A stretch of 64,000 nt of DNA from positions 3,412-67,411 of the forward strand of contig CDMY01000489.1 in the NCBI GenBank assembly GCA_001179505.1. The letters are read 5' to 3'. How positions within the stretch are numbered: position 1 is the stretch's first letter; each line of letters begins with the position of its first letter. The notes under the pieces were generated by a model, which searched no databases, was not told where the DNA came from, and saw only the letters and a program-made list of their open reading frames with translations. Positions 1 to 64,000 of this stretch are shown here, piece by piece. The position numbers and the translations under genes were made by a program. Source of the stretch: Vitrella brassicaformis CCMP3155. Taxonomy: Eukaryota > Protista > Chromerida.

Positions 1-1845
1 GATTGCCGCCACACACGCCATGACGGTGCCCCGCCCTCCTCGCTGTCATCACCCCCGTCACTCTCATTGCCGTCCTCGTCCTCGTCGCTCTCGTCCTCCT
101 CGTCATCGGAGACGGCCGGCGACTGCTCGGGCGGCGTGTTGACCGGCACACGACAAGGCGGCGGAGTCTTGAAGGGGTCGTCCTGGTCCCATCCCACCTC
201 CTCATCGCCCTCCCGTCCACCGACCGCCTGCCCAGGCGGCGGCGTCTCGTCGTCATCCAGGCGGCTCCGGGGCTGCTTGCGGGGCGATGGCGTTTGGTCC
301 TCGAGCTCCATGTCGAGGTCAGCGTCAAAGCTGTCGTTGATGGGCGACTCTCGCGAATGGGCCGCTGGCTCTCCTGCAGCCGGCCGATTGCTGCGGGGCG
401 GGGATGGGGAGCGAGGGGAGGGACTGGGCGGCCTGTGTCGAGGCGGCATGGGAGAGAGGGGGCCGACCCACCGAGGCCCGCCCCACTTGAAGGGGTCGCT
501 GTCGGCCATCGACATGAACGCAGACGAGATGTCGTCCGGCCTAGGGTTCCCCCAGTATGCGGCGGGGTCCTCGTAGCACAGCTGCCTTTCCCTTTTGAGG
601 GCCGCCCGGATTTCCGCCCTCAGCGCCTCCCNNNNNNNNNNNNNNNNNNNNNNNNNNNNNNNNNNNNNNNNNNNNNNNNNNNNNNNNNNNNNNNNNNNNN
701 NNNNNNNNNNNNNNNNNNNNNNNNNNNNNNNNNNNNNNNNNNNNNNNNNNNNNNNNNNNNNNNNNNNNNNNNNNNNNNNNNNNNNNNNNNNNNNNNNNNN
801 NNNNNNNNNNNNNNNNNNNNNNNNNNNNNNNNNNNNNNNNNNNNNNNNNNNNNNNNNNNNNNNNNNNNNNNNNNNNNNNNNNNNNNNNNNNNNNNNNNNN
901 NNNNNNNNNNNNNNNNNNNNNNNNNNNNNNNCCCCCCTCGTCACGGTCGTCATTGCGGCCCCTCTTGGCCCCTCTCCGACTCGACTCGATGCCCGCGGGG
1001 TCGAGGCGCTGCTGGTCGCCGCCATCATCCTGGTGCATGGCCTGGTCAGGCGCCTCACCGGCTTGGGGCTGATCCTCCATCTCGTCACCCCCCTCGTCAC
1101 GGTCGTGCAGTGGAAGGGCCCGCTCGACGGCCTTGGAAGTGCGGATGATGTCAATGGCCAAGCAGCACAACACTTGCTGGGCGGCCCGCAGCAGCTCTGC
1201 CGCCACACACCCATAGATTGCCGCCACACACGCCATGACGGTCGCCCCGCCCTCCTCGCTCTCATCGCCCCCGTCGCTCTCATCGCCCTCGTCGTCCTCG
1301 TCGCTCTCGTCCTCCTCGTCATCGGAGACGGCCGGCGACTGCTCGGGCGGCGTGATGACCGGCACACGACAAGGCGGCGGAGTCTTGAAGGGTCGTCCTG
1401 CTCCCATCCCTCCTCCTCATCGCCCTCCCGTCCACCGACCGCCTGCCCAGGCGGCGGCGTCTTGTCGTCATCCAGGCGGCTCCGGGTCTGCTTGCGGGGC
1501 GATGGCGTTTGGTCGTCCAGGTCCATGTCGAGGTCAGCGTCAAAGCTGTCCTTGATCGGCGACTCTCGCGAATGGGCCGCTGGCTCTCCTGCAGCCGGCC
1601 GATTGCTGCGGGGCGGGGATGGGGAGCGAGGGGAGGGGCTGGGCGGCCTGTGCCGAGGCGGCATGGGAGAGAGGGGGCCGACCCACCGAGGCCCGCCCCA
1701 CTTGAAGGGGTCGCTGTCGGCCATCGACATGAACGCAGACGAGATGTCGTCCGGCCTAGGGTTCCCCCAGTATGCGGCGGGGTCCTCGTAGCACAGCTGC
1801 CTTTCCCTTTTGAGGGCCGCCCGGATTTCCGCCCTCAGCGCCTCC
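1..1845 (-). repeat. Direct tandem duplication of a low-complexity gene segment (1-631 matches 1216-1845; 1215-bp offset across the 632-931 N gap)
   Basis: gattgccgccacacacgccatgacgg occurs at 1 and 1216, and near-identity continues to cagcgcctccc at 631 and 1845. The copies differ by substitutions and 1-nt indels. Confidence 0.9.
632..931. other. Assembly gap (300 N); others at 21181-21480, 25392-25691 and 40687-40986
   Basis: All four N runs are exactly 300 nt, i.e. placeholders rather than measured sizes. Confidence 0.99.
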
Positions 1846-2507
1846 CTTTCCTCCCCCGGCGGCGGCTCTCTCACGGACAAGTAGTAGCCGTGCTCCTCTT
1901 CCTCCCGAGCTGCCCCAGCCCTCTCCTCGCTGCCTTCTTCCCCTCCTGCTCCTGCTCTTGCGGCTGCCGCCTCCGTCGGCTCCTCCACGTCAGCAGGCGG
2001 TGCTGTCTCTTGCTCCTCCTGCTCCTGCTCCTGCTCCTGCTGCAGCAGCAGCAGCTGCTGCTGCTGCAAATGAGAAGAGAAGAAACAAAAGCGACATGTA
2101 TTTCACTATTTATTTCCGTGGGCAATATATGTGCGGTGATTATATGATGCACCTGTCTCTCGTCCTCGGCCTCCCAGTCGGCCCCAGGGCGGTTGCGATG
2201 GAGCCAGGGCAGGCGTACACTCCTCCACCTGAGTTTATGAAAGACAAGAGAGGCACAGGGCACCAGAAATCGACTGACTTATTCAACGATATATGCAGTG
2301 CGTGTGCCGCGCACTGAGCATACCCTGGCTCGTCGGCGTGCTCCATGGCCGACGACCTGCCATTCACACGCCAACCGAGGACAAGACAATGCTATTCCGA
2401 CGAACAGCAACACTCCGATGAACAACGTACCAGTTGATGCCCTCCAGAGCGTCTTCACGGTCGTCGGCATCCATGGCCTCCGACTCCCCCTCACTGCTGC
2501 CGTTCAT
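932..2507 (-). pseudogene. Lineage-specific acidic/Gln/Pro-rich low-complexity gene, copy 1, frameshifted
   Basis: Starts MNGSSEGESEAMDADDREDALEGINW, has GT-AG introns, and a main exon QQQ...EEEHGYYLSVREPPPGEEREALR...DPFKWGGPRW. A G3 run at 1390-1392 (G4 in the paralogous unit at 174-177) shifts the frame. Confidence 0.65.
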
Positions 2508-2558
2508 CGGCTCACGGTAGCTTCCGCTCATTCTCGCGTACGTCTGTCACAGCCCCTG

Positions 2559-2580
2559 TCTGAGACGCCCACAGTCTCGG
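2559..2580. promoter_or_regulatory. Hairpin motif TCTGAGAC-GCCCACA-GTCTCGG in a divergent (bidirectional) promoter; also at 20175-20196 (inverted) and 26297-26318
   Basis: The identical 22-mer occurs three times, each time between two divergent ATGs and about 20-40 bp upstream of an ATGGATCT glycosylase-type start. The regulatory role is inferred from position. Confidence 0.55.
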
Positions 2581-2617
2581 GCCCCCAAGATGCGAGCTGC
2601 AAACCATGAGGTGACTG

Positions 2618-4299
2618 ATGGATCTACGACGCTCGGGGCGCTCGGGCGCCCGCCAGGCTAAGAGCGAGGAGCAGGATAGCAAGAAGATCGGTGTCAAACG
2701 AGAGCATGATGACAGCAGCGGCCTTCACGGCCACAAGAGGGTGCGCAAGCACGAAAACGCCGTCAAGAGTGAGGACGAGAAAGCATTAGTTCAAGTCAAG
2801 GAAGGAGCGGGTCGGGATGAGACGGAAGCGGTCAGTGCTGATGAGGATGAGGGTAGTGGTCAGCTGGTGGCTGCGGAGCCCTATCCGAATCTTCGGCGGC
2901 CTTCTGCCGACGAGTGCTACGCTGTCGGGAGGGCACTCCGGGATCTTCATGGCGGCGACCGCGTCAAGGGAAGGGTGAGATGCCACACCACACCTCACTC
3001 GTTTGAGCATTTGGAAACACCGGCTTGTGTGTTTTGCGGCATGTGTGAGTGTGCTTCAGGACTGTAGTGTGATGGACATGCTGGTGCGTGTGATGCTCTC
3101 GCAAAACACCACCGACAAGCTATCGAAACAGACATTCCAGAGTTTGAAGGTCAGCATCACTTGCTGCGACCGATCCATCCATCGATCAGCTGGTCTCACT
3201 GCTGGCTTATCCGTCATTTAGGCTGCCTTCCCCACGTGGCGGTCGGTGCTCGATGCCCCCGCTGCAGACGTCGAGGCCACCATACAGAAGGGCGGCCTGG
3301 CCCATACAAAGGTGGATACGCGAGAAGCAAGGGCGTCGGCACACTTACAGGGGGATGGCTGTCGCTATTCCTTCCAGGTGAAGCGCATCCAGGCGATCCT
3401 GCAGTCTGTAGTCGATGGGGGACATGTGGTGAGCGCGGCAAGCAGCAACAGCCGCATCCATCTCCCAATTTGGTGTATTGTTCAGGTAGCTGGCGAGCCG
3501 TCGCTGGAGCACTTGAGGGGCGTGCCTGACGAGCAGGTCAAGCAGGCGCTCCTGAGGTATGCAGCAACGAAATGAGCGGCCAGCAATGGAACTACACAAG
3601 TGCTCGTATACTGATCGGTCAGGTACAATGGTGTAGGTCCCAAGACCGTCGCGTGTGTCATGATGTTCGGACTGGGTAGGCAGGCCCATGGACGTGGCCC
3701 CTAGCTATAGCTGCCGGTTGATCTCCCTTTTCCAGGTCGTTCGGAGTTTCCCGTGGACACCCACGTGCTCCATATCGCGCAGCGGCTGCATTGGGTGCCC
3801 CAGTCTGCAACACGCGTACAAGCGTACCAACACCTCAATCGCAGGTCAGTTGTGTGTATGACACTCACTGCGAGCCTAAGATCATGTGTTCATGTTTGTG
3901 TGTGACCCGGCTAACCAGGGTGCCTGACGATATCAAGCACTCGCTGCACGTTCTCTTGGTGGAACACGGCAAGGTGAATGAAGATTCCCCTCCTCACGCA
4001 CCGCACAGACAGTCGTGTATGTGTGTCTCCTGTCTGTTTGTGTGTGGTGGTTCCGTTTTCAGTGCTGCGTCCCGTGCGCCAAGAACGGCCGTCTGCAGAA
4101 GGAATCCTCAGGATCCTGCCCCCTGCAGCCTCTCATCCACCGCGGCACCACGCCGCCGCAGCTGGAAGGCAGCACCTCTCAGCCGGCAATGCTGGAAGGC
4201 GCCGATGGGCCGCCAGCAAGTGCTGCCGCTGCTGCTCCTGCTGCAGTCGTCAAGAAAGAGGGTGGAGAGCTGGTGCGGGTGAAAGAGGAAGCCGAATGA
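2618..4299 (+). CDS. HhH-GPD base-excision DNA glycosylase (endonuclease III superfamily), multi-exon
   Basis: Spliced exons give DMLVRVMLSQNTTDKLS, GGLAHTKV-KRIQAIL, the helix-hairpin-helix YNGVGPKTVACVMMFGL, FPVDTHVLHIAQRLHWVP and SLHVLLVEHGK-CCVPC. Confidence 0.9.
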
Positions 4300-4987
4300 T
4301 GGATGAGAGCGGGTGGATGCTGGTATACGATGCGTGTGGGTGGGTGGGCTGATTTGATTGTCGCCTTGTACATATCAGTGTGTGTTTTGGGACGTGGCAC
4401 TTGTGTGCATGCCGTCTTCTGGGGCCGTGTGTGGGATAGGATGACGGCCGCTGTGGGTGTCTATAAAGCAGTGCAGTGCAGTGCGGTGCGGTGCGGTGCG
4501 GTGTGTGTTGAGACCTTGGACACAGACATGTATGTACATGAAGGTTACGTGAATGGCTAACGTATCGGTCCTTTCCTCTCGCCGTTCGGGCCAGCATCCA
4601 AGCCATGCAGCTGCACATGCTGTCTGTCTGTCTGTTTGATCCATGTGTGTCTCGTCACTGACGGCTGTGTGTGTGTGTGTGACCTTGGCACACACACAGC
4701 TGCATGTGACCGCTCACACGCATCAGTTGGTCCATCCATCCATCCATCCATGCACCCGTCATCGACTTGTCCTACCAGTCACCATGTCAGTCAGTCAGTA
4801 CTGCTCAGTGCGTATGCATCTGTCCTCCGTCTGCCGTCACACAGGCGTCAGACCAACACACAGCGCACCGCACGACGTATGTACACTGCCTGCCATCCAG
4901 TCATCCCCCCCTCCATCTCTTTGTGTCAGTCCATGAATGCGGTAAACCAACCAACCGATGCATCGCATCGCTCACTCAGTCATTTAT

Positions 4988-5062
4988 CTACTTGACGCCA
5001 GGTATCTCACGAGCTGCGGGTGCTGGGCCGGAGTTTGTCGGGGTTGATGATGCCTGCACGCA

Positions 5063-5097
<35 letters not shown>

Positions 5098-6293
5098 GTG
5101 GCATGGGTCGAAGCCGCCGGCTGCACCCACAGGTGCGTTCATCAGTCGGCCTCACGTACCGTGCCACATTTCTGCCGCCTTGTTCTCGCACTCCAGGCGG
5201 GTGGCCTTTGTGACCTCCACCTGCACACAATTGTATACCTCCTCCATCCAACGGCCCCCTTAGCCCTTAGTGCTCACCTTGTAGACACATCGCTTGCGGT
5301 TGCTGTCGAAGTAGCGGACCTCCTCGTCGCTCATCTGCAGCAGGGCCTGCACGATGTCCTCCCTCCGGCCCTTGGTATTGTCGCTGTCCTTGACGCGAAC
5401 CTTGAGGACGTTGAACTTCCCCTCCCACGTGCACTGGAAGACCTTGCCGTGCAACATCACCAACATGTCGCGGAGATGAAACTGACACACACACGAAAGG
5501 ACAACACCATGATGTCTGTGCGCAGGTGAGCGTTGGTTGGGCATGCCTTGGCGTCGTCGGCCACGTTCCAGAACAAACAGTCGTAGCCTGCACCCACACA
5601 AAGTTTCGGACACAGAGACACAGACAGGAGCGAATGATGCATGAACTGTATGGATGCGCCACTTTGTGTGTGTCCGTATGCGTACCCATGACCACCATGT
5701 TGCAGAGTTCTTCGACTATGGCCGGCGGGAGCGACGCTGCTCCTCCCTCCAACCCCTCTCCCTCCTCCTCTCCCCCCTTCTCCTTGCCCTGCTCGTCGTC
5801 CTCGTCCTCGGGCGTCCACTCATCCTCATCGTCCGCTGCACGACGACTGCGGTTGCGGCCGGGGCTGGTGCGATGGCCACGGGGGGGCTCGTCTTGCTCA
5901 TCCGAATCTTCGTCGGCCGCCAGCACTTTAGCCGCCATTGACTGACCGGCACTGTCACGCTTGACACGCGACGCGCTGGTGAGGACTTTGAAGGGGTTCG
6001 GCTTGCCAGCCTTGCTGCCTCGCTTGGCCTTCTTCACCTCTGCACCCACACCCACACACACGCGGATGGATCATCATGATCATCATGGATAAATTACACG
6101 TCTCGTTGACGGTCTCATTCGGTGTCTGATTCAGCATGATGCACTTACTGTTGCTCACGCCCCCAGCCTTGACTTTGGTATCCTTCTTGCCCTTGCGCAC
6201 CTTGAGGCCTCTCTGCTTGCGCATCTCCGCTATCTGCACCGACATGGGCACGTCGACGTCATCAGCAGCAGAGCTAGCAGCAGAGGGGTCCAT
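4988..6293 (-). CDS. Hypothetical protein (Lys-rich N-terminus, acidic middle, globular C-terminal part), multi-exon
   Basis: Joinable exons MDPSAASSAADDVDVP..., EVKKAKRGSKAGKPNPFKVL..., GYDCLFWNVADD..., FHLRDMLVMLHGKVFQCTWEGKFNVLKVRV..., separated by GT-AG microsatellite introns. Confidence 0.6.
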
Positions 6294-6432
6294 GATGGCG
6301 CTCAGAGTCAGTGATGGTGGGATTGAGGCGGGACTGAGGTAGAATGTGAGTCAGATGCACACGATGGATGGGGGCTCAAGGCAACTCCGAATTTGTGTGT
6401 GAACGAGGCACCTTCAAGTTCTCGGCTCGCAT

Positions 6433-7084
6433 GTGTTGGTGACAAAATTTCAAAGCTTTCCAAGTGTTGTAGAGCGATCCCTGCGACAGTCTTCCAATAT
6501 GAATCAGTGTGCGGATGCTGCCGGCACAGCGCGTCAGCGAGGGCTTCTGAGGAGTCAGGCTGGGATACGCCCCGGTGGGGGAAAGGGAAGGAGGGCGCCT
6601 ACAAAGGCGCAGGGAGGGCACGGACCGCAAGAAGGTTCCTCAGAAGGGCATTGTGGCGACGCCAAGTGCTGCATATGCCAGGAGGCGAGAGACGATACCG
6701 ATAAGGTGCGTGAGACCAACTGTGCTGTGTTGATATGTTAGGATGTCCCTGCATCCTTTGTGTGTTGTGTGTCAGGGCATACTGTCCTGCGGTCATGCAT
6801 TCTGTTTTGGTTGCATTGCGCAAGTGAGCACAGACACTTAAGTGCAGAGAGAACCTGATCCTTGGCATCCGTGTCTTGTTTTCCATCATCTCCAGGCGTT
6901 TATCGCTCGCACCAAGGCCCGCCAAGCGTGCCAGTGCCCGCTCTGCCACCAGAGCAAAGTCAGCCCCATCGTCACGCGCGAGACTCTCGTCCGCACGACG
7001 CGGTCCAGGAAGCGCAAGGCCCAGGACATCTCAGAAGAGGAGGACGTGAGGGATGCCGAGGGGGTGCTCATCGAAGACCGATAG
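6433..7084 (+). CDS. Small C3HC4 RING-finger protein (putative E3 ligase)
   Basis: Two phase-0 introns join KCCICQEARDDTDK | GILSCGHAFCFGCIAQ | AFIARTKARQACQCPLCH, a complete C3HC4 pattern. The start codon is uncertain. Confidence 0.8.
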
Positions 7085-7097
7085 TAGGCACATACTG

Positions 7098-7146
<49 letters not shown>

Positions 7147-7160
7147 CATACATATATACA
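7098..7160. repeat. (CA)n-(TA)n compound microsatellite, representative of dozens of intronic/intergenic (CA)n, (GACA)n, (CATC)n and (GGCA)n tracts
   Basis: Directly visible: acacacacac...atatatatat. Confidence 0.95.
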
Positions 7161-7408
7161 CCGGCTTGCTCCTCTTGTTGCTGTATGTGTATGTGTGTGC
7201 GACAGTGAGGAACGTGTGAGCGAGGCGGGTTACATGGAGATGTGGCGCGTATCCAAACAAGACCTCTCCCACAAGTAGGCCCGCCTTCTCTCTCGCTGAC
7301 GGGCACGAACTCACACACGTGTGTCCTGTCTGTCACACAGGGGTTTCAGTGACCAGTATCAGAACCTCGAGCAGGGCTGGGCTGGATGGAGATGGAGGAT
7401 GAGATGAG

Positions 7409-8654
7409 ATGGAAGACGAGCTCAGTCTACAGGAGGTCTACTACTTGGAGAAGAAGACTAGGGCCACAGCGCGCCACTATTCGGAGCAGTCAGAGCTGAG
7501 GAAGTTCCGACGGCTGAAGTCAGGTGGGAAAGAGGGAGACAGCCTCTCATGGATGGATGTAATGAGCATACACGCAGGAATTGTCTATATCCTTGCTGCG
7601 TGTGTATGTATGTGTGTGTGTGTGTGTGCGTGCAGCCATGGATGTGTTGACCGCCAGCAAGGAATTCGTCGAGGTGGAGCGCATCAAGCAGCTGCTGATG
7701 TGGCCCGAGCCCGGCAAGAGCCCCCAGGAGCGAACCCATCCTCGAGGCTCCATTTACTCCGAGTGCAACCAGAAGTGGCGGCAGCAGGGCCTATCGGGCA
7801 TGGACAAGCCATTTGGGGCCAACCCCTTCGACCACAGCCGCTGGGTGGACTACCAATGGATGGACGCTGAGCTGCTTTGCGACCGCCTTCAGCGCCAGCG
7901 CCTCAAGCAGTCCACCCGCGACCTGTTGCAGCAGAAGAATGTCAACTGTCTCCTGACCTCTGCCTGGAGAAGAGGATAGAGAGACACGATGGGGACGGGC
8001 AACCGTGTCTCGGGCGATGTTTTCGCCCCGCATCCATCGCAGCCACACCGGCCAGCCGGCCGGCAGATGTCGACCACGGGGCAAGCAGACCGCAGGGCGA
8101 CAATGGGCCGTGATCTGCTGCTGCAGCTTCTGCTGCTATTGTGGTCAAGAAGGAGGATGGAAGGCCGGTGCGGGTGAAGCGAGAAGATCAACCTGATTTG
8201 CCTCTGCTCGCTCTGCCGGACCCGCATCCTGAGTGGCAGGTCCCACCCGCCAACCGCGACATGCTCACCGAGCGGCTGCTGAATCAGCTAGGGAAATCGC
8301 AGCACCGAGAGGGCGACAGCACGTGGCTGAGTCGCATCCCTGGGATCGGTCGGCCACCCGACTGCAGCGACCCCGCGCTCATCGCCCTCGCGCGTGTTGA
8401 ATGGGAGCAAGAAGGTCGTCTGCTGAGAGTCAGTTCCGGCTGGCAGTCCGGGCAGGTGCCCTCGACCACCAGTATCGGTCGGCATTCCTGGCCGGGCCCG
8501 ACAGGGTGGATGAGGAGCGAGACGGAGGAGAGGAGACGACGACTCGGATGACGAAGGCGACCCGCCCATCTATCCATCTGTCGAGACGTCCGCCACACAG
8601 CCCTCCCCGGCGCCGTCACGGCTCGCCATGTTCCCCATGCCACCACAGGATTAA
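7409..8654 (+). pseudogene. Hypothetical, apparently disrupted gene containing a copy of the glycosylase C-terminal tail
   Basis: Coding-like segments MEDELSLQEVYYLEKK... and MDVLTASKEFVEVERIKQLLMWPEP..., an in-frame TGA at 8111-8113, and frame changes near 7980 and 8530. 8090-8185 resembles 4200-4290. Confidence 0.4.
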
Positions 8655-9967
8655 TGCCATTCACTCGGCACTGGAAGACGACCGCGACGCCATCCACACC
8701 ATGGCTGCATGACTGGGGAGCTGGACCAGATGCTGACGTGCCTGGCACTGAGCCCCCTGCGCCCGCTGGCAACCAACACAATGCACATGGAAGCGGTGGT
8801 GGTGGCCTGGCCCTCAGGGGCGGCGCTGGTGGCAGTGGTGATGGTGGCCACATCGATGGATGTGGTGTGGATGACCATGAGGGTAAGGAGGACGATGACG
8901 ATATCAACGCAGCAGTGGTGCAGCCTGCGCCAAGATGCTCTTCACCCCCCACTTCACACCCCTCGCCCCACAGCTCTACGGATACCCCCCTGTCAACAGC
9001 ACCGCCCTCTCCCTCACTCATCGACTCCAGGAGAGCGGCATACTGGGTGGGGGCAACAAGGAGGCCGGTGGGGTGCTGTCCGGGGGATAGGCATTCTGGC
9101 GGGTGGGGCTGAGACCGACACACCCATATCACCTGCAACGGCGACAGAGCAGCAACTGCTGGTGAAGAAGAACGACGAGTTTGCCATAGCGGATGGCCCG
9201 TGACCGCACCCATCGGGACGACGGTGGCGCTTGAGTGGTGGAAATGGGTCATGGTAGAGGAGTTGTCCGAGGGACATCAGCAAGGGCGGATGGAGCGACT
9301 CTGTGCGTGTGCGACACGCCGACCGGCTGGACAACGTGAGCGGCTGCCGCCGCATCCTATATCCACTGTCGGCCGTGTGAGGCGCAGGCGGCGTCTCTGC
9401 TGACGGTTGCTGACATCCCTCGCCGTCCGACCCTCAATCGACGCACATCTGGAGGCATCCCACCCGTCCGCCCACCCACACACACATCGGCGGCATGGAG
9501 CACACCTGCCTCACGGACGCGATGGGGGTCCTCTTCGCGGTCGGCGTGGGGGTGGTGGGAGAGATCGAGTTCGAGACGATGATGCCCCTGGAGGAGCTGA
9601 CGACAGCCGATAGATGCATGAGGGGCGGGGCGGGGCGGTGGGGCAGTGCACACGTGTGGGCAGGTGTGGCGCTCGTTTACATCCTGCCTGTTGGTGACGT
9701 GTGTTGGCCGGGACGATGGCTGATGTGACGTGTGTGTGTCTATGATGCATTGCACTGAATTCGTTGGACAGACCAGCCGACTCTGACCATCTGCGTGTGT
9801 GCGGTCTTTCAGGTTGCTCATGTACTTGCATCCTTGGTTTGTATGTATCGACAGATGCGGTCGGTCTCACACACTCCACCCACCGGCCGCGGTGACACAC
9901 CCACTGACGCCAGGGTGCCCAGTACGTGAACACCACTCACCACGCAATCACTGAGCCACTCGTCACA

Positions 9968-11366
9968 TCATTTCTTCTTGAGGGTGATCTTCATCTTGGC
10001 CTTTGGCTTGGCTGCGGCCGCCTTGGGCTGTCCCGCAGCGGCCGATACACCAGCAGCAGCAGCAGCAGCAGCAGGTGCCCCGTTCTCATCAGGGACCGTA
10101 AAGACCGATCCGTGATGCACGCCATACGATCGATCGTACTCCTCTTGCCAGCCTGTAGGACACACAGAGAGAGATGGTTGGCTGACGGCGTCGTGTGTGT
10201 CATGCATTCATGATCTCATTCATCTCACCTTCAAGCTGAGTGTGGATGCCGTGGCTCTTCGCCAGCCCGACGGGCGTCTCGCCTCGTGTGTTGGCGTCCG
10301 TCACTTTCAGGCCCTGACAAGACAAGAGATCAAATCAGAGTGAGTCGCGTCGCCCTGCATCCCTGCCGTCTTCGTGGGGACCTTCTGGATGAGTGTGTGG
10401 CAGCACTCTGACGCACCAGCCCTCTGCAACAGACATCCATGCCGCCAGTTGTCACAACAGCACGCTGGTCCTCGTGTGTCCTATGGCCTCACCGCCGCCC
10501 AATGAAGAGCGCTGTCCCCACTCTGGTACCATGCCACACAACACACAATTGGATGGCTGGACGGATGGATGGGTGGGTGGATGGATGGTCGTGTCCGTCA
10601 GGTTGGCCCAGTTCACTTACCTTTGTTTTCTTGCTGACGTCACATTTGGGATTGGTTATCGCCAAGGAAAGAACGTCTCCTTGACCGCTGAAAGAAAGAA
10701 CCAGCAACCAACCATCGTCACTATCACGAACCACGGCTGCGTGCGGCTGTGGCGTTTGCTCACTGCTGGCACATCCAGTGGAGGGGCGTGCGTCCCATGG
10801 CGTCGCTGGGCGAAGGATCGACGCCTGGCGCCCTCAGAAGGACTGATGCGCTCTCACTCTCACCGTGCTGACAGGACCTGCAGGAGAGGCACCCAAGACA
10901 CGCGAACACAGCATCGTCTGACGGCCTGGCGCCGGCTGCATATGTAGACGGTACATACCAGTGGAGGGGCGTCTGCATCTGTGGGTCAGGGATGTTGGCG
11001 TCGGCACCGTGCTCCACCAGCCAGGCTGATGGATGGATGACATGACATACACCATATGTATACGACGGGAAGATGCACACACAGTTCCTCTCTTTAGTGG
11101 ACAGCTCAGCCCACCTATCGTCGATGCAGGCCTCTTCTCTCGCGCACTCTCACACAAGGCCGTGAACCCTGAAACAAACAGAGAGAAGGGCAACAGACAA
11201 ACAATGAATCTCTCAGATCTCTCAGATCACTCACATACTGCAGTGGCATGCCGTGAATTGGCCGCTCACCTTTGTCGTCGAGGTCATTTATGTGCTCAAC
11301 TACGCTTGTCAGATCAGCCTCCAGCTCCTCAAGCTGGCCCGTCGCTGCCGCCTGCCGTAGCAGCAT
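9968..11366 (-). CDS. Ankyrin-repeat protein, multi-exon
   Basis: Spliced product includes GFTALCESA, WLVEHGADANIPDPQMQTPLHW, SDAMGRTPLHWM, SGDSALHWAA and NTRGETPVGLA, and ends KMKITLKKK*. Confidence 0.85.
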
Positions 11367-11586
11367 CGCCTGGGACAGATTAATGAGATCTCGTCAAGCA
11401 AATCACAATGCCTTATTGTAGGCTGCTTGGGCTGCTCCTGGAATGCTCCAAAGCGGGAGATCGCTGGCGGCAAATGCGAGCTTGACCGCGAGCTTACAGA
11501 GGCAGGAAGCGGAGATCTTCTTTGGGTGCCCTCAGCCTTGAGAATGGAGTAGCCTCACCGCCTCACCCCGCCGCCCTCGTGTTTGC

Positions 11587-13924
11587 ATGAGAATGCAGCT
11601 GCTTCACTCACCTGCTCTGATCTCGCTTGCCATCGTTGTCGCCTGCATCCTCCCTCTGCCAGCTGTCGTCCTCGCATCGGTCCTCGCCCAATCCGCGCAC
11701 CAGCACACCCATCTCCCACTCACCTTCATCCCACAGAAGCAGCGAAGAGGAAGACGCTCTCGTCGCACATCCAGGCGCAACAGCAGCAGCAGCAGCATCA
11801 GCGAATCCGACATGAGACGCCGACCCACATCTATCCCCGCCCCCCTTTGGCAATCGATGCTCTCCTCCGCTACACAGGGCTTTATCGCGCCCATGGCGAC
11901 GAGAAGGCAGTTGTCTTCCTCGACGAGGAAGCCCCTGTTTGTGCCGCCGTCAGTGTCCAAGGTCATCCAGAAGATATCCATCCGCGATGGGGCCGGGGCA
12001 GAGTCCGAGGCGCGCATCGCCTCCCGGCTGTCGGAGCTGAGCTACCAGAGTGAGGGTGCTCCTGTGACGGCCGAGGTGCAGGAGGGAGGCGCCAGCGCAT
12101 CGGTGGTGGCCAGGCCGACGTATGACGTGCTCAACCCACCACCTGGACCATCGCCATTTGACCAGGTAGGTACCAGAGGCTGGCTGCGATCTGATCTGTC
12201 GATTGATTCATCGATGGGTGGGGTGGATGGATGGATGGTGGCCTTGCGTGGCGTGCAGGTGAAGGATGAGTTGGACATGCTGGCGGACGACGTGCGGGAG
12301 CTGGTGGACACGGACCACCCCGTGCTGAAGCTGGCGGCCTCGCACTTTTTCTCTCTGGCTAGTGGCAAGAAGTTCCGGCCCACCATAGTGATGCTCATGA
12401 GCCAGGCAGTGGAGCGCATCGGCGAGCCGAGAGATGAAGACGTCTACGAGAGGCAGAGGAGACTCGGACAGGTCAAGAGGGAAGCGAACAACACAACACA
12501 TCAGAGAGAGAGAGAGAGATAGGCATGGTGTGTGTGCTGTGCGGGTCAGATAACCGAGATGATCCACACTGCATCTTTGATTCATGACGATGTGTTGGAC
12601 GAGGCGGAGACCAGGAGGGGCAGCGACGCCGTGCACAAGCTATTCAGGTCAACCACACACCCCACACCACGGAACATACCCACCCATGCTATGCCCCACA
12701 CGAGTGTCCCTTCGTTCTCTTCTCCTTCAGCAACAAAGTTGCTGTGTTAGCTGGCGATTTTCTCCTCGCACGTGCGTCCGTCCTGCTGGCCAGACTGGGA
12801 AATGGTATGTATGCCAGTGAGTGGCATCCTCCCCCACACGTGCCTCTGCTGTCGGTTCGGTGGCCGCATCTCACCCCACCCCTCTCTCTTTGCTTGCTGC
12901 TGTGGTGTGCCTGTCTGTCAGTTGAGGTGGTAGAGGTGATGGCGACCGCTTTGGATGCGCTGGTGACTGGCGAGGTCATGCAGGCCAAGGCGCAGCCCAC
13001 TGACCTTGAGTCATTCGACTGGTATGCACAGCACAGCACACAGGCAGACAGACAGACAGACAGAAACATGTGGATGGACTGATGACTCACTCGTGTGGCT
13101 TGACTGCCTGCGTGTGTGTGTGTGTGTAGGTATGTCCGAAAGTCTTATTTCAAGACTGCCTCGCTCATCGCATGCAGCTGCAAATCAGCCGCACTCCTCA
13201 GTCAGCATGAATGACCACACTCACGGCACGGCACGGCACACCACACCACTGAGGGATTCTTGCCTGCCTGAGCCATCCGTGTCGGGTTCCGTCCTGTTTG
13301 CCTTCTCACTGCCTTGCAGGTGGTTATGGGCAGGAGAGCGAGGAGGTGATAGCTGCCGAGAAGTTCGGCTACCACCTCGGCCTCGCCTTCCAGATCGTCG
13401 ACGACCTCCTCGACTTCACACAATCAGCTGACCTCCTCGGTGAGCCAGCCATTCAACGAGCGAGCGAGCCAGCCTGCACCGCACCAAGCACACATCTATC
13501 TGTGTGTGTGTGTGTGTGTGTATTGATTTGATATATGTCAGGGAAGCCAGCTCTGTCGGATCTGAAGAATGGCCACGCGACGGCTCCCATCTTGTATGCG
13601 GCCGAGGAGTACCCCGAGATGGGCCCGTTGATACGGAGGCGGTTCAAGGACAAGGGCGACGTGCAGACCGCACACAAACTGCTCAAACAGTCATCGGTCA
13701 GTCAGTGCCACACATGGGGAAGGGCAGAGGTCTGGTGACGGATCGGATACCATTCTGCCTGCCGTCCTTGCCTTGCGTGTGGTGTGCAGGGTCTGGAGAA
13801 GACCCGTGAGCTGGCTCTCTGGCATGCGAGTCAGGCTGTGGAGTGGCTGTCGAGCTTCCCCGACACCCCCGCCAACCAGGCCCTCGTCAGGCTCACCACC
13901 CAAGTCATCACACGCATCAAGTAA
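11587..13924 (+). CDS. SPS: Long-chain trans-prenyl (solanesyl) diphosphate synthase, probably plastid-targeted
   Basis: [24 protein letters not shown] (FARM), [37 protein letters not shown] (SARM). The N-terminus has a hydrophobic signal peptide followed by an S/R-rich transit-like stretch. Confidence 0.95.
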
Positions 13925-14879
13925 AGTGACCGACGGGCGTGGCGTGTGGTACCTGTGGTGGTCTGCCTGCCTGCCTGCCTGCCTACCTGGATGCCGTGTG
14001 CTGCCTGCGAATGAAGTGCAGTCGGTCGGTCGGCGCTTGTGTTATCTTTTTGGGCGGGGAGGGAGGGAGGGCGGGCGAATGGATGGGCACACGAGTGTGG
14101 GTGAATGGATGGATGGATGGATGGACGAGACGAGTGGGTGCGTGACGTGAAGGGGCAGACAAGGCAAGGGCATTGTGGTTGGTTGGTGTACATATCACTC
14201 ACTCACTCTCTCACTCTCACGGCCAGCCAACCTTGGTTGGGCTCGGTTGGTTGCCTTATTGTGCTGTGCTGTGCTCTCAACACGACAGACACACTGATGT
14301 TGGTTGAGGTTTTGTGACTGAATGCATGGTCAATGGTGAGTGGTGAATGGTGGGCAGGTGCTATGCACGCCGTGATTCATCCATCCTTCCATCTATCTGT
14401 TTTTTCACTGTATAGACCCCCTGCATCCACATACTCGCTGGCTGCGTGAATGGCGCAATCGTTCGGACGGACACGTCGCGCTCTCCACACACATACACAC
14501 ACACACATGCACACACACACGTGCACGACCAGCGTGCAGCGCGTTTGTGTGGGCGTTAGAGCTTGGCGATGGCAGCCTGCCTGGTGTGTGCGTTGTCCGT
14601 CCGTTGTGTGGAGACTGAGTGTGAGCGCCTTGACGCGACAATGACTCGACTCAACTCAAGTGAACAGCATTGACAACGATCCGAGCTCCCTCCCTTTAAT
14701 TAGTCCCTGCCCATGTATATCAGTCAATCAGGACACACACACACAAAAATAGAATACACCCACGTAACTAACGAAATGACGCGATAAAGCAGGCAGACAG
14801 GCAGGCAGGCAGGCAGACAGATAGAGAGGGAAGAGGCTCCTTCTTACAGCCATACACACCACACCCAGACACCCAGACA

Positions 14880-15831
14880 CAGAGTAAGTACGTCCCTCCC
14901 TGTAGCAATTCCTCAGCTACGTCACCTTGAGTACTCAAGTAAGCACACAGGCAGCGACGCAAAAACTGGCGTACAACGACAGGCACCACATGAATGCGAT
15001 TCATCAGCCATGTCGGTTGCCACTCAGACAGACAGACAGACAGACAGACAGACAGGCTCTGTACAAGGACGGCAGGAAGGCAGGCAGGCAGGCAGGCAGA
15101 CGTTGGCAGGTCCCGTTCCCCCCTCACCTGCACGCACACACACGCGCGCACACGCGCACACATGACGCGCACACGAGAACATATAGAATCTTCCTGTGTG
15201 GGTGGGTGGGATGGCTCCCTCACTTGTTGCCCATGTCCAACACGTCTCGCTGGAGCTTGCGCATCAGCTCCTCACCCAGATCTACGCCCACACTGTTGGC
15301 CCGCTCATGGTCACCTGTCCACACAAGCCAGACGCAGCCACACACACCGCATTGATGCGACGGCATTCGTTTCCACCTCCCACATTCTCACCCAGCACTA
15401 TGCCCTTCTTCTTGACGACGGCGTCGACAGCTACCATTGGCAGCTTGCCCACCTTGAGCAGCTCCTTCTCACGCCTGCACACACAACCATGACAGAGACA
15501 CGGGGGCCTAAGACCGTGGCTCTATCCATCCATCCATCTCACTTGGAGAGGCCGCACATGACCTCGGCCGCCACATACCCAAACCCAGGGTCGGTATGCA
15601 GCTGCTCCACATACTCGTCACGCTTGGCCCAGTCTTACACTACGGCGGCCTGCCAGGCGAGCCGCAACACACAAGGGAGAATCACATGCGGCCACATGTG
15701 CATCGCATTGCACATCAGATGCATCCTCGTGGGCCTGCCTGCTGCATGTGTTGGTCGGCGTCTGATCCATTGGCAGTGTCCTGCATGTCGGCCACCTTGC
15801 GCTTGCCCAGGCATCCCTTCATGCAGCTCAT
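14880..15831 (-). CDS. Hypothetical multi-exon protein
   Basis: Exons with GT-AG ends: DWAKRDEYVEQLHTDPGFGYVAAEVMCGLS, REKELLKVGKLPMVAVDAVVKKKGIVLGENVG and DHERANSVGVDLGEELMRKLQRDVLDMGN. The termini are unresolved. Confidence 0.45.
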
Positions 15832-16130
15832 ATCCGCTCCCACCGCCCGTGCCATGAATCAACCCAGGAGAACACCAAGTTGCTAGCGACGATGTGATCT
15901 TCGTTTGGAAGCGCTGCTCCCGACGGAGCGGTTTCACGGAATCCGATCCATTTGCGAGCTTTTTCATTTGCGGACGTTCCGAGAAGCGAGGCATCAGGTG
16001 CTCGCCGTCGATAAGCTGTGCTCTAAGATCTTGCCGGTTTTATCGAAGATCTGATGATGCGGTACCTCATGCTGGTTTCTGTGTCGTGGCTTGAAGAGAG
16101 GCGGTGATTGATTCATACGGACGCCTGGAG

Positions 16131-19100
16131 ATGAAGCCTCTCTACCCTCTTATCATCCCTCTGCTGCACATCTATGTGCATGCTGCCGAGCATCGACAAA
16201 CCAGGCCGGCCTTCGTCGTCGCTCCCCTCAACCGTGTGTCGTCCGCTCCACCTCGTCAGCTCTATCCCCTCCCTCGGCTGCCAAATGATGCCGTCACACA
16301 CATGAGGTCCCTTCCCTCAGCCGCAGTGGAGGTGGATCTTCGCCGTGGCGCGTCAGCAGCTGTTGATCCGCTGTCAACCGACAGCCCGGTCAGGAAGGTG
16401 CGGCAGCGGGTCGTGGTCAAGCTGCCTGAGGAAACCAAGGACAAGGCGTACAGCGTCACTCGGCCATCGCGGGGCCGCCCGTCTTTGCCGTTGCATCGGT
16501 GCTCGAGTGTGGAGAGCCTGCTTGATCTGATTGGCGAGGCTGCGAACAGGACGTCACTGGACGCGCCCACTGTGTCGGCTGCCATCACCACCCTCGCCCG
16601 ACTGGCCACGTCGTCCCGCGAAGGCCGCAGAGGAGCTCATAAGTGGCTGAGTGATGCCCGTGTGGTGGACCTGATCGAGCGGCAGCTGGTGGAGCACCTG
16701 GACGACACGCCTCTCGACTTTGCCGGCAGCCGGGGATGTACACTGTTGTGGGCGCTGGGCATGCTGCAGTGGGACGACAGCAAGGTGCCGGACCGCCTCT
16801 CTGCTGAGGTGCTCGGAGATTTGGACGCCCTCAGCATCAAAGACATGACTCAGGCCACCATCGGCCTCGCAGCTATCCGCTCGGCCACCAGTAGATCACC
16901 GCCCTCTCGCAGGCGTCAGAGGCACGAAGGCATGTACATCGACCTGCTGCTCAAGCAGCTCTCTCAGAGGCTGGTCGACCACTGCCCGCCCGACGTCACA
17001 GATGCCATTGTCCAGACAGCCACGGCCCTGTCGAAAGCTGGTGTGCACAACGTCACTCTTGTCGGTCGGCTGGCGGGCCTGGCACTGCCCCACTTGACCC
17101 CCTCCCTCCCCACCAAGCAGCTGGGGATGCTGCTGTGGGCCATGAGTGTCATGAGCTACCCGGAGGGAGTGTCGCTGCCACAGGGCGGATCCATGGGCGT
17201 CAGGCCCTGGCGATTCGAGCACGGCAAAGTGGTCGAGGAGCTGCTCGAGCGGATTGCCGAGTGGGGGGAGGGGAGGGACTGGGCAGCAGAGGACCCTGAG
17301 ACTGTGGCGTGGGTGGTAGTTGGTGTGGGGCTGTTGGCCTGGAGGCACGACCTACACGGCAAGAAGAAGGGCTATGGACAAGGCAGCAGCGGCGCCACAA
17401 GCATGCTCATGGTAAGTAGGTATTGTACACTACACAGACTCGCGCGCGATTCCCCCTCCCTCGTTTACCTGTTTGCCATCAGGCATTCCTCGAGCGCGTC
17501 GGCGAGGAGGTCGACCTCTCACCATCACGGCTATCTGACCACGGCCTGAGCAACCTGCTCACCGGCCTCTCCAAGGCGTCCATCAGCCCCTCCTCCACAG
17601 CATGGGACCGAATCGCATCATCACTGCTCACGCGCCACCCATCCGACATCAAGCCATGGTGCCTCCTCGCCTGTCTTGTTGCCTTTGGCGAGAACGGCCG
17701 CGCGTCGCCACCTATCATCAGGGCGGCCCAGGAGGCTCTTTCTGAGAGGCTCCTGAGGGAGATCCACACGCTGCGCAGTCACGAGCTGTGCATGATTGCA
17801 CGGAGCATGGCGCGGCTGCGGGTGCGGAACGGCCTGGTGATGGAGAGGATCGCCGCGCAGGCCACCCGGCTGCTGCGGATGGAGCGTCTGCAGCTGTGGG
17901 AGATATCGGTGCTGCTGTGGAGCTTCGCCATCCTGGAGTTCCGCCCGCGTGACTTCCTCGAGTGCAGCCTGGTGCACATGCTGCGTGAGTACCAGATGAG
18001 CGTCCCCGGGAGCGCCGCCTCCAGCCAGGTCAACCTCTACCACCTGGCCAGTGCCGTGTGGAGCTGCGCCAAGCTATTCCCCTTCGCCAGCAGTGATGCC
18101 GAGCAAGATGACCCTTATGAGGCAGAGGGTCTGGCTGGCAGTTCTGAGGGGCAGGGTGAGGATGGTAAGCAGTGGGTGCGTGAGCGTGAGGGTCGGGAGC
18201 CGCGGATGGACTGGCGGCTGGTGCGTCAGTTCATGGTCGACGCCATGAGGATATGCGCCGCCCGCATCGACGAACTCGAACCGTCGGTGAGAGAGATCAA
18301 TGAGAGAGAACAGCCCTTGCACACAACACATGTCACACCGATTGCAATGCGATGCATGTGTGGGTATTGTGTGTGTGTGTTTAGCGTGTGGCGGCCATCG
18401 CGTGGGCGATCCTCAGTCTGCACGTTACGGCCAAGCCCCTTCTCGTCGCCATTGCCGGCCGCATCACGGCGGACCCAACAGCAGCAGCACCCCTTCCCAG
18501 AAGCTCCCCCTACCAGGGCCCCCCGTTCCTGCGTCGGCTGGCCAACCGGCAGCTCGTCACACTTATGACCGCAATCACACGGGGCGGCCTCTTGCATGGA
18601 GCTGTTTGGGACGCATTTCGGCAAGAGATCCATCGCAGGGGCGTCGGGTCCTTCTCACCCAATGCGCTGGTCAACGTGGCGTGGGCCATCAAGAATGGGG
18701 CTGTGTGTGTGGAGCGGAGGTGTGCCAAGAGGAGGAGGATGGAGTCAGATGGGGAAGGGCGTGGGGTGGCTGAGTGGAGGAAGGATGCCGATCTGCTGGT
18801 GTCTTTCGGTCGCGAGCTGTCGTGTGTTGTGAAGGAGGCGTCTCGGCGTGGGTTCCGCGACTTTGCGCCCCGTCGGCTGTGCATGCTGCTGCAGCTGGTG
18901 CCGTGGCTGCTCACCTGCTCGGCTGTGACCATCACCGTGCAGCAGCACAAGGGCGGCAACAGCCACAAGAGCAGCCATTGTGCTGATGATGATGCGTTAT
19001 CGTCTCTCCATTTCCCTCTATCGTTCATCAACGCCGCTCGCGAGTACTTTGCGCAGCGGAACAGGCACCTCAAGTCGACCAAGATAGCGGACCTCTACCT

Positions 19101-19686
19101 GAAGGCGCGGCCACTCCCACTCCCGCCAGAGCTCTTCTCCGACGCACTCGAGCTGCTCGAGATGGAGGCCAGACGAGTGGAACGGGGGAATGATGGCGAT
19201 GAGAGTGAGACGGCCGCAGATGCAACTGCAGAGAAGGCGACATTGGCCGCGTGTGCGAGTGGTGAGGACCCGTCGCACCAGCTGGCGTGGTCGAGCACGG
19301 TGTTCCTGGGTCAGATAGCGTCCGAGGTGCGGCGGCGGGTGCGGTCGTTCACGCCCTATCAGCTGGTGCTGCTGCAGGATACCTGCATCCAGCTGACAGC
19401 ACAGATCGTCCAGCTGCGCCAGTGCCTCAGCACATCGTCGGCCGTGTCGTCAGTGCTGGGCAACTCCATCCTGGCGGCACTGACACAAGTGGTGCAGAAG
19501 ACGGTGGATGGGCTGAGGGAGGAAAGCTATCGGCGGCTGGCGGCGATGAACAACAAGGATGTCGACAAGGAGAGGCGGAAAGATGCGCTGAAGCTGCTGA
19601 CGGTTGAGCTGTCTGCTGAGGAGCTGCAGAGGGCCTTGGGGAAGGTGTCGAAAGTCATTGTGACTGTCAGATACAGAGAGAGATAG
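16131..19686 (+). CDS. Organelle-targeted helical-repeat (OPR/HPR/FASTK-like) RNA-binding protein
   Basis: Three long exons (introns about 17412-17481 and 18287-18385). Recurrent ~37-40 aa units such as LPTKQLGMLLWAMS, LQLWEISVLLWSFAIL, NLYHLASAVWSCAKL and FSPNALVNVAWAI. The leader MKPLYPLIIPLLHIYVHA...PAFVV resembles bipartite plastid targeting. Confidence 0.7.
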
Positions 19687-19949
19687 ATGGATTGATGACG
19701 GACGGACTGTTTGATCATCCCTGTGCCGGTCGAGACTGATACGGACAGACACCAGCGACGCACTGATAGAGACACACGGAAGGACGGTCCAGTTCAGAAG
19801 CAGCGTGTTTCTGTAAGGCCCGTGTCTAGCACATCGGTCCCATTTACGCGGCAACCCCATACGTGACATGCACACAGGCTTTGCACTGTCTGCAAATATA
19901 AAATGTGACTATCGATCATCTCCTCTTCGGGCACTATCATGTCAGCCTT

Positions 19950-20154
19950 CCTTTTCCTGGACCGTAATGCTTTGTCTCCCTCCTCACGATGGGGCAGATG
20001 GATATGGGACTCATAGACGGATGGATGGATGGATGTGACACAGTACGTCCATACGAGATCCATTCTTGCTATCTTGCTCCTCGCTCTTAGCCTGGAGGGC
20101 GCCCGAGCGCCCCAGGCTCACAAAATCGCCCGATCTGCGACTGTTGAGATCCAT
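19950..20154 (-). pseudogene. Truncated 5' copy of the HhH-GPD glycosylase gene
   Basis: MDLNSRRSGDFVSLGRSGALQAKSEEQDSKN versus MDLRRSGRSGARQAKSEEQDSKK; EGDKAL versus EDEKAL. No catalytic exons follow. Confidence 0.7.
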
Positions 20155-21850
20155 CAGTCGTTTTTTTGGGGGGCCCGAGACTGTGGGCGTCTCAGAGAGA
20201 GGTTGTGAGTAATATTAGTGTGCGCGCGAGACTGAGCACGAGTGAGCGTGAGCCGATGAACGGCAGCAGTCAGGAGGAGTGGGAGGCCATGGATGTCGAT
20301 GACCGTGAAGACGCTCTGGAGGGCATCAACTGGTACGTTGTTCATCGGAGTGTTGTTGTTCGTCGGAATAGCATTGTCTTGTCCTCGGTTGGCGTGTGCA
20401 TGGCAGGTCGTCGGCCACGGAGCACGCCGACGAGCCAGGGTATGCTCAGTACGCGGCACACGCACTGCATATATCCTTGAATAAGTCAGTCGATTTCTGG
20501 TGCCCTGTGCCTCTCTTGTCTTTCATAAACTCAGGTGGAGGAGTGTACGCCTGCCCTGGCTCCATCGCATCTGCCCTGGGGCCGACTGGGAGGCCGAGGA
20601 CGAGAGACAGGTGCATGCATATAAACACCGCACATATATATATTGCCCACGGAAATACATAGTGAGAAACATGTCGCTTTTGTTTCTTCTCTTCTCATTT
20701 GCAGCAGCAGCTGCTGCTGCAGCAGCAACAGCAGGAGCAGGAGCAAGGGGCGGCCCCACCTGCCGACGTGGAGGAGCCGGCCGAGGCGGCAGCAGCAGCA
20801 GGAGGGGAAGAAGGCAGCGAGGAGAGGGCTGGGGCAGCTCGGGAGGAAGAGGAGCACGGCTACTACTTGTCCGTGAGAGAGCCGCCGCCGGGGGAGGAAA
20901 GGGAGGCGCTGAGGGAGCGCATCCGGGCGGCCCTCAAAAGGGAAAGGCAGCTGTGCTACGAGGACCCCGCCGCATACTGGGGGAGCCCTGGGCCGGACGA
21001 CATGATCACGGCGTTCATGTCGATGGCCGACAGCGACCCCTTCAAGTGGGGCGGGCCTCGGTGGGTCGGCCCCCTCTCTCCCATGCCGCCTCGGCACAGG
21101 CCGCCCAGCCCCTCCCCTCGCTCCCCATCCCCGCCCCGCAGCAATCGGCCGGCTGCAGGAGAGCCAGCGGCCCATTCGCGNNNNNNNNNNNNNNNNNNNN
21201 NNNNNNNNNNNNNNNNNNNNNNNNNNNNNNNNNNNNNNNNNNNNNNNNNNNNNNNNNNNNNNNNNNNNNNNNNNNNNNNNNNNNNNNNNNNNNNNNNNNN
21301 NNNNNNNNNNNNNNNNNNNNNNNNNNNNNNNNNNNNNNNNNNNNNNNNNNNNNNNNNNNNNNNNNNNNNNNNNNNNNNNNNNNNNNNNNNNNNNNNNNNN
21401 NNNNNNNNNNNNNNNNNNNNNNNNNNNNNNNNNNNNNNNNNNNNNNNNNNNNNNNNNNNNNNNNNNNNNNNNNNNNNNNNGGACGAGGGCGATGAGAGCG
21501 ACGGGGGCGATGAGAGCGAGGAGGGCGGGGCGACCGTCATGGCGTGTGTGGCGGCAATCTATGGGTGTGTGGCGGCAGAGCTGCTGCGGGCCGCCCAGCA
21601 AGTGTTGTGCTGCTTGGCCATTGACATCATCCGCACTTCCAAGGCCGTCGAGCGGGCCCTTCCACTGCACGACCGTGACGAGGGGGGTGACGAGATGGAG
21701 GATCAGCCCCAAGCCGGTGAGGCGCCTGACCAGGCCATGCACCAGGATGATGGCGGCGACCAGCAGCGCCTCGACCCCGCGGGCATCGAGTCGAGTCGGA
21801 GAGGGGCCAAGAGGGGCCGCAATGACGACCGTGACGAGGGGGGGTGACGA
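19950..21850 (+). repeat. Inverted duplicate of about 932-2800 (low-complexity gene, promoter hairpin and 5' end of the glycosylase)
   Basis: 20062-20112 is the reverse complement of about 2635-2683, 20175-20196 of 2559-2580, 20280-21180 of about 1568-2480, and 21481-21845 of about 932-1294. Confidence 0.9.
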
Positions 21851-22058
21851 GATGGGGGATCAGCCTCAGGGCGAGATTCCCGACATGGACATGCCGCCCG
21901 TCGGTCACCCCGGTGGTGATGAGCAGGCCGGAAACGACGCTGACGAGCTCGCTGCCAAGAAACGTCGACGAATTCCGACCGACGAGCAGCCACTGAAGCG
22001 CCTGCGCCGATCTTCACGGCTCCGGAAGCGCAGGAGACGGGAGGAGGGACACGAGTGA
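20256..22058 (+). pseudogene. Low-complexity gene family, copy 3; a homopolymer frameshift removes the basic (NLS-like) tail
   Basis: ORF 20699-21847 stops at GAG GGG GGG TGA, where a G7 run replaces the G6 run of the internal repeat at about 21681. The lost frame continues ...AAKKRRRIPTDEQPLKRLRRSSRLRKRRRREEGHE*. Confidence 0.6.
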
Positions 22059-23220
22059 TCGATTGACCGACAGATCCATCGTGTGTACGTGTTGGAATGT
22101 ATTGGGATGGGGGGATGTAGATCTCTGGAGGTTTTGGCGGTGATCGCAGGCAGTACGTGTGCTGCCTCCTTTCGGCCGCCCTTAGACAGGCAGGCAGGCA
22201 GGCAGGCAGGCAGAAAGGGGGGGAGAGGGAGAGAGATTTCGTGTGTATGGCTCCATCTCTTCCAGACATACAAACTCACTAACTGATGTGCTGTGTAGTG
22301 TTGCATTTTGTGTGTTGATTGACCTGCATACTCACTCATGTGTCTCCTCCATGTGTGCGAATGTGTGTGTGGTGTGTCAGCTGGGAGTGAGTGCTGTTTT
22401 TGTCTCTCTGTGTGCGTGTCCAGCTGGGGCGGGGAGAAGCCCCCTGGGCGGCCCTTTTCGCCCCGATGAGGCCGCGAGGACATCATGGGTGATGTCATGG
22501 CCGAAGGGGCAAGGGGGCATGTGCGTCTGTGAGATGGCCCTTGCATGATAAATATGTCCTCTTGCTCACTTACTCACTCACTTTCTGCGTTGTTCTGCCA
22601 TGTGTGCTGATGGATGGATGGATGACTTGGTTTGTGGAGGGGTGTGTGTGTCGCGGCAGAAATGATAGAGACGCGACACACACAGAGACACAGACAGACG
22701 ATGCATATTATCGATGCGATCCATAGCTATGCGGAGAGACCCCAATGATATGTTGCGTTGATGGATACATGATGCCCCCAAAGACAAGTCCAAGACATTC
22801 GCATGTCTCTGCCAAGGCATTGTCGTCTCACACATCGGTCGCTCCCGTGAGTGCCATCGCAGTCACGTCCAAACGCACATTGACAGTCTTCCGTGAGTGT
22901 TCATTCAAAGCTTCAGCAGACAGAAACGAGGGATCGTCCACAGGAAGCTTACGATGAACAGAGCAAAGTCCGTCCGCAGATATAAAATGTACGCAGCGGT
23001 GTTATCAACATCATAAGCGACGTCATACCGACTGCAACCAAAGCAGAAGAGGCCTCCTACAGGCCCGACTTGGCGCCCCTCGGGTGGCCGTTACATTCAT
23101 CCATCCATCTATTCATCCATCCATCTATCCACCATCCATCCGTCCATGCACACACAAACAAACGGCACGTAGAGACAGATATACGCACATTACTCCCCCC
23201 CATCGGCCGTGACTCCTCAG

Positions 23221-23640
23221 CTATCGGTCGCGGCGCCTCTTGCTGCGGAGGTTGTAGCCCTCGTCACCCCCGTCTCCCCCGTTTCCCTGCCTTGCCACTC
23301 CGCCGCAGAAGGACGCCGCAGAAGCCTCGAGGGCAGCGGCCTCAACCCGCAGCCGAGAGCCCACCCTCTTGCGCTTCTTCTGGCTGCTGGACGCTGTGGC
23401 GGCCTGCTGCTGCTCCACCTGTGGCTGGTGGTCCTGGTTGCGGCCTGGTGGGTCGTCTTCGTCGGCCGGTGGCTGCTCCTGTTGCTCCAGGGGGTCGATG
23501 GGCGGCTGCTGCTGCTCTTCGGGGATGAGCGGTTGCTGAAGGGGAGGCAGCTGCAGCCAGTCCATCTGTCGCTGGACGGGTGGATGAAGCCAGCAGACAA
23601 CCTGGCGGCCAGCGGATGTCCCCGGGATGCAAGAGTCTGA
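23221..23640 (-). CDS. Terminal exon encoding a Gln/Pro/acidic low-complexity tail with basic NLS-like ends, downstream of ADA-like copy A
   Basis: Acceptor tgtgtcag, then DSCIPGTSAGRQVVCWLHPPVQRQMDWLQLPP...KKRKR...YNLRSKRRRDR*. Confidence 0.45.
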   Translation of the reverse strand, partial: SDSCIPGTSAGRQVVCWLHPPVQRQMDWLQLPPLQQPLIPEEQQQPPIDPLEQQEQPPADEDDPPGRNQDHQPQVEQQQAATASSSQKKRKRVGSRLRVEAAALEASAASFCGGVARQGNGGDGGDEGYNLRSKRRRDR

Positions 23641-23871
23641 CACAAGACAAACACAAGACAACCAACCAGCCCCCAGTGAGATAAATGGATGATGCACATA
23701 AATGGACAACGCACCGCCATGCATACCAGATGTGCGACACTTCTTTAGGGGTGGGCCCTCTGCGACGCCTCGGGGAGCACAGCCATATACTGTATGATAT
23801 ACATTGTGTCATTTGTGCACCCTGTCGGTGCCTGCCTGCCTGTCTGTCCGTCTGTCTGTTTGTGAGCCCTC

Positions 23872-24505
23872 TCAGCGTACGTCTATATTGTCTTGACACC
23901 GCCGCCGTCCCTCCCGCATCCCCTCTGGATGGCGGCGAGGACGTTCTCATACGAGTGGCCGTAGTTTGTAGAAGGTGGGCCAGAATTTCAGCTCCAGCAG
24001 CACCACCCCCTGCCGGTAACGGTCCTCGATGGCGTCAGCAACGACCTCTTCGATGACCTCCACCTTCTCTGCACACACACACACACACACACAGACAGAC
24101 AGACAGAGAGATGCAATGCAGGGACCAACTAACTGGCTTGGCTGCTTGCTTGGCTGATCAGCGACTGACTGGCGTACCGAATATCTGTCTCAGGCGGCTC
24201 ATGATGTCGTTCCAGCCGTTGTCCCTTGACCCGATGAAGTGGGCCCGCTGTGCCGCCTCGCCTTCGGGCAGAGGCAGTCCGAGCCTCTTGAACTCCCGCA
24301 CGGCGGTCTCTGGCCGAATGCAGCCCTCCAGGTGGCAACGGAGGTCGGCCTTGGGGAAGTTGGTGAACCTGAAGCGCACACACAAACGCAGGAAGGAGCA
24401 CACCATCGCCATGCATGCAAGAAGGAACGGACAGCTGAGGTCTTCGTGAGCGACGTACCACTCGTCGGGCTCGTGGCCGCCTCGGGTCTGGTCCTGCTTG
24501 GCGCG
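23872..24505 (-). pseudogene. Adenosine-deaminase-like fragment, copy A (frameshifted)
   Basis: FPKADLRCHLEGCIRPET and VVADAIEDRYRQGVVLLELKFWPTF match the ADA N-terminal motifs (PKxELHxHLD; KYxEGVVLxExRYSP). Two indels near 23930-23975 introduce a TGA. Confidence 0.8.
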
Positions 24506-25249
24506 ACCAACAAACACACTGAAGACACACACGAATCCACAAAGGCGGGGAGGGAAATGTCATGCATGACATATGGACACGTGCGTGCCAGATGTGTGTT
24601 CCATCTCTTTCTCGAGCCCCAGCAGCAACACTCCCTGGCGGTGGCCTCTTCAGGTCCAACACCTCCATGAGCAACCCTCTGAGTGAACAAAAAGGGTAAA
24701 GTGGCCCGCATCCAATGCACACACATGTCTCTCTCATTGGCGTACGTGAAAGGAGCACGTTTCGAAAGCTTGACCAATGTCCACAAATATATAATGTAAG
24801 CAGCAATGCATTTGCAGTAGGAAAGTGACAAACTGCGAGACAACAAGAGAGCAACTATCAGACGAGAAGGGGGGTGCGTATACGATTGGTGTGCTCACAA
24901 TTCCCCTACTGCGAGAGTCGTGAACCCAAGACCACCTGCAGGCACATTATGGAAACACAGCAGGAAGAGGATGCACGCAATGCCACATGATATGCACACA
25001 TCTTCCTGCCGACCAGACGATGGCAATTTGAACACAGGCCTATTTTCACGTCAGTTGGCATCTCCATTCACCTGTATCTATAACCGCCTTGCCCACATCA
25101 CAAGACTTAGCCTTCCCTGACCATGCTCATGTACCTCTTAATGATTGTCCAACCATTCAATCACAATGCATGCCGTACGCATGACAGCACTTATATCTCT
25201 CAAGACCTGGATGTGCTCACGGCATGGGCACATGCCCATTGCCCATGTA

Positions 25250-26149
25250 CCTCGACGGCGTCAGCGACAGCCTCCTCGATGACCTCGATCTTTTCTGGAC
25301 ACACATGGACAGACACAGACACAGACACAGACACACATACACACAGACAGACAGACAGACAGACAGACAGAGAGAGAGATGCAATGCAGGGNNNNNNNNN
25401 NNNNNNNNNNNNNNNNNNNNNNNNNNNNNNNNNNNNNNNNNNNNNNNNNNNNNNNNNNNNNNNNNNNNNNNNNNNNNNNNNNNNNNNNNNNNNNNNNNNN
25501 NNNNNNNNNNNNNNNNNNNNNNNNNNNNNNNNNNNNNNNNNNNNNNNNNNNNNNNNNNNNNNNNNNNNNNNNNNNNNNNNNNNNNNNNNNNNNNNNNNNN
25601 NNNNNNNNNNNNNNNNNNNNNNNNNNNNNNNNNNNNNNNNNNNNNNNNNNNNNNNNNNNNNNNNNNNNNNNNNNNNNNNNNNNNNNNNNNNCAGACAGAG
25701 AGAGAGATGCAATGCAGGGACCAACTGGCTTGGCTGCTTGCTTGGCTGATCAGCGACTGACTCACGTACCGAATATTTGTCGCAGGCGGCTCATGATGTC
25801 GTTCCCGCTGCTGTCAGCCGACCAGATGAAGTGGGCCCGCTGTGCCGCCTCGCCTTCGGGCAGAGGCAGTCCGAGCCTCTTGAACTCCCGCACGGCGGTC
25901 TCTGGCCGAATGCAGCCCTCCAGGTGGCAACGGAGGTCGGCCTTGGGGAAGTTGGTGAACCTGAAGCGCACACACAAACGCAGGAAGGAGCACACCATCG
26001 CCATGCATGCAAAAGGAACAGCTGAGGTCTTTGTGAGCGACGTACCACTCGTCGGGCTCGTGGCCGCCTCGGGTCTGGTCCTGCTGGCCTACCGCGGCCT
26101 CGCCCGTGCCCCCCGCTCCCTCGTTCCCTCTCTCTTGACTTTCCTCCAT
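25250..26149 (-). pseudogene. Adenosine-deaminase-like fragment, copy B (has the ATG; truncated in exon 3)
   Basis: MEESQERGNEG...GHEPDEW | FTNFPKADLRCHLEGCIRPET... | EKIEVIEEAVADAVE, after which homology stops. The flanks of the 25392-25691 gap overlap, so this is one copy. Confidence 0.8.
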
Positions 26150-26263
26150 CGCGATGGTCACCGTGCGATTCTGCACTGCAGACAGCCTCGCCTGCCTGTC
26201 TGCTGACTCGAGTGACTGTCAGAGCTGTTAAGCTCACTCGCAAATCACAACGAAGCGATGTGC

Positions 26264-27435
26264 TTAGAAACGCTGCACAAGCAGAGCTCTTCCCCGTCTG
26301 AGACGCCCACAGTCTCGGGGCTGATGAGGTGACTGATGGATCTGCGACGCTCGGGGCGGGGCGCCCGCCAGGCGAAGAGCGAGGAGCGGCAGGTCGATCT
26401 CGTCGTGGATGGGGAAGTGGCTTGTGGTGACGGCCACGGGGAAGCGAGGCGTGGGCCCACACCAATCCTCACTGCAGGGAATGGGACCCCACAATGCCGT
26501 CACCACCTCCCTGTCCGACGGAAAGTCGAGGCGCAGCTCGAGGGCGATTTCCATCTCCTCCATGAGCTGACGGGCGGCGGCGTCTTTGATGGCGATATCG
26601 CCGTAGATGCGGCTGGGGCGGAGGCTCTCGATGACGGCCGCGGGGTTGTCGGGAAGTTGGTCGCCGGCCAGTTCCATGGTCAACTTGAGGCCCACCTCAC
26701 GGAGCAACTCAACGCAGTCCTGCTGGCATCACACACAGGCAACAAAAAGAGAAGAGAACACACAGACATATAAGTGTGTATATGTCTGTCTGTATGATCA
26801 GGTTAGAATCGTACCTTTTACTGAAGAATGTACGGCGAGGCCCCGTCGACGGTCTCACCAACGAAGGCCTCCTTGTTTTCGATGGCGAAGTGAGTGACGC
26901 CAATGAAGTCGTCCTCGGTGAACATGGGAACGGTGCACAGCAGACCAGCCTGCAGACTACACACAGAGAGAGACATACACACAATGTCATGTGCCCTCCC
27001 TGCCTGTCTGTCTGTCTGTCTGTCTCCCTGTCTGTCTGTCTGTCTGTTTGTGAGCCTCCCAGCGTACATCGATGTTATTCTGACACCGCCGGCGTCCCTC
27101 CCGCACCCCCCTCTGAATGGCGCCGAGAACCTTCTCGTACGAGTGGCCGTGGCCGGTGAAGAAGGTGGGCCAGAACTTCAGCTCCAGCAGCACCACCCCC
27201 TGCCGGTAACGGTCCTCGATGGCGTCAGCAACGACCTCTTCGATGACCTCCACCTTCTCTGCCACACACACACACACACACAGACAGACAGACAGACAGA
27301 GAGATGCAATGCAGGGACCAACTTACTGGCTTGGCTACTTGCTTGGCTGATCAGCGACTGACTGGCGTACCGAATATCTGTCTCAGGCGGCTCATGATGT
27401 CGTTCCAGCCGTTGTCCCTTGACCCGATGAAGAGG
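26264..27435 (-). pseudogene. Adenosine-deaminase-like fragment, copy C (central and C-terminal exons; catalytic residues lost)
   Basis: RYRQGVVLLELKFWPTF; AGLLC...THFAIENKEAFVG; LLREVGLKLTMELAGD (canonical xVHAGE); LRPSRIYGD (canonical ERIGHG); MEIALELRL (canonical LEVCPxSN). There is an in-frame TAA near 26820. Confidence 0.8.
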
Positions 27436-27437
27436 GT

Positions 27438-27550
27438 CCGTTGGGCGGCGTGACGGGCATCGGTGGCCTTCCAAACTGAGGCAGACTCTGAGGACCAAGG
27501 GGGCCCACATAGGGCCGCTGATGGGGAAGTAGAGCCGTCTTGCACTGACG
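27438..27550 (-). repeat. Inverted duplicate of alveolin-gene exon 1 (about 27978-28090) fused to ADA-like copy C
   Basis: The reverse complement cagtgcaagacggctctacttccccatcagcggccctatgtgggccccc...ggaaggccaccgatgcccgtcacgccgcccaacgg aligns with 27978-28085. Confidence 0.9.
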
Positions 27551-27934
27551 CGGAGGGCGTGCATGGTGGCTCACAGCCGATGACAAGGGTCGGACGAGGG
27601 TGAAATAGGTTGTGATGGAAAAAATGACAAAGGAGGATAAAAAAAGAAGAGACAAAGCGTCTCGCGGCAAGAGATTCTCGCAGCATGCAGGATGCTGCTG
27701 CACCTTGGCCTGCATCCTTGTTTCTCATATGGGATGAGGAAGTGGTACCGCGCTGATAGCAGCTGCCGCCGTTACATTGGCTTCAGCGGAGCTAAGCTCG
27801 CATGGGGGGCGATCGTCTTGCCCCCAGCATCGTTTTCGCGAGAAGAATCGTTTCGAGCGAGAAGAATCACCGCCTCTCGCCCTTGTACCTGCTAATTGCA
27901 GGAGCTGCAGAGTCTTTTGCCGTGTTTTTGCACC

Positions 27935-29930
27935 ATGTTCCCAGTCCCACCCCCTCCTCCCCCGTCAGTCGGCTCATTCCAGTGCAAGACCGCTTCATTA
28001 CCCCATCAGCGGCCTTATGTGGGCCCCCCCGGTCCTCTGCCACATTTCGGAAGGCCGCCAATGCCGGTCACGCCGCCCAACGGGCGCTTCGTCCAGACGG
28101 TTCTGCAGAGAGGTCCTGGAACCAGGCAGTCGCCTTTGCCACCCCCGCCCTCCATGCTGGGGTTTACACCGCGCACACCCCTGTCGGGCTGCCCGTCAGC
28201 CCGACATGCGTCGAACCGGACGCCGGCTGTCCCGTCTGTGCCGCCGAAATTCATCGCTCAACCTATTGTCAAGGTCGGTCAGTGCTGCTTCACGCTTCGG
28301 TCTTTTCTGCACTGCATGAGCTTCACACGTGTGTGTGTCCCTTGGTCGCTGTGAGCAGGAGAGAGTCATCGAGATCGAGAAACACGAGATCGAGGAGCAG
28401 GTCGTGGAACTGCCCCAAACCGTGTACAAGGAGAAGTTCGTTGAGGTACCCAAGAAGGTACGCCTGTGTCAGACAGACAGACACACAGGCTGTCGGTCAT
28501 GTCTCCTTCGCCCCATCAGGTCATCCAGGATCGTATAGTCTATGTTCGCAAGCCTCGGGTGACTCGGGACCCCTATCGGGTGAGCAGACGGTGGCCGAAA
28601 TCGGCAGATAAGAGCACAGACGGGAGGAAACACACGCGAGTCTCTCCTTGGCCTGCGTCCTTGTCTCAGCCTGTCCAGGCCCATCGCATGGCCAGTGTGC
28701 AGCCACCGATGAACGTGAATGTGGCACAGTTGCAGAGACCGGTGGGCGAGAGAGAGACAGACAGCATGACGTGTCATGTCTCTCTTTGCCTCTCCCTTGT
28801 GCAGACGCTCGAGCCAGGCTATCTGTCATCCTTGCGTCATCAGGTTGTCCAGGATCGTATAATCAATGTTCGTCAGCCGAGGCTGAATCGGGAGCCTTAT
28901 CGGGTGAGCAGACTGTAGGCAAGATGGGCAGATAAGAGCACACACGGGAGGAAAAAACACGGGCGTCTCCTCTCCTTGGCCTGCGTCCTTGTTTCTCAGC
29001 CTGTCCAGGCCCATCGCATGGCCAGTGTGCAGCCACCGTTCAACAGGAATATGGTGTCGTTGCAGAAATCGGTGGGCGAGAGACACCTGCTTACCATCCA
29101 CAGACAGACAGCATGACATGTCGTGTCTCTCCCTTGCGCAGGGTGTGTACGGCGCTGCTTTGGTGAGCCCACGTCTGCCTCACGTGCGCCCGCCAACTTT
29201 CGAGCACATGGCAAGCAAGAGCAAAGGAACCGTGATACTTCATGTCCATTTGTGTGTGTGCACATGCGCAGATGAGTAATCCGTTTGCGGCTCCGCCCCC
29301 GGCATATGGTCCGTCGCGCAGGTTGGAGCATCTGTGGTCGCATCATCCGCCGCCAGTCGAGACGGGGGTGCCGACGGTGGCGCGGAACATGGGAAGGGCT
29401 CCGGGTGTTGGCGATGTCGGTGGCATGGCCATGCCGCCTATGGGGGCACCGGCCAGGGTGGTGCAGTACGGTCAGACTGGTGCTCTTCGACAGGGAGCTG
29501 GCGGGACCTGCCTGACAGTTGGTAGTGGCATGGCGGCGCCCCTGATGGCGCCCAAGACGAGCCACCAGTACACGCAGGCTGGCGCTGGTCGGGAGGCATC
29601 TCACGGCACATCCCTGACACACACGTGAGCGGGGCAATTGAGCTGACACAGGGAGAGACGAGGCAGAGGCAGAGAGGGGTAAATGATGTCTGTTTATGTG
29701 TCTCCCGTGGGCTGTGTATGCGTGTGTGCAGGCGTGATGGCCCCCGTATGGTACGTGTGGACTTATCGTCTCCCAGTCGCAGAGTATGCTCCCCATGTTC
29801 GCCGCCGGTGTGTCCACCGTTGCTCCGCTCGCCGCCCCCTGCCCGTGCAGGCGGCCCGCTTAACCAGCGGCGCGGCAACACTGCCAGGCGACAGCCGCCC
29901 CTGCCGCCATACATGCGCCGCCGCTCGTGA
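27935..29930 (+). CDS. Alveolin/IMC-like (EKxVEVP repeat) cortical protein with Pro-rich termini
   Basis: Exons ERVIEIEKHEIEEQVVELPQTVYKEKFVEVPKK | VIQDRIVYVRKPRVTRDPYR have the V/E/K/P/I-rich alveolin repeat pattern. The 3' end is uncertain. Confidence 0.65.
28510..29140 (+). repeat. Internal tandem duplication (about 325 bp) of a two-exon, two-intron module
   Basis: catcagg(t)..ccaggatcgtat...atcgggtgagcagac...ccttggcctgcgtccttg...cctgtccaggcccatcgcatggccagtgtgcagccaccg occurs at about 28515-28790 and 28838-29130. Confidence 0.9.
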
Positions 29931-30244
29931 GGCGAAGACAGAAGGAAGGAGACACGAAGAGGCAACGGCCCTAGGGTTTGTGCGTTCATGTGCATGAGGC
30001 TATAGGCGTTGATTGGACATTCAGATTCGATTGGACTGTCGTCTCATGTGCTTGACGACACTTTTTCAACCATGCATGCCATTGTCGAGTTATCCACCAG
30101 CACCATAAAGACAGTCACGAATCCACACACCCTCAATCGACGCAGAGGCATTCACGCCTTGCCACTTGCAAACACCGCTCAGACAGACAGACACCCACAC
30201 CACACCATGCCGGCAGGCACACCGTCCTCCATCTGTCTGTCTGT

Positions 30245-30580
30245 CTACTTCTGGAGCTTCCCCTCCCTCCCCCACCCCTCGGCCAAGTCGGCCAGCAGGG
30301 CCGCCAGCTGCTTGGTGTGCGACACCTGCGGCGAGTGGTCCGTGTCCAGCTCATACACAGCATTGCTCCCCTCCCGAAGCCCCGTCTCTTGACGATAAAC
30401 TCCCGGTAGGCCGGGTGCATGCTCTCGTCACGCAGGCACTTGACGTACGCTCGGGGGATGCTCTCGAATCGCTCGGTGAGGGCCACGCGGACGCTGAAGT
30501 TGGCCAAAGGCATGTACTCTTGCTCACTTATATACTCACTTTCCATGGATGAATTGTCCTGGTGGGAAACTTTCTTGCTG
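30245..30580 (-). pseudogene. C-terminal remnant of an alpha/beta-hydrolase (methylesterase/SABP2-like), frameshifted
   Basis: VALTERFESIPRAYVKCLRDESM (catalytic Asp region), then after a 1-nt shift at about 30388 AVYELDTDHSPQVSHTKQLAALL (catalytic His). No GHSxG nucleophile exon is seen upstream. Confidence 0.75.
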
Positions 30581-30714
30581 CATCGATGGATGGATGGATG
30601 GCTTGGTCTGTGGGGTGTGTGTCGCGTGAGAAGATGATAGAGAATAGAGGCGCGGCGCGAACGCACAGGGACGTGCCCCTCTGCGAGCTTGTGGTTTGAG
30701 CTCGCCGTTTTCGA

Positions 30715-32743
30715 ATGAATGAAAGATCTTCATCCGTTCGCTTCAGCCCGAGGCCAGTTATCGTCCTTTTGCTTCTCCTGCTGACAAAAGCGACAAAGAC
30801 AGCTTCGTTCGCTCATTGTTCATCGATATATTCATCATCCCGTGCCCAGCCTCTCGTCGGCGTCCACCCCTGCGGCCTCTTTCGCAGCAATGCCCATGCC
30901 CTCCCACATCAGCCTTTATCTCGACGACAGTGTGCTCGGACAGCATCTCTGTCGCCTCTTGATCCATTCCTGCAATGGGCTGAGGATGCCGGGATTGAGG
31001 TTCATGACGTGATGGCTTACGAGGAGGCGGACGGCAGCGAGGAGGTCTACCGGGGACTGCGGTGCACGTCGCAGATTGGTGCGAGTGACGGAGGGCAGCG
31101 GACTACACTGGTGTCGCTTCCGCGGTCTGCTGCTCTTTTGGAGAGTGAAGAGTCGCCAAACCCGTTGCCATTCATTGTGCAAGACGAGGTGAGGCTGCAG
31201 CAGAGTGTGGCCCATGTGTCGGTATACGATGGCCTGCTGGTCCTCGGTTTTGTTTGTGTCACGTCAGGCTTGGCAATACTTGCCCACGTGGATTCGTCTG
31301 GTTGTCCGTCTGCTGATAGAGAGGCGCCTGGGCGCCTCGTCGTCGTTCCGCCCCTATCTCGCCTTGCTGCCGTCCTCCTTCCCATCGCTGCCCTTCAACC
31401 ACCTCCCCTTCATTCGCGCAGCGCTGGGCCGCTGCAGCCCTCTGTTAATGTCCATTGTCGATAAGGCGCAGGAGGACTTGGCTGGCATGCACTTCTTCCT
31501 CTCTGCCACCCTGAACCTGACCACTGTCGAGAAAACCATGGCGGCATCCGCCGGCAGGTCCGCTGAGGGGAGGGGGAAGGGGCAGATGGAGAATGATGAT
31601 TTCGGGCTGCCGATGAGCGGCCCGCTGACCGTGCGTGAGTACCTGTGGGCCGTGTGTGTGGTGCTGACGCGAGCCGTGCCCATGAAGGATGCCACCGGGC
31701 GGTCGCTCGAGCTCATTGCTCCCATGATCGATCTGGTGAATCACAACTCGTCGCAATACGGTACGTACGTGATGAAGGAAGGCCTATGAGCAGAGGGGAG
31801 CTTATTATGTGTCTGCGTGTTGATGGGTGTGTAGGTGCATCGGGTGTGGCCTACAACGAGACGAGCGACGCTTTTGAGTTCTTCACCACTTCCGCATATC
31901 AAGAGGGGGATGAGATCTTCTTTGCTTACGGGCCCAAGACAAACGACGACCTCCTGAGGTATAGATAGACCAGAAGGCGCACGTACACACACTGGGCGAT
32001 TTGTGTGCGTGTGATTTCAGGGGCTTCGGCTTCGTAGAAGCGAACAATCGGTTCGACAATGTCTTCGTTGGCACCATCCTGCAGCCCATCCTCATGCAAG
32101 ACGCTGCACTGGCAGACGCTCTCGACTTCCATCCTGAGGGGATCCAGCCGGCAACAGATGATGACGATGGCCAGCGGTTAGGACTCGCTTTGTCAGCTGA
32201 GCGTTCTGAGCTGCTACGGGAGCACAGGAGTGACATGCTGGAGAGCCTCTTCGGCTCGTCTGCGGTGGTCGGGGTGCAGGGACCGTCTTCGCGCATGGCA
32301 GGGGCGCTGGCTACTCTGTTCTGCAGTGACGATGAGCTGCAAAAGGTGATTGAGTGCAAGACATTCGCCCAGACACCCCTTGATTGCTGCCTTTCCTTCC
32401 CTGTTTGCAGCTCGTGCTTCTGAAAGGCCCTGAATCGCGCCTCTGGTGGTTTGATGATGAGCAACACGTGACCCCAGAGACCGCTCCCGAGAAGCCTGAC
32501 CCCTCTCTGTTGGCCGCGTGTGTCGATAGCCCGTCGATAGGCCAGGTGCTTAGAAGGGCGGTTGAAGCGTCGCGGCAAGCCCTGCAGAGGCTGCGCGATG
32601 AGGTGTATGAGGGGGCAAAGGCGTATGAGGGGCGGGATGGCGCAGAGTGGGAGACAGATCGGGTGGTTGAGATGGTGGCGGGCGCGTATGTGAGAGAGAA
32701 GGAGCGAATTCTTCGGGAGTTCTCGTTGGTCCTCGCTGATTGA
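30715..32743 (+). CDS. SET-domain protein-lysine methyltransferase, Rubisco-LSMT/SETD3 class, probably plastid-targeted
   Basis: FLQWAEDAGI, YRGLRCT, FRPYLALLP, YLWAVCVVLTRA, LIAPMIDLVNHN, GDEIFFAYGPKTNDDLLRYGFGF. The N-terminus has a signal peptide plus an ASFA/transit-like segment. Confidence 0.9.
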
Positions 32744-32969
32744 CCTTGTTCATGTGTCCCGATGAATGTGGATTGACGCAGGGGCACATTGTTACTGGTC
32801 TTCGAGGGTATGTATCCATCCATGTATCACTGCTGTCTCTCTACGAGTTATTCCCATCGATTTGCATCGTCTGTCTGTCTGTCTGTCTGCATCGCGCCTC
32901 TACCATTTCTGTGTCGCGCCTCTACCGTCACACACACTCGTCTAAGGCTGAGAGACTCTCATCAGACTC

Positions 32970-33631
32970 GACCACCAGGATGTGGTGTCCGCGGCCGAGG
33001 CCTTTATCGCCGAGCGACAGGCGATGGAGGCTGCGTGGGTGAGACAGATCGGGTCGCAGACGCCCGGTGAGCAGAGACATGATATATGACTGTGTCTCCA
33101 TTGATTGCAATGGGTGCCTTAAAATGCAGACTGTATCAGGTCAGAAGTGCGCCAGAGGGTCAGAGACCTGCTCCAGATGGTTGACGAGCTGCCGTTCGGC
33201 CACCTGGACAGCGATGTGTACGACGGCATTAGAGACCGCATTGATCGCATCATAGAGCTGTAAGTCAGGGGCAGGCAGATACATACATATCAAAGACACA
33301 TCCATCAATCTCTTGTCGTCTGGTTCGTTCAGTATCGATGGCTGCGAGGACCAGAGCGATTACTTCGCTCTCGTCCACAAGAAGTCCCTCGAAGCAGTGG
33401 TGGAGGAGGCGGTGAGCGAATGCATTCACAGACGCTAGCCAGTAAGGCATGGAAGCATCCAGCTGCCTGTCTGTCTTGCCTGCAATCAATCAGGGCTTCA
33501 CCGTGCCCAAAACTGCACCGACACTGACCTCTACACAGCAGACGGCCACCACACAGAGTGCTGCGTCTGTTGATGACGATATGCAGCTGAGTGTCGACGA
33601 CGCCCCTGCAGATGCCGACATGGAGGACTGA
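32970..33631 (+). CDS. Hypothetical multi-exon protein (5' end unresolved)
   Basis: Exons DVVSAAEAFIAERQAMEAAW | SEVRQRVRDLLQMVDELPFGHLDSDVYDGIRDRIDRIIEL | IDGCEDQSDYFALVHKKSLEAVVEEA | GFTVPK...DADMED*, with GT-AG introns. Confidence 0.55.
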
Positions 33632-34559
33632 CTGACCAACCCAGACAGACGTGTGTGGACGTGTCGCCTGTATGTGTGTGGCCACGGGACAGACTCGGCG
33701 ATGAGACAGACAAACTCGTGGACACGTTGTCTGCCTGGCGGTGTCCGTGTGCCGTGTGTGCTGCAGATGGCTACTCACACGCGGCTGGCGGACACTCGAA
33801 CACACACAAGCGACGTGTGTGTGCGGACCGGTGACGTACACGGCTGACTGCCGAGAGAGACTCACTCGATCGAATAGCATCTACATACCTCCCCCCTTTA
33901 TTTCGCTTGGCTTTGTGTCCGTTTGTCGTCGTCATGGTCGTCCAGCCCACATACACCCACCCACCCACCCACCCACGGCCATACAGAGAGAAGCATTCAT
34001 ACACACACACACACCATCCACACACACATCCACACATCCACACATCCACACATATACAGACACCCCGGGCAGGCGTATACTTACGAGCAACCGGCGGGCC
34101 GGCCGGCCGGCCGGGAAGCAGGGCGGTCCTCAGTTAATTCACCAAGCCGCCCCCGCCTCCGCCGACAGCCCCACACCTCTGCTGTCGATGTTGATCTTGG
34201 CGCCACCGACGCGATTACCTTCACACACACACACACACACACATGTTAACTGGTCGGTTTCTTGTGTGTCATTGTCGTATGGGTATGCTAGCATACCCAT
34301 GTGGCCTTCTCATCGACTTTGCCACATTTCATTCTATTGCATTCTCGAACAACCTGAGTGTCAAGCCTCTATGAAGCCAGTGATATGATCAGCCAACGAA
34401 TACATCCATGCGCACAGGCAAGTTCTGTCTGACGCGCTAGTAGTCGTACACCGACCTGAACTCAATGAGGCACGCACCCTCCTCCATGACTCCCTCCACC
34501 GACAAATAAGTGCGACCGTACACGCAGGCTCAGGTACAAACTTGTGCATGCACACGCAG

Positions 34560-36500
34560 TATGATACATGATAGTGTATGCATTGCACTCACAGATGCGT
34601 GCATTCCTCCAGTGCACGGCGCCATCTGAAGGCGCTGATACGCCGACGCTCACTGGTGTCACATGCCTCCTCACCCCCCTGATCTGCTCTCACAGACCGC
34701 TGGTCTGCTGGCTGCTCTTTCTGTGTCTCGCTGCTTGGTCCTGCCAGGCTCGCCAGTCGCCTCAAAAAGACCACTAAGTACATCTGGACTGCCTCAGGAG
34801 TCAGACAATGCCTGCAAGAAACTCACACGTAGAGAAGCAAGACGAACCATTTACTTGTCCTGATCCGTCATGTATTCGTCCTGTCACCATGCGAACAGGT
34901 GTCCTGCCTTGGCCATGCGCGAAGCCACATGATCGTTCTGGCGAAGCCATTGCACTTTTTCCTGCAGGTCTTGGGCGGTGATGAAAGGGACCAGCAAGGG
35001 CTTCAGGAGAGGGTCGAAGAATTGAGCGGCCTCCGTTCCACGAGACGACTGGAAGATAACAGCCCCGGACAAGAGCAGTAGACGCAGCCTCACGCTCCAG
35101 GGGCCATGCTGAACGACATATGGAGGATCAAGAGCATCGAGCTGTCTCACCAGGAGGGACAGCCGGCCCGCCGAAAGCAAACCACGTGTGTGTGCGTATG
35201 TGCGTACCCCAGGCATGTCGAGGAGGTACTTGGCATTCATCATACCCTTCTGCCACTCATCAAAGCCAGTTGCATTCTCGCGGCAGATGTGCGATGCATC
35301 GCAGCCATACTTGCTGAAACAAACAACCCCAATACGCACCGAGCAGACGCCTGTCGCTGCATTCGGTCGCGTACGTACTTCTGAAGCTCATTTGCTGCTT
35401 CCACACAATCCAATGATGGCTTCCTCCGCGCGTCCGTTACATATACGTGTTCCGACATGCGCCGATCAAGCAGCCGCAGCTTACACGCCAGCTCCAACCG
35501 CGCCTTGTCCGTATACCGACCGATGAAGAACAGATCGCCGTCTTTCGCGTCCCACATGTCCTCCCAGCTCTGGTCGCTGAGTTGCCCCCCGCCCCTGTAG
35601 AGTGACCTCCATAGAAGCCGCCGCGTCGACTTCTCTTCCTTGTTACCGAATCCCGTAGTGGGGTTTATGTAGGGCTGGCCAGGCACGTCCCAGGAGAAGG
35701 CGCGGAAGGAAGACGTCGAAACGAGCAAGCCGGGCGGAGCAGATGTCATGTTGTGTCTGGGATGGAGAGCAAACGGCCGCCCACCGGTCTCTTCTTCTCC
35801 ATGCTGGCAGAAGTCGTGGAAGGGGACAAGAGAATGCCTGCGGAAAGGACACACGTGCGTCAGCCAGCCAGTAGACGTGCCTTCCCCATTGACTTACCAC
35901 ATCAGCGGACAGTCGTCAGCGCTCAGCGTCAGGTGCACGTCATTCGAAAAAGCAACTTGACGAGCAGCGTGCTTTGCAGCATCAGCAAGGGCGCGAACAT
36001 AGTGCTGTGACCACAGAGGATTGTGGTTGCGCTTCCACCGCGGCTGACACTTCCCCAGCGGGTGGCAATAGAGTGTCCCATCAGGTGCAGACACGCTCAG
36101 CCTCACAGGTGGTAGATCGAAATACGGCATCTTCACGGCGTTGTCAGCCACAGTCGATAAGTCCACATGATGATTGCTGAGCGCCTTGAGGGTATCACTC
36201 GTGTCCAGCGTCTCCTCCCACCACCTCTCGCAATGGTTGCCCAGGAGGTCATCAGCGTGCAGGCGGCCAATCAAGGCGTCCAGGGCCATCACGTTGATGG
36301 CATCTGCTGCCGTTCTCTCGGGTGTGACCTGTCGGAAGATGGATGAGAAAACGCGGGTGCCTCGGTCAACAGAGAGACTTTGGAAGACCAGGATGGCGAC
36401 ACCAAGACATGGGATGCCCAAAAGAAGGCGGCCCGACACCATAGTCGGAGGGAAGTTGCTGATGAATCCTACAGTGTACTGGTGACCGTTGCGGCATTCC
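34560..36500 (-). CDS. Glycosyltransferase family 90 (CAP10/KDELC/POGLUT-like), type II membrane protein
   Basis: N-terminal TM segment LLLGIPCLGVAILVF; LTLSADDCP; LLWRSLY; KYLLDMPG...WSVRLRLLLLSGAVIFQ...QFFDPLLKP..VP...DLQEKVQWLRQNDHVASRMAKAG. Both ends are approximate. Confidence 0.85.
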
Positions 36501-36884
36501 TAAATCAAAGATAATCCCTTTCTGTGCGAAGGGCAAGGCCAGGGGCACGCTCAAATGAGTCTGCAGTAACGATTCACGATTGTAGAACACCGGCGACTGT
36601 CGTCTGACGATGGATGTCCTTGTACACTGTGCGCATGCGTAAACTTGCACGCGGGGATGCCGCAAGGCTGTTCCACTCTTGCTGGTGGCTGCGTTCGCCT
36701 TCTTCGGTCGCGCCACTTCTAATGACGAGCCGAGGAGGGGGTCCCTATCTCCTTCCGACCCGCCGCCCTCTCTTGACCGCCGTCGGTTCATCGTTGAGCC
36801 GACGGCGGTCAAGAGCGTCCGAGCAACGACTAGCCACTGATTGACTCAAATGCGGAGGGCACCGAAGGTGCCCGAGCAGCCGAC

Positions 36885-36989
36885 GGCAGGTCAGTCAATC
36901 TGTGTGATTCATGGATGGCGGAGCGAGGGATGCAGCGCTGCAAACCGACGCGGAGACATACATGAATCACACAGATTGACTGACCTGCC
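36885..36989. repeat. Fold-back palindrome: 29-bp perfect inverted arms around a centred 12-bp palindrome
   Basis: ggcaggtcagtcaatctgtgtgattcatg (36885-36913) is the exact reverse complement of 36961-36989, and tgcagcgctgca (36931-36942) sits at the axis. Confidence 0.9.
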
Positions 36990-37730
36990 TGGGCCCCCTC
37001 CCTTCGGACATGAATATATCTCATAGTGTTTATGGTGAGCTGGTGAGGTCAACAGATTCAGTCCCGAATGCTCTTCATACCGCCATGCCTTTCCATCAGC
37101 AACACACGCAAACAGCACCGGCACAATCAGGCGCATTCTCCCGCCTGTGGTCAAGCAAGTGGAGGCCGTCAGCCGAGGGCGAGAAGGCGGCATTGGCGGG
37201 CCGAAACGAGGACATCGGCACCAGAGAGAGGGAGCTGTATTTCTTTGGCGTGTCGCCCATCGATCGTTGAGCTTGGGTCTGTGTGTACAAGTGTACTACA
37301 TGAATGGAATGACAGCGAGCTGGGCTTATCCCTCAGCTATCTATCATCGGACAAAGTGTTTCCCATCCTTACCTGCCTACCATACTTACCGTCACGCACA
37401 CAAATCATTGGTCATCACCTGCGGGCGGCCTGTCTGTCTATCTGTCTCTGTCTGTCAGCCTATCAGTCAATTATGCACACGGACACCACACCTGCTTTGT
37501 GGCTGACCCACCCACACACACACACGCCGCTTTCGCGCATATGGACACTCTCACATCACACACAGCATAAGACAGACAACACACGCCACGCGCACACGCA
37601 AGCCAGAGAGAGAGAGAGTGCAGCTCACAGAGAACCAAATACAGTAGACACGCACACACACACATAGAGAGAGAACAGTCAGCACCTTTCCTCTCTGAAA
37701 CCCCACCCATGAGTCCGTCCATGAGTGCAC

Positions 37731-40700
37731 CTATCTCCGACTGCCGCCGTCGCATTCCTTCGGCCCGCTGACGACCCTCATCTCGCCGTCAGCCCGCTCA
37801 ACGACCTCCTGCTCTTCCTTTTTCAAGTGGCAGGTGCGCTCGAGGCCGTAGAAGGACCAGTGCTGGCACTGTGAGTGCTGCAGACACAGATGTTGGCACA
37901 GCTGGGCGCTCCGCACGTCAGCCAGGGAGAGGATGTCGCCGCCGACGTATTCCACACCTTTCAGGAAACAACCTGCACAGGATAGGTAGGACAGAAAGGA
38001 GACACACAGATGTCTCGTCGCTGTCTATGCGGAGAGCATCTACCTGCTCACCCACCCACACCCCCACACACCTGTCTCTTCTTCCTCCCCTTCTAGTGCA
38101 CTGTCTCCCTCTCCACCCAACGGGTCCTCTGGGTCGTTTTGTTGTTCCTCAGGTGACACCACCTCTTCCCTGCTGCTGCTGCTGCTCCTGTCAGAGGTGA
38201 CCTTGTCGCACTCCCTCTTGCCGCTGATGACCGTCGCCGTGCCGGCAGGGCTCCTCGAGTCCACAGACGACCACAGCACACACGTTTGGTCGCCCACAGG
38301 AAAGCGGTACTCGTATGCCACACACCCGTCCCTCTCTCTGCAGGCCGTTATGCAATCGCTGGGCGAGCTGATGGGCGTGAGTGTGTCCAGGATCTCGCCC
38401 GTAATTGCCGTTGCAATGTCGTAGCACCGCTGGCACGTGTGGTCGGGCGTGAGGTGCAGCCCGTCGGCACACTCTCGGCACACGGGGGCGTCCTTCTCCA
38501 CTCCTGCGGGAGGCTCCACTCCTGAGTGGTCGGCGCATTTGTGGCAGTCGTCGAGTGTGCATGGAAGGCACTGCCCGGCGTCCGACGAGAGGTAGTGGCC
38601 CCTGGCGCACCTCGTGCACGTGCCGTTCCTTGACGCCAGCGTAGACACACTGCCGGCGTCACACTTGACACAATTCTCAATTGGACACGCTGAGACACAC
38701 AACACAGACCATGTGTGTGTTGTGTTGTGTTGGTCCAGGGGCGTGGCGTACCCTGGCACATGCCGAATCCGTCTTGGTCGACCAGCACGTACCCCTCCAT
38801 GCACCGCCGGCACTCCCCTCTGCGACCACACCGCTCGCACCCCACACTGTCGCACAGCATGCACCGCCCGTCGCCCCCCAGATACATGCCGGCGGGACAC
38901 GGCGACCCGTCGGTGCTGAGCGGCAGCAGGTCGATGCGGAAGGCGGCCGTCAGCAGCACCGATGTGTCGTCGTCGAAGATGACCGTCAGGTCGAACACAT
39001 GGGGGGGAGGGGGGAGCAGAGACGCCGGCATGGGCGGCAGGATGGCGTCGATCGTCGTCTCCTGCAGACAGACACCACGATTAATGCGGCCATACACAGA
39101 CGTGTAGGCATCTATCTCTTCCTGTTTGTTGTCCTTGCTCACTTACCGTGCAGTCGACCAGCCTGGCGGGACGGGAGCCGACCTTGACCTGCCGGACGCC
39201 CCCCCTGCCGTTAAGGCCCGCCCCACCGACCCGCAGATGATGGCTGACGTCCACCCGGCCCCTCCACGGCCACACGTCGTACAAGACAGGCACTGACACA
39301 TCCTCGTCTCCACTTCGGTCAATGGCACGCGGCTTCGGCGTCAGCACCTCCACTCGAGACTTGTTCTTGTCGACACCGATGATGCGGCAGCCGGGGCCGT
39401 ATGCGAGTGAGTCGAAGTGCGTGTTGAGCCCCCATCGCGGCTGCCTGGTGTCCTTTGCACGTGTGTGGACCACCAGGAGGCCGCCGAAGTCCTCGTTGAC
39501 ATAGGACGCGATCAGGCGGCCCCTGAGCTGCCCGTCGAAACAGCTGCCCATGACCTCCGTCAGGCCGCTGATGCCCCGGGTGGTGGTAAAGCAGTGGCCG
39601 CCCAGCATCTCCTCGTCATCCTCCCCCACAGATGTGTCGGCCTTCTTCTGACCTCGGGCGCTGTTCGGCGCGCCCCAATGAGAGCCCTTGGCCAGCGGTC
39701 CAGCCACGCAATCGGACGTCGGCGGAGTCACCTGCAGCGGCTGTGGGCAGCTGGGAAGCGTGCATTCTGTTTCCATGGCCATGCCACCGTTGTCGGTGAT
39801 GCCACCAGCAGCCACCCACAGCTGCCCCTGTGTCGTCCAGACGAGCTGCCGCGGCGAGCGGAAGCCCGATGCGTGAACGTCCAGCCACTTGGCCGAGTCG
39901 GGGGCGAGGGCGTGGTTGCTGCCCGCTGATTGGTCGTAGGAGGGGACGGGAGACTCGGTCTTCTGATTGATGTAGGCCAGCTGAGTGGTGTTGTGGATGC
40001 GCTTGGCGTGGAGGACGGCTGCCGTGAGGGGCGACTCGGGCAGACACCCTGACGCCTCGGTAGGAATGCCGCCGTTGGTCATACTCGGCTGTTTGTTTTA
40101 AGTGGGGGAGAGGGCAGGAGAACAGACAGGCTGTGCAGGTGGGTGCTGAGTGTCTGTCTCCTGGTTGGTACTCACTCACCTGAGATATGTATAGGTCTCC
40201 GTTGAAGTCGAAGGCCAGGTGGTTGGTCTGCTCCCCCCCGTTGGCCAGAGGCAGACGCTCGGTGAATGGACGCACATCGTCAAACGTGGGCCACCCTGCG
40301 CACACCACACACCACACTCCGCTTATCCCATGCCCCCGCCGACCGGATTCCCCACCTCTGAGCTCAGAAATGGTTGAGTTGTAAGGCAGCAGCTGCCCCT
40401 CCTTGAGGTAGCCGCAGCCCTCGCCGTAGAGCTGCAGCACACTGTGCGAGACCAGCAGCCGGGGGCCGGAGGACTCGTCGGCATAGGGGTCGAAAGTCAG
40501 GCCCATGATGGAGTGGCCCAGGCCGTAGGTCTGGGTGATTGACGCGATTCTGCGGACCTCCTTTGCTGGCTCAGATGCGTTGGCAGGGAATGAGAACACC
40601 TGATCGGCACGTGGTGCAGACACGTGGGGTAAATAAGGATGTCTCTGTGTGTGTGTGTGTGTGTGTGTTTGGGGGGGGGGGGGGGGNNNNNNNNNNNNNN

Positions 40701-43061
40701 NNNNNNNNNNNNNNNNNNNNNNNNNNNNNNNNNNNNNNNNNNNNNNNNNNNNNNNNNNNNNNNNNNNNNNNNNNNNNNNNNNNNNNNNNNNNNNNNNNNN
40801 NNNNNNNNNNNNNNNNNNNNNNNNNNNNNNNNNNNNNNNNNNNNNNNNNNNNNNNNNNNNNNNNNNNNNNNNNNNNNNNNNNNNNNNNNNNNNNNNNNNN
40901 NNNNNNNNNNNNNNNNNNNNNNNNNNNNNNNNNNNNNNNNNNNNNNNNNNNNNNNNNNNNNNNNNNNNNNNNNNNNNNNNNNNNNNTTTGGGGGGGGGGG
41001 GGGGGTCGCTCCCCACTCACGAACAAGCTCACTCACATGGAGATGCCCCGTAAGGGAACCGACGTAGAGGAGCTGGTCGGGCCCCCAGACGGTGACAGTG
41101 GGGTGGTCCACCTGTGCCACCACCCTCCTGTCGAATGCGACGGGGCCTTTGCCCCTCTCGCCCTCGTACACGAACATCTTCTTGTTGGACCCGCCTCGCT
41201 GCGTCTCCACCCACACATTCACCTCCTTGACACTCGGCTCGTGCCAAGGCGGCACCTCCACCTCCACATACGAGTCGGGCATCTCGCTCACCTCCGCCGC
41301 AACCGCACTGTCGTCGTCAAAATGCACCAAGATGGTGTTCTCGCCCTTCTGCTGCGGGGTGAGCATCCCCCGGCCGTGGATGCGTATGACTGTCTTGGTG
41401 CGGCCGACATTGGGCTCTATATGGTTGATGAAGGGACGGGGCAGGAATGCGGTCTCATTGCGGAAGAAGGCCAGTGGCGCGGGGGTGAGTGATGGCGTGA
41501 GGGGGGAGGTGGCGGGGAAGAACTGCAGCGAGAGGGGGTCGGTTGGGGGATGCTGGAGGGAGAAGCGCACGTCGAACAGCTGCCGCGAGTTGCTGTGCGG
41601 CGAGATGACCAGGTTCTGAGTCAGGTTGTGGACGTGGCCGTTGATGTGGAGCGACGTGAACTTCAAAGGGTGCGTCGTCGTGATCGATATGGGCTCTCGC
41701 TTGTCCAGCACACCTGCAAACAAACAAAAACCAGCAACGCCCATACATTTTCCAGCCACAAGCTCAATCAGCTGACCCTTTGAGGCTCTGAAGTCCAGGT
41801 ATCCGATCAGCCGCACCAGGCACCCCCTCCCATACGCACTGTCCCCCACCCACCCGTTGCGCGCATCGATGGCCATGCCGTCGCGCCGGCCCACTCCCAC
41901 CCACGACGGCACGTTGGGCAGCTCCTCAACAGGCGCCGACTGCCACCTCTCCAGCAGCTCCATGTGGGTGCCACTGTCGTACAGAAACACCTGCACCCCA
42001 GGGAGGCGATCGATGGGCGCCACAGTGACGGATTTCTTGGCTGTGACGGTCTTGTTGGCGGAGCCGTTGGCAGACGACGTCACGGTGAGGGAGAGGGTGT
42101 GCTTGCCGACGGGCAGGGCGATGCCTTTCTCAGAATGGGGGCCCTCGTAGAGAACGGTCTCTTCGGCTGTCCTGTGTGTGGTCAGTTCCCACTTGTACTT
42201 GACGCCCTTGACTGTCGGCCGGAAGGCTTGGGCCGAGCTGGTGCATTCAGAGGAGCCGTCTGGGCAGGGCTTGGTGGGCTTGGTGGGCTTGGTGGGTGTT
42301 GGCTGCGGCAGCTGCAGGTTCCAGCTGAGAGGTGCCCGGGCGTCGAGCATGACAGATACCGCACCGTCGCCATTGTAGTCAGGCAACACCTGCAACACGA
42401 ACAAGGCCATCCCCCCGCCCATTCCTCCTTCCTCTCTCCCTTGTGCTGTGCTTACCTCCGGCACATAGATCATGGCCTTCTCCGGCCCTCCCCCCCTCAG
42501 TCGCTCCTCCACCCCGTTGATAACCCGCATCAGCTCCGTTTCATCTGGCTCGACCTGCTTCAGCCCCCACCACCCCAGCCGCTCCAGCAGTGCAGCGGCG
42601 ATGGGCGCGTCCAGCCGCTCAAAGATGCGTCGGATGCCCAGCGTGCGGAGGAACTCGAGAGTCGACTCGAACGAGTACGTGTCCTGGCTGTAGGTCGTCT
42701 GCGCACCCTCTACGTCGGCCTCCAGTGCGGTGATGGCCGGCATCGACGACACGTCAGGGTGCCGCAGGAGAGAGAACAGCAGCGACGGCGGGAAGGCCAT
42801 CTTGTGACCACCACCAGAGGAGCCGTCGGACATTGTCGCATTGGCTGTCGTGCCTGACACGACAAGCAGAAGGAACGTCAGTCACGAGCCAACTCTGTCT
42901 GAACAGCAGCAGTGTTCTTTCTGCCTGCCTTACACACCTTCTGCCAGCCTTTGCTGTTCGTCGAGAGAGGCCCTGAGCATGGCAATCTCCTGGGCGGCGG
43001 CCCGGAGAGCGTCAACGGCCGCGATGGTCCACAGGCACAAAGACGGGACAAACCGCACCAT
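37731..43061 (-). CDS. Large secreted multidomain protein: signal peptide, Ig/PKD-like, PA14-like, IPT/TIG, glucose/sorbosone-dehydrogenase-like beta-propeller, second TIG-like, CxxC furin-like repeats, two PAN/Apple domains
   Basis: MVRFVPSLCLWTIAAVDA leader; LPVGKHTLSLTVT (PKD-like); PFINHIEPNVGRTKTVIRIHGRG (TIG); PTVTVWGPDQLLYVG, LAFDFNGDLYI and HASGFRSPRQLVWTTQGQLWV (propeller); CxxC-rich block; SAQLCQHLCLQHSQCQHWSFY...CHLK...SGPKEC (Apple). The PKD and PA14 calls are weaker than the others. Confidence 0.8.
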
Positions 43062-43604
43062 TTTGCAGGAAAAACGTCACCGTGCCGTGCGTGCGGCAAG
43101 CAGAACCTAGCGGTTTTCTCCCGAGCAGAAACAATAGTCCAATGGATGGTTTGGCCGGCCGGGATAATCTGGCCGGTAGGGTTTGGCCGTTGTAGTGTTG
43201 TATACAGTGCCTCTCCCCGCGGGGCCAACCAACCAACCAAGGGCGCCAAAAGGGGCTGCGGGCGTATATATATAAGTATACACTTCTGTAGTGTATAGCT
43301 CCCTCTCTCTACCTGCCGCCCCTCCCCATCTCCGCTCGACTGGCGCCGCCTTGCTGCTGCTCGCTGTGTGACGGCAACACGCTTCCCTCCTCCCACGCGC
43401 TGCAGCCAAGAGAAAAGGCCCGTCGAAGTTTCCCTACTTCTCTACCCGCCCCGCCCCGCCCCGACAGCCCGCCCGCCCGTGCGTGTATGCCTCTACACTT
43501 GTGTTGACTGACGTACGAGGCTCCGCTGAGTGGTGCCTGAGGTGAGCCCCGCCCGCACTGCTCCAGCCCCGCCCCTCCCCGGCCGGCACACGAGAGAGAG
43601 AGAG
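43062..43604. promoter_or_regulatory. About 540-bp divergent intergenic region shared by the secreted protein and the glucan synthase
   Basis: Head-to-head ATGs at 43061 (-) and 43605 (+). Contains a TATATATAA stretch at about 43266 and GC-box-like ccccgccc repeats. Confidence 0.5.
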
Positions 43605-46600
43605 ATGGCGCAGAGGACGTCCGTGCCGGCGCCTTCCTGGCTGACGTGGCCCGAGGAGGACACGAGCAAGAAGAACTTCATCGACGTCATCGAGGGCCGC
43701 CTCATCAGCGACGGCCTCCCCACCATCCGCAGCAACCCCGACTCGCCACTCACAACCTTCGACGACGAGCGGTCCACTGACCCCGTTGTCGTCAGCACCT
43801 CGCCCCGCGGCAAGGCCGATGACGCCGGGCAGCTGCTCGAGTACGAGACCATCATCAGGAACATCCTGCGGCTGTTCCGCACCCCGGGGTCGTCGAGCGG
43901 TCGTGTGGGTGGGTCGCCGACGGTGTTTGAGGAGATGGTGCACAAGTTTCGGTTTCAGGAGGACAACTATTTGAACCAGTACGAGGACGTCGTCTACACC
44001 CTCATCTCAATCGCCCTCCGGGACTACCCCCCCACCAACGAGGTACCCAACGCACTCAATGACCGATGGATGACCACGTTGGTGGTGGGTGGCTGCGAAA
44101 TGGTCTGTCTGTCTGTCTGTCTGTCGTGTGTGGGTGCGATGACTGACTTGACATAATGGCAGACGACGCGTGCGATGCGCGACAGGGGGTTCAGTCGTCT
44201 GGAGGAGTACGCCCTCTACCGCTACCACTGGAAGCTCTTCAAGAACTACCGCAGGTGGTGCCAGTACGTCAACATCAAGCCATTCCCATGGGGAGAGAAC
44301 AAGGCCAAGGCCGGCAAGGGACTCACAGGCGCCGTCGCTGCGTTCGAGAAAGACAAGGAGAAGCAGAGGAAGAACCCAAAGACACTTTTGCGTAAGAAAG
44401 ACAGAAGAGACGCACACAGGAGTCATCATTGCACGTGGTAGACGTGTTTGTGTGCCATTCATTCAGAGCTGATGGCCCGAGAGATAGCGTTGTGGAAGTT
44501 GATGTGGGGCGAGTCGGCGAATCTGCGCCACTGCCCGGAGATGCTGCTGTTCATCTTCCACTGGATGGTCAAGAGCTGGGACGACGTCGACCCCGCCACC
44601 CTGCCCACATTCATCGAGACCATCACGCCCGTCATCAACGAGTTCTGGGAGGAAATGCGGTAGGTAACCGCGTGGGCCGGCCGCAGTGACCACATACACA
44701 CCCACACACGTCGCATATCTGTGTGTGTGTGTGTGTCTATATGTGTGTGTGTCTATTAGGCGTGCTCAAGGCGACCACCCCGTCAAGATGAACTACGAGG
44801 ACTTCAACGAAATATTTCACAAGGCCCCGGTGGTGCAGGAGTATCTGGGGGTGGCGGGGAAGCCCGGCACGGGCGGCGTCTGGCAGGGCAACATCATCAG
44901 GCTCATCAAGGCCGAGTCGCAGACGCATCAGCTCGTCAAGCTGCACCCACCCAAGGGAAGGAAGAAGACGTTCGTCGAGCAGAGGAGCTACCTGCACGTG
45001 AGCCGAATCGGACGCAGAGGCCAGCCAGCGGCCAGTCAGTCGTGCTGACGTGACATACGGTATGTGTGTACGTGTGTGGTGTGTCCCCATCGTACAGTTC
45101 TTCCGCACTTGGTGGCGGTTCTACCACTTCCACCTGGTCAGTCTGCTCATCATCCTCACACTGGGAGCTCGCGCGAGAGGTAACGATCTTAAGATAACTG
45201 ACTGACCCACATAGGCATCCATGGTGTGGACAGACAGGGATATATAATGTTCCTTGGCTTCTCTCCGTCTGTCTGTGATGTGACACCAGGTTGGGACTGG
45301 CAAGGCTGGTGGGGCACTGTGGCGGTCGGCTCGTCTGCGGGGAGCGCCGTGCGGGAGATGCTGGACCTCTTCTTCTACTGGATGGCCCCCGTCCCCCTTC
45401 TGCAGCGGCTGCTTGACGCACAAGAGGGCATGCAGAGAATGAGCTGGTCAGCCAGTGCCCTAGTGCCCTCCTCGTGGTGTGATGTGATGCCTCTGATCTC
45501 ATCCACCCGTTGTGTGTGGTGTTCGTGTGCAGGTGGGCTCGTCAAGGCATGGCTGGCCTGCGGTGGGGCTTCTTCCTGGCCGCCGCGTATGTCAGCCACA
45601 CCAGCCCGAGCGGCCTGGCGGACCCTTTGCTGCAGCCGCAAGGCTACATCGGCGGCGGCTACATGGCCTTCTACCTCCTGCACGGCCTGTCCTACTTCCT
45701 GGTGCGGGCGAGGAAGGCCTTCCCGTGGTGGCGGAGGAGCCCGCCGACCTGGAGCTCTCACGCGACCTTCTCGGGCAACGCGACTATGCTAAGCGACGAA
45801 TACAAACACATGGTGAGGGAGGGAGGGAGGGAGGAGCCAGATTCGTTGAAGATGGATGGCTCTTACTTGTGGGTGTGTGTGTGTGTGTGTGCAGATGGCG
45901 TATGCGTTGTTCTGGGGGCCGATAATCTCGTTCAAGCTGTGGATGGGGTACTACTTCTTCGGCAACGCCTTCCTCGATTACCTCGAGTTCATCGACGCCA
46001 CCGTTGGACAGCCCCTCAAGTACACACAACACACACACACACACACACACACACATAACATAAACACGACGGTGCGATCGATGCACTTGTGTGTGTGTGT
46101 GTGTGTGTGTGTGTGTCGGTGTGTCTGTGTCTGTGTGACCAATGGCCACATCACACAGGTTTGATTTCCTGTGGTTTTCCTTCGATGACAATCGGAAGGT
46201 GACGCTCTACTTCTTCTGGGTCGCGCCGTTCTTCGTGCTCTACTTCTACGACATCATGGTATGGTGTGCGCACACACATTCACCGCACCCCACCGCACCC
46301 CACCCAGAAGGAGCACACAGACGCACTCCGTCTCTGTTTGTACGCGCCTGTGTCTTCTCTCTCTCTGTGGTCACCCACCATTCAGTTTTACTTCTCGGTG
46401 TTCCAATCTGGCGTCAGCTGGCTCATCGGATGGTTCAGAGGGGTATGTGTTTATTCCACAAATCTGGCGACCGTCCATCCATCCATCCGCTGTGTGTCAG
46501 ATTGGCTTCATCACTGACCTCTCGGTCATCCAGAAGGTCTTCCCTCTACTACCAATCCAGGTGGGCACCACCCGCCCTCCCACCCACCCACACACACCAC

Positions 46601-49600
46601 CAAGACCACGAAGACTGACACATGTGTGTGTGTCCTGGCCTGCTTTGCTCGCTGCAGTACGACCGTGTGTTGTCTGACGATGCCGGCGGGTCGATGCGGC
46701 AGCTCAAGCTGCCGACCTCCGCCTCGCCCAACATATCTGGGTGCGGCATCGACTGGCTGCTGCAGCTCACCGCCCGCTACCTTTGCTGCGGACTCTACTC
46801 ACGCAAGTCACGGTCCAAAGTCAAACCCAAATCATACTTCAGGTCAGCCCTATCTGGGAGAGAGGCATCCGTCCATTCCATTCAACGAGTGTGTGTTGTG
46901 TGTACGTCAGGTCTCATTCTCGGCCGAACTACGCCCTCCCCCTGCGCAATACCTCCCGCAGCAGCAGCCGGCAGCCCACCAAGAGCCGGCAGCCGACAGA
47001 CTCGTCCAACACCACCGAGGGCCTCAAGAGGAAACCCAGCCAGTCGTTCGTCCCCCACTCCCGAGACGACGACAGCCTCACCAACGTGCTCATCCGATAC
47101 ATACCCGTCTCGCCGCGGGCGGACCCCCCGGCCCAGGGCAGCTCCACCGCCCCACGCAGAGGCCTGCAGCTGCTCGGCGCACGGACCCCTAGGCAGCAGG
47201 AGACGTCATCCTCCCCGTCCACCGCCCCAGGATCGCCGCACACCGTCCCCAGCGACCGATCGCAGGAGAGCGGGGCCAAGAAGACACTCACGCCGGGGGC
47301 GGTCGACACCGAGAAGGGCTTGGCCAAGGAGAAGAGGGGAAGTGGGTCGACGACGGGTGCGGGTGGTGGTGGGGGGAAGGACGACGTGTCTGGTGGCAAG
47401 AGGGGCGGCAAGAAGGACGGCGAGGGCCGCGGGTGGGTGTCCTGGTGGATACGCGAGATATCGGCCGTGTACGACAACGCCATTCCACCTGAGACGGTCG
47501 AGAACCAAATCAGGAGGTGCGCATGCGTCCCCACCGCACACACATCATGATGGATGCTGTGGGTGGGTTGTCCACTCTCAACCATTTCTCTCTCTCTGCC
47601 TGCCTGCCATCCATCCATCCATCAGGTTTGGCTTTCTGTGGAATGAGGTGGTTGAGTCCTGGCGAGAGGAGGACCTCATCGACAACGCCGAGCGGTGCAA
47701 GCTGCAGTTCAACGAGCTGCCCGCGATCCACTTCAAAGACCTCAAGGCAAGAACACAACACAGAGAGGGAGGGAGGGAGAGAGGGAGGCCACACAAAACA
47801 AGTCAACACCCGCACACACCCTCCCCTCCGTGTTTGTCCTGTCCGCCTGCGTATAGGATTTGAATATGGCGTGTTGCGACGGCGAGGGCAACTCCAACGG
47901 CAGCGTGAGTGTGTCCTGGGACGGCTCGGACATCCGCCACCCGGTGTGGGTGTACTGCGACGTCCTCAAGAGCTTCACCAGAGAATGCGAAGCGCACCAG
48001 ACGCACATCAACGAGATATGGGAAGGCCTGCGGGTCAGCCACCAACCACCCCCACCCTCCACCCCTCCCACACACACACGCGGCTCGTATCGTACTGGGT
48101 GTGGCCACATCAGGACCACTATCGCTCGAGCAACGACTCGCATCAGTACCTGCAGGAGGTGCTGAAGCTGCCGCCCTCAGTGGCCACTCGGGGGCGTTGG
48201 TCAGCGGTGGGTGTCAAGCAGCGTGCCAAGGCGTCGCTCCACCAGACTGGCAAGGACTTCATCACCAAACTTTTTGGCAACTCGAGGGCCACCGTGGCCG
48301 ACCCCCGAGCCGACAGCCACCAATTTTTGCTCCGCACGGCGCTCCTCGAGATCTACGAGGCACTGTGTCTCTACCTCACACGATTCTTCCCCGGCGGCAG
48401 CAACCTCGCGCTTCGTCTCAGCTCGCTTGTGCAGCGGGTCAGTCAGGCCGCACACACATGCACTGCACAGCCATCTGGACCGCCTCGCCGACCCATCGAT
48501 GTGCCCTTCTCCGTGTGTGTGTTGATCGATCAGGTGACCCGTCGTCCTTTTTGTCTGTCCCTGCTCAACCTGGCGGCCATCAAGGACCTCCAGACCACTT
48601 TGGCGGCCGTCTTCGCGGCGGCTCAGGGCGACAATGCGGCCAAGCTTGAGGAGAACGGCGTCAAGCTGCTCAAGGCCCTGCAGAAGGTGGCCCTGCCGGC
48701 CCTCCTGCAGACACGCGGCTCGTCCGTGCTGTCCTCCAAGGGCATGGCGCAGCACTTCCCAGAGCTGGTGGAGTTCCTCGAGGCTGTGGGCGAGACACTT
48801 GCCGTCAGGCAGTCCTTCAAATCGTAAGCCAGCCACCTTTCTGTGCTGTGACACCCACCGTAGTTACCAAGACGCTGCCTGCCCTGCATTGGCTTGCGGC
48901 GTGTCATGGTCTCCCTCAGGGTGGTCAATGCCTCCGATCCTGACGCTACGGGTCACTCGGACGTGGGCGGCGTGAGCGAGGCCGAGACAGAGCTGGCCGT
49001 GGCCAACCTGATGGAGCGACTGCAGGTAGTCGAGCCGCCCTCACCCGAGGGCCCCCTAACGCCCCGCATGTCATCGGTGGCCCGGCGGCCTAGCAACAGC
49101 ATCACCAGCAGCAGACATGGAGGAGACGACGACACGCCCACATCCAGCTACTCTCAGCTCACAGCCAGGTCCGTTGTGCGCGACCCACGGGGCCCCCCCA
49201 CGCCGCAGCCACAGAGGAGGGGCGTGCGGCCTCCGTTGCCGGTGTCCAAGCTGAGCGGATTCGCCGAAGACGCTGAGCTTGCGTGGATTGACACGGCTGC
49301 CGAGGCGGGATATTGCGACAAGCTGTGGCGGCTGGAGGAGCTGCAGGAGGGTGTGCGTCTGAACCATCCGCTGAGTCTGTCTGAGGCGCTGAAGCCGTTC
49401 TTCCGCCGGGCCAGCCGCATCCTCACTGCCCAGGGGCACGTTCTCAAGACGGGCCTCGCTCAGGCTAGGTAGGTGTGAAGATAGATTGGCCAGTGACTGA
49501 CTGACTGACTGACACGGAGACACCATCAAAGCCCTCTTCTCTCTGTGTGGTCATCACATCCGTGTTGTGTGTATGTGTGTGTTTTGTGTGTGTGTAGGTT

Positions 49601-50527
49601 GAAGTATTTCTCGAGCTCGCTGTTCATGGAGATGCCCGAGGCGCCCAGCGTGCAGCGGATGGTGTCCATGTGCACCTTCACACCCACATACACGGAAGAC
49701 GCCATGCTCGACTCAACCGTGATCAACACACACACACACACACACCCTCTCCCCCCGACCCGCCAAGCGCACTACTAGATGCCTTTCTCTGTGTCTGTCC
49801 GTGAGCAGATCCTGAACGAGAAGACCATGGAGGGCGTGCGCCAGTTCGACTTCATCCGCACCATGTACAGCCACGAGTGGGCCAACTTCCTGGAGCGAAT
49901 GGACCCACAGGGCGTGCGCTACGAGTGGTACCAACACAGCCAGACACACAAGGGGGTACTCAGCAAAAACATCAACGACATGGCGGCTAAGTAAGTGTAG
50001 TGGGGGAGCTGAGCTGAGCTGTCGACGACACGACCATCGTGGGGCCTGCAAAACAAAATGGGTGTTGGGGTGGTGTGTGTGTGTGTGTGTGTGCGTGTGT
50101 GTTTAGGTTCGAGAAGGACATAGAGGAGTGGGCGTCTGACCGGTCTCAGACGCTGTGGCGCACCCTGAGGTCCGTCATGTACTACGAGCAGGCCTGCAGG
50201 ATGCTGGTCAGTCAGTCAGTCAGTCAGCACAGTAAAACCCACCCCCCCAGCCAACACAGCACAGCACAGCGCACATCCCCTCCCTCTGTGTGTGTGCTTG
50301 GATTGGATTGGATTGTGGTTTAAACAAACGTTCAGGCGTGGATGGAGTTGCAGGAGCAGCGAGGCGAGGCGGTGCACCTGTGCCACGACCGCAACATGCT
50401 CTCCTTCGAGCAGAACGAGCGGCTCAACTGGCAGAAGGTCCCCATTCAGCCCGACAGCCCCAAGAAACTCCAAGGTGACTGACGCCACTCCAACTGCCTC
50501 AGGGGGCCTATCCATTTATCAGCTCGG

Positions 50528-50563
<36 letters not shown>

Positions 50564-53027
50564 TGTCGTGTGTGTATCTAAAGTGTTCCTGCGTCACTGG
50601 GAGCGGTGTCGGTCTCGCAAGAGAGTCCTCGACTTCAGACCCTACGACAACGACCCCGTCGCAAAGGTGAGCACAGTGCTGTCTGCCCCTGACCCTCGTC
50701 CGTTGATTCATCTTCCTGTGCATCTCTCTCTCTCGACAGGCCCTGGCGACTCTCCGCTACCACTACGTGCTCACCGCCCAGACACTCGGCGATGACATGA
50801 AAGCGCCGCCGAGCAACCGTGTGGCCAGCCTGCGTGTCCGCTGCATCACCGAGATGTGCAAGCGCTTCCCCAACCTGCGTGTGGCGGCCATCGAGAGCTG
50901 CGACGTCACTTTGCCCGGCTCCGGGCCCCCATCCTCATCGACGGAGTTGGTCAAGTGGTCGCCGAGCAAGGAGACCTCGCCGCCCCCGCCCGGCAAGACC
51001 AAGACGGTTCGGTGCTCCGTCTTGTACAAGTGGGACGTCAGCCAGCAGCGGCTGGTGCGGGTGTATAGGATCGTGCTGGGGCTGCTCGAGGGCACATCGG
51101 GGGCCAAGTGAGTAGCGAGACAGACGACACTCATTGAATCGACCACATGGATGGATTGACACATGGGATGGGTGGTTGTGTGTGGTGTGTGCAGGAATCC
51201 CATTGTGGGAGAGGGCAAGAGCGAGAATCAGAACCATGCTGTCATCTTCACACGGGGCGAGACCGTCCAGGCCATCGACATGAACCAGGAGATGTACCTC
51301 GAGGAGGCACTCAAGCTGCGCAACCTCCTGCAGGAGTTCGCAAAGGACTCCAACATGGCCATCGTCGGCTTCCGCGAGCACGCCTTCCTCCCGGCCGCTG
51401 TGGCGCCCTCGTACCTGTCCAACATCTCGCAGACCCTCTTCACGGCATTCGACGCGCGCGCCTTCCACATGCCGATGCGTGTGCGGTTCCACTACGGCCA
51501 CCCTGACGTGTTGGACAGGTACCTGGTGCAGACGATCGGCGGCATGAGCAGGGGCAGCGCCATTATCAACGTCACGGAAGACGTCTACTGCGGCATGAAC
51601 TACGTGCAGAGGGGGTACTCGGTTTCACAGGTCGACTACATCATGGTAAGGAGAGAAGAGACACCCACCCAACAGCACCACCACACATGGATTGGATGCC
51701 CCCTCGCCCCCTCTTTGTCTGAGTGCAGTGCTCGAAGGGCTGGCCGAACGACCTGGACCAAGTGGTTGCGTTCATGCGCAAGATCTCGTGCGGGCTGTGC
51801 GAGGCGCAGGTGGCCAGCCGCGACGCCTACAGGATGGCCTACGGGTTCGACTTCTTCCGCATGCTGTCGCTGTTCGCCGTCTTCCCGGGGTGGAACATCC
51901 TCAACCCACTGGCACTCTTCGCCATCTGGCTCTTCTGCTACGGAAGGCTCTTCCTGCACGCCTTCATCGGTGAGGGGGGGGACAGACAGACAGACAGACA
52001 GGGAGGGAGCTGAAGAGGGCGAGAGGGGGCCATGTGGTGTGTGTGTGTTTGTATGTGTATTGTGTTGTGTGTGACTCAGCTGCTATCCCTGACGAGATCC
52101 GGCCTCTGGTGGTTGGGATGGACAGTGCTTTGGTGACCATCATGGACAGGATATGGCTCATCCTACTTGGGCTCTTCTACATGAGGTAGGTGAGATGGGC
52201 CAGGCCAGGCCAGGCCACCGGTGCACTGCAGTGAGTGCGGAGGGAGTGTGTTGCCCATCTGTCCACCATGCCTGTGTGTGGTTGGTGTGGTGTGGTGTGT
52301 CAACAACGGCTGCAGGTTCTTTGCTGTGGTTGCTTTGGAGGAGGGTCTCGGCGAGGGCTTCAAGCACATGTGGCAGCACGTCCGATCGCTCTCACTGCTC
52401 CACTACACCTTCTCCGGTATGCATGCCTCCTCGCTCGCCCGCACGCACGTATCACCACACTCACACACACACGAGACAGACGACTTCGATCGATGTCAGT
52501 TGGGACATGGACGAGTGGTTTTGACGAGACGATCCTGTTTGGTCGCGCCAAGTACCAGAATGCTGGTCGCGGGTTCAGCATCAACCACAAGGACCTCATC
52601 CACCTGTGGAAGTCATACTTCTACTCCCACTTCCAAGTCGCTATCGAGCTGCTCCTGCTGCTCTTCTACCTACACGTAAGCTGCGCTGCCCAAGCTGCCC
52701 TCCAGCCATCCACCCGTCCGGCCTGCATTGCAAGCAATGGCGTCTATCACATCACGTCTCGTGTGTGTCCGCGTGTGTTGTGTTGTGTTGTGTGTGCAGT
52801 TTCTGCAGGACATGCATCCTGTGATCGGGATGCACGTGTGGTGGCTGTGGTTTGTGGTGGTGTCGTTCCTGTACGTGCCGCACCTCTACAACCCCATGGG
52901 CCTCTCCTGGGGCCACCTCATCTCAGACTTCAGCGCTTGGCAAAACTGGATCAGATCAAAGGTAGGTAGAGAGGTAGCTGGGTAGGTACCTACCTAACCG
53001 AACGCGCCAAAGCGGCATCCATCCATC

Positions 53028-53060
<33 letters not shown>

Positions 53061-54206
53061 TGTGTGTGTCAGAACAAGCATGACCCCAACGAGAGCTGGT
53101 ACGCCTGGTGGCGCGCACAGATGGAGTTCCGCAACGGCGCCGCCCCATTCAACAAGGTCGTCATCTTCATACGACAGTGGAGATTCATGCTCCTGGGGCT
53201 CTGCTTCGCCGAGGCCGCACACTGGTACGGTACACACACAGCAGAGAGGCCATCCCTGCAGGGCCTGCAGAGACCACCGCTGTGCTGTGCTGTGCTGTGC
53301 TGTGCCGTGTGTGTAGGGAGTGGCACCACATTCTGGCGTCGCCGAGCATGATCCAGGGCAAGCTGACGGTGCCGACGTGGGAGGGGGCGTGGGAGATGGT
53401 GCAGCAGAGCCCCCTGCTGGCCCCAGTCATCTTCGTGATCCTGCTGATAGTCTCCATGGCACTCTCCACTCACAACCGGGACCACCACCCCAAGTTCTAC
53501 AATCCCAAAGACACACGCGTACGCTGCTCACCCACCCAAGCCCGCCACACCACACACACTCACCTCTCTCTCTCTCTCTCTCTCTCTGGCACACCTGCAG
53601 CATGGTCTGATGTCATTGATGTCGAGCACGGCCAATCGTCTGGTCTCCCTGATCGTGCGTGTGGTTTGTCTTGTCCTGGTGGGGCTGTTCCTCTACTTCC
53701 TCATTGGCGGTGAGGGCCACGGCCTGGCCTTCGGCACCGTCGTCGGCGGCATGGTGGCCTGCCTGCTCGCCTTCTTCTGTGTGGCCAACCTGCTGGCCGA
53801 GTGCTTCGGCGTCCTCGAGTGGCCGGTGGTCGTCGAGACCATCCGGCTGTGGCACTTTGTGCTGGGCATCGCGGGCACCAGCCCGCTCATCGCACTCGCC
53901 GCCCTCAAGTACCTATTCAACAGCAGCGAGCTGCAGATGTACTACCTCCTCAACTCGTACGGCGTCCGGCGGTCGCTGCTGCACATGGGGCACGTCGGCA
54001 AGATGCTGCACAAGATCCGCAGGGAGCAGAAACACCCATACGCCTACAACAGTAAGACGCAGGGCACGACGGCCAGGAGGGGCGGGCCTGGGCAGCAGGC
54101 CGCACTGCCTGACCATGACGATCACGACGCCATTGCCGACCACCAGCAGAGGGGGGCGGCTGACGAGCAGGGGGGCACTCTGCCTGCTTTTGGGAAGCAG
54201 CTGTAG
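43605..54206 (+). CDS. FKS: 1,3-beta-glucan (callose) synthase, GT48/FKS family, many exons
   Basis: FKS1 domain-1 IALWKLMWGESANLRHCPEML; KYFSSSLFMEMP; WASDRSQTLWRT; GEGKSENQNHAVIFTRGETVQAIDMNQEMYLEEALKLRNLLQEF; RVRFHYGHPDV; NVTEDVY; DFFRMLS; RAKYQNAGRGF; LYNPMG; multiple TM segments. Confidence 0.97.
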
Positions 54207-56685
54207 ATGGGACAGAGAGAGACACAGAGAGAGAGAGAGATGGGGAGAGGGCGCGGCGCCCTCTGTGTGCGTGTCTTCTGTCTTTCTGTGCGAGTGGCTG
54301 CCGTGGTTCACTTTCTTTTTTTTCCCACGAGAGTCTGGCCGACTGTCTCTGCTGCGCCTTTTTGCGCCATCCTTCTTTCCGCTTCTCATGCATGTGACAT
54401 ATGTGATGTAATGAGTGCGTTGATTGCGTGCCTCCTTCGTACCGACGGCAGGGCAATGCGTTCGATGGATGCTGCCACGAAGTTTCGGCCATGCCGCCCT
54501 CCGCCACGCCGCGCCACGCCAGGCCGCCCCTACCACCACCACACAGATAGACAGACAGAGCCGCGCTGCCGCATTTCGCATTTGTTGATGATGATAGCAA
54601 GGCGTGCATCCTTCCCTCCTTGCACGTGTCGATAGCAACCTGCATGCGGCTGGCCGAGCGAGGGAGCGAGGGAGCGATTCGTCGACAGGCCGGCGGGCGT
54701 ACGTGCGGGTGGCAGGGCCAACACACGAGCAGAGCAGAGCCGAGAGAGGGGCGGTGTTTTTCTTGGTGCCGTTCAGTCGGTCTGTCGGTCGGTCGGTCGG
54801 TCGGCCGGGGGCAGCGTGTCGTGTGTCCATGCACGTGTAGTGTGTGTTGTGTGTGATGTGTCTGTATCTATGTCTTCCGGCTAGCCTAGCTCTACACTTT
54901 GTGATTGACCCTGTGGCGTGGCGTGTTCGGTTCGGGCAGCAGTAGGGGAGCGAGGGAGGGAGTGAGACATGACATGACATGACCATACCATCCATACCAT
55001 GATGCCGCCCATGTCTCAATGGCGTTCATGATGCACACACACATACAGAGGGGCTGCGTGGATGGATCGATGGATGGATGGGCCTGCGTGTGTGTGTGTG
55101 CCCGTGTAATCTTTCAATCCGTGTTGGTCAGCTGCTCTCTCCATGCCATGCATGCCGTGTGCATGTGCGTGGCGTTAAGACATCGTTCTACTACCACCTC
55201 CTTCGTTGCACTACTCACAGACAGATGAGAATAAGCTTGCCTGATGCCATCCATGCATGTGTGTGTGCGGGTGGGTGGGCACCATGAGGGTTTTGTGTGT
55301 TTGAAATATTATTTTTGTTCATTGCGTACCTATTATAGCCACCACACCCAAGGAATAGCTGCTGCTGTTATGGTCATGACCAACACACACACACACGCAC
55401 GCACGCACCCACGCAGCGACGACCAGGACACAATTCATTCATTCAGTCAGTATATATTCGTTCGTCGGCCAACCGATCGCACGCACGCACGGTCCTCTCT
55501 TTATGCACACGCACATGCAAAGGCAGACGAGGTGCAGACAGACAGACAGACAGAGAGACAGAGAGACGAAGATGGATCAATTCAATTCAATTCGCCAGCC
55601 ATTTGTTAACGAGCGCCATCCATAGGGTGTCGAGATGGGAGAGGAGACACAGAGGCAGACAGACCCACAGAGAGGCCGGGAAGGGCACAGCACAGACCAG
55701 ACAGAGAGATAAATTGTTTGTAACACGACTGACTGACTTGAGGGGGGATGGGGAGGGCAAAGTGGCGGTATTTCTCGTGGTGGGCTGGGTTTCTGTCTGT
55801 CTATCTGAACACACTAAGCATAGGATAGCATAGCCCTGTGCTCATTTCCTGGATACGTCGAAGGATCCTAGCTCGGTTTGGTGGCCTCGAAGGATTGGTC
55901 TCACTCTAGGTCTCGCTCCCCCTCTCAGAGTGCGTGTGTGTCCATGTGTGTGTGTGTGTCCACATGCGTGTGTGTGTATGTTTGTGTGTTCCACTATGCT
56001 ACGCTATGCTATTCTATGCTATGCCAGCCCTGGCGATGGACATCCATGCGTATATGTACGTGTTGGTTCACCCGTTCGTACCACCCTAACTAACCTACTG
56101 GCTTGCACACACACCGGTGGCTGGCTGGCTGGCTTGCTGGCTGGCTGCTGCAATTGCATCTCAATGTCTGTCTGTGTTCGTGTGGGCGTGTGTGTGTGTG
56201 TGTGGTTTCTACGTAGACTCGCCGTCAGCCCAGCCACCCACCCTGCTGTCAGCCAGGCTTTCCACCCTCTGGCGGGCAGCGGGAGGGCGACAGACACGAA
56301 TCTTTGGCTGCTCTTTTTCCGTAGGCAGACTCACAGACAGACGCACACACACAGACTCTTTCTCTCGATGCCTCTGAGGCGTATGTATTCTGCGTGTGCG
56401 TGTGTGTGTCGGGGGGTGGTTTCTCTGTCTGGTGCTGCATGCCATGGTCTGGTCGGTCCATGATGAATCCCATCGCACGTCGCTGTCTGGGGGCTTTCAT
56501 GATTTCAGCTACGCGTGACGCGCAAACACAAGACAGACGCAAGGAAGGGAGAAAGAAAGACCGCCACGGCAGTGCTGTGCGTGCGTGTCTCGCCGAGATT
56601 GACAGATGCATCACTCGATGGATTTGCCAGGTTTGTCCTGTCCGTGTGTATGGTATGTGGCCGTGCGTGAGGCGGTCCGGTCCTT

Positions 56686-57102
56686 TTAGAAGCTTTTGAA
56701 GGCAAGTTTGGCTACACAACTAGCCAGGGTACGATGCAGTGCTCGCCACGTGGTTGTGTCGGTGACTGACTGGTCCATCCATCGGTTGATTGGTGGGTGT
56801 CGTGAGATCGTGAGATCAAAAATCCATTCGCTATAACGGGGGTTCTGGGCGTCCGGCTGCAGACGGAAGGGCGTCTTGCCGTAGAACTTCGGGACGACGC
56901 CCGTGTTGGTCGCTTCTTGGAACACACACCCATCGCCGTCTCTCGTCCACTTGAGCAGGATGCGGCTGTTGTGGCCGCCCGCTTCTTGTACGACGTCTGC
57001 ACGCCCGTCGCTGCCCTCTCCCTTGGTCGACACGAAACCATAACGCTTGCAGCCGAGGCGGAGGCGCCCCAGTGGGTTAATGTTTGGGTAGTGAAACGGC
57101 AT
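56686..57102 (-). CDS. Intronless hypothetical protein (about 138 aa)
   Basis: Open frame MPFHYPNINPLGRLRLGCKRYGFVSTKGEG...LAFKSF* with GC3-rich codons, divergent from the OTU gene. There is only a faint bL27-like hint (RLGCKRYG). Confidence 0.5.
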   Translation of the reverse strand: MPFHYPNINPLGRLRLGCKRYGFVSTKGEGSDGRADVVQEAGGHNSRILLKWTRDGDGCVFQEATNTGVVPKFYGKTPFRLQPDAQNPRYSEWIFDLTISRHPPINRWMDQSVTDTTTWRALHRTLASCVAKLAFKSF

Positions 57103-57384
57103 CGTCACTGGGCCACTGCTAAATTGCCGAAAGAAGGGAACCCGGGGGAGTTGCAGGGGAAGGAAGGAAGGCAAAGGCAAAGGTCACGACGCTGTACGAG
57201 GTAACAGACAGGGCAGCGGAGGCAGAGGAGAGGATAAGCCAAACGAGAGCAGGACTGGGAAGGTGTGAGGAGGCAGGACGGAGGATGAAAGCGAAAGATC
57301 TTGTTTCGATTTTGGCCCGTCTCCTCATTCTCGCCACCTTGACTGCGAGCTTTTGGCGAATCGCAACGCGCGCGGATCCTCTCC

Positions 57385-58635
57385 ATGCCGCCATCCTGCC
57401 TGATCCCGTCCATTATGGCTTATGTTCTCTCTGCGGCCGCACTTTCATTGTCGCACACGCGGCGAGAGGCTGACAGAAGGGTCACTGTGATCAGCCACAT
57501 GAATCATCCATTGCGGAGAGCCAACGTCTTCGTCGTGCGGGGCGGCGGCGTCAGCTCGTGGCGCAGCGCCCTCGAGGTGCTTGGTGTAGGCAGAACGTCT
57601 GGCTGCAGGTCGTTTGGTAGGGAGTGGGAAGAGATGCCATCCCGGTGGCGCCAGAGGAATGCCGACAACGACCAAACCATCTGTCGAAAGGTGAGTGCAC
57701 GCGGGGTTTGTCTGCACCTGAACTCTCATCTCACCGCGTCTGCTTTTTGACATCGTTCAGGAGACTGGTGGAGGTGGCGATTGTCTGTTCTATTCTATCG
57801 CCGAAGGCCTGGCGTCTGGCGGTCTTGTTGACACCGACGGCAGCCCCTACACGGTCCCAAGACTGAGGCGCGTCGTCGCGCGTGCGTTTGTGGGCCGCAC
57901 GGAGGGCGACGAGTACGACGAGAAGCTGTTCAGAGAGCGCATGGACGCCTTCGTGGCATTGGAGGCGAGTGGCGAGCAGTGGCCTGACGAATGGAGTCCA
58001 TTGGCCATCATGGAACAGGACGCATACGTTGATACCAAAGGTAAGTAATCACGGCTCTCATGCTCACATCCACGGGAGGCGGCTGATATATCTAGATTTG
58101 TGCTCTGTGTGGTGTGACGCCAGGCGTGATATGGGATACGTCAACAATGGCGCAGAAGGCAGATGCGGTGGAACATGAGCTGTCCCAATGCGGCAACAGC
58201 CACTGGGGAACGGCAGTCGACCTCGGTGAGACCAGGCACACACGTGCACACACAAGTCGGGCGAGCATTCTCATCAGCTGTCTTGTGTCTGCCTGTCTTG
58301 TGGTTTGCACCATCCATGCAGAGCTGCTTGAGGACGCGCTGGATGTCGGCTTCATCATTCTATCGCAGCAAACGGGGCGGGTATACAACTACCGGCTCGA
58401 CAGCGACACACCACGCGCGTATTACATGCTCCTCTTCTATCAGGACGACATCCACTTCCAGCTGGCGGCTCTCGCCGTGCCGGCAGAGGGAGAGAGCAGC
58501 GCCCGCTCTGTTGACACGTCCCCCAGCCCCAAGATGCGCCTCAAGTCTTTGTTTTCAGCTGCCGAGGTGCCGCGCTGTCTGAGGACGATATGGCAGGAGG
58601 ATAGCAGACAACCATGGCCATGCAGCAAGCTCTAG
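57385..58635 (+). CDS. OTU-like cysteine protease (putative deubiquitinase)
   Basis: Spliced exon ETGGGGDCLFYSIAEGL (oxyanion loop plus catalytic Cys), SHWGTAVDL-ELLEDAL, and YMLLFYQDDIHFQL (catalytic His). Confidence 0.8.
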
Positions 58636-58912
58636 AGGGGTGTGTGTAGTACGACAGCTGGCATGTCGCTTCTCTGTGTGTGGAAAGAGTTTACATTTGG
58701 CATGTTGCTGCGCTTGCGACTTGAAGGCCTTCGAAGATGTACCCCAACCCGCAGTAAGGCGGAGGCAATACAAGGCCGCTTACGCCTGCATCTGTGGGCG
58801 ACTATCAATCGGTACGAAACGCCCACTCCATGAGGCAAAGGGATCTTCGCCATCAGCCATCCTCTCCATCTCCTTCTCCTCACAGCATTCTTCGACACCG
58901 GCACAGCAGCAG

Positions 58913-59529
58913 ATGCAGATGCACCAGGTGATGCACGCGGCGGCCGCCAAGGTCGCCGCTCCTAAGGCAGCCAGTGGCAGCACTCAGGTATGCAATGAGG
59001 CGAATAGCAGACACACGCCTTGGCTTGTGTTGTTGTGTCGTGTTGTGTCGTGTCGTGTCGTGTCGTATGGTGCAGTTGCTCATCAACAGTGTTCCACCCG
59101 GTGCACCTCTACCACATGCCAACTCACAGAAGCCATGCCCATACATCAACTCTCAAGTACGCATGACGGCAATGGCATCACCCACCAACACACACACGAA
59201 GCCATTTCTGTGTGTGTGTGTGTGTGCTGATGTGTGTGTCAGGCCGATATACGACGTCACGAGCCAACTGCTGCCAACACGTGCCTTCGCATCACGTCGC
59301 TGCTCAGGATGGCGCCGACGAGAGACCCGCCCATCGAAGAAGATAGCCTGCGTGGATGTTTGGTTGGCCCGTGTACGTGAGCCCTCTCTGTCTCTGATGT
59401 GTCTGTGTGTGTGTGGTCTGCTTGATATTCATGACACTGTTTCACTTAATTGTGCACTTGTGCGCCTTTGTCAGTTCACGTGAAGCCTGGCCTGGCACCC
59501 TCCCTCCCTTTACGCACACCCGCACATGA
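58913..59529 (+). CDS. Small hypothetical four-exon protein (about 110 aa)
   Basis: Three GT-AG introns splice in frame: MQMHQVMHAAAAKV...STQ | LLINSVPP...NSQ | ADIRRHEP...LVGP | SREAWPGTLPPFTHTRT*. Confidence 0.45.
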
Positions 59530-59588
59530 GCCTTACCCACACGTCCCCCCACATTTCATTTTCATCGTATTCCTTCCTTTCATCATAT

Positions 59589-60513
59589 TCACGACGAGTA
59601 GCACGCACAGCAGGGCAGGATGCGCAACATGTCGCCCACAGCCGTCCTGAGGGTGCTGCGCGTCCGTACCGAACACGGCGAGACACCCATCGCCGCTGCA
59701 CGCAAATCCCTCTCAAAATGGTGGCAACTGAACACACACCAGCCCACCCGCAGCCGAAAGCTCTCGCACTTGGACGTGCGCAGATGCCGTGTGGCTTACT
59801 TGTTGAGGACCATGCTAAACGGGATGCGGCTGTGTCTCACAAGGCACTCACGCAGGCGGGCTGCCGTGCCCAGTGGGCAGAGACGGCGGAAGAATGTGTG
59901 CTTCTCCCGGACTGGGATCCCCCCCAGCACCTCTGTGCCCCACGTGTACACCCGGAACCCATCGGGAGAGCACTAATGCAACGCAAACAAGAGGTAAGCT
60001 GGTGCCGCGCAACGACTGTGTGGGTCTTACGAGGCGGCTCTTGTCGACAAAGAAGACCTCACCCCCTGTGTACACGTGGAGAGGGAATATCCGTCCATCC
60101 ATCCGGCCATCACTTGTGGATGCGTGCAAACAGTCTGTCTCCCACCTTTTGACATGTTTGCAAAGTAGCACCCTAGGTGTTCCCCCGCCGAGTCCCCGAA
60201 GGTGATGGACGCAAACATGATCTCATCGGCATACTCCCACAGGTACATGATGTGGTTGAGGAATGAGAACAACCCTGAACGAAGGCAACAGACACAAATC
60301 AGCCACGGACGACGACTGATCTCCCTTGATGCATGGAGCTTTCTCACCCACTCTCTTTTCTCCCTCGTCACACGAGTCGTCATCTTCGATTTCCTGCAGA
60401 GGCGGCGCACACTCTCTCTGCGGCTTCTCCAATCCATAGCCCACCCCCGGGAATACAGCCGCTGGCTGGACAGGTGGTGGTGGAACGAGAAGGGGCATCT
60501 CTCGTGGGCTCAT
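59589..60513 (-). CDS. Permuted papain-fold peptidase (PPPDE/DeSI- or LRAT-like)
   Basis: In-frame splicing gives ...FSFLNHIMYLWEY...ITFG (His first), then RHSRIPFSMVLN|NCHHFERDL (NCxHF-type Cys motif spanning an intron). Confidence 0.55.
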
Positions 60514-60860
60514 CGGCACCACAAAGGGAACTACAACGAAGGAGAAAAAGCAGCCCAAACAGTCCCCCCCATGGTTGCACTAGTCTGCGTGTCCTCTCTT
60601 ACGTGTGTTTGCAGTGGTCCATAGCGAGGGGCCCATTGCAGGGTGAAGGGGCTGCTCCATGGCGAACGCCTGCTCCATCCCGAAAGGGTAGGGAGGCTGA
60701 GATGCCATGACGGCAAAGGGAACCGAAGGGAGAGCAGTGGGGCCACACCTAGTTCCCCAGTGGGGCCCGATCGCAAATGACCACTGGCCGACCGCCGCTG
60801 CCCGCGTCCCTTTCCTTTTCCTTCTGCTGGTGCGTGCCTGTCAGTGATCCCAGTGGTGCC

Positions 60861-62312
60861 ATGTTCCTACGAAGTCTGATCTCTGCTTTCTGTTTCATCT
60901 TGCTCACATCGCCGCTTCATGCGCATCATCATGACGGCGCGTCCGCCGCACAGCTGACCTCCAGGTCGCTCGTGAGTGCCTTCGATGCAGCTCTGATGGA
61001 CACGCTTGACAATGATCCCTCCCTGATCACCAAAGGAGAAAACTCCACACGCATCGCCGCGTGGACATGCAACCCGAGGTGAGCACCACGCTCATCACGA
61101 GAGAGCATTGATTGCATGCGCCAATGTACGCACACCCCTCACGTGTGGTCCTTCTTGATTGGTCGATGCTCCCAGGGGCGACTGGTCTTACCCCCCGATG
61201 GAAGATCTGTCAGAGGAGGAACGGCTCTTCTGGGTGCTCAAGAACAGGACCCTTCGCGTTGGCGCCCTCGGCCCGTACGACTGGGGCCCTGACGGCAACT
61301 ACACCAAGGTCCCGCCGGAGGGCTTCTGGCCCGACTACCTCGCTGAGATTGTCTCTCGACTGGGGGCATTCTACGGCATGGAAGTGCAGATAGAGCGCGT
61401 CTTCTTCGCCGATTCAAAGGAGCTGCTGGAGACCCTTGACGACGGTAGGGCAGCCAATGCATGTGGGTGGGTGGACGATGTGCCTGCATCATGCGTGTGT
61501 GTCGTCATTTTGCAGGCGAGTCCGCACCGCCCGAGAAGCGCATCGACATGACTGAGCCGTACTACATCCTGTCTGCTCTAGATCACACCGACAGGCCCCG
61601 CCAGGAGCGGTTTCTGACCTCCTGCACCACGCTGGGTACCATCGCCTCCGTGCTGGTCAAGGAAGACTCTCCTCTCTTCAACAGGACGGAGCTCAGCGTC
61701 GCAATGAAGGTAGGCACATCACACCAAGTGGAGGAGGGTCGGCACTTTATACACGCGGTGTGTGTGGTGCAGTCTCGGGGGTCGTGGACGGTTGGCGTCT
61801 TGTCGGCTGGCAACTTTGACGGAGTGCGGCCTGTGCTGCCGCGCAACGCCACGCAGCAGACCTACTCTAACGATGCGGACCTCGTGGCGGGCGTCATAAA
61901 CAGCGAGGTCTGCCGGCCGGCACGAAGGCTGTCGTGGCACACACACAGCATTTGCTGCGTTGTGTGTCTGTGTGTGTGTCACAGGTGATCGCGGCCATCC
62001 ACACTGGCAAGGTAGAGCCAGAGCTGATGGAGGGCCTTCGTGAGTTCACGACGGGCTTTGTGCAAAGCCAGGCAGCCTTCTTCAGGTGAGCTGACTGGAC
62101 ACGTGCAAGTGCCGTCCATTTGTGTATTTCTGTGTGCGTCTGTCTGTGGTGCGTGTACGCTGTGCAGGCTGGATCGGCCTGAGGAGTTTTGCATGGCGCA
62201 TTACTCGGAGTTCGACCCACGGAGTGCGTCGGCGGCCCATCCACTCGTGTCTGTCGGGCTGTGGCCTTTGGTCATCTCCATGGCTGGCATGCTGTCGTTG
62301 GCCCGCTGCTGA
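60861..62312 (+). CDS. Secreted, probably GPI-anchored protein with a type-2 periplasmic solute-binding-like fold
   Basis: Signal peptide MFLRSLISAFCFILLTSPLHA; NRTLRVGAL..YDWG...EGFWPDYLAEIVSRLG...QIERVFF...LLETLDDG..IDMT (SBP family-3-like); VLVKEDSP; TVGVLSAG; small-residue spacer plus hydrophobic C-terminus (LVSVGLWPLVISMAGMLSLARC*). Confidence 0.6.
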
Positions 62313-63010
62313 TGAAAGCAGGAAGCTTACACGTACCTACATGTGTTGTGCATGTGTGTGAACGCTCTGGTGTGTTTTATTACATACGCGGTGCTGTCTT
62401 TTATCTGAGGCTGCGGCTGCCGAGTTTATTTGTTTGCTTGGATGCTCGCATTGATTGGCTGGGACGAATGGGTGTATGTATGTTGCGGCTTTTGGTGTGG
62501 GCTGCACGCAACTTTTGTGTGAGCGGGTGCCGATGTGCCGTTCGAGCGTCTGACGTGCTCGTCGGGTGTCCGGCCTGTCGGTCGATAACGCGCGGCTCCT
62601 CTGGCATCCCATGGGGAACACGAGGCTATGTGTGGGAGGGGCGGAGTGGTTGATTGATTGATTTGTTTTAGTGCAGTCAGGCCTGTTTAAGACTTAGTGA
62701 GCTTATGACGTGTGCGGCTGCACACAGCCGCACACACACATTCGTAGAGGCACGTACAGGCCTGCAGGAAGGCAATCTCGAGAGATTTGAGATCATGTCT
62801 GGACAGCATGCATTTTGAGCAGTATAGACAGACACGAAATGCAACAGACACGACAATCGCAAAAGGCAGGCCCAAACTGCAAGTGAACGTGAATTCGACA
62901 AGACACCAGGGGAAAAGATCGGCGCTCTGCGAGACGCTCTGACCTTCCGCGCACACACGAAAATGCAGCCCCACAAATGCGCCCTCCTCCATCGATCGGC
63001 TACCTGCGAG

Positions 63011-63783
63011 TCAGTGAGTCTTGTACCCCCACAGCTGGTGATATTTTTCTGCCCGCCAAAAGTCGCCATGCTTCGCACTGACGATCTCGGTGACAATGGG
63101 GCTGCTGTACTCCTTCTGGGCCTCTCCCTTGGCCTCCTCAGCTGTCTTTCGCTGCTCATCCGAATGCACAAAGATGACGGACCGGTACTGTGAACCTACA
63201 TCAGGGCCCTGAGAAAGACACACAGAGAGAGAGGTACGGTACGCATGAGTGTGCTGTCCTGTGCTGCGTCCTCTCCGTCCTTTGCCCATGTACCTGCTGG
63301 TTCTTGGTCGTGGGATCGTGAGCTTTGGTGAAGAAGAACTTGCACAGCTGCGCATAGCTGACTTTGTCAGGGAAGAATTCGATCTGCACCGTCTCGGCGT
63401 GGCCTGTGGTGCCCGTGGAGACCTCCGTGTACGTCGGATTGGCCTTGCTGCCGCCCATGTACCCCACCGACGTGCTCTTCAACTTTGTGCCGAACTGGTC
63501 ACGGAAGCTCCTGCAATCCAAAACAAAAGCAGAAGGCGTCCACTACATCATTGCTGCGTGCCGTTGCTTACTGCTCCATGCCCCAGAAGCAGCCGCCAGC
63601 GAAAGACGCATACTCGGACGGCTTGCCTCTATCGGCCCCCTCGACGTAATTTGGCTCGGTGGCGGGTTGGTCGTCGGCTGGCGAGAATGACGTCCAGAAA
63701 GAGCTGCTCACGCCCCTGCATGAAGGACAGACAGGGCAAACAGTGAACACAGGCAGGAAGAGTGATACTATTGTTCGACTCAT
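63011..63783 (-). CDS. msrA: Peptide methionine-S-sulfoxide reductase A
   Basis: ASFAGGCFWGMEQ, VGYMGG...NPTYTEVSTGTTGHAETVQIEF, HDPTT.NQQGPDVGSQYRSVIF, FWRAEKYHQ. The last exon is unresolved. Confidence 0.95.
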
Positions 63784-63824
63784 GGGGTCCGACTTACTTT
63801 GCGGCGGTGAATACGAGAGCAGAA

Positions 63825-64000
63825 ATGAAGACGAGCATAGACCAGCGAAACATCATCTCCTCTCCGCTTCTAGCTCGCAAAGTGCGTAAACGCATCTACA
63901 TCGGCACGACGCAGGACAAGGTGGCGCACGACTTCGACGTGGCCGAGAACGAGCTGGCGATCGTGCGGCAGAACCTCGTGCGGGAGAAGTGCGAGGTGTG
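63825..64000 (+). CDS. 5' part of an unidentified ORF running off the window
   Basis: MKTSIDQRNIISSPLLARKVRKRIYIGTTQDKVAHDFDVAENELAIVRQNLVREKCEV..., GC3-rich and open to the edge. Confidence 0.5.
   Translation, partial: MKTSIDQRNIISSPLLARKVRKRIYIGTTQDKVAHDFDVAENELAIVRQNLVREKCEV

What the first reader, a model, noticed from the sequence alone, without database searches (positions are those of the whole stretch)
37731..43061. Chimeric secreted protein: TIG-flanked GSDH-like beta-propeller joined to apicomplexan-style Apple/PAN adhesin domains
Seen: signal peptide, Ig/PKD-like and PA14-like segments, TIG, a propeller with WGPDQLLYVG / FDFNGDLYI / ASGFRSP blades, a second TIG-like segment, CxxC repeats and two Apple domains. 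Established: Apple/PAN domains are carbohydrate- or protein-binding modules of microneme adhesins such as MIC4, and GSDH-type propellers are sugar oxidoreductase folds common in bacteria. Inference from recollection, not a search: the TIG-propeller-TIG core resembles bacterial and red-algal proteins, so it may be a horizontal or endosymbiotic acquisition fused to host adhesin domains. I do not know this architecture from any described protein.
Basis: partly seen in the sequence, partly recalled or inferred. Interest (0 to 1): 0.75.

Follow-up and report, generated by a model that had tools for sequence, protein, structure and literature searches.

The report
Bacterial-type propeller fused to Apple domains
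A gene of the alga Vitrella, a free-living cousin of malaria parasites, encodes a secreted protein that joins a five-part sugar-handling block of bacterial type, whose enzyme centre is lost, to two 'Apple' sticking modules; it is one of about fifteen such genes here, catalogued but unstudied.

Summary
The stretch is one 10-exon minus-strand gene of Vitrella brassicaformis. It is already deposited as CEM17503.1 / UniProt A0A0G4FS69, "Apple domain-containing protein", 1427 aa. The N gap lies inside intron 4 and removes no coding sequence.

Domain order: signal peptide, unassigned N-terminal region, Ig/PKD-like, PA14, TIG, six-bladed GSDH-type propeller, TIG, CxxC-rich repeats, Apple, acidic linker, Apple.

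The PKD-PA14-TIG-propeller-TIG block is collinear with a bacterial family found in Planctomycetota, filamentous cyanobacteria, Acidobacteriota, Myxococcota and others. The only eukaryotic relatives found were Vitrella paralogues and one Piridium transcript. On one exon these form a single clade against the bacteria sampled. Bacterial origin is likely, but the donor is unresolved and a cyanobacterial sister is not rejected (AU p 0.38). Red-algal kinship was not seen.

The gene is not unique. The genome has at least 15 propeller loci, several with Apple exons on the same strand. The scan's first readers noted four similar mosaics elsewhere in this genome.

In this gene the histidine aligned to the catalytic base of PQQ glucose dehydrogenase is glutamate. 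Three Vitrella paralogues and the Piridium protein have also lost it. I read the gene as a non-catalytic, secreted glycan-binding or matrix protein. That function is inferred, not shown.

The parts
37731..43061 (-). Whole gene: 10 exons, 9 introns, 1427 codons plus stop. Equals CEM17503.1 / A0A0G4FS69. Exons, within about 3 nt: 43061-42935, 42853-42453, 42386-41775, 41711-41037, 40599-40354, 40295-40180, 40088-39147, 39061-38752, 38692-38070, 37970-37731.
43005..43061 (-). Probable signal peptide, aa 1-19
   Evidence: Read from the sequence; no predictor was run
42228..43004 (-). N-terminal region, aa 20-228, including a Pro/Thr/Lys linker. No family found and low model confidence. Not shared with any relative.
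42021..42227 (-). Ig/PKD-like domain, aa 229-297
41448..42020 (-). PA14-fold domain, aa 298-467, interrupted by intron 3 (41774-41712)
41157..41441 (-). IPT/TIG domain 1, aa 470-564
39291..41156 (-). GSDH-type beta-propeller, aa 565-990, spread over exons 4-7
40600..41036 (-). Intron 4, which contains the assembly gap 40687-40986. GT donor, AG acceptor, phase 0 on both sides, poly-C and CA repeats at the gap edges.
40231..40233 (-). Codon of Glu707. This position aligns to the invariant His of the bacterial family and to catalytic His144 of soluble glucose dehydrogenase.
39855..39860 (-). Codons of Arg801-Ser802, where the bacterial family has an invariant Arg-Asn. I matched this pair to the Arg228-Asn229 PQQ-binding pair of sGDH by motif and from memory; it was not printed in a tool alignment.
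38921..39290 (-). IPT/TIG domain 2, aa 991-1085, split by intron 7
38427..38905 (-). CxxC-rich repeats, aa 1091-1229. They start in the exon that also ends TIG2 and finish in the exon that also holds Apple 1. No family hit and not shared with relatives.
38208..38426 (-). PAN/Apple domain 1, aa 1230-1302
38070..38207 (-). Ser- and acid-rich linker, aa 1303-1348
37752..37970 (-). PAN/Apple domain 2, aa 1349-1421, followed by a 6-residue tail and the stop codon. No hydrophobic C-terminus.

Best explanation
This is one nuclear, intron-bearing gene of Vitrella brassicaformis for a secreted, soluble mosaic protein.

Its core is PKD-like, PA14, TIG, a six-bladed GSDH-type propeller and a second TIG. 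This core descends as a block from a bacterial extracellular protein family annotated as 'glucose/arabinose dehydrogenase' or malectin-domain proteins. The block entered the Vitrella/Piridium lineage, most likely once, and multiplied to at least 15 loci in Vitrella.

In this gene, and in several paralogues, host-type modules were added after the second TIG: CxxC repeats and two PAN/Apple domains.

In the subclade that holds this gene, the histidine aligned to the general base of PQQ-dependent glucose dehydrogenase is replaced; here it is Glu707. I therefore infer that the propeller no longer oxidises sugars. It would serve as a binding platform beside two lectin-type modules (PA14, Apple). The protein would then act as a multivalent glycan- or protein-binding component of the cell surface, wall or extracellular matrix.

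Shown: gene structure, domain identities, homology to the bacterial family, family size, loss of the histidine.
Inferred: direction of transfer, loss of catalysis, binding or matrix role.
For: One gene:
- Exact mapping of the deposited 1427-aa protein onto 10 exons, with introns of 60-100 nt.
- TIG2 and the first CxxC repeats share exon 8. The last CxxC repeats and Apple 1 share exon 9.
- Paralogue P0004 is collinear from TIG1 through both Apple domains.

Nuclear, not contamination:
- Spliceosomal introns, and GT48 and GT90 genes as neighbours.

GSDH kinship:
- 129 representatives at E<=1e-3 in 1.84 billion proteins, found with exon 7 alone.
- Bacterial relatives hit Pfam GSDH (E 4.6e-9 and 2.5e-7).
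- The family profile hits soluble glucose dehydrogenase 1c9u (E 8e-8).
- hhalign gives probability 100%.
- The exon-7 model (pLDDT 79) matches PQQ sugar dehydrogenases 3a9g, 2g8s and 2ism first.

Block homology:
- PKD, PA14, TIG1, propeller and TIG2 segments each recover the same bacterial proteins in the same order.

Distribution:
- Bacterial loci fall in at least 7 phyla.
- Of 30 representatives looked up, only four Vitrella proteins and one Piridium protein were eukaryotic. A sixth, P0050, matches the Vitrella locus C574.

Phylogeny:
- The Vitrella/Piridium rows form one clade on the propeller tree: SH-aLRT 99 and 98.
- On the last-blade/TIG2 exon, the eight Vitrella/Piridium rows sampled (four His-less, four His-retaining) form one side of a branch at 97.6.

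Histidine:
- It is present in all 28 bacterial rows of the alignment and aligns to His144 of sGDH.
- It is Glu in this gene, Leu/Leu/Leu/Val in P0002, P0003, P0005 and P0004, and kept in 11 other Vitrella loci.
- hhalign gives the same register.
- The Arg-Asn pair is Arg-Ser here.

Lectin modules:
- PA14 fold, Z 8-10; PAN above the Pfam cut-off.
Against: - No transcript or protein data were available, so splicing and secretion are unverified.
- The loss of catalysis rests on alignment alone. His711 lies four residues after the lost position, and Glu707 could in principle act as a base.
- Pfam GSDH does not hit this protein directly, even at E 5.
- This copy has the longest branch in the family (1.6-3.8 substitutions per site), which could also mean relaxed constraint.
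- The tree is unrooted and the donor unresolved. A cyanobacterial sister group is not rejected.
- Searches seeded from this divergent copy recovered as proteins at most one of the 11 His-retaining Vitrella loci (the fragmentary model P0050 at locus C574), so relatives in other eukaryotes may also have been missed.
- Nothing links the protein experimentally to any glycan. Adjacency to the glucan synthase gene is only suggestive.
Confidence: 0.55

Rival explanations
1. The propeller is still an oxidoreductase. It would use another base (Glu707 or His711) and PQQ taken up from associated bacteria, as fungal AA12 enzymes do. The PA14 and Apple modules would target it to a glycan substrate.
For: The propeller keeps 75 of 129 positions that are at least 85% conserved in the bacterial family, including the DxxN/GxP core motifs. 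Eleven Vitrella paralogues keep the histidine and may be active. The protein-atlas leads were all GSDH/TrAA12 clusters. That eukaryotic PQQ enzymes depend on outside PQQ is my own recollection.
Against: The histidine invariant in bacteria, and the Asn of the Arg-Asn pair, are both changed. The whole subclade lost the histidine, to non-basic Leu or Val in the other four members. No PqqC gene was detected in the genome, but the controls for that search also found nothing, so it is inconclusive.
Confidence: 0.12
2. The cassette came through the plastid endosymbiosis (cyanobacterial or red-algal route), not by direct horizontal transfer from another bacterium.
For: Filamentous cyanobacteria are among the richest carriers. 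Forcing chrompodellids and cyanobacteria into one clade costs only 7.7 log-likelihood units, AU p 0.377.
Against: In the free tree the cyanobacteria are a derived clade (SH-aLRT 93), and the eukaryotic branch attaches near Myxococcota and Phycisphaerae rows. No red alga or other plastid-bearing eukaryote was found among the hits that were looked up. Only Vitrella and Piridium carry it.
Confidence: 0.2
3. This copy is a decaying paralogue under relaxed constraint with no specific function.
For: It has the longest branch of the family, has lost catalytic residues, and several other loci carry in-frame stops.
Against: The reading frame is intact over 1427 codons and 10 exons with canonical splice sites. 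The cysteine pattern is kept in both Apple domains, which score above the Pfam cut-off. The PA14, TIG and propeller parts fold with confidence.
Confidence: 0.08
4. Gene-model artefact: the propeller part and the Apple part are two adjacent genes that were wrongly merged.
For: No expression data were available to me. PAN exons are very common in this genome (at least 144 hits), so chance adjacency is conceivable.
Against: Exon 8 encodes both the end of TIG2 and the first CxxC repeats, and exon 9 encodes both CxxC repeats and Apple 1. The introns between them are 62-99 nt, which leaves no room for a promoter. The same order is seen in P0004 and at loci C251, C608 and C275.
Confidence: 0.05

Closest known systems
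Bacterial 'malectin/Kelch - PKD - PA14 - TIG - GSDH - TIG' surface proteins. Examples: Scytonema hofmannii WP_017748947.1, and MAG proteins of Planctomycetota annotated as PQQ-dependent sugar dehydrogenase or glucose/arabinose dehydrogenase.
   Same: The PKD-PA14-TIG-propeller-TIG block is collinear. Identity is about 25-32% over about 500 residues, and hhalign probability is 100%.
   Different: The bacterial proteins carry malectin and/or Kelch modules at the N-terminus, keep the His and Arg-Asn motifs, and have no PAN/Apple domains or CxxC repeats. None has been characterised in the literature I could search.
Vitrella paralogue CEM27649.1 (A0A0G4GDZ1, 1768 aa; P0004) and the other propeller loci of this genome
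   Same: Same order from TIG1 to the two Apple domains. It has also lost the histidine.
   Different: Only 28% identical. It has a different N-terminus and no CxxC block detected. Eleven other loci keep the histidine.
Soluble PQQ glucose dehydrogenase (sGDH, 1c9u) and aldose sugar dehydrogenases (2g8s, 3a9g, 2ism, 3das)
   Same: Six-bladed propeller of the same superfamily by profile (E 8e-8 through the bacterial family) and by fold.
   Different: Those are single-domain enzymes. Here the His144 equivalent is Glu and Arg-Asn is Arg-Ser, and the propeller sits in a nine-module secreted protein.
Hedgehog-interacting protein (HHIP)
   Same: A secreted eukaryotic protein in which a GSDH-type propeller without catalysis serves as a binding platform next to Cys-rich (EGF) repeats. 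It appears among the fold matches (ranks 11-12). This is an analogy of working principle.
   Different: There is no specific sequence kinship, and HHIP has no TIG, PA14 or Apple modules. It is an animal protein of separate origin.
Coccidian microneme Apple/PAN adhesins (EtMIC5 1hky, TgMIC4 4a5v, Sarcocystis SML-2 2yil)
   Same: The second Apple domain matches these best among solved structures (E 3.8e-4, 0.16 and 0.51).
   Different: Those proteins are arrays of Apple domains only. Microneme targeting and galactose binding were not tested here. PAN domains are generally abundant in chromerids (PMC4501334, supplementary domain table).

Membership tests
GSDH / PQQ-dependent sugar dehydrogenase superfamily (Pfam PF07995) | Direct match to the family model above the curated cut-off | tested here: not met
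   No PF07995 hit for P0001 even at E<=5, nor for the exon pieces.
GSDH / PQQ-dependent sugar dehydrogenase superfamily (Pfam PF07995) | Homology by profile, and a six-bladed propeller fold of this type | tested here: met
   hhalign to the bacterial family gives probability 100%, E 6e-41. Those relatives hit PF07995. The family profile hits sGDH at E 8e-8. The exon-7 model matches 3a9g, 2g8s and 2ism first.
GSDH / PQQ-dependent sugar dehydrogenase superfamily (Pfam PF07995) | Catalytic general-base histidine (His144 of sGDH) | tested here: not met
   Glu707 occupies this position.
GSDH / PQQ-dependent sugar dehydrogenase superfamily (Pfam PF07995) | Arg-Asn pair that binds PQQ (Arg228-Asn229 of sGDH) | tested here: not met
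   Arg801-Ser802. All 28 bacterial rows have Arg-Asn. The equivalence with sGDH residues rests on the shared G-x-R-N motif and my recollection; no tool printed that alignment.
GSDH / PQQ-dependent sugar dehydrogenase superfamily (Pfam PF07995) | PQQ and Ca2+ binding; aldose oxidation | not testable with these tools
   Needs recombinant protein.
IPT/TIG domain (PF01833) | Model match above the cut-off and an E-set Ig-like fold, twice, flanking the propeller | tested here: met
   TIG1 scores 29.2 bits against a cut-off of 20.9 and fold Z 10-12 to EBF, plexin and Met IPT domains. TIG2 is a second Pfam stretch and aligns to the bacterial TIG2.
PA14 domain (PF07691) | Beta-barrel fold of PA14 lectin domains | tested here: met
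   Cea1A Z 10.0 (157 residues aligned), Flo5A 9.3, RTX-adhesin PA14 9.0, MpIBP PA14 8.6, Epa6A 8.0. The model included 21 residues of in-frame intron read-through, which came out as a low-confidence loop.
PA14 domain (PF07691) | Sequence match to the family model; Ca2+/sugar-binding motif | tested here: not met
   No Pfam PA14 hit for P0001. A bacterial relative has only a weak one (E 0.005). The binding motif was not examined.
PKD domain | Model match above the cut-off | tested here: inconclusive
   K319L-like PKD E 0.05-0.14, below the cut-off. Ig-like fold Z about 7.5 to FN3/cytokine-receptor domains. Homologous to the same segment of the bacterial relatives.
PAN/Apple domain (PF00024, PF14295) | Model match above the cut-off with the conserved cysteines, two copies | tested here: met
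   PAN_1 48.1 bits (cut-off 21.4) and PAN_4 46.6 bits (cut-off 27), two stretches each. Both exons are also found in the genome-wide scan. Closest solved chains are EtMIC5 and TgMIC4.
Apicomplexan microneme Apple adhesins (MIC4/MIC5 type) | Protein made essentially of tandem Apple domains, stored in micronemes, binding host glycans | tested here: not met
   The architecture differs: two Apple domains at the end of a 1427-aa mosaic. Localisation and binding cannot be tested here.

The most novel reading that the evidence does not exclude
A whole five-domain extracellular cassette of a bacterial PQQ-type sugar dehydrogenase was captured once by the ancestor of Vitrella and the parasite Piridium. 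It expanded into a multigene family and was repeatedly welded to PAN/Apple modules. One branch, including this gene, became pseudoenzymes that work as lectin-like wall or adhesion proteins. This would be an undescribed route by which the closest algal relatives of Apicomplexa built surface-protein diversity from bacterial parts.
Probability: 0.4. Interest if true: 0.55.

Novelty: new variant of a known kind. Interest (0 to 1): 0.4.

Why it matters
Chromerids are the reference point for how apicomplexan surface and adhesion proteins arose. Three things are shown here. A large, intact multi-domain block of bacterial type sits in nuclear, intron-rich genes. It has multiplied to about fifteen loci. 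It is joined to the Apple modules that coccidian parasites use for host binding.

That gives a concrete, testable example of domain capture and pseudoenzyme evolution in this lineage. The His-retaining and His-less paralogues form a natural pair for testing whether catalysis was traded for binding. For the single gene in question the result is more modest: an already deposited, uncharacterised family member.

Tried and rejected
- Direct family scans (Pfam, NCBIfam) and PDB sequence searches with the propeller exons found nothing.
- The word-indexed protein search with the largest open piece (exons 2-4, read through two in-frame introns) found nothing, because of its length window. With P0001 and P0005 it reached only a few relatives.
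- A PDB profile search with a full-length alignment was swamped by the Kelch and malectin domains of the bacterial rows. I repeated it with short propeller-only proteins.
I folded two pieces by reference instead.
The spliced protein was used only as the database record P0001.
- The piece covering exons 2-4 was read through two in-frame introns. They appear as low-confidence loops.
- The N-terminal region (aa 20-228) stayed unassigned: pLDDT below 50 and no atlas hit.
- The CxxC block has no family hit.
- Foldseek on the multi-domain model gave only generic Ig/TIG matches. VIA-align then resolved the PA14 domain.
- The PqqC search in the genome was uninformative because the controls also failed.
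- No paper mentions the accessions or the bacterial architecture.
- Bacterial contamination was considered and rejected because of the introns and the eukaryotic neighbours.
- Red-algal kinship: no evidence found, but it could not be tested directly.

Full report
**Source and gene model.** The window is scaffold C489 of a 72.7-Mb, 1064-contig assembly. The protein it encodes here is deposited as CEM17503.1 / UniProt A0A0G4FS69, "Apple domain-containing protein", from Vitrella brassicaformis CCMP3155, 1427 aa (P0001). The three minus-strand frames gave me a model by eye. The deposited protein maps exactly onto the window as 10 exons between 43061 and 37731, with introns of 60-100 nt.

Every search with the spliced protein used the database record by its id, and every other search used single exons by reference.

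**The gap.** The N run 40687-40986 lies between a GT donor at 41036 and an AG acceptor at 40601-40600. Both junctions are in phase 0. The run is bordered by poly-C and CA repeats, which probably stopped the sequencing. Across the junction the bacterial family aligns without a missing block, and the Vitrella paralogue P0004 differs only by a 6-residue indel. No coding sequence is hidden in the gap.

**Domains.**
- Pfam places TIG at aa 472-559 and two PAN/Apple domains at about aa 1230-1302 and 1349-1421, above the curated cut-offs.
- The Ig/PKD-like segment has only sub-threshold hits.
- I folded one piece covering exons 2-4, read through two in-frame introns. It has confident structure from aa 229 onward.
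- VIA-align matched its TIG to EBF, plexin and Met IPT domains (Z 10-12).
- It matched aa 298-467 to PA14 lectin domains: Cea1A Z 10.0, Flo5A 9.3, RTX-adhesin PA14 9.0, each with about 150 residues aligned.
- The first 200 residues after the probable signal peptide are of low confidence and match nothing.
- The CxxC repeats are plain in the sequence but hit no family.
- The C-terminus has no hydrophobic tail, so the product should be soluble once secreted.

**The propeller.** Direct scans failed. Exon 7 alone (313 aa) found 129 cluster representatives at E<=1e-3 among 1.84 billion proteins.
- The nearest bacterial relatives hit Pfam GSDH, with malectin, PA14 and two TIG domains around it.
- A profile of short bacterial members hits soluble PQQ glucose dehydrogenase at E 8e-8.
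- hhalign of P0001 against that profile gives probability 100%, E 6e-41, over aa 563-1081.
- The exon-7 model (pLDDT 79) matches PQQ sugar dehydrogenases first.

The GSDH-type reading is therefore correct at superfamily level.

An iterated local search used each P0001 segment against the collected relatives. The PKD-like, PA14, TIG1, propeller and TIG2 segments all recover the same bacterial proteins in the same order. The N-terminal region, the CxxC block and the Apple domains do not.

**Who has it.**
- Named bacterial carriers are mostly Planctomycetota and filamentous cyanobacteria (Calothrix, Rivularia, Nostoc, Tolypothrix, Scytonema, Coleofasciculus).
- Others are Acidobacteriota, Myxococcota, Bdellovibrionota, Sumerlaeota and a gammaproteobacterium.
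- Of 30 representatives looked up, the only eukaryotic ones were four Vitrella proteins and one transcript of Piridium sociabile.
- Piridium is a whelk parasite that branches as sister to Vitrella (bioRxiv 10.1101/636183).
- A sixth representative, P0050, is a fragmentary model of another Vitrella locus.

**A gene family.** A profile search of the genome itself found propeller exons on at least 14 contigs, at least 15 loci in all. PAN exons lie on the same strand just downstream at C489 (this gene), C637 (P0004), C251, C608 and C275. They lie about 4-5 kb upstream at C564 and C416. P0004 is collinear with P0001 from TIG1 to both Apple domains.

First readers of this scan noted four similar mosaics on other pieces of the genome. 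PAN itself is very common here, with at least 144 hits. It was already listed as a chromerid extracellular domain in the genome paper (PMC4501334). That paper does not mention GSDH.

**Phylogeny.** On the propeller, P0001, P0002, P0004, P0005 and the Piridium protein form one clade, with SH-aLRT 99 and 98. P0001 is by far the longest branch. On the single exon that encodes the last blade and TIG2, four His-retaining Vitrella loci join them in one clade against the bacteria sampled (97.6). This fits one acquisition followed by expansion.

Piridium is sister to P0005 inside the Vitrella paralogues, so the duplications predate the Vitrella/Piridium split. The cyanobacteria form a derived clade away from the eukaryotic branch. 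Forcing them together is not rejected, however (AU p 0.377). The donor, and the choice between horizontal and endosymbiotic routes, stay open. The direction, bacteria to eukaryote, is inferred from the breadth of the bacterial distribution.

**Catalytic residues.** The bacterial family has an invariant N-H-D-H-G-x-N-G motif. Its second histidine aligns to His144, the general base of sGDH. P0001 reads N-G-G-E-Q-T-N, so Glu707 takes that place. P0002, P0003 and P0005 have Leu, and P0004 has Val. MAFFT and hhalign agree on the register.

Eleven other Vitrella loci keep the histidine. The Arg-Asn that is invariant in bacteria is Arg-Ser here and His-Asn in the four close relatives. P0001 keeps 75 of 129 positions that are at least 85% conserved in bacteria.

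I conclude that this subclade has most likely given up PQQ-type catalysis while keeping the fold. This is an inference from alignment. His711, four residues on, and Glu707 itself are caveats.

**Working model.** The gene encodes a secreted, soluble, multivalent binder. It has two lectin-type modules (PA14, Apple x2) and a propeller used as a platform, spaced by TIG domains and Cys-rich repeats. HHIP in animals is a precedent for a non-catalytic GSDH-type propeller beside Cys-rich repeats.

The gene's start lies about 1.4 kb from the first confirmed domain (FKS1_dom1, 44448-44660) of an oppositely oriented beta-1,3-glucan synthase gene, and possibly only about 0.5 kb from its first open frame (43530, unconfirmed). 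A GT90 gene lies downstream. This makes a role at the wall or in an extracellular glycan matrix attractive, but it is only circumstantial.

**Verdict.** This is a new variant of known kinds of module, of moderate interest mainly at the level of the family.

Noticed in passing
window 43530-54206 (+): A beta-1,3-glucan synthase (GT48) gene runs in the opposite direction to the studied gene. FKS1_dom1 lies at 44448-44660 (E 7.4e-10) and Glucan_synthase at 51163-52071 (E 7.5e-46) and 52235-52966. The two genes are head to head. About 470 bp separate the start of the studied gene (43061) from the first long open frame on the other strand (43530), but that frame had no family hit. This may be a shared promoter region.
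   Followed up: partly
window 34887-35339 (-): An exon with a glycosyltransferase family 90 match (E 1.7e-6) lies downstream of the studied gene. Together with GT48 it forms the possible glycan neighbourhood noted by other first readers.
   Followed up: partly
G000 contigs C776, C574, C275 (two loci), C608, C491, C484, C251, C416, C564, C959: Eleven further Vitrella loci of the same propeller family keep the histidine aligned to the catalytic base (motifs NHDHG.NG, NGDH.., and similar). Several have PAN exons nearby on the same strand. These could be genuine PQQ-type enzymes fused to Apple domains in an alveolate.
   Followed up: partly
G000:C574:14135-14428, C776:2049-2306, C564:28375-28749: Single in-frame stop codons (TAG, TAG, TAA) fall inside propeller exon matches of three paralogous loci. 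At C574 the stop lies two residues before the conserved Asn that opens the His motif (five before the His). These may be pseudogenes or intron edges. The deposited model for C574 (P0050, 346 aa) is only a fragment.
   Followed up: no
whole genome G000: PAN/Apple exons are extremely abundant: at least 144 PAN_1 and 118 PAN_4 matches, often in tandem arrays (for example C347, C573, C324, C464).
   Followed up: no
window 40600-41036: The assembly gap is bordered on both sides by C homopolymers of about 16 bases, and on one side by a CA dinucleotide repeat. This is a likely cause of the sequencing break.
   Followed up: yes
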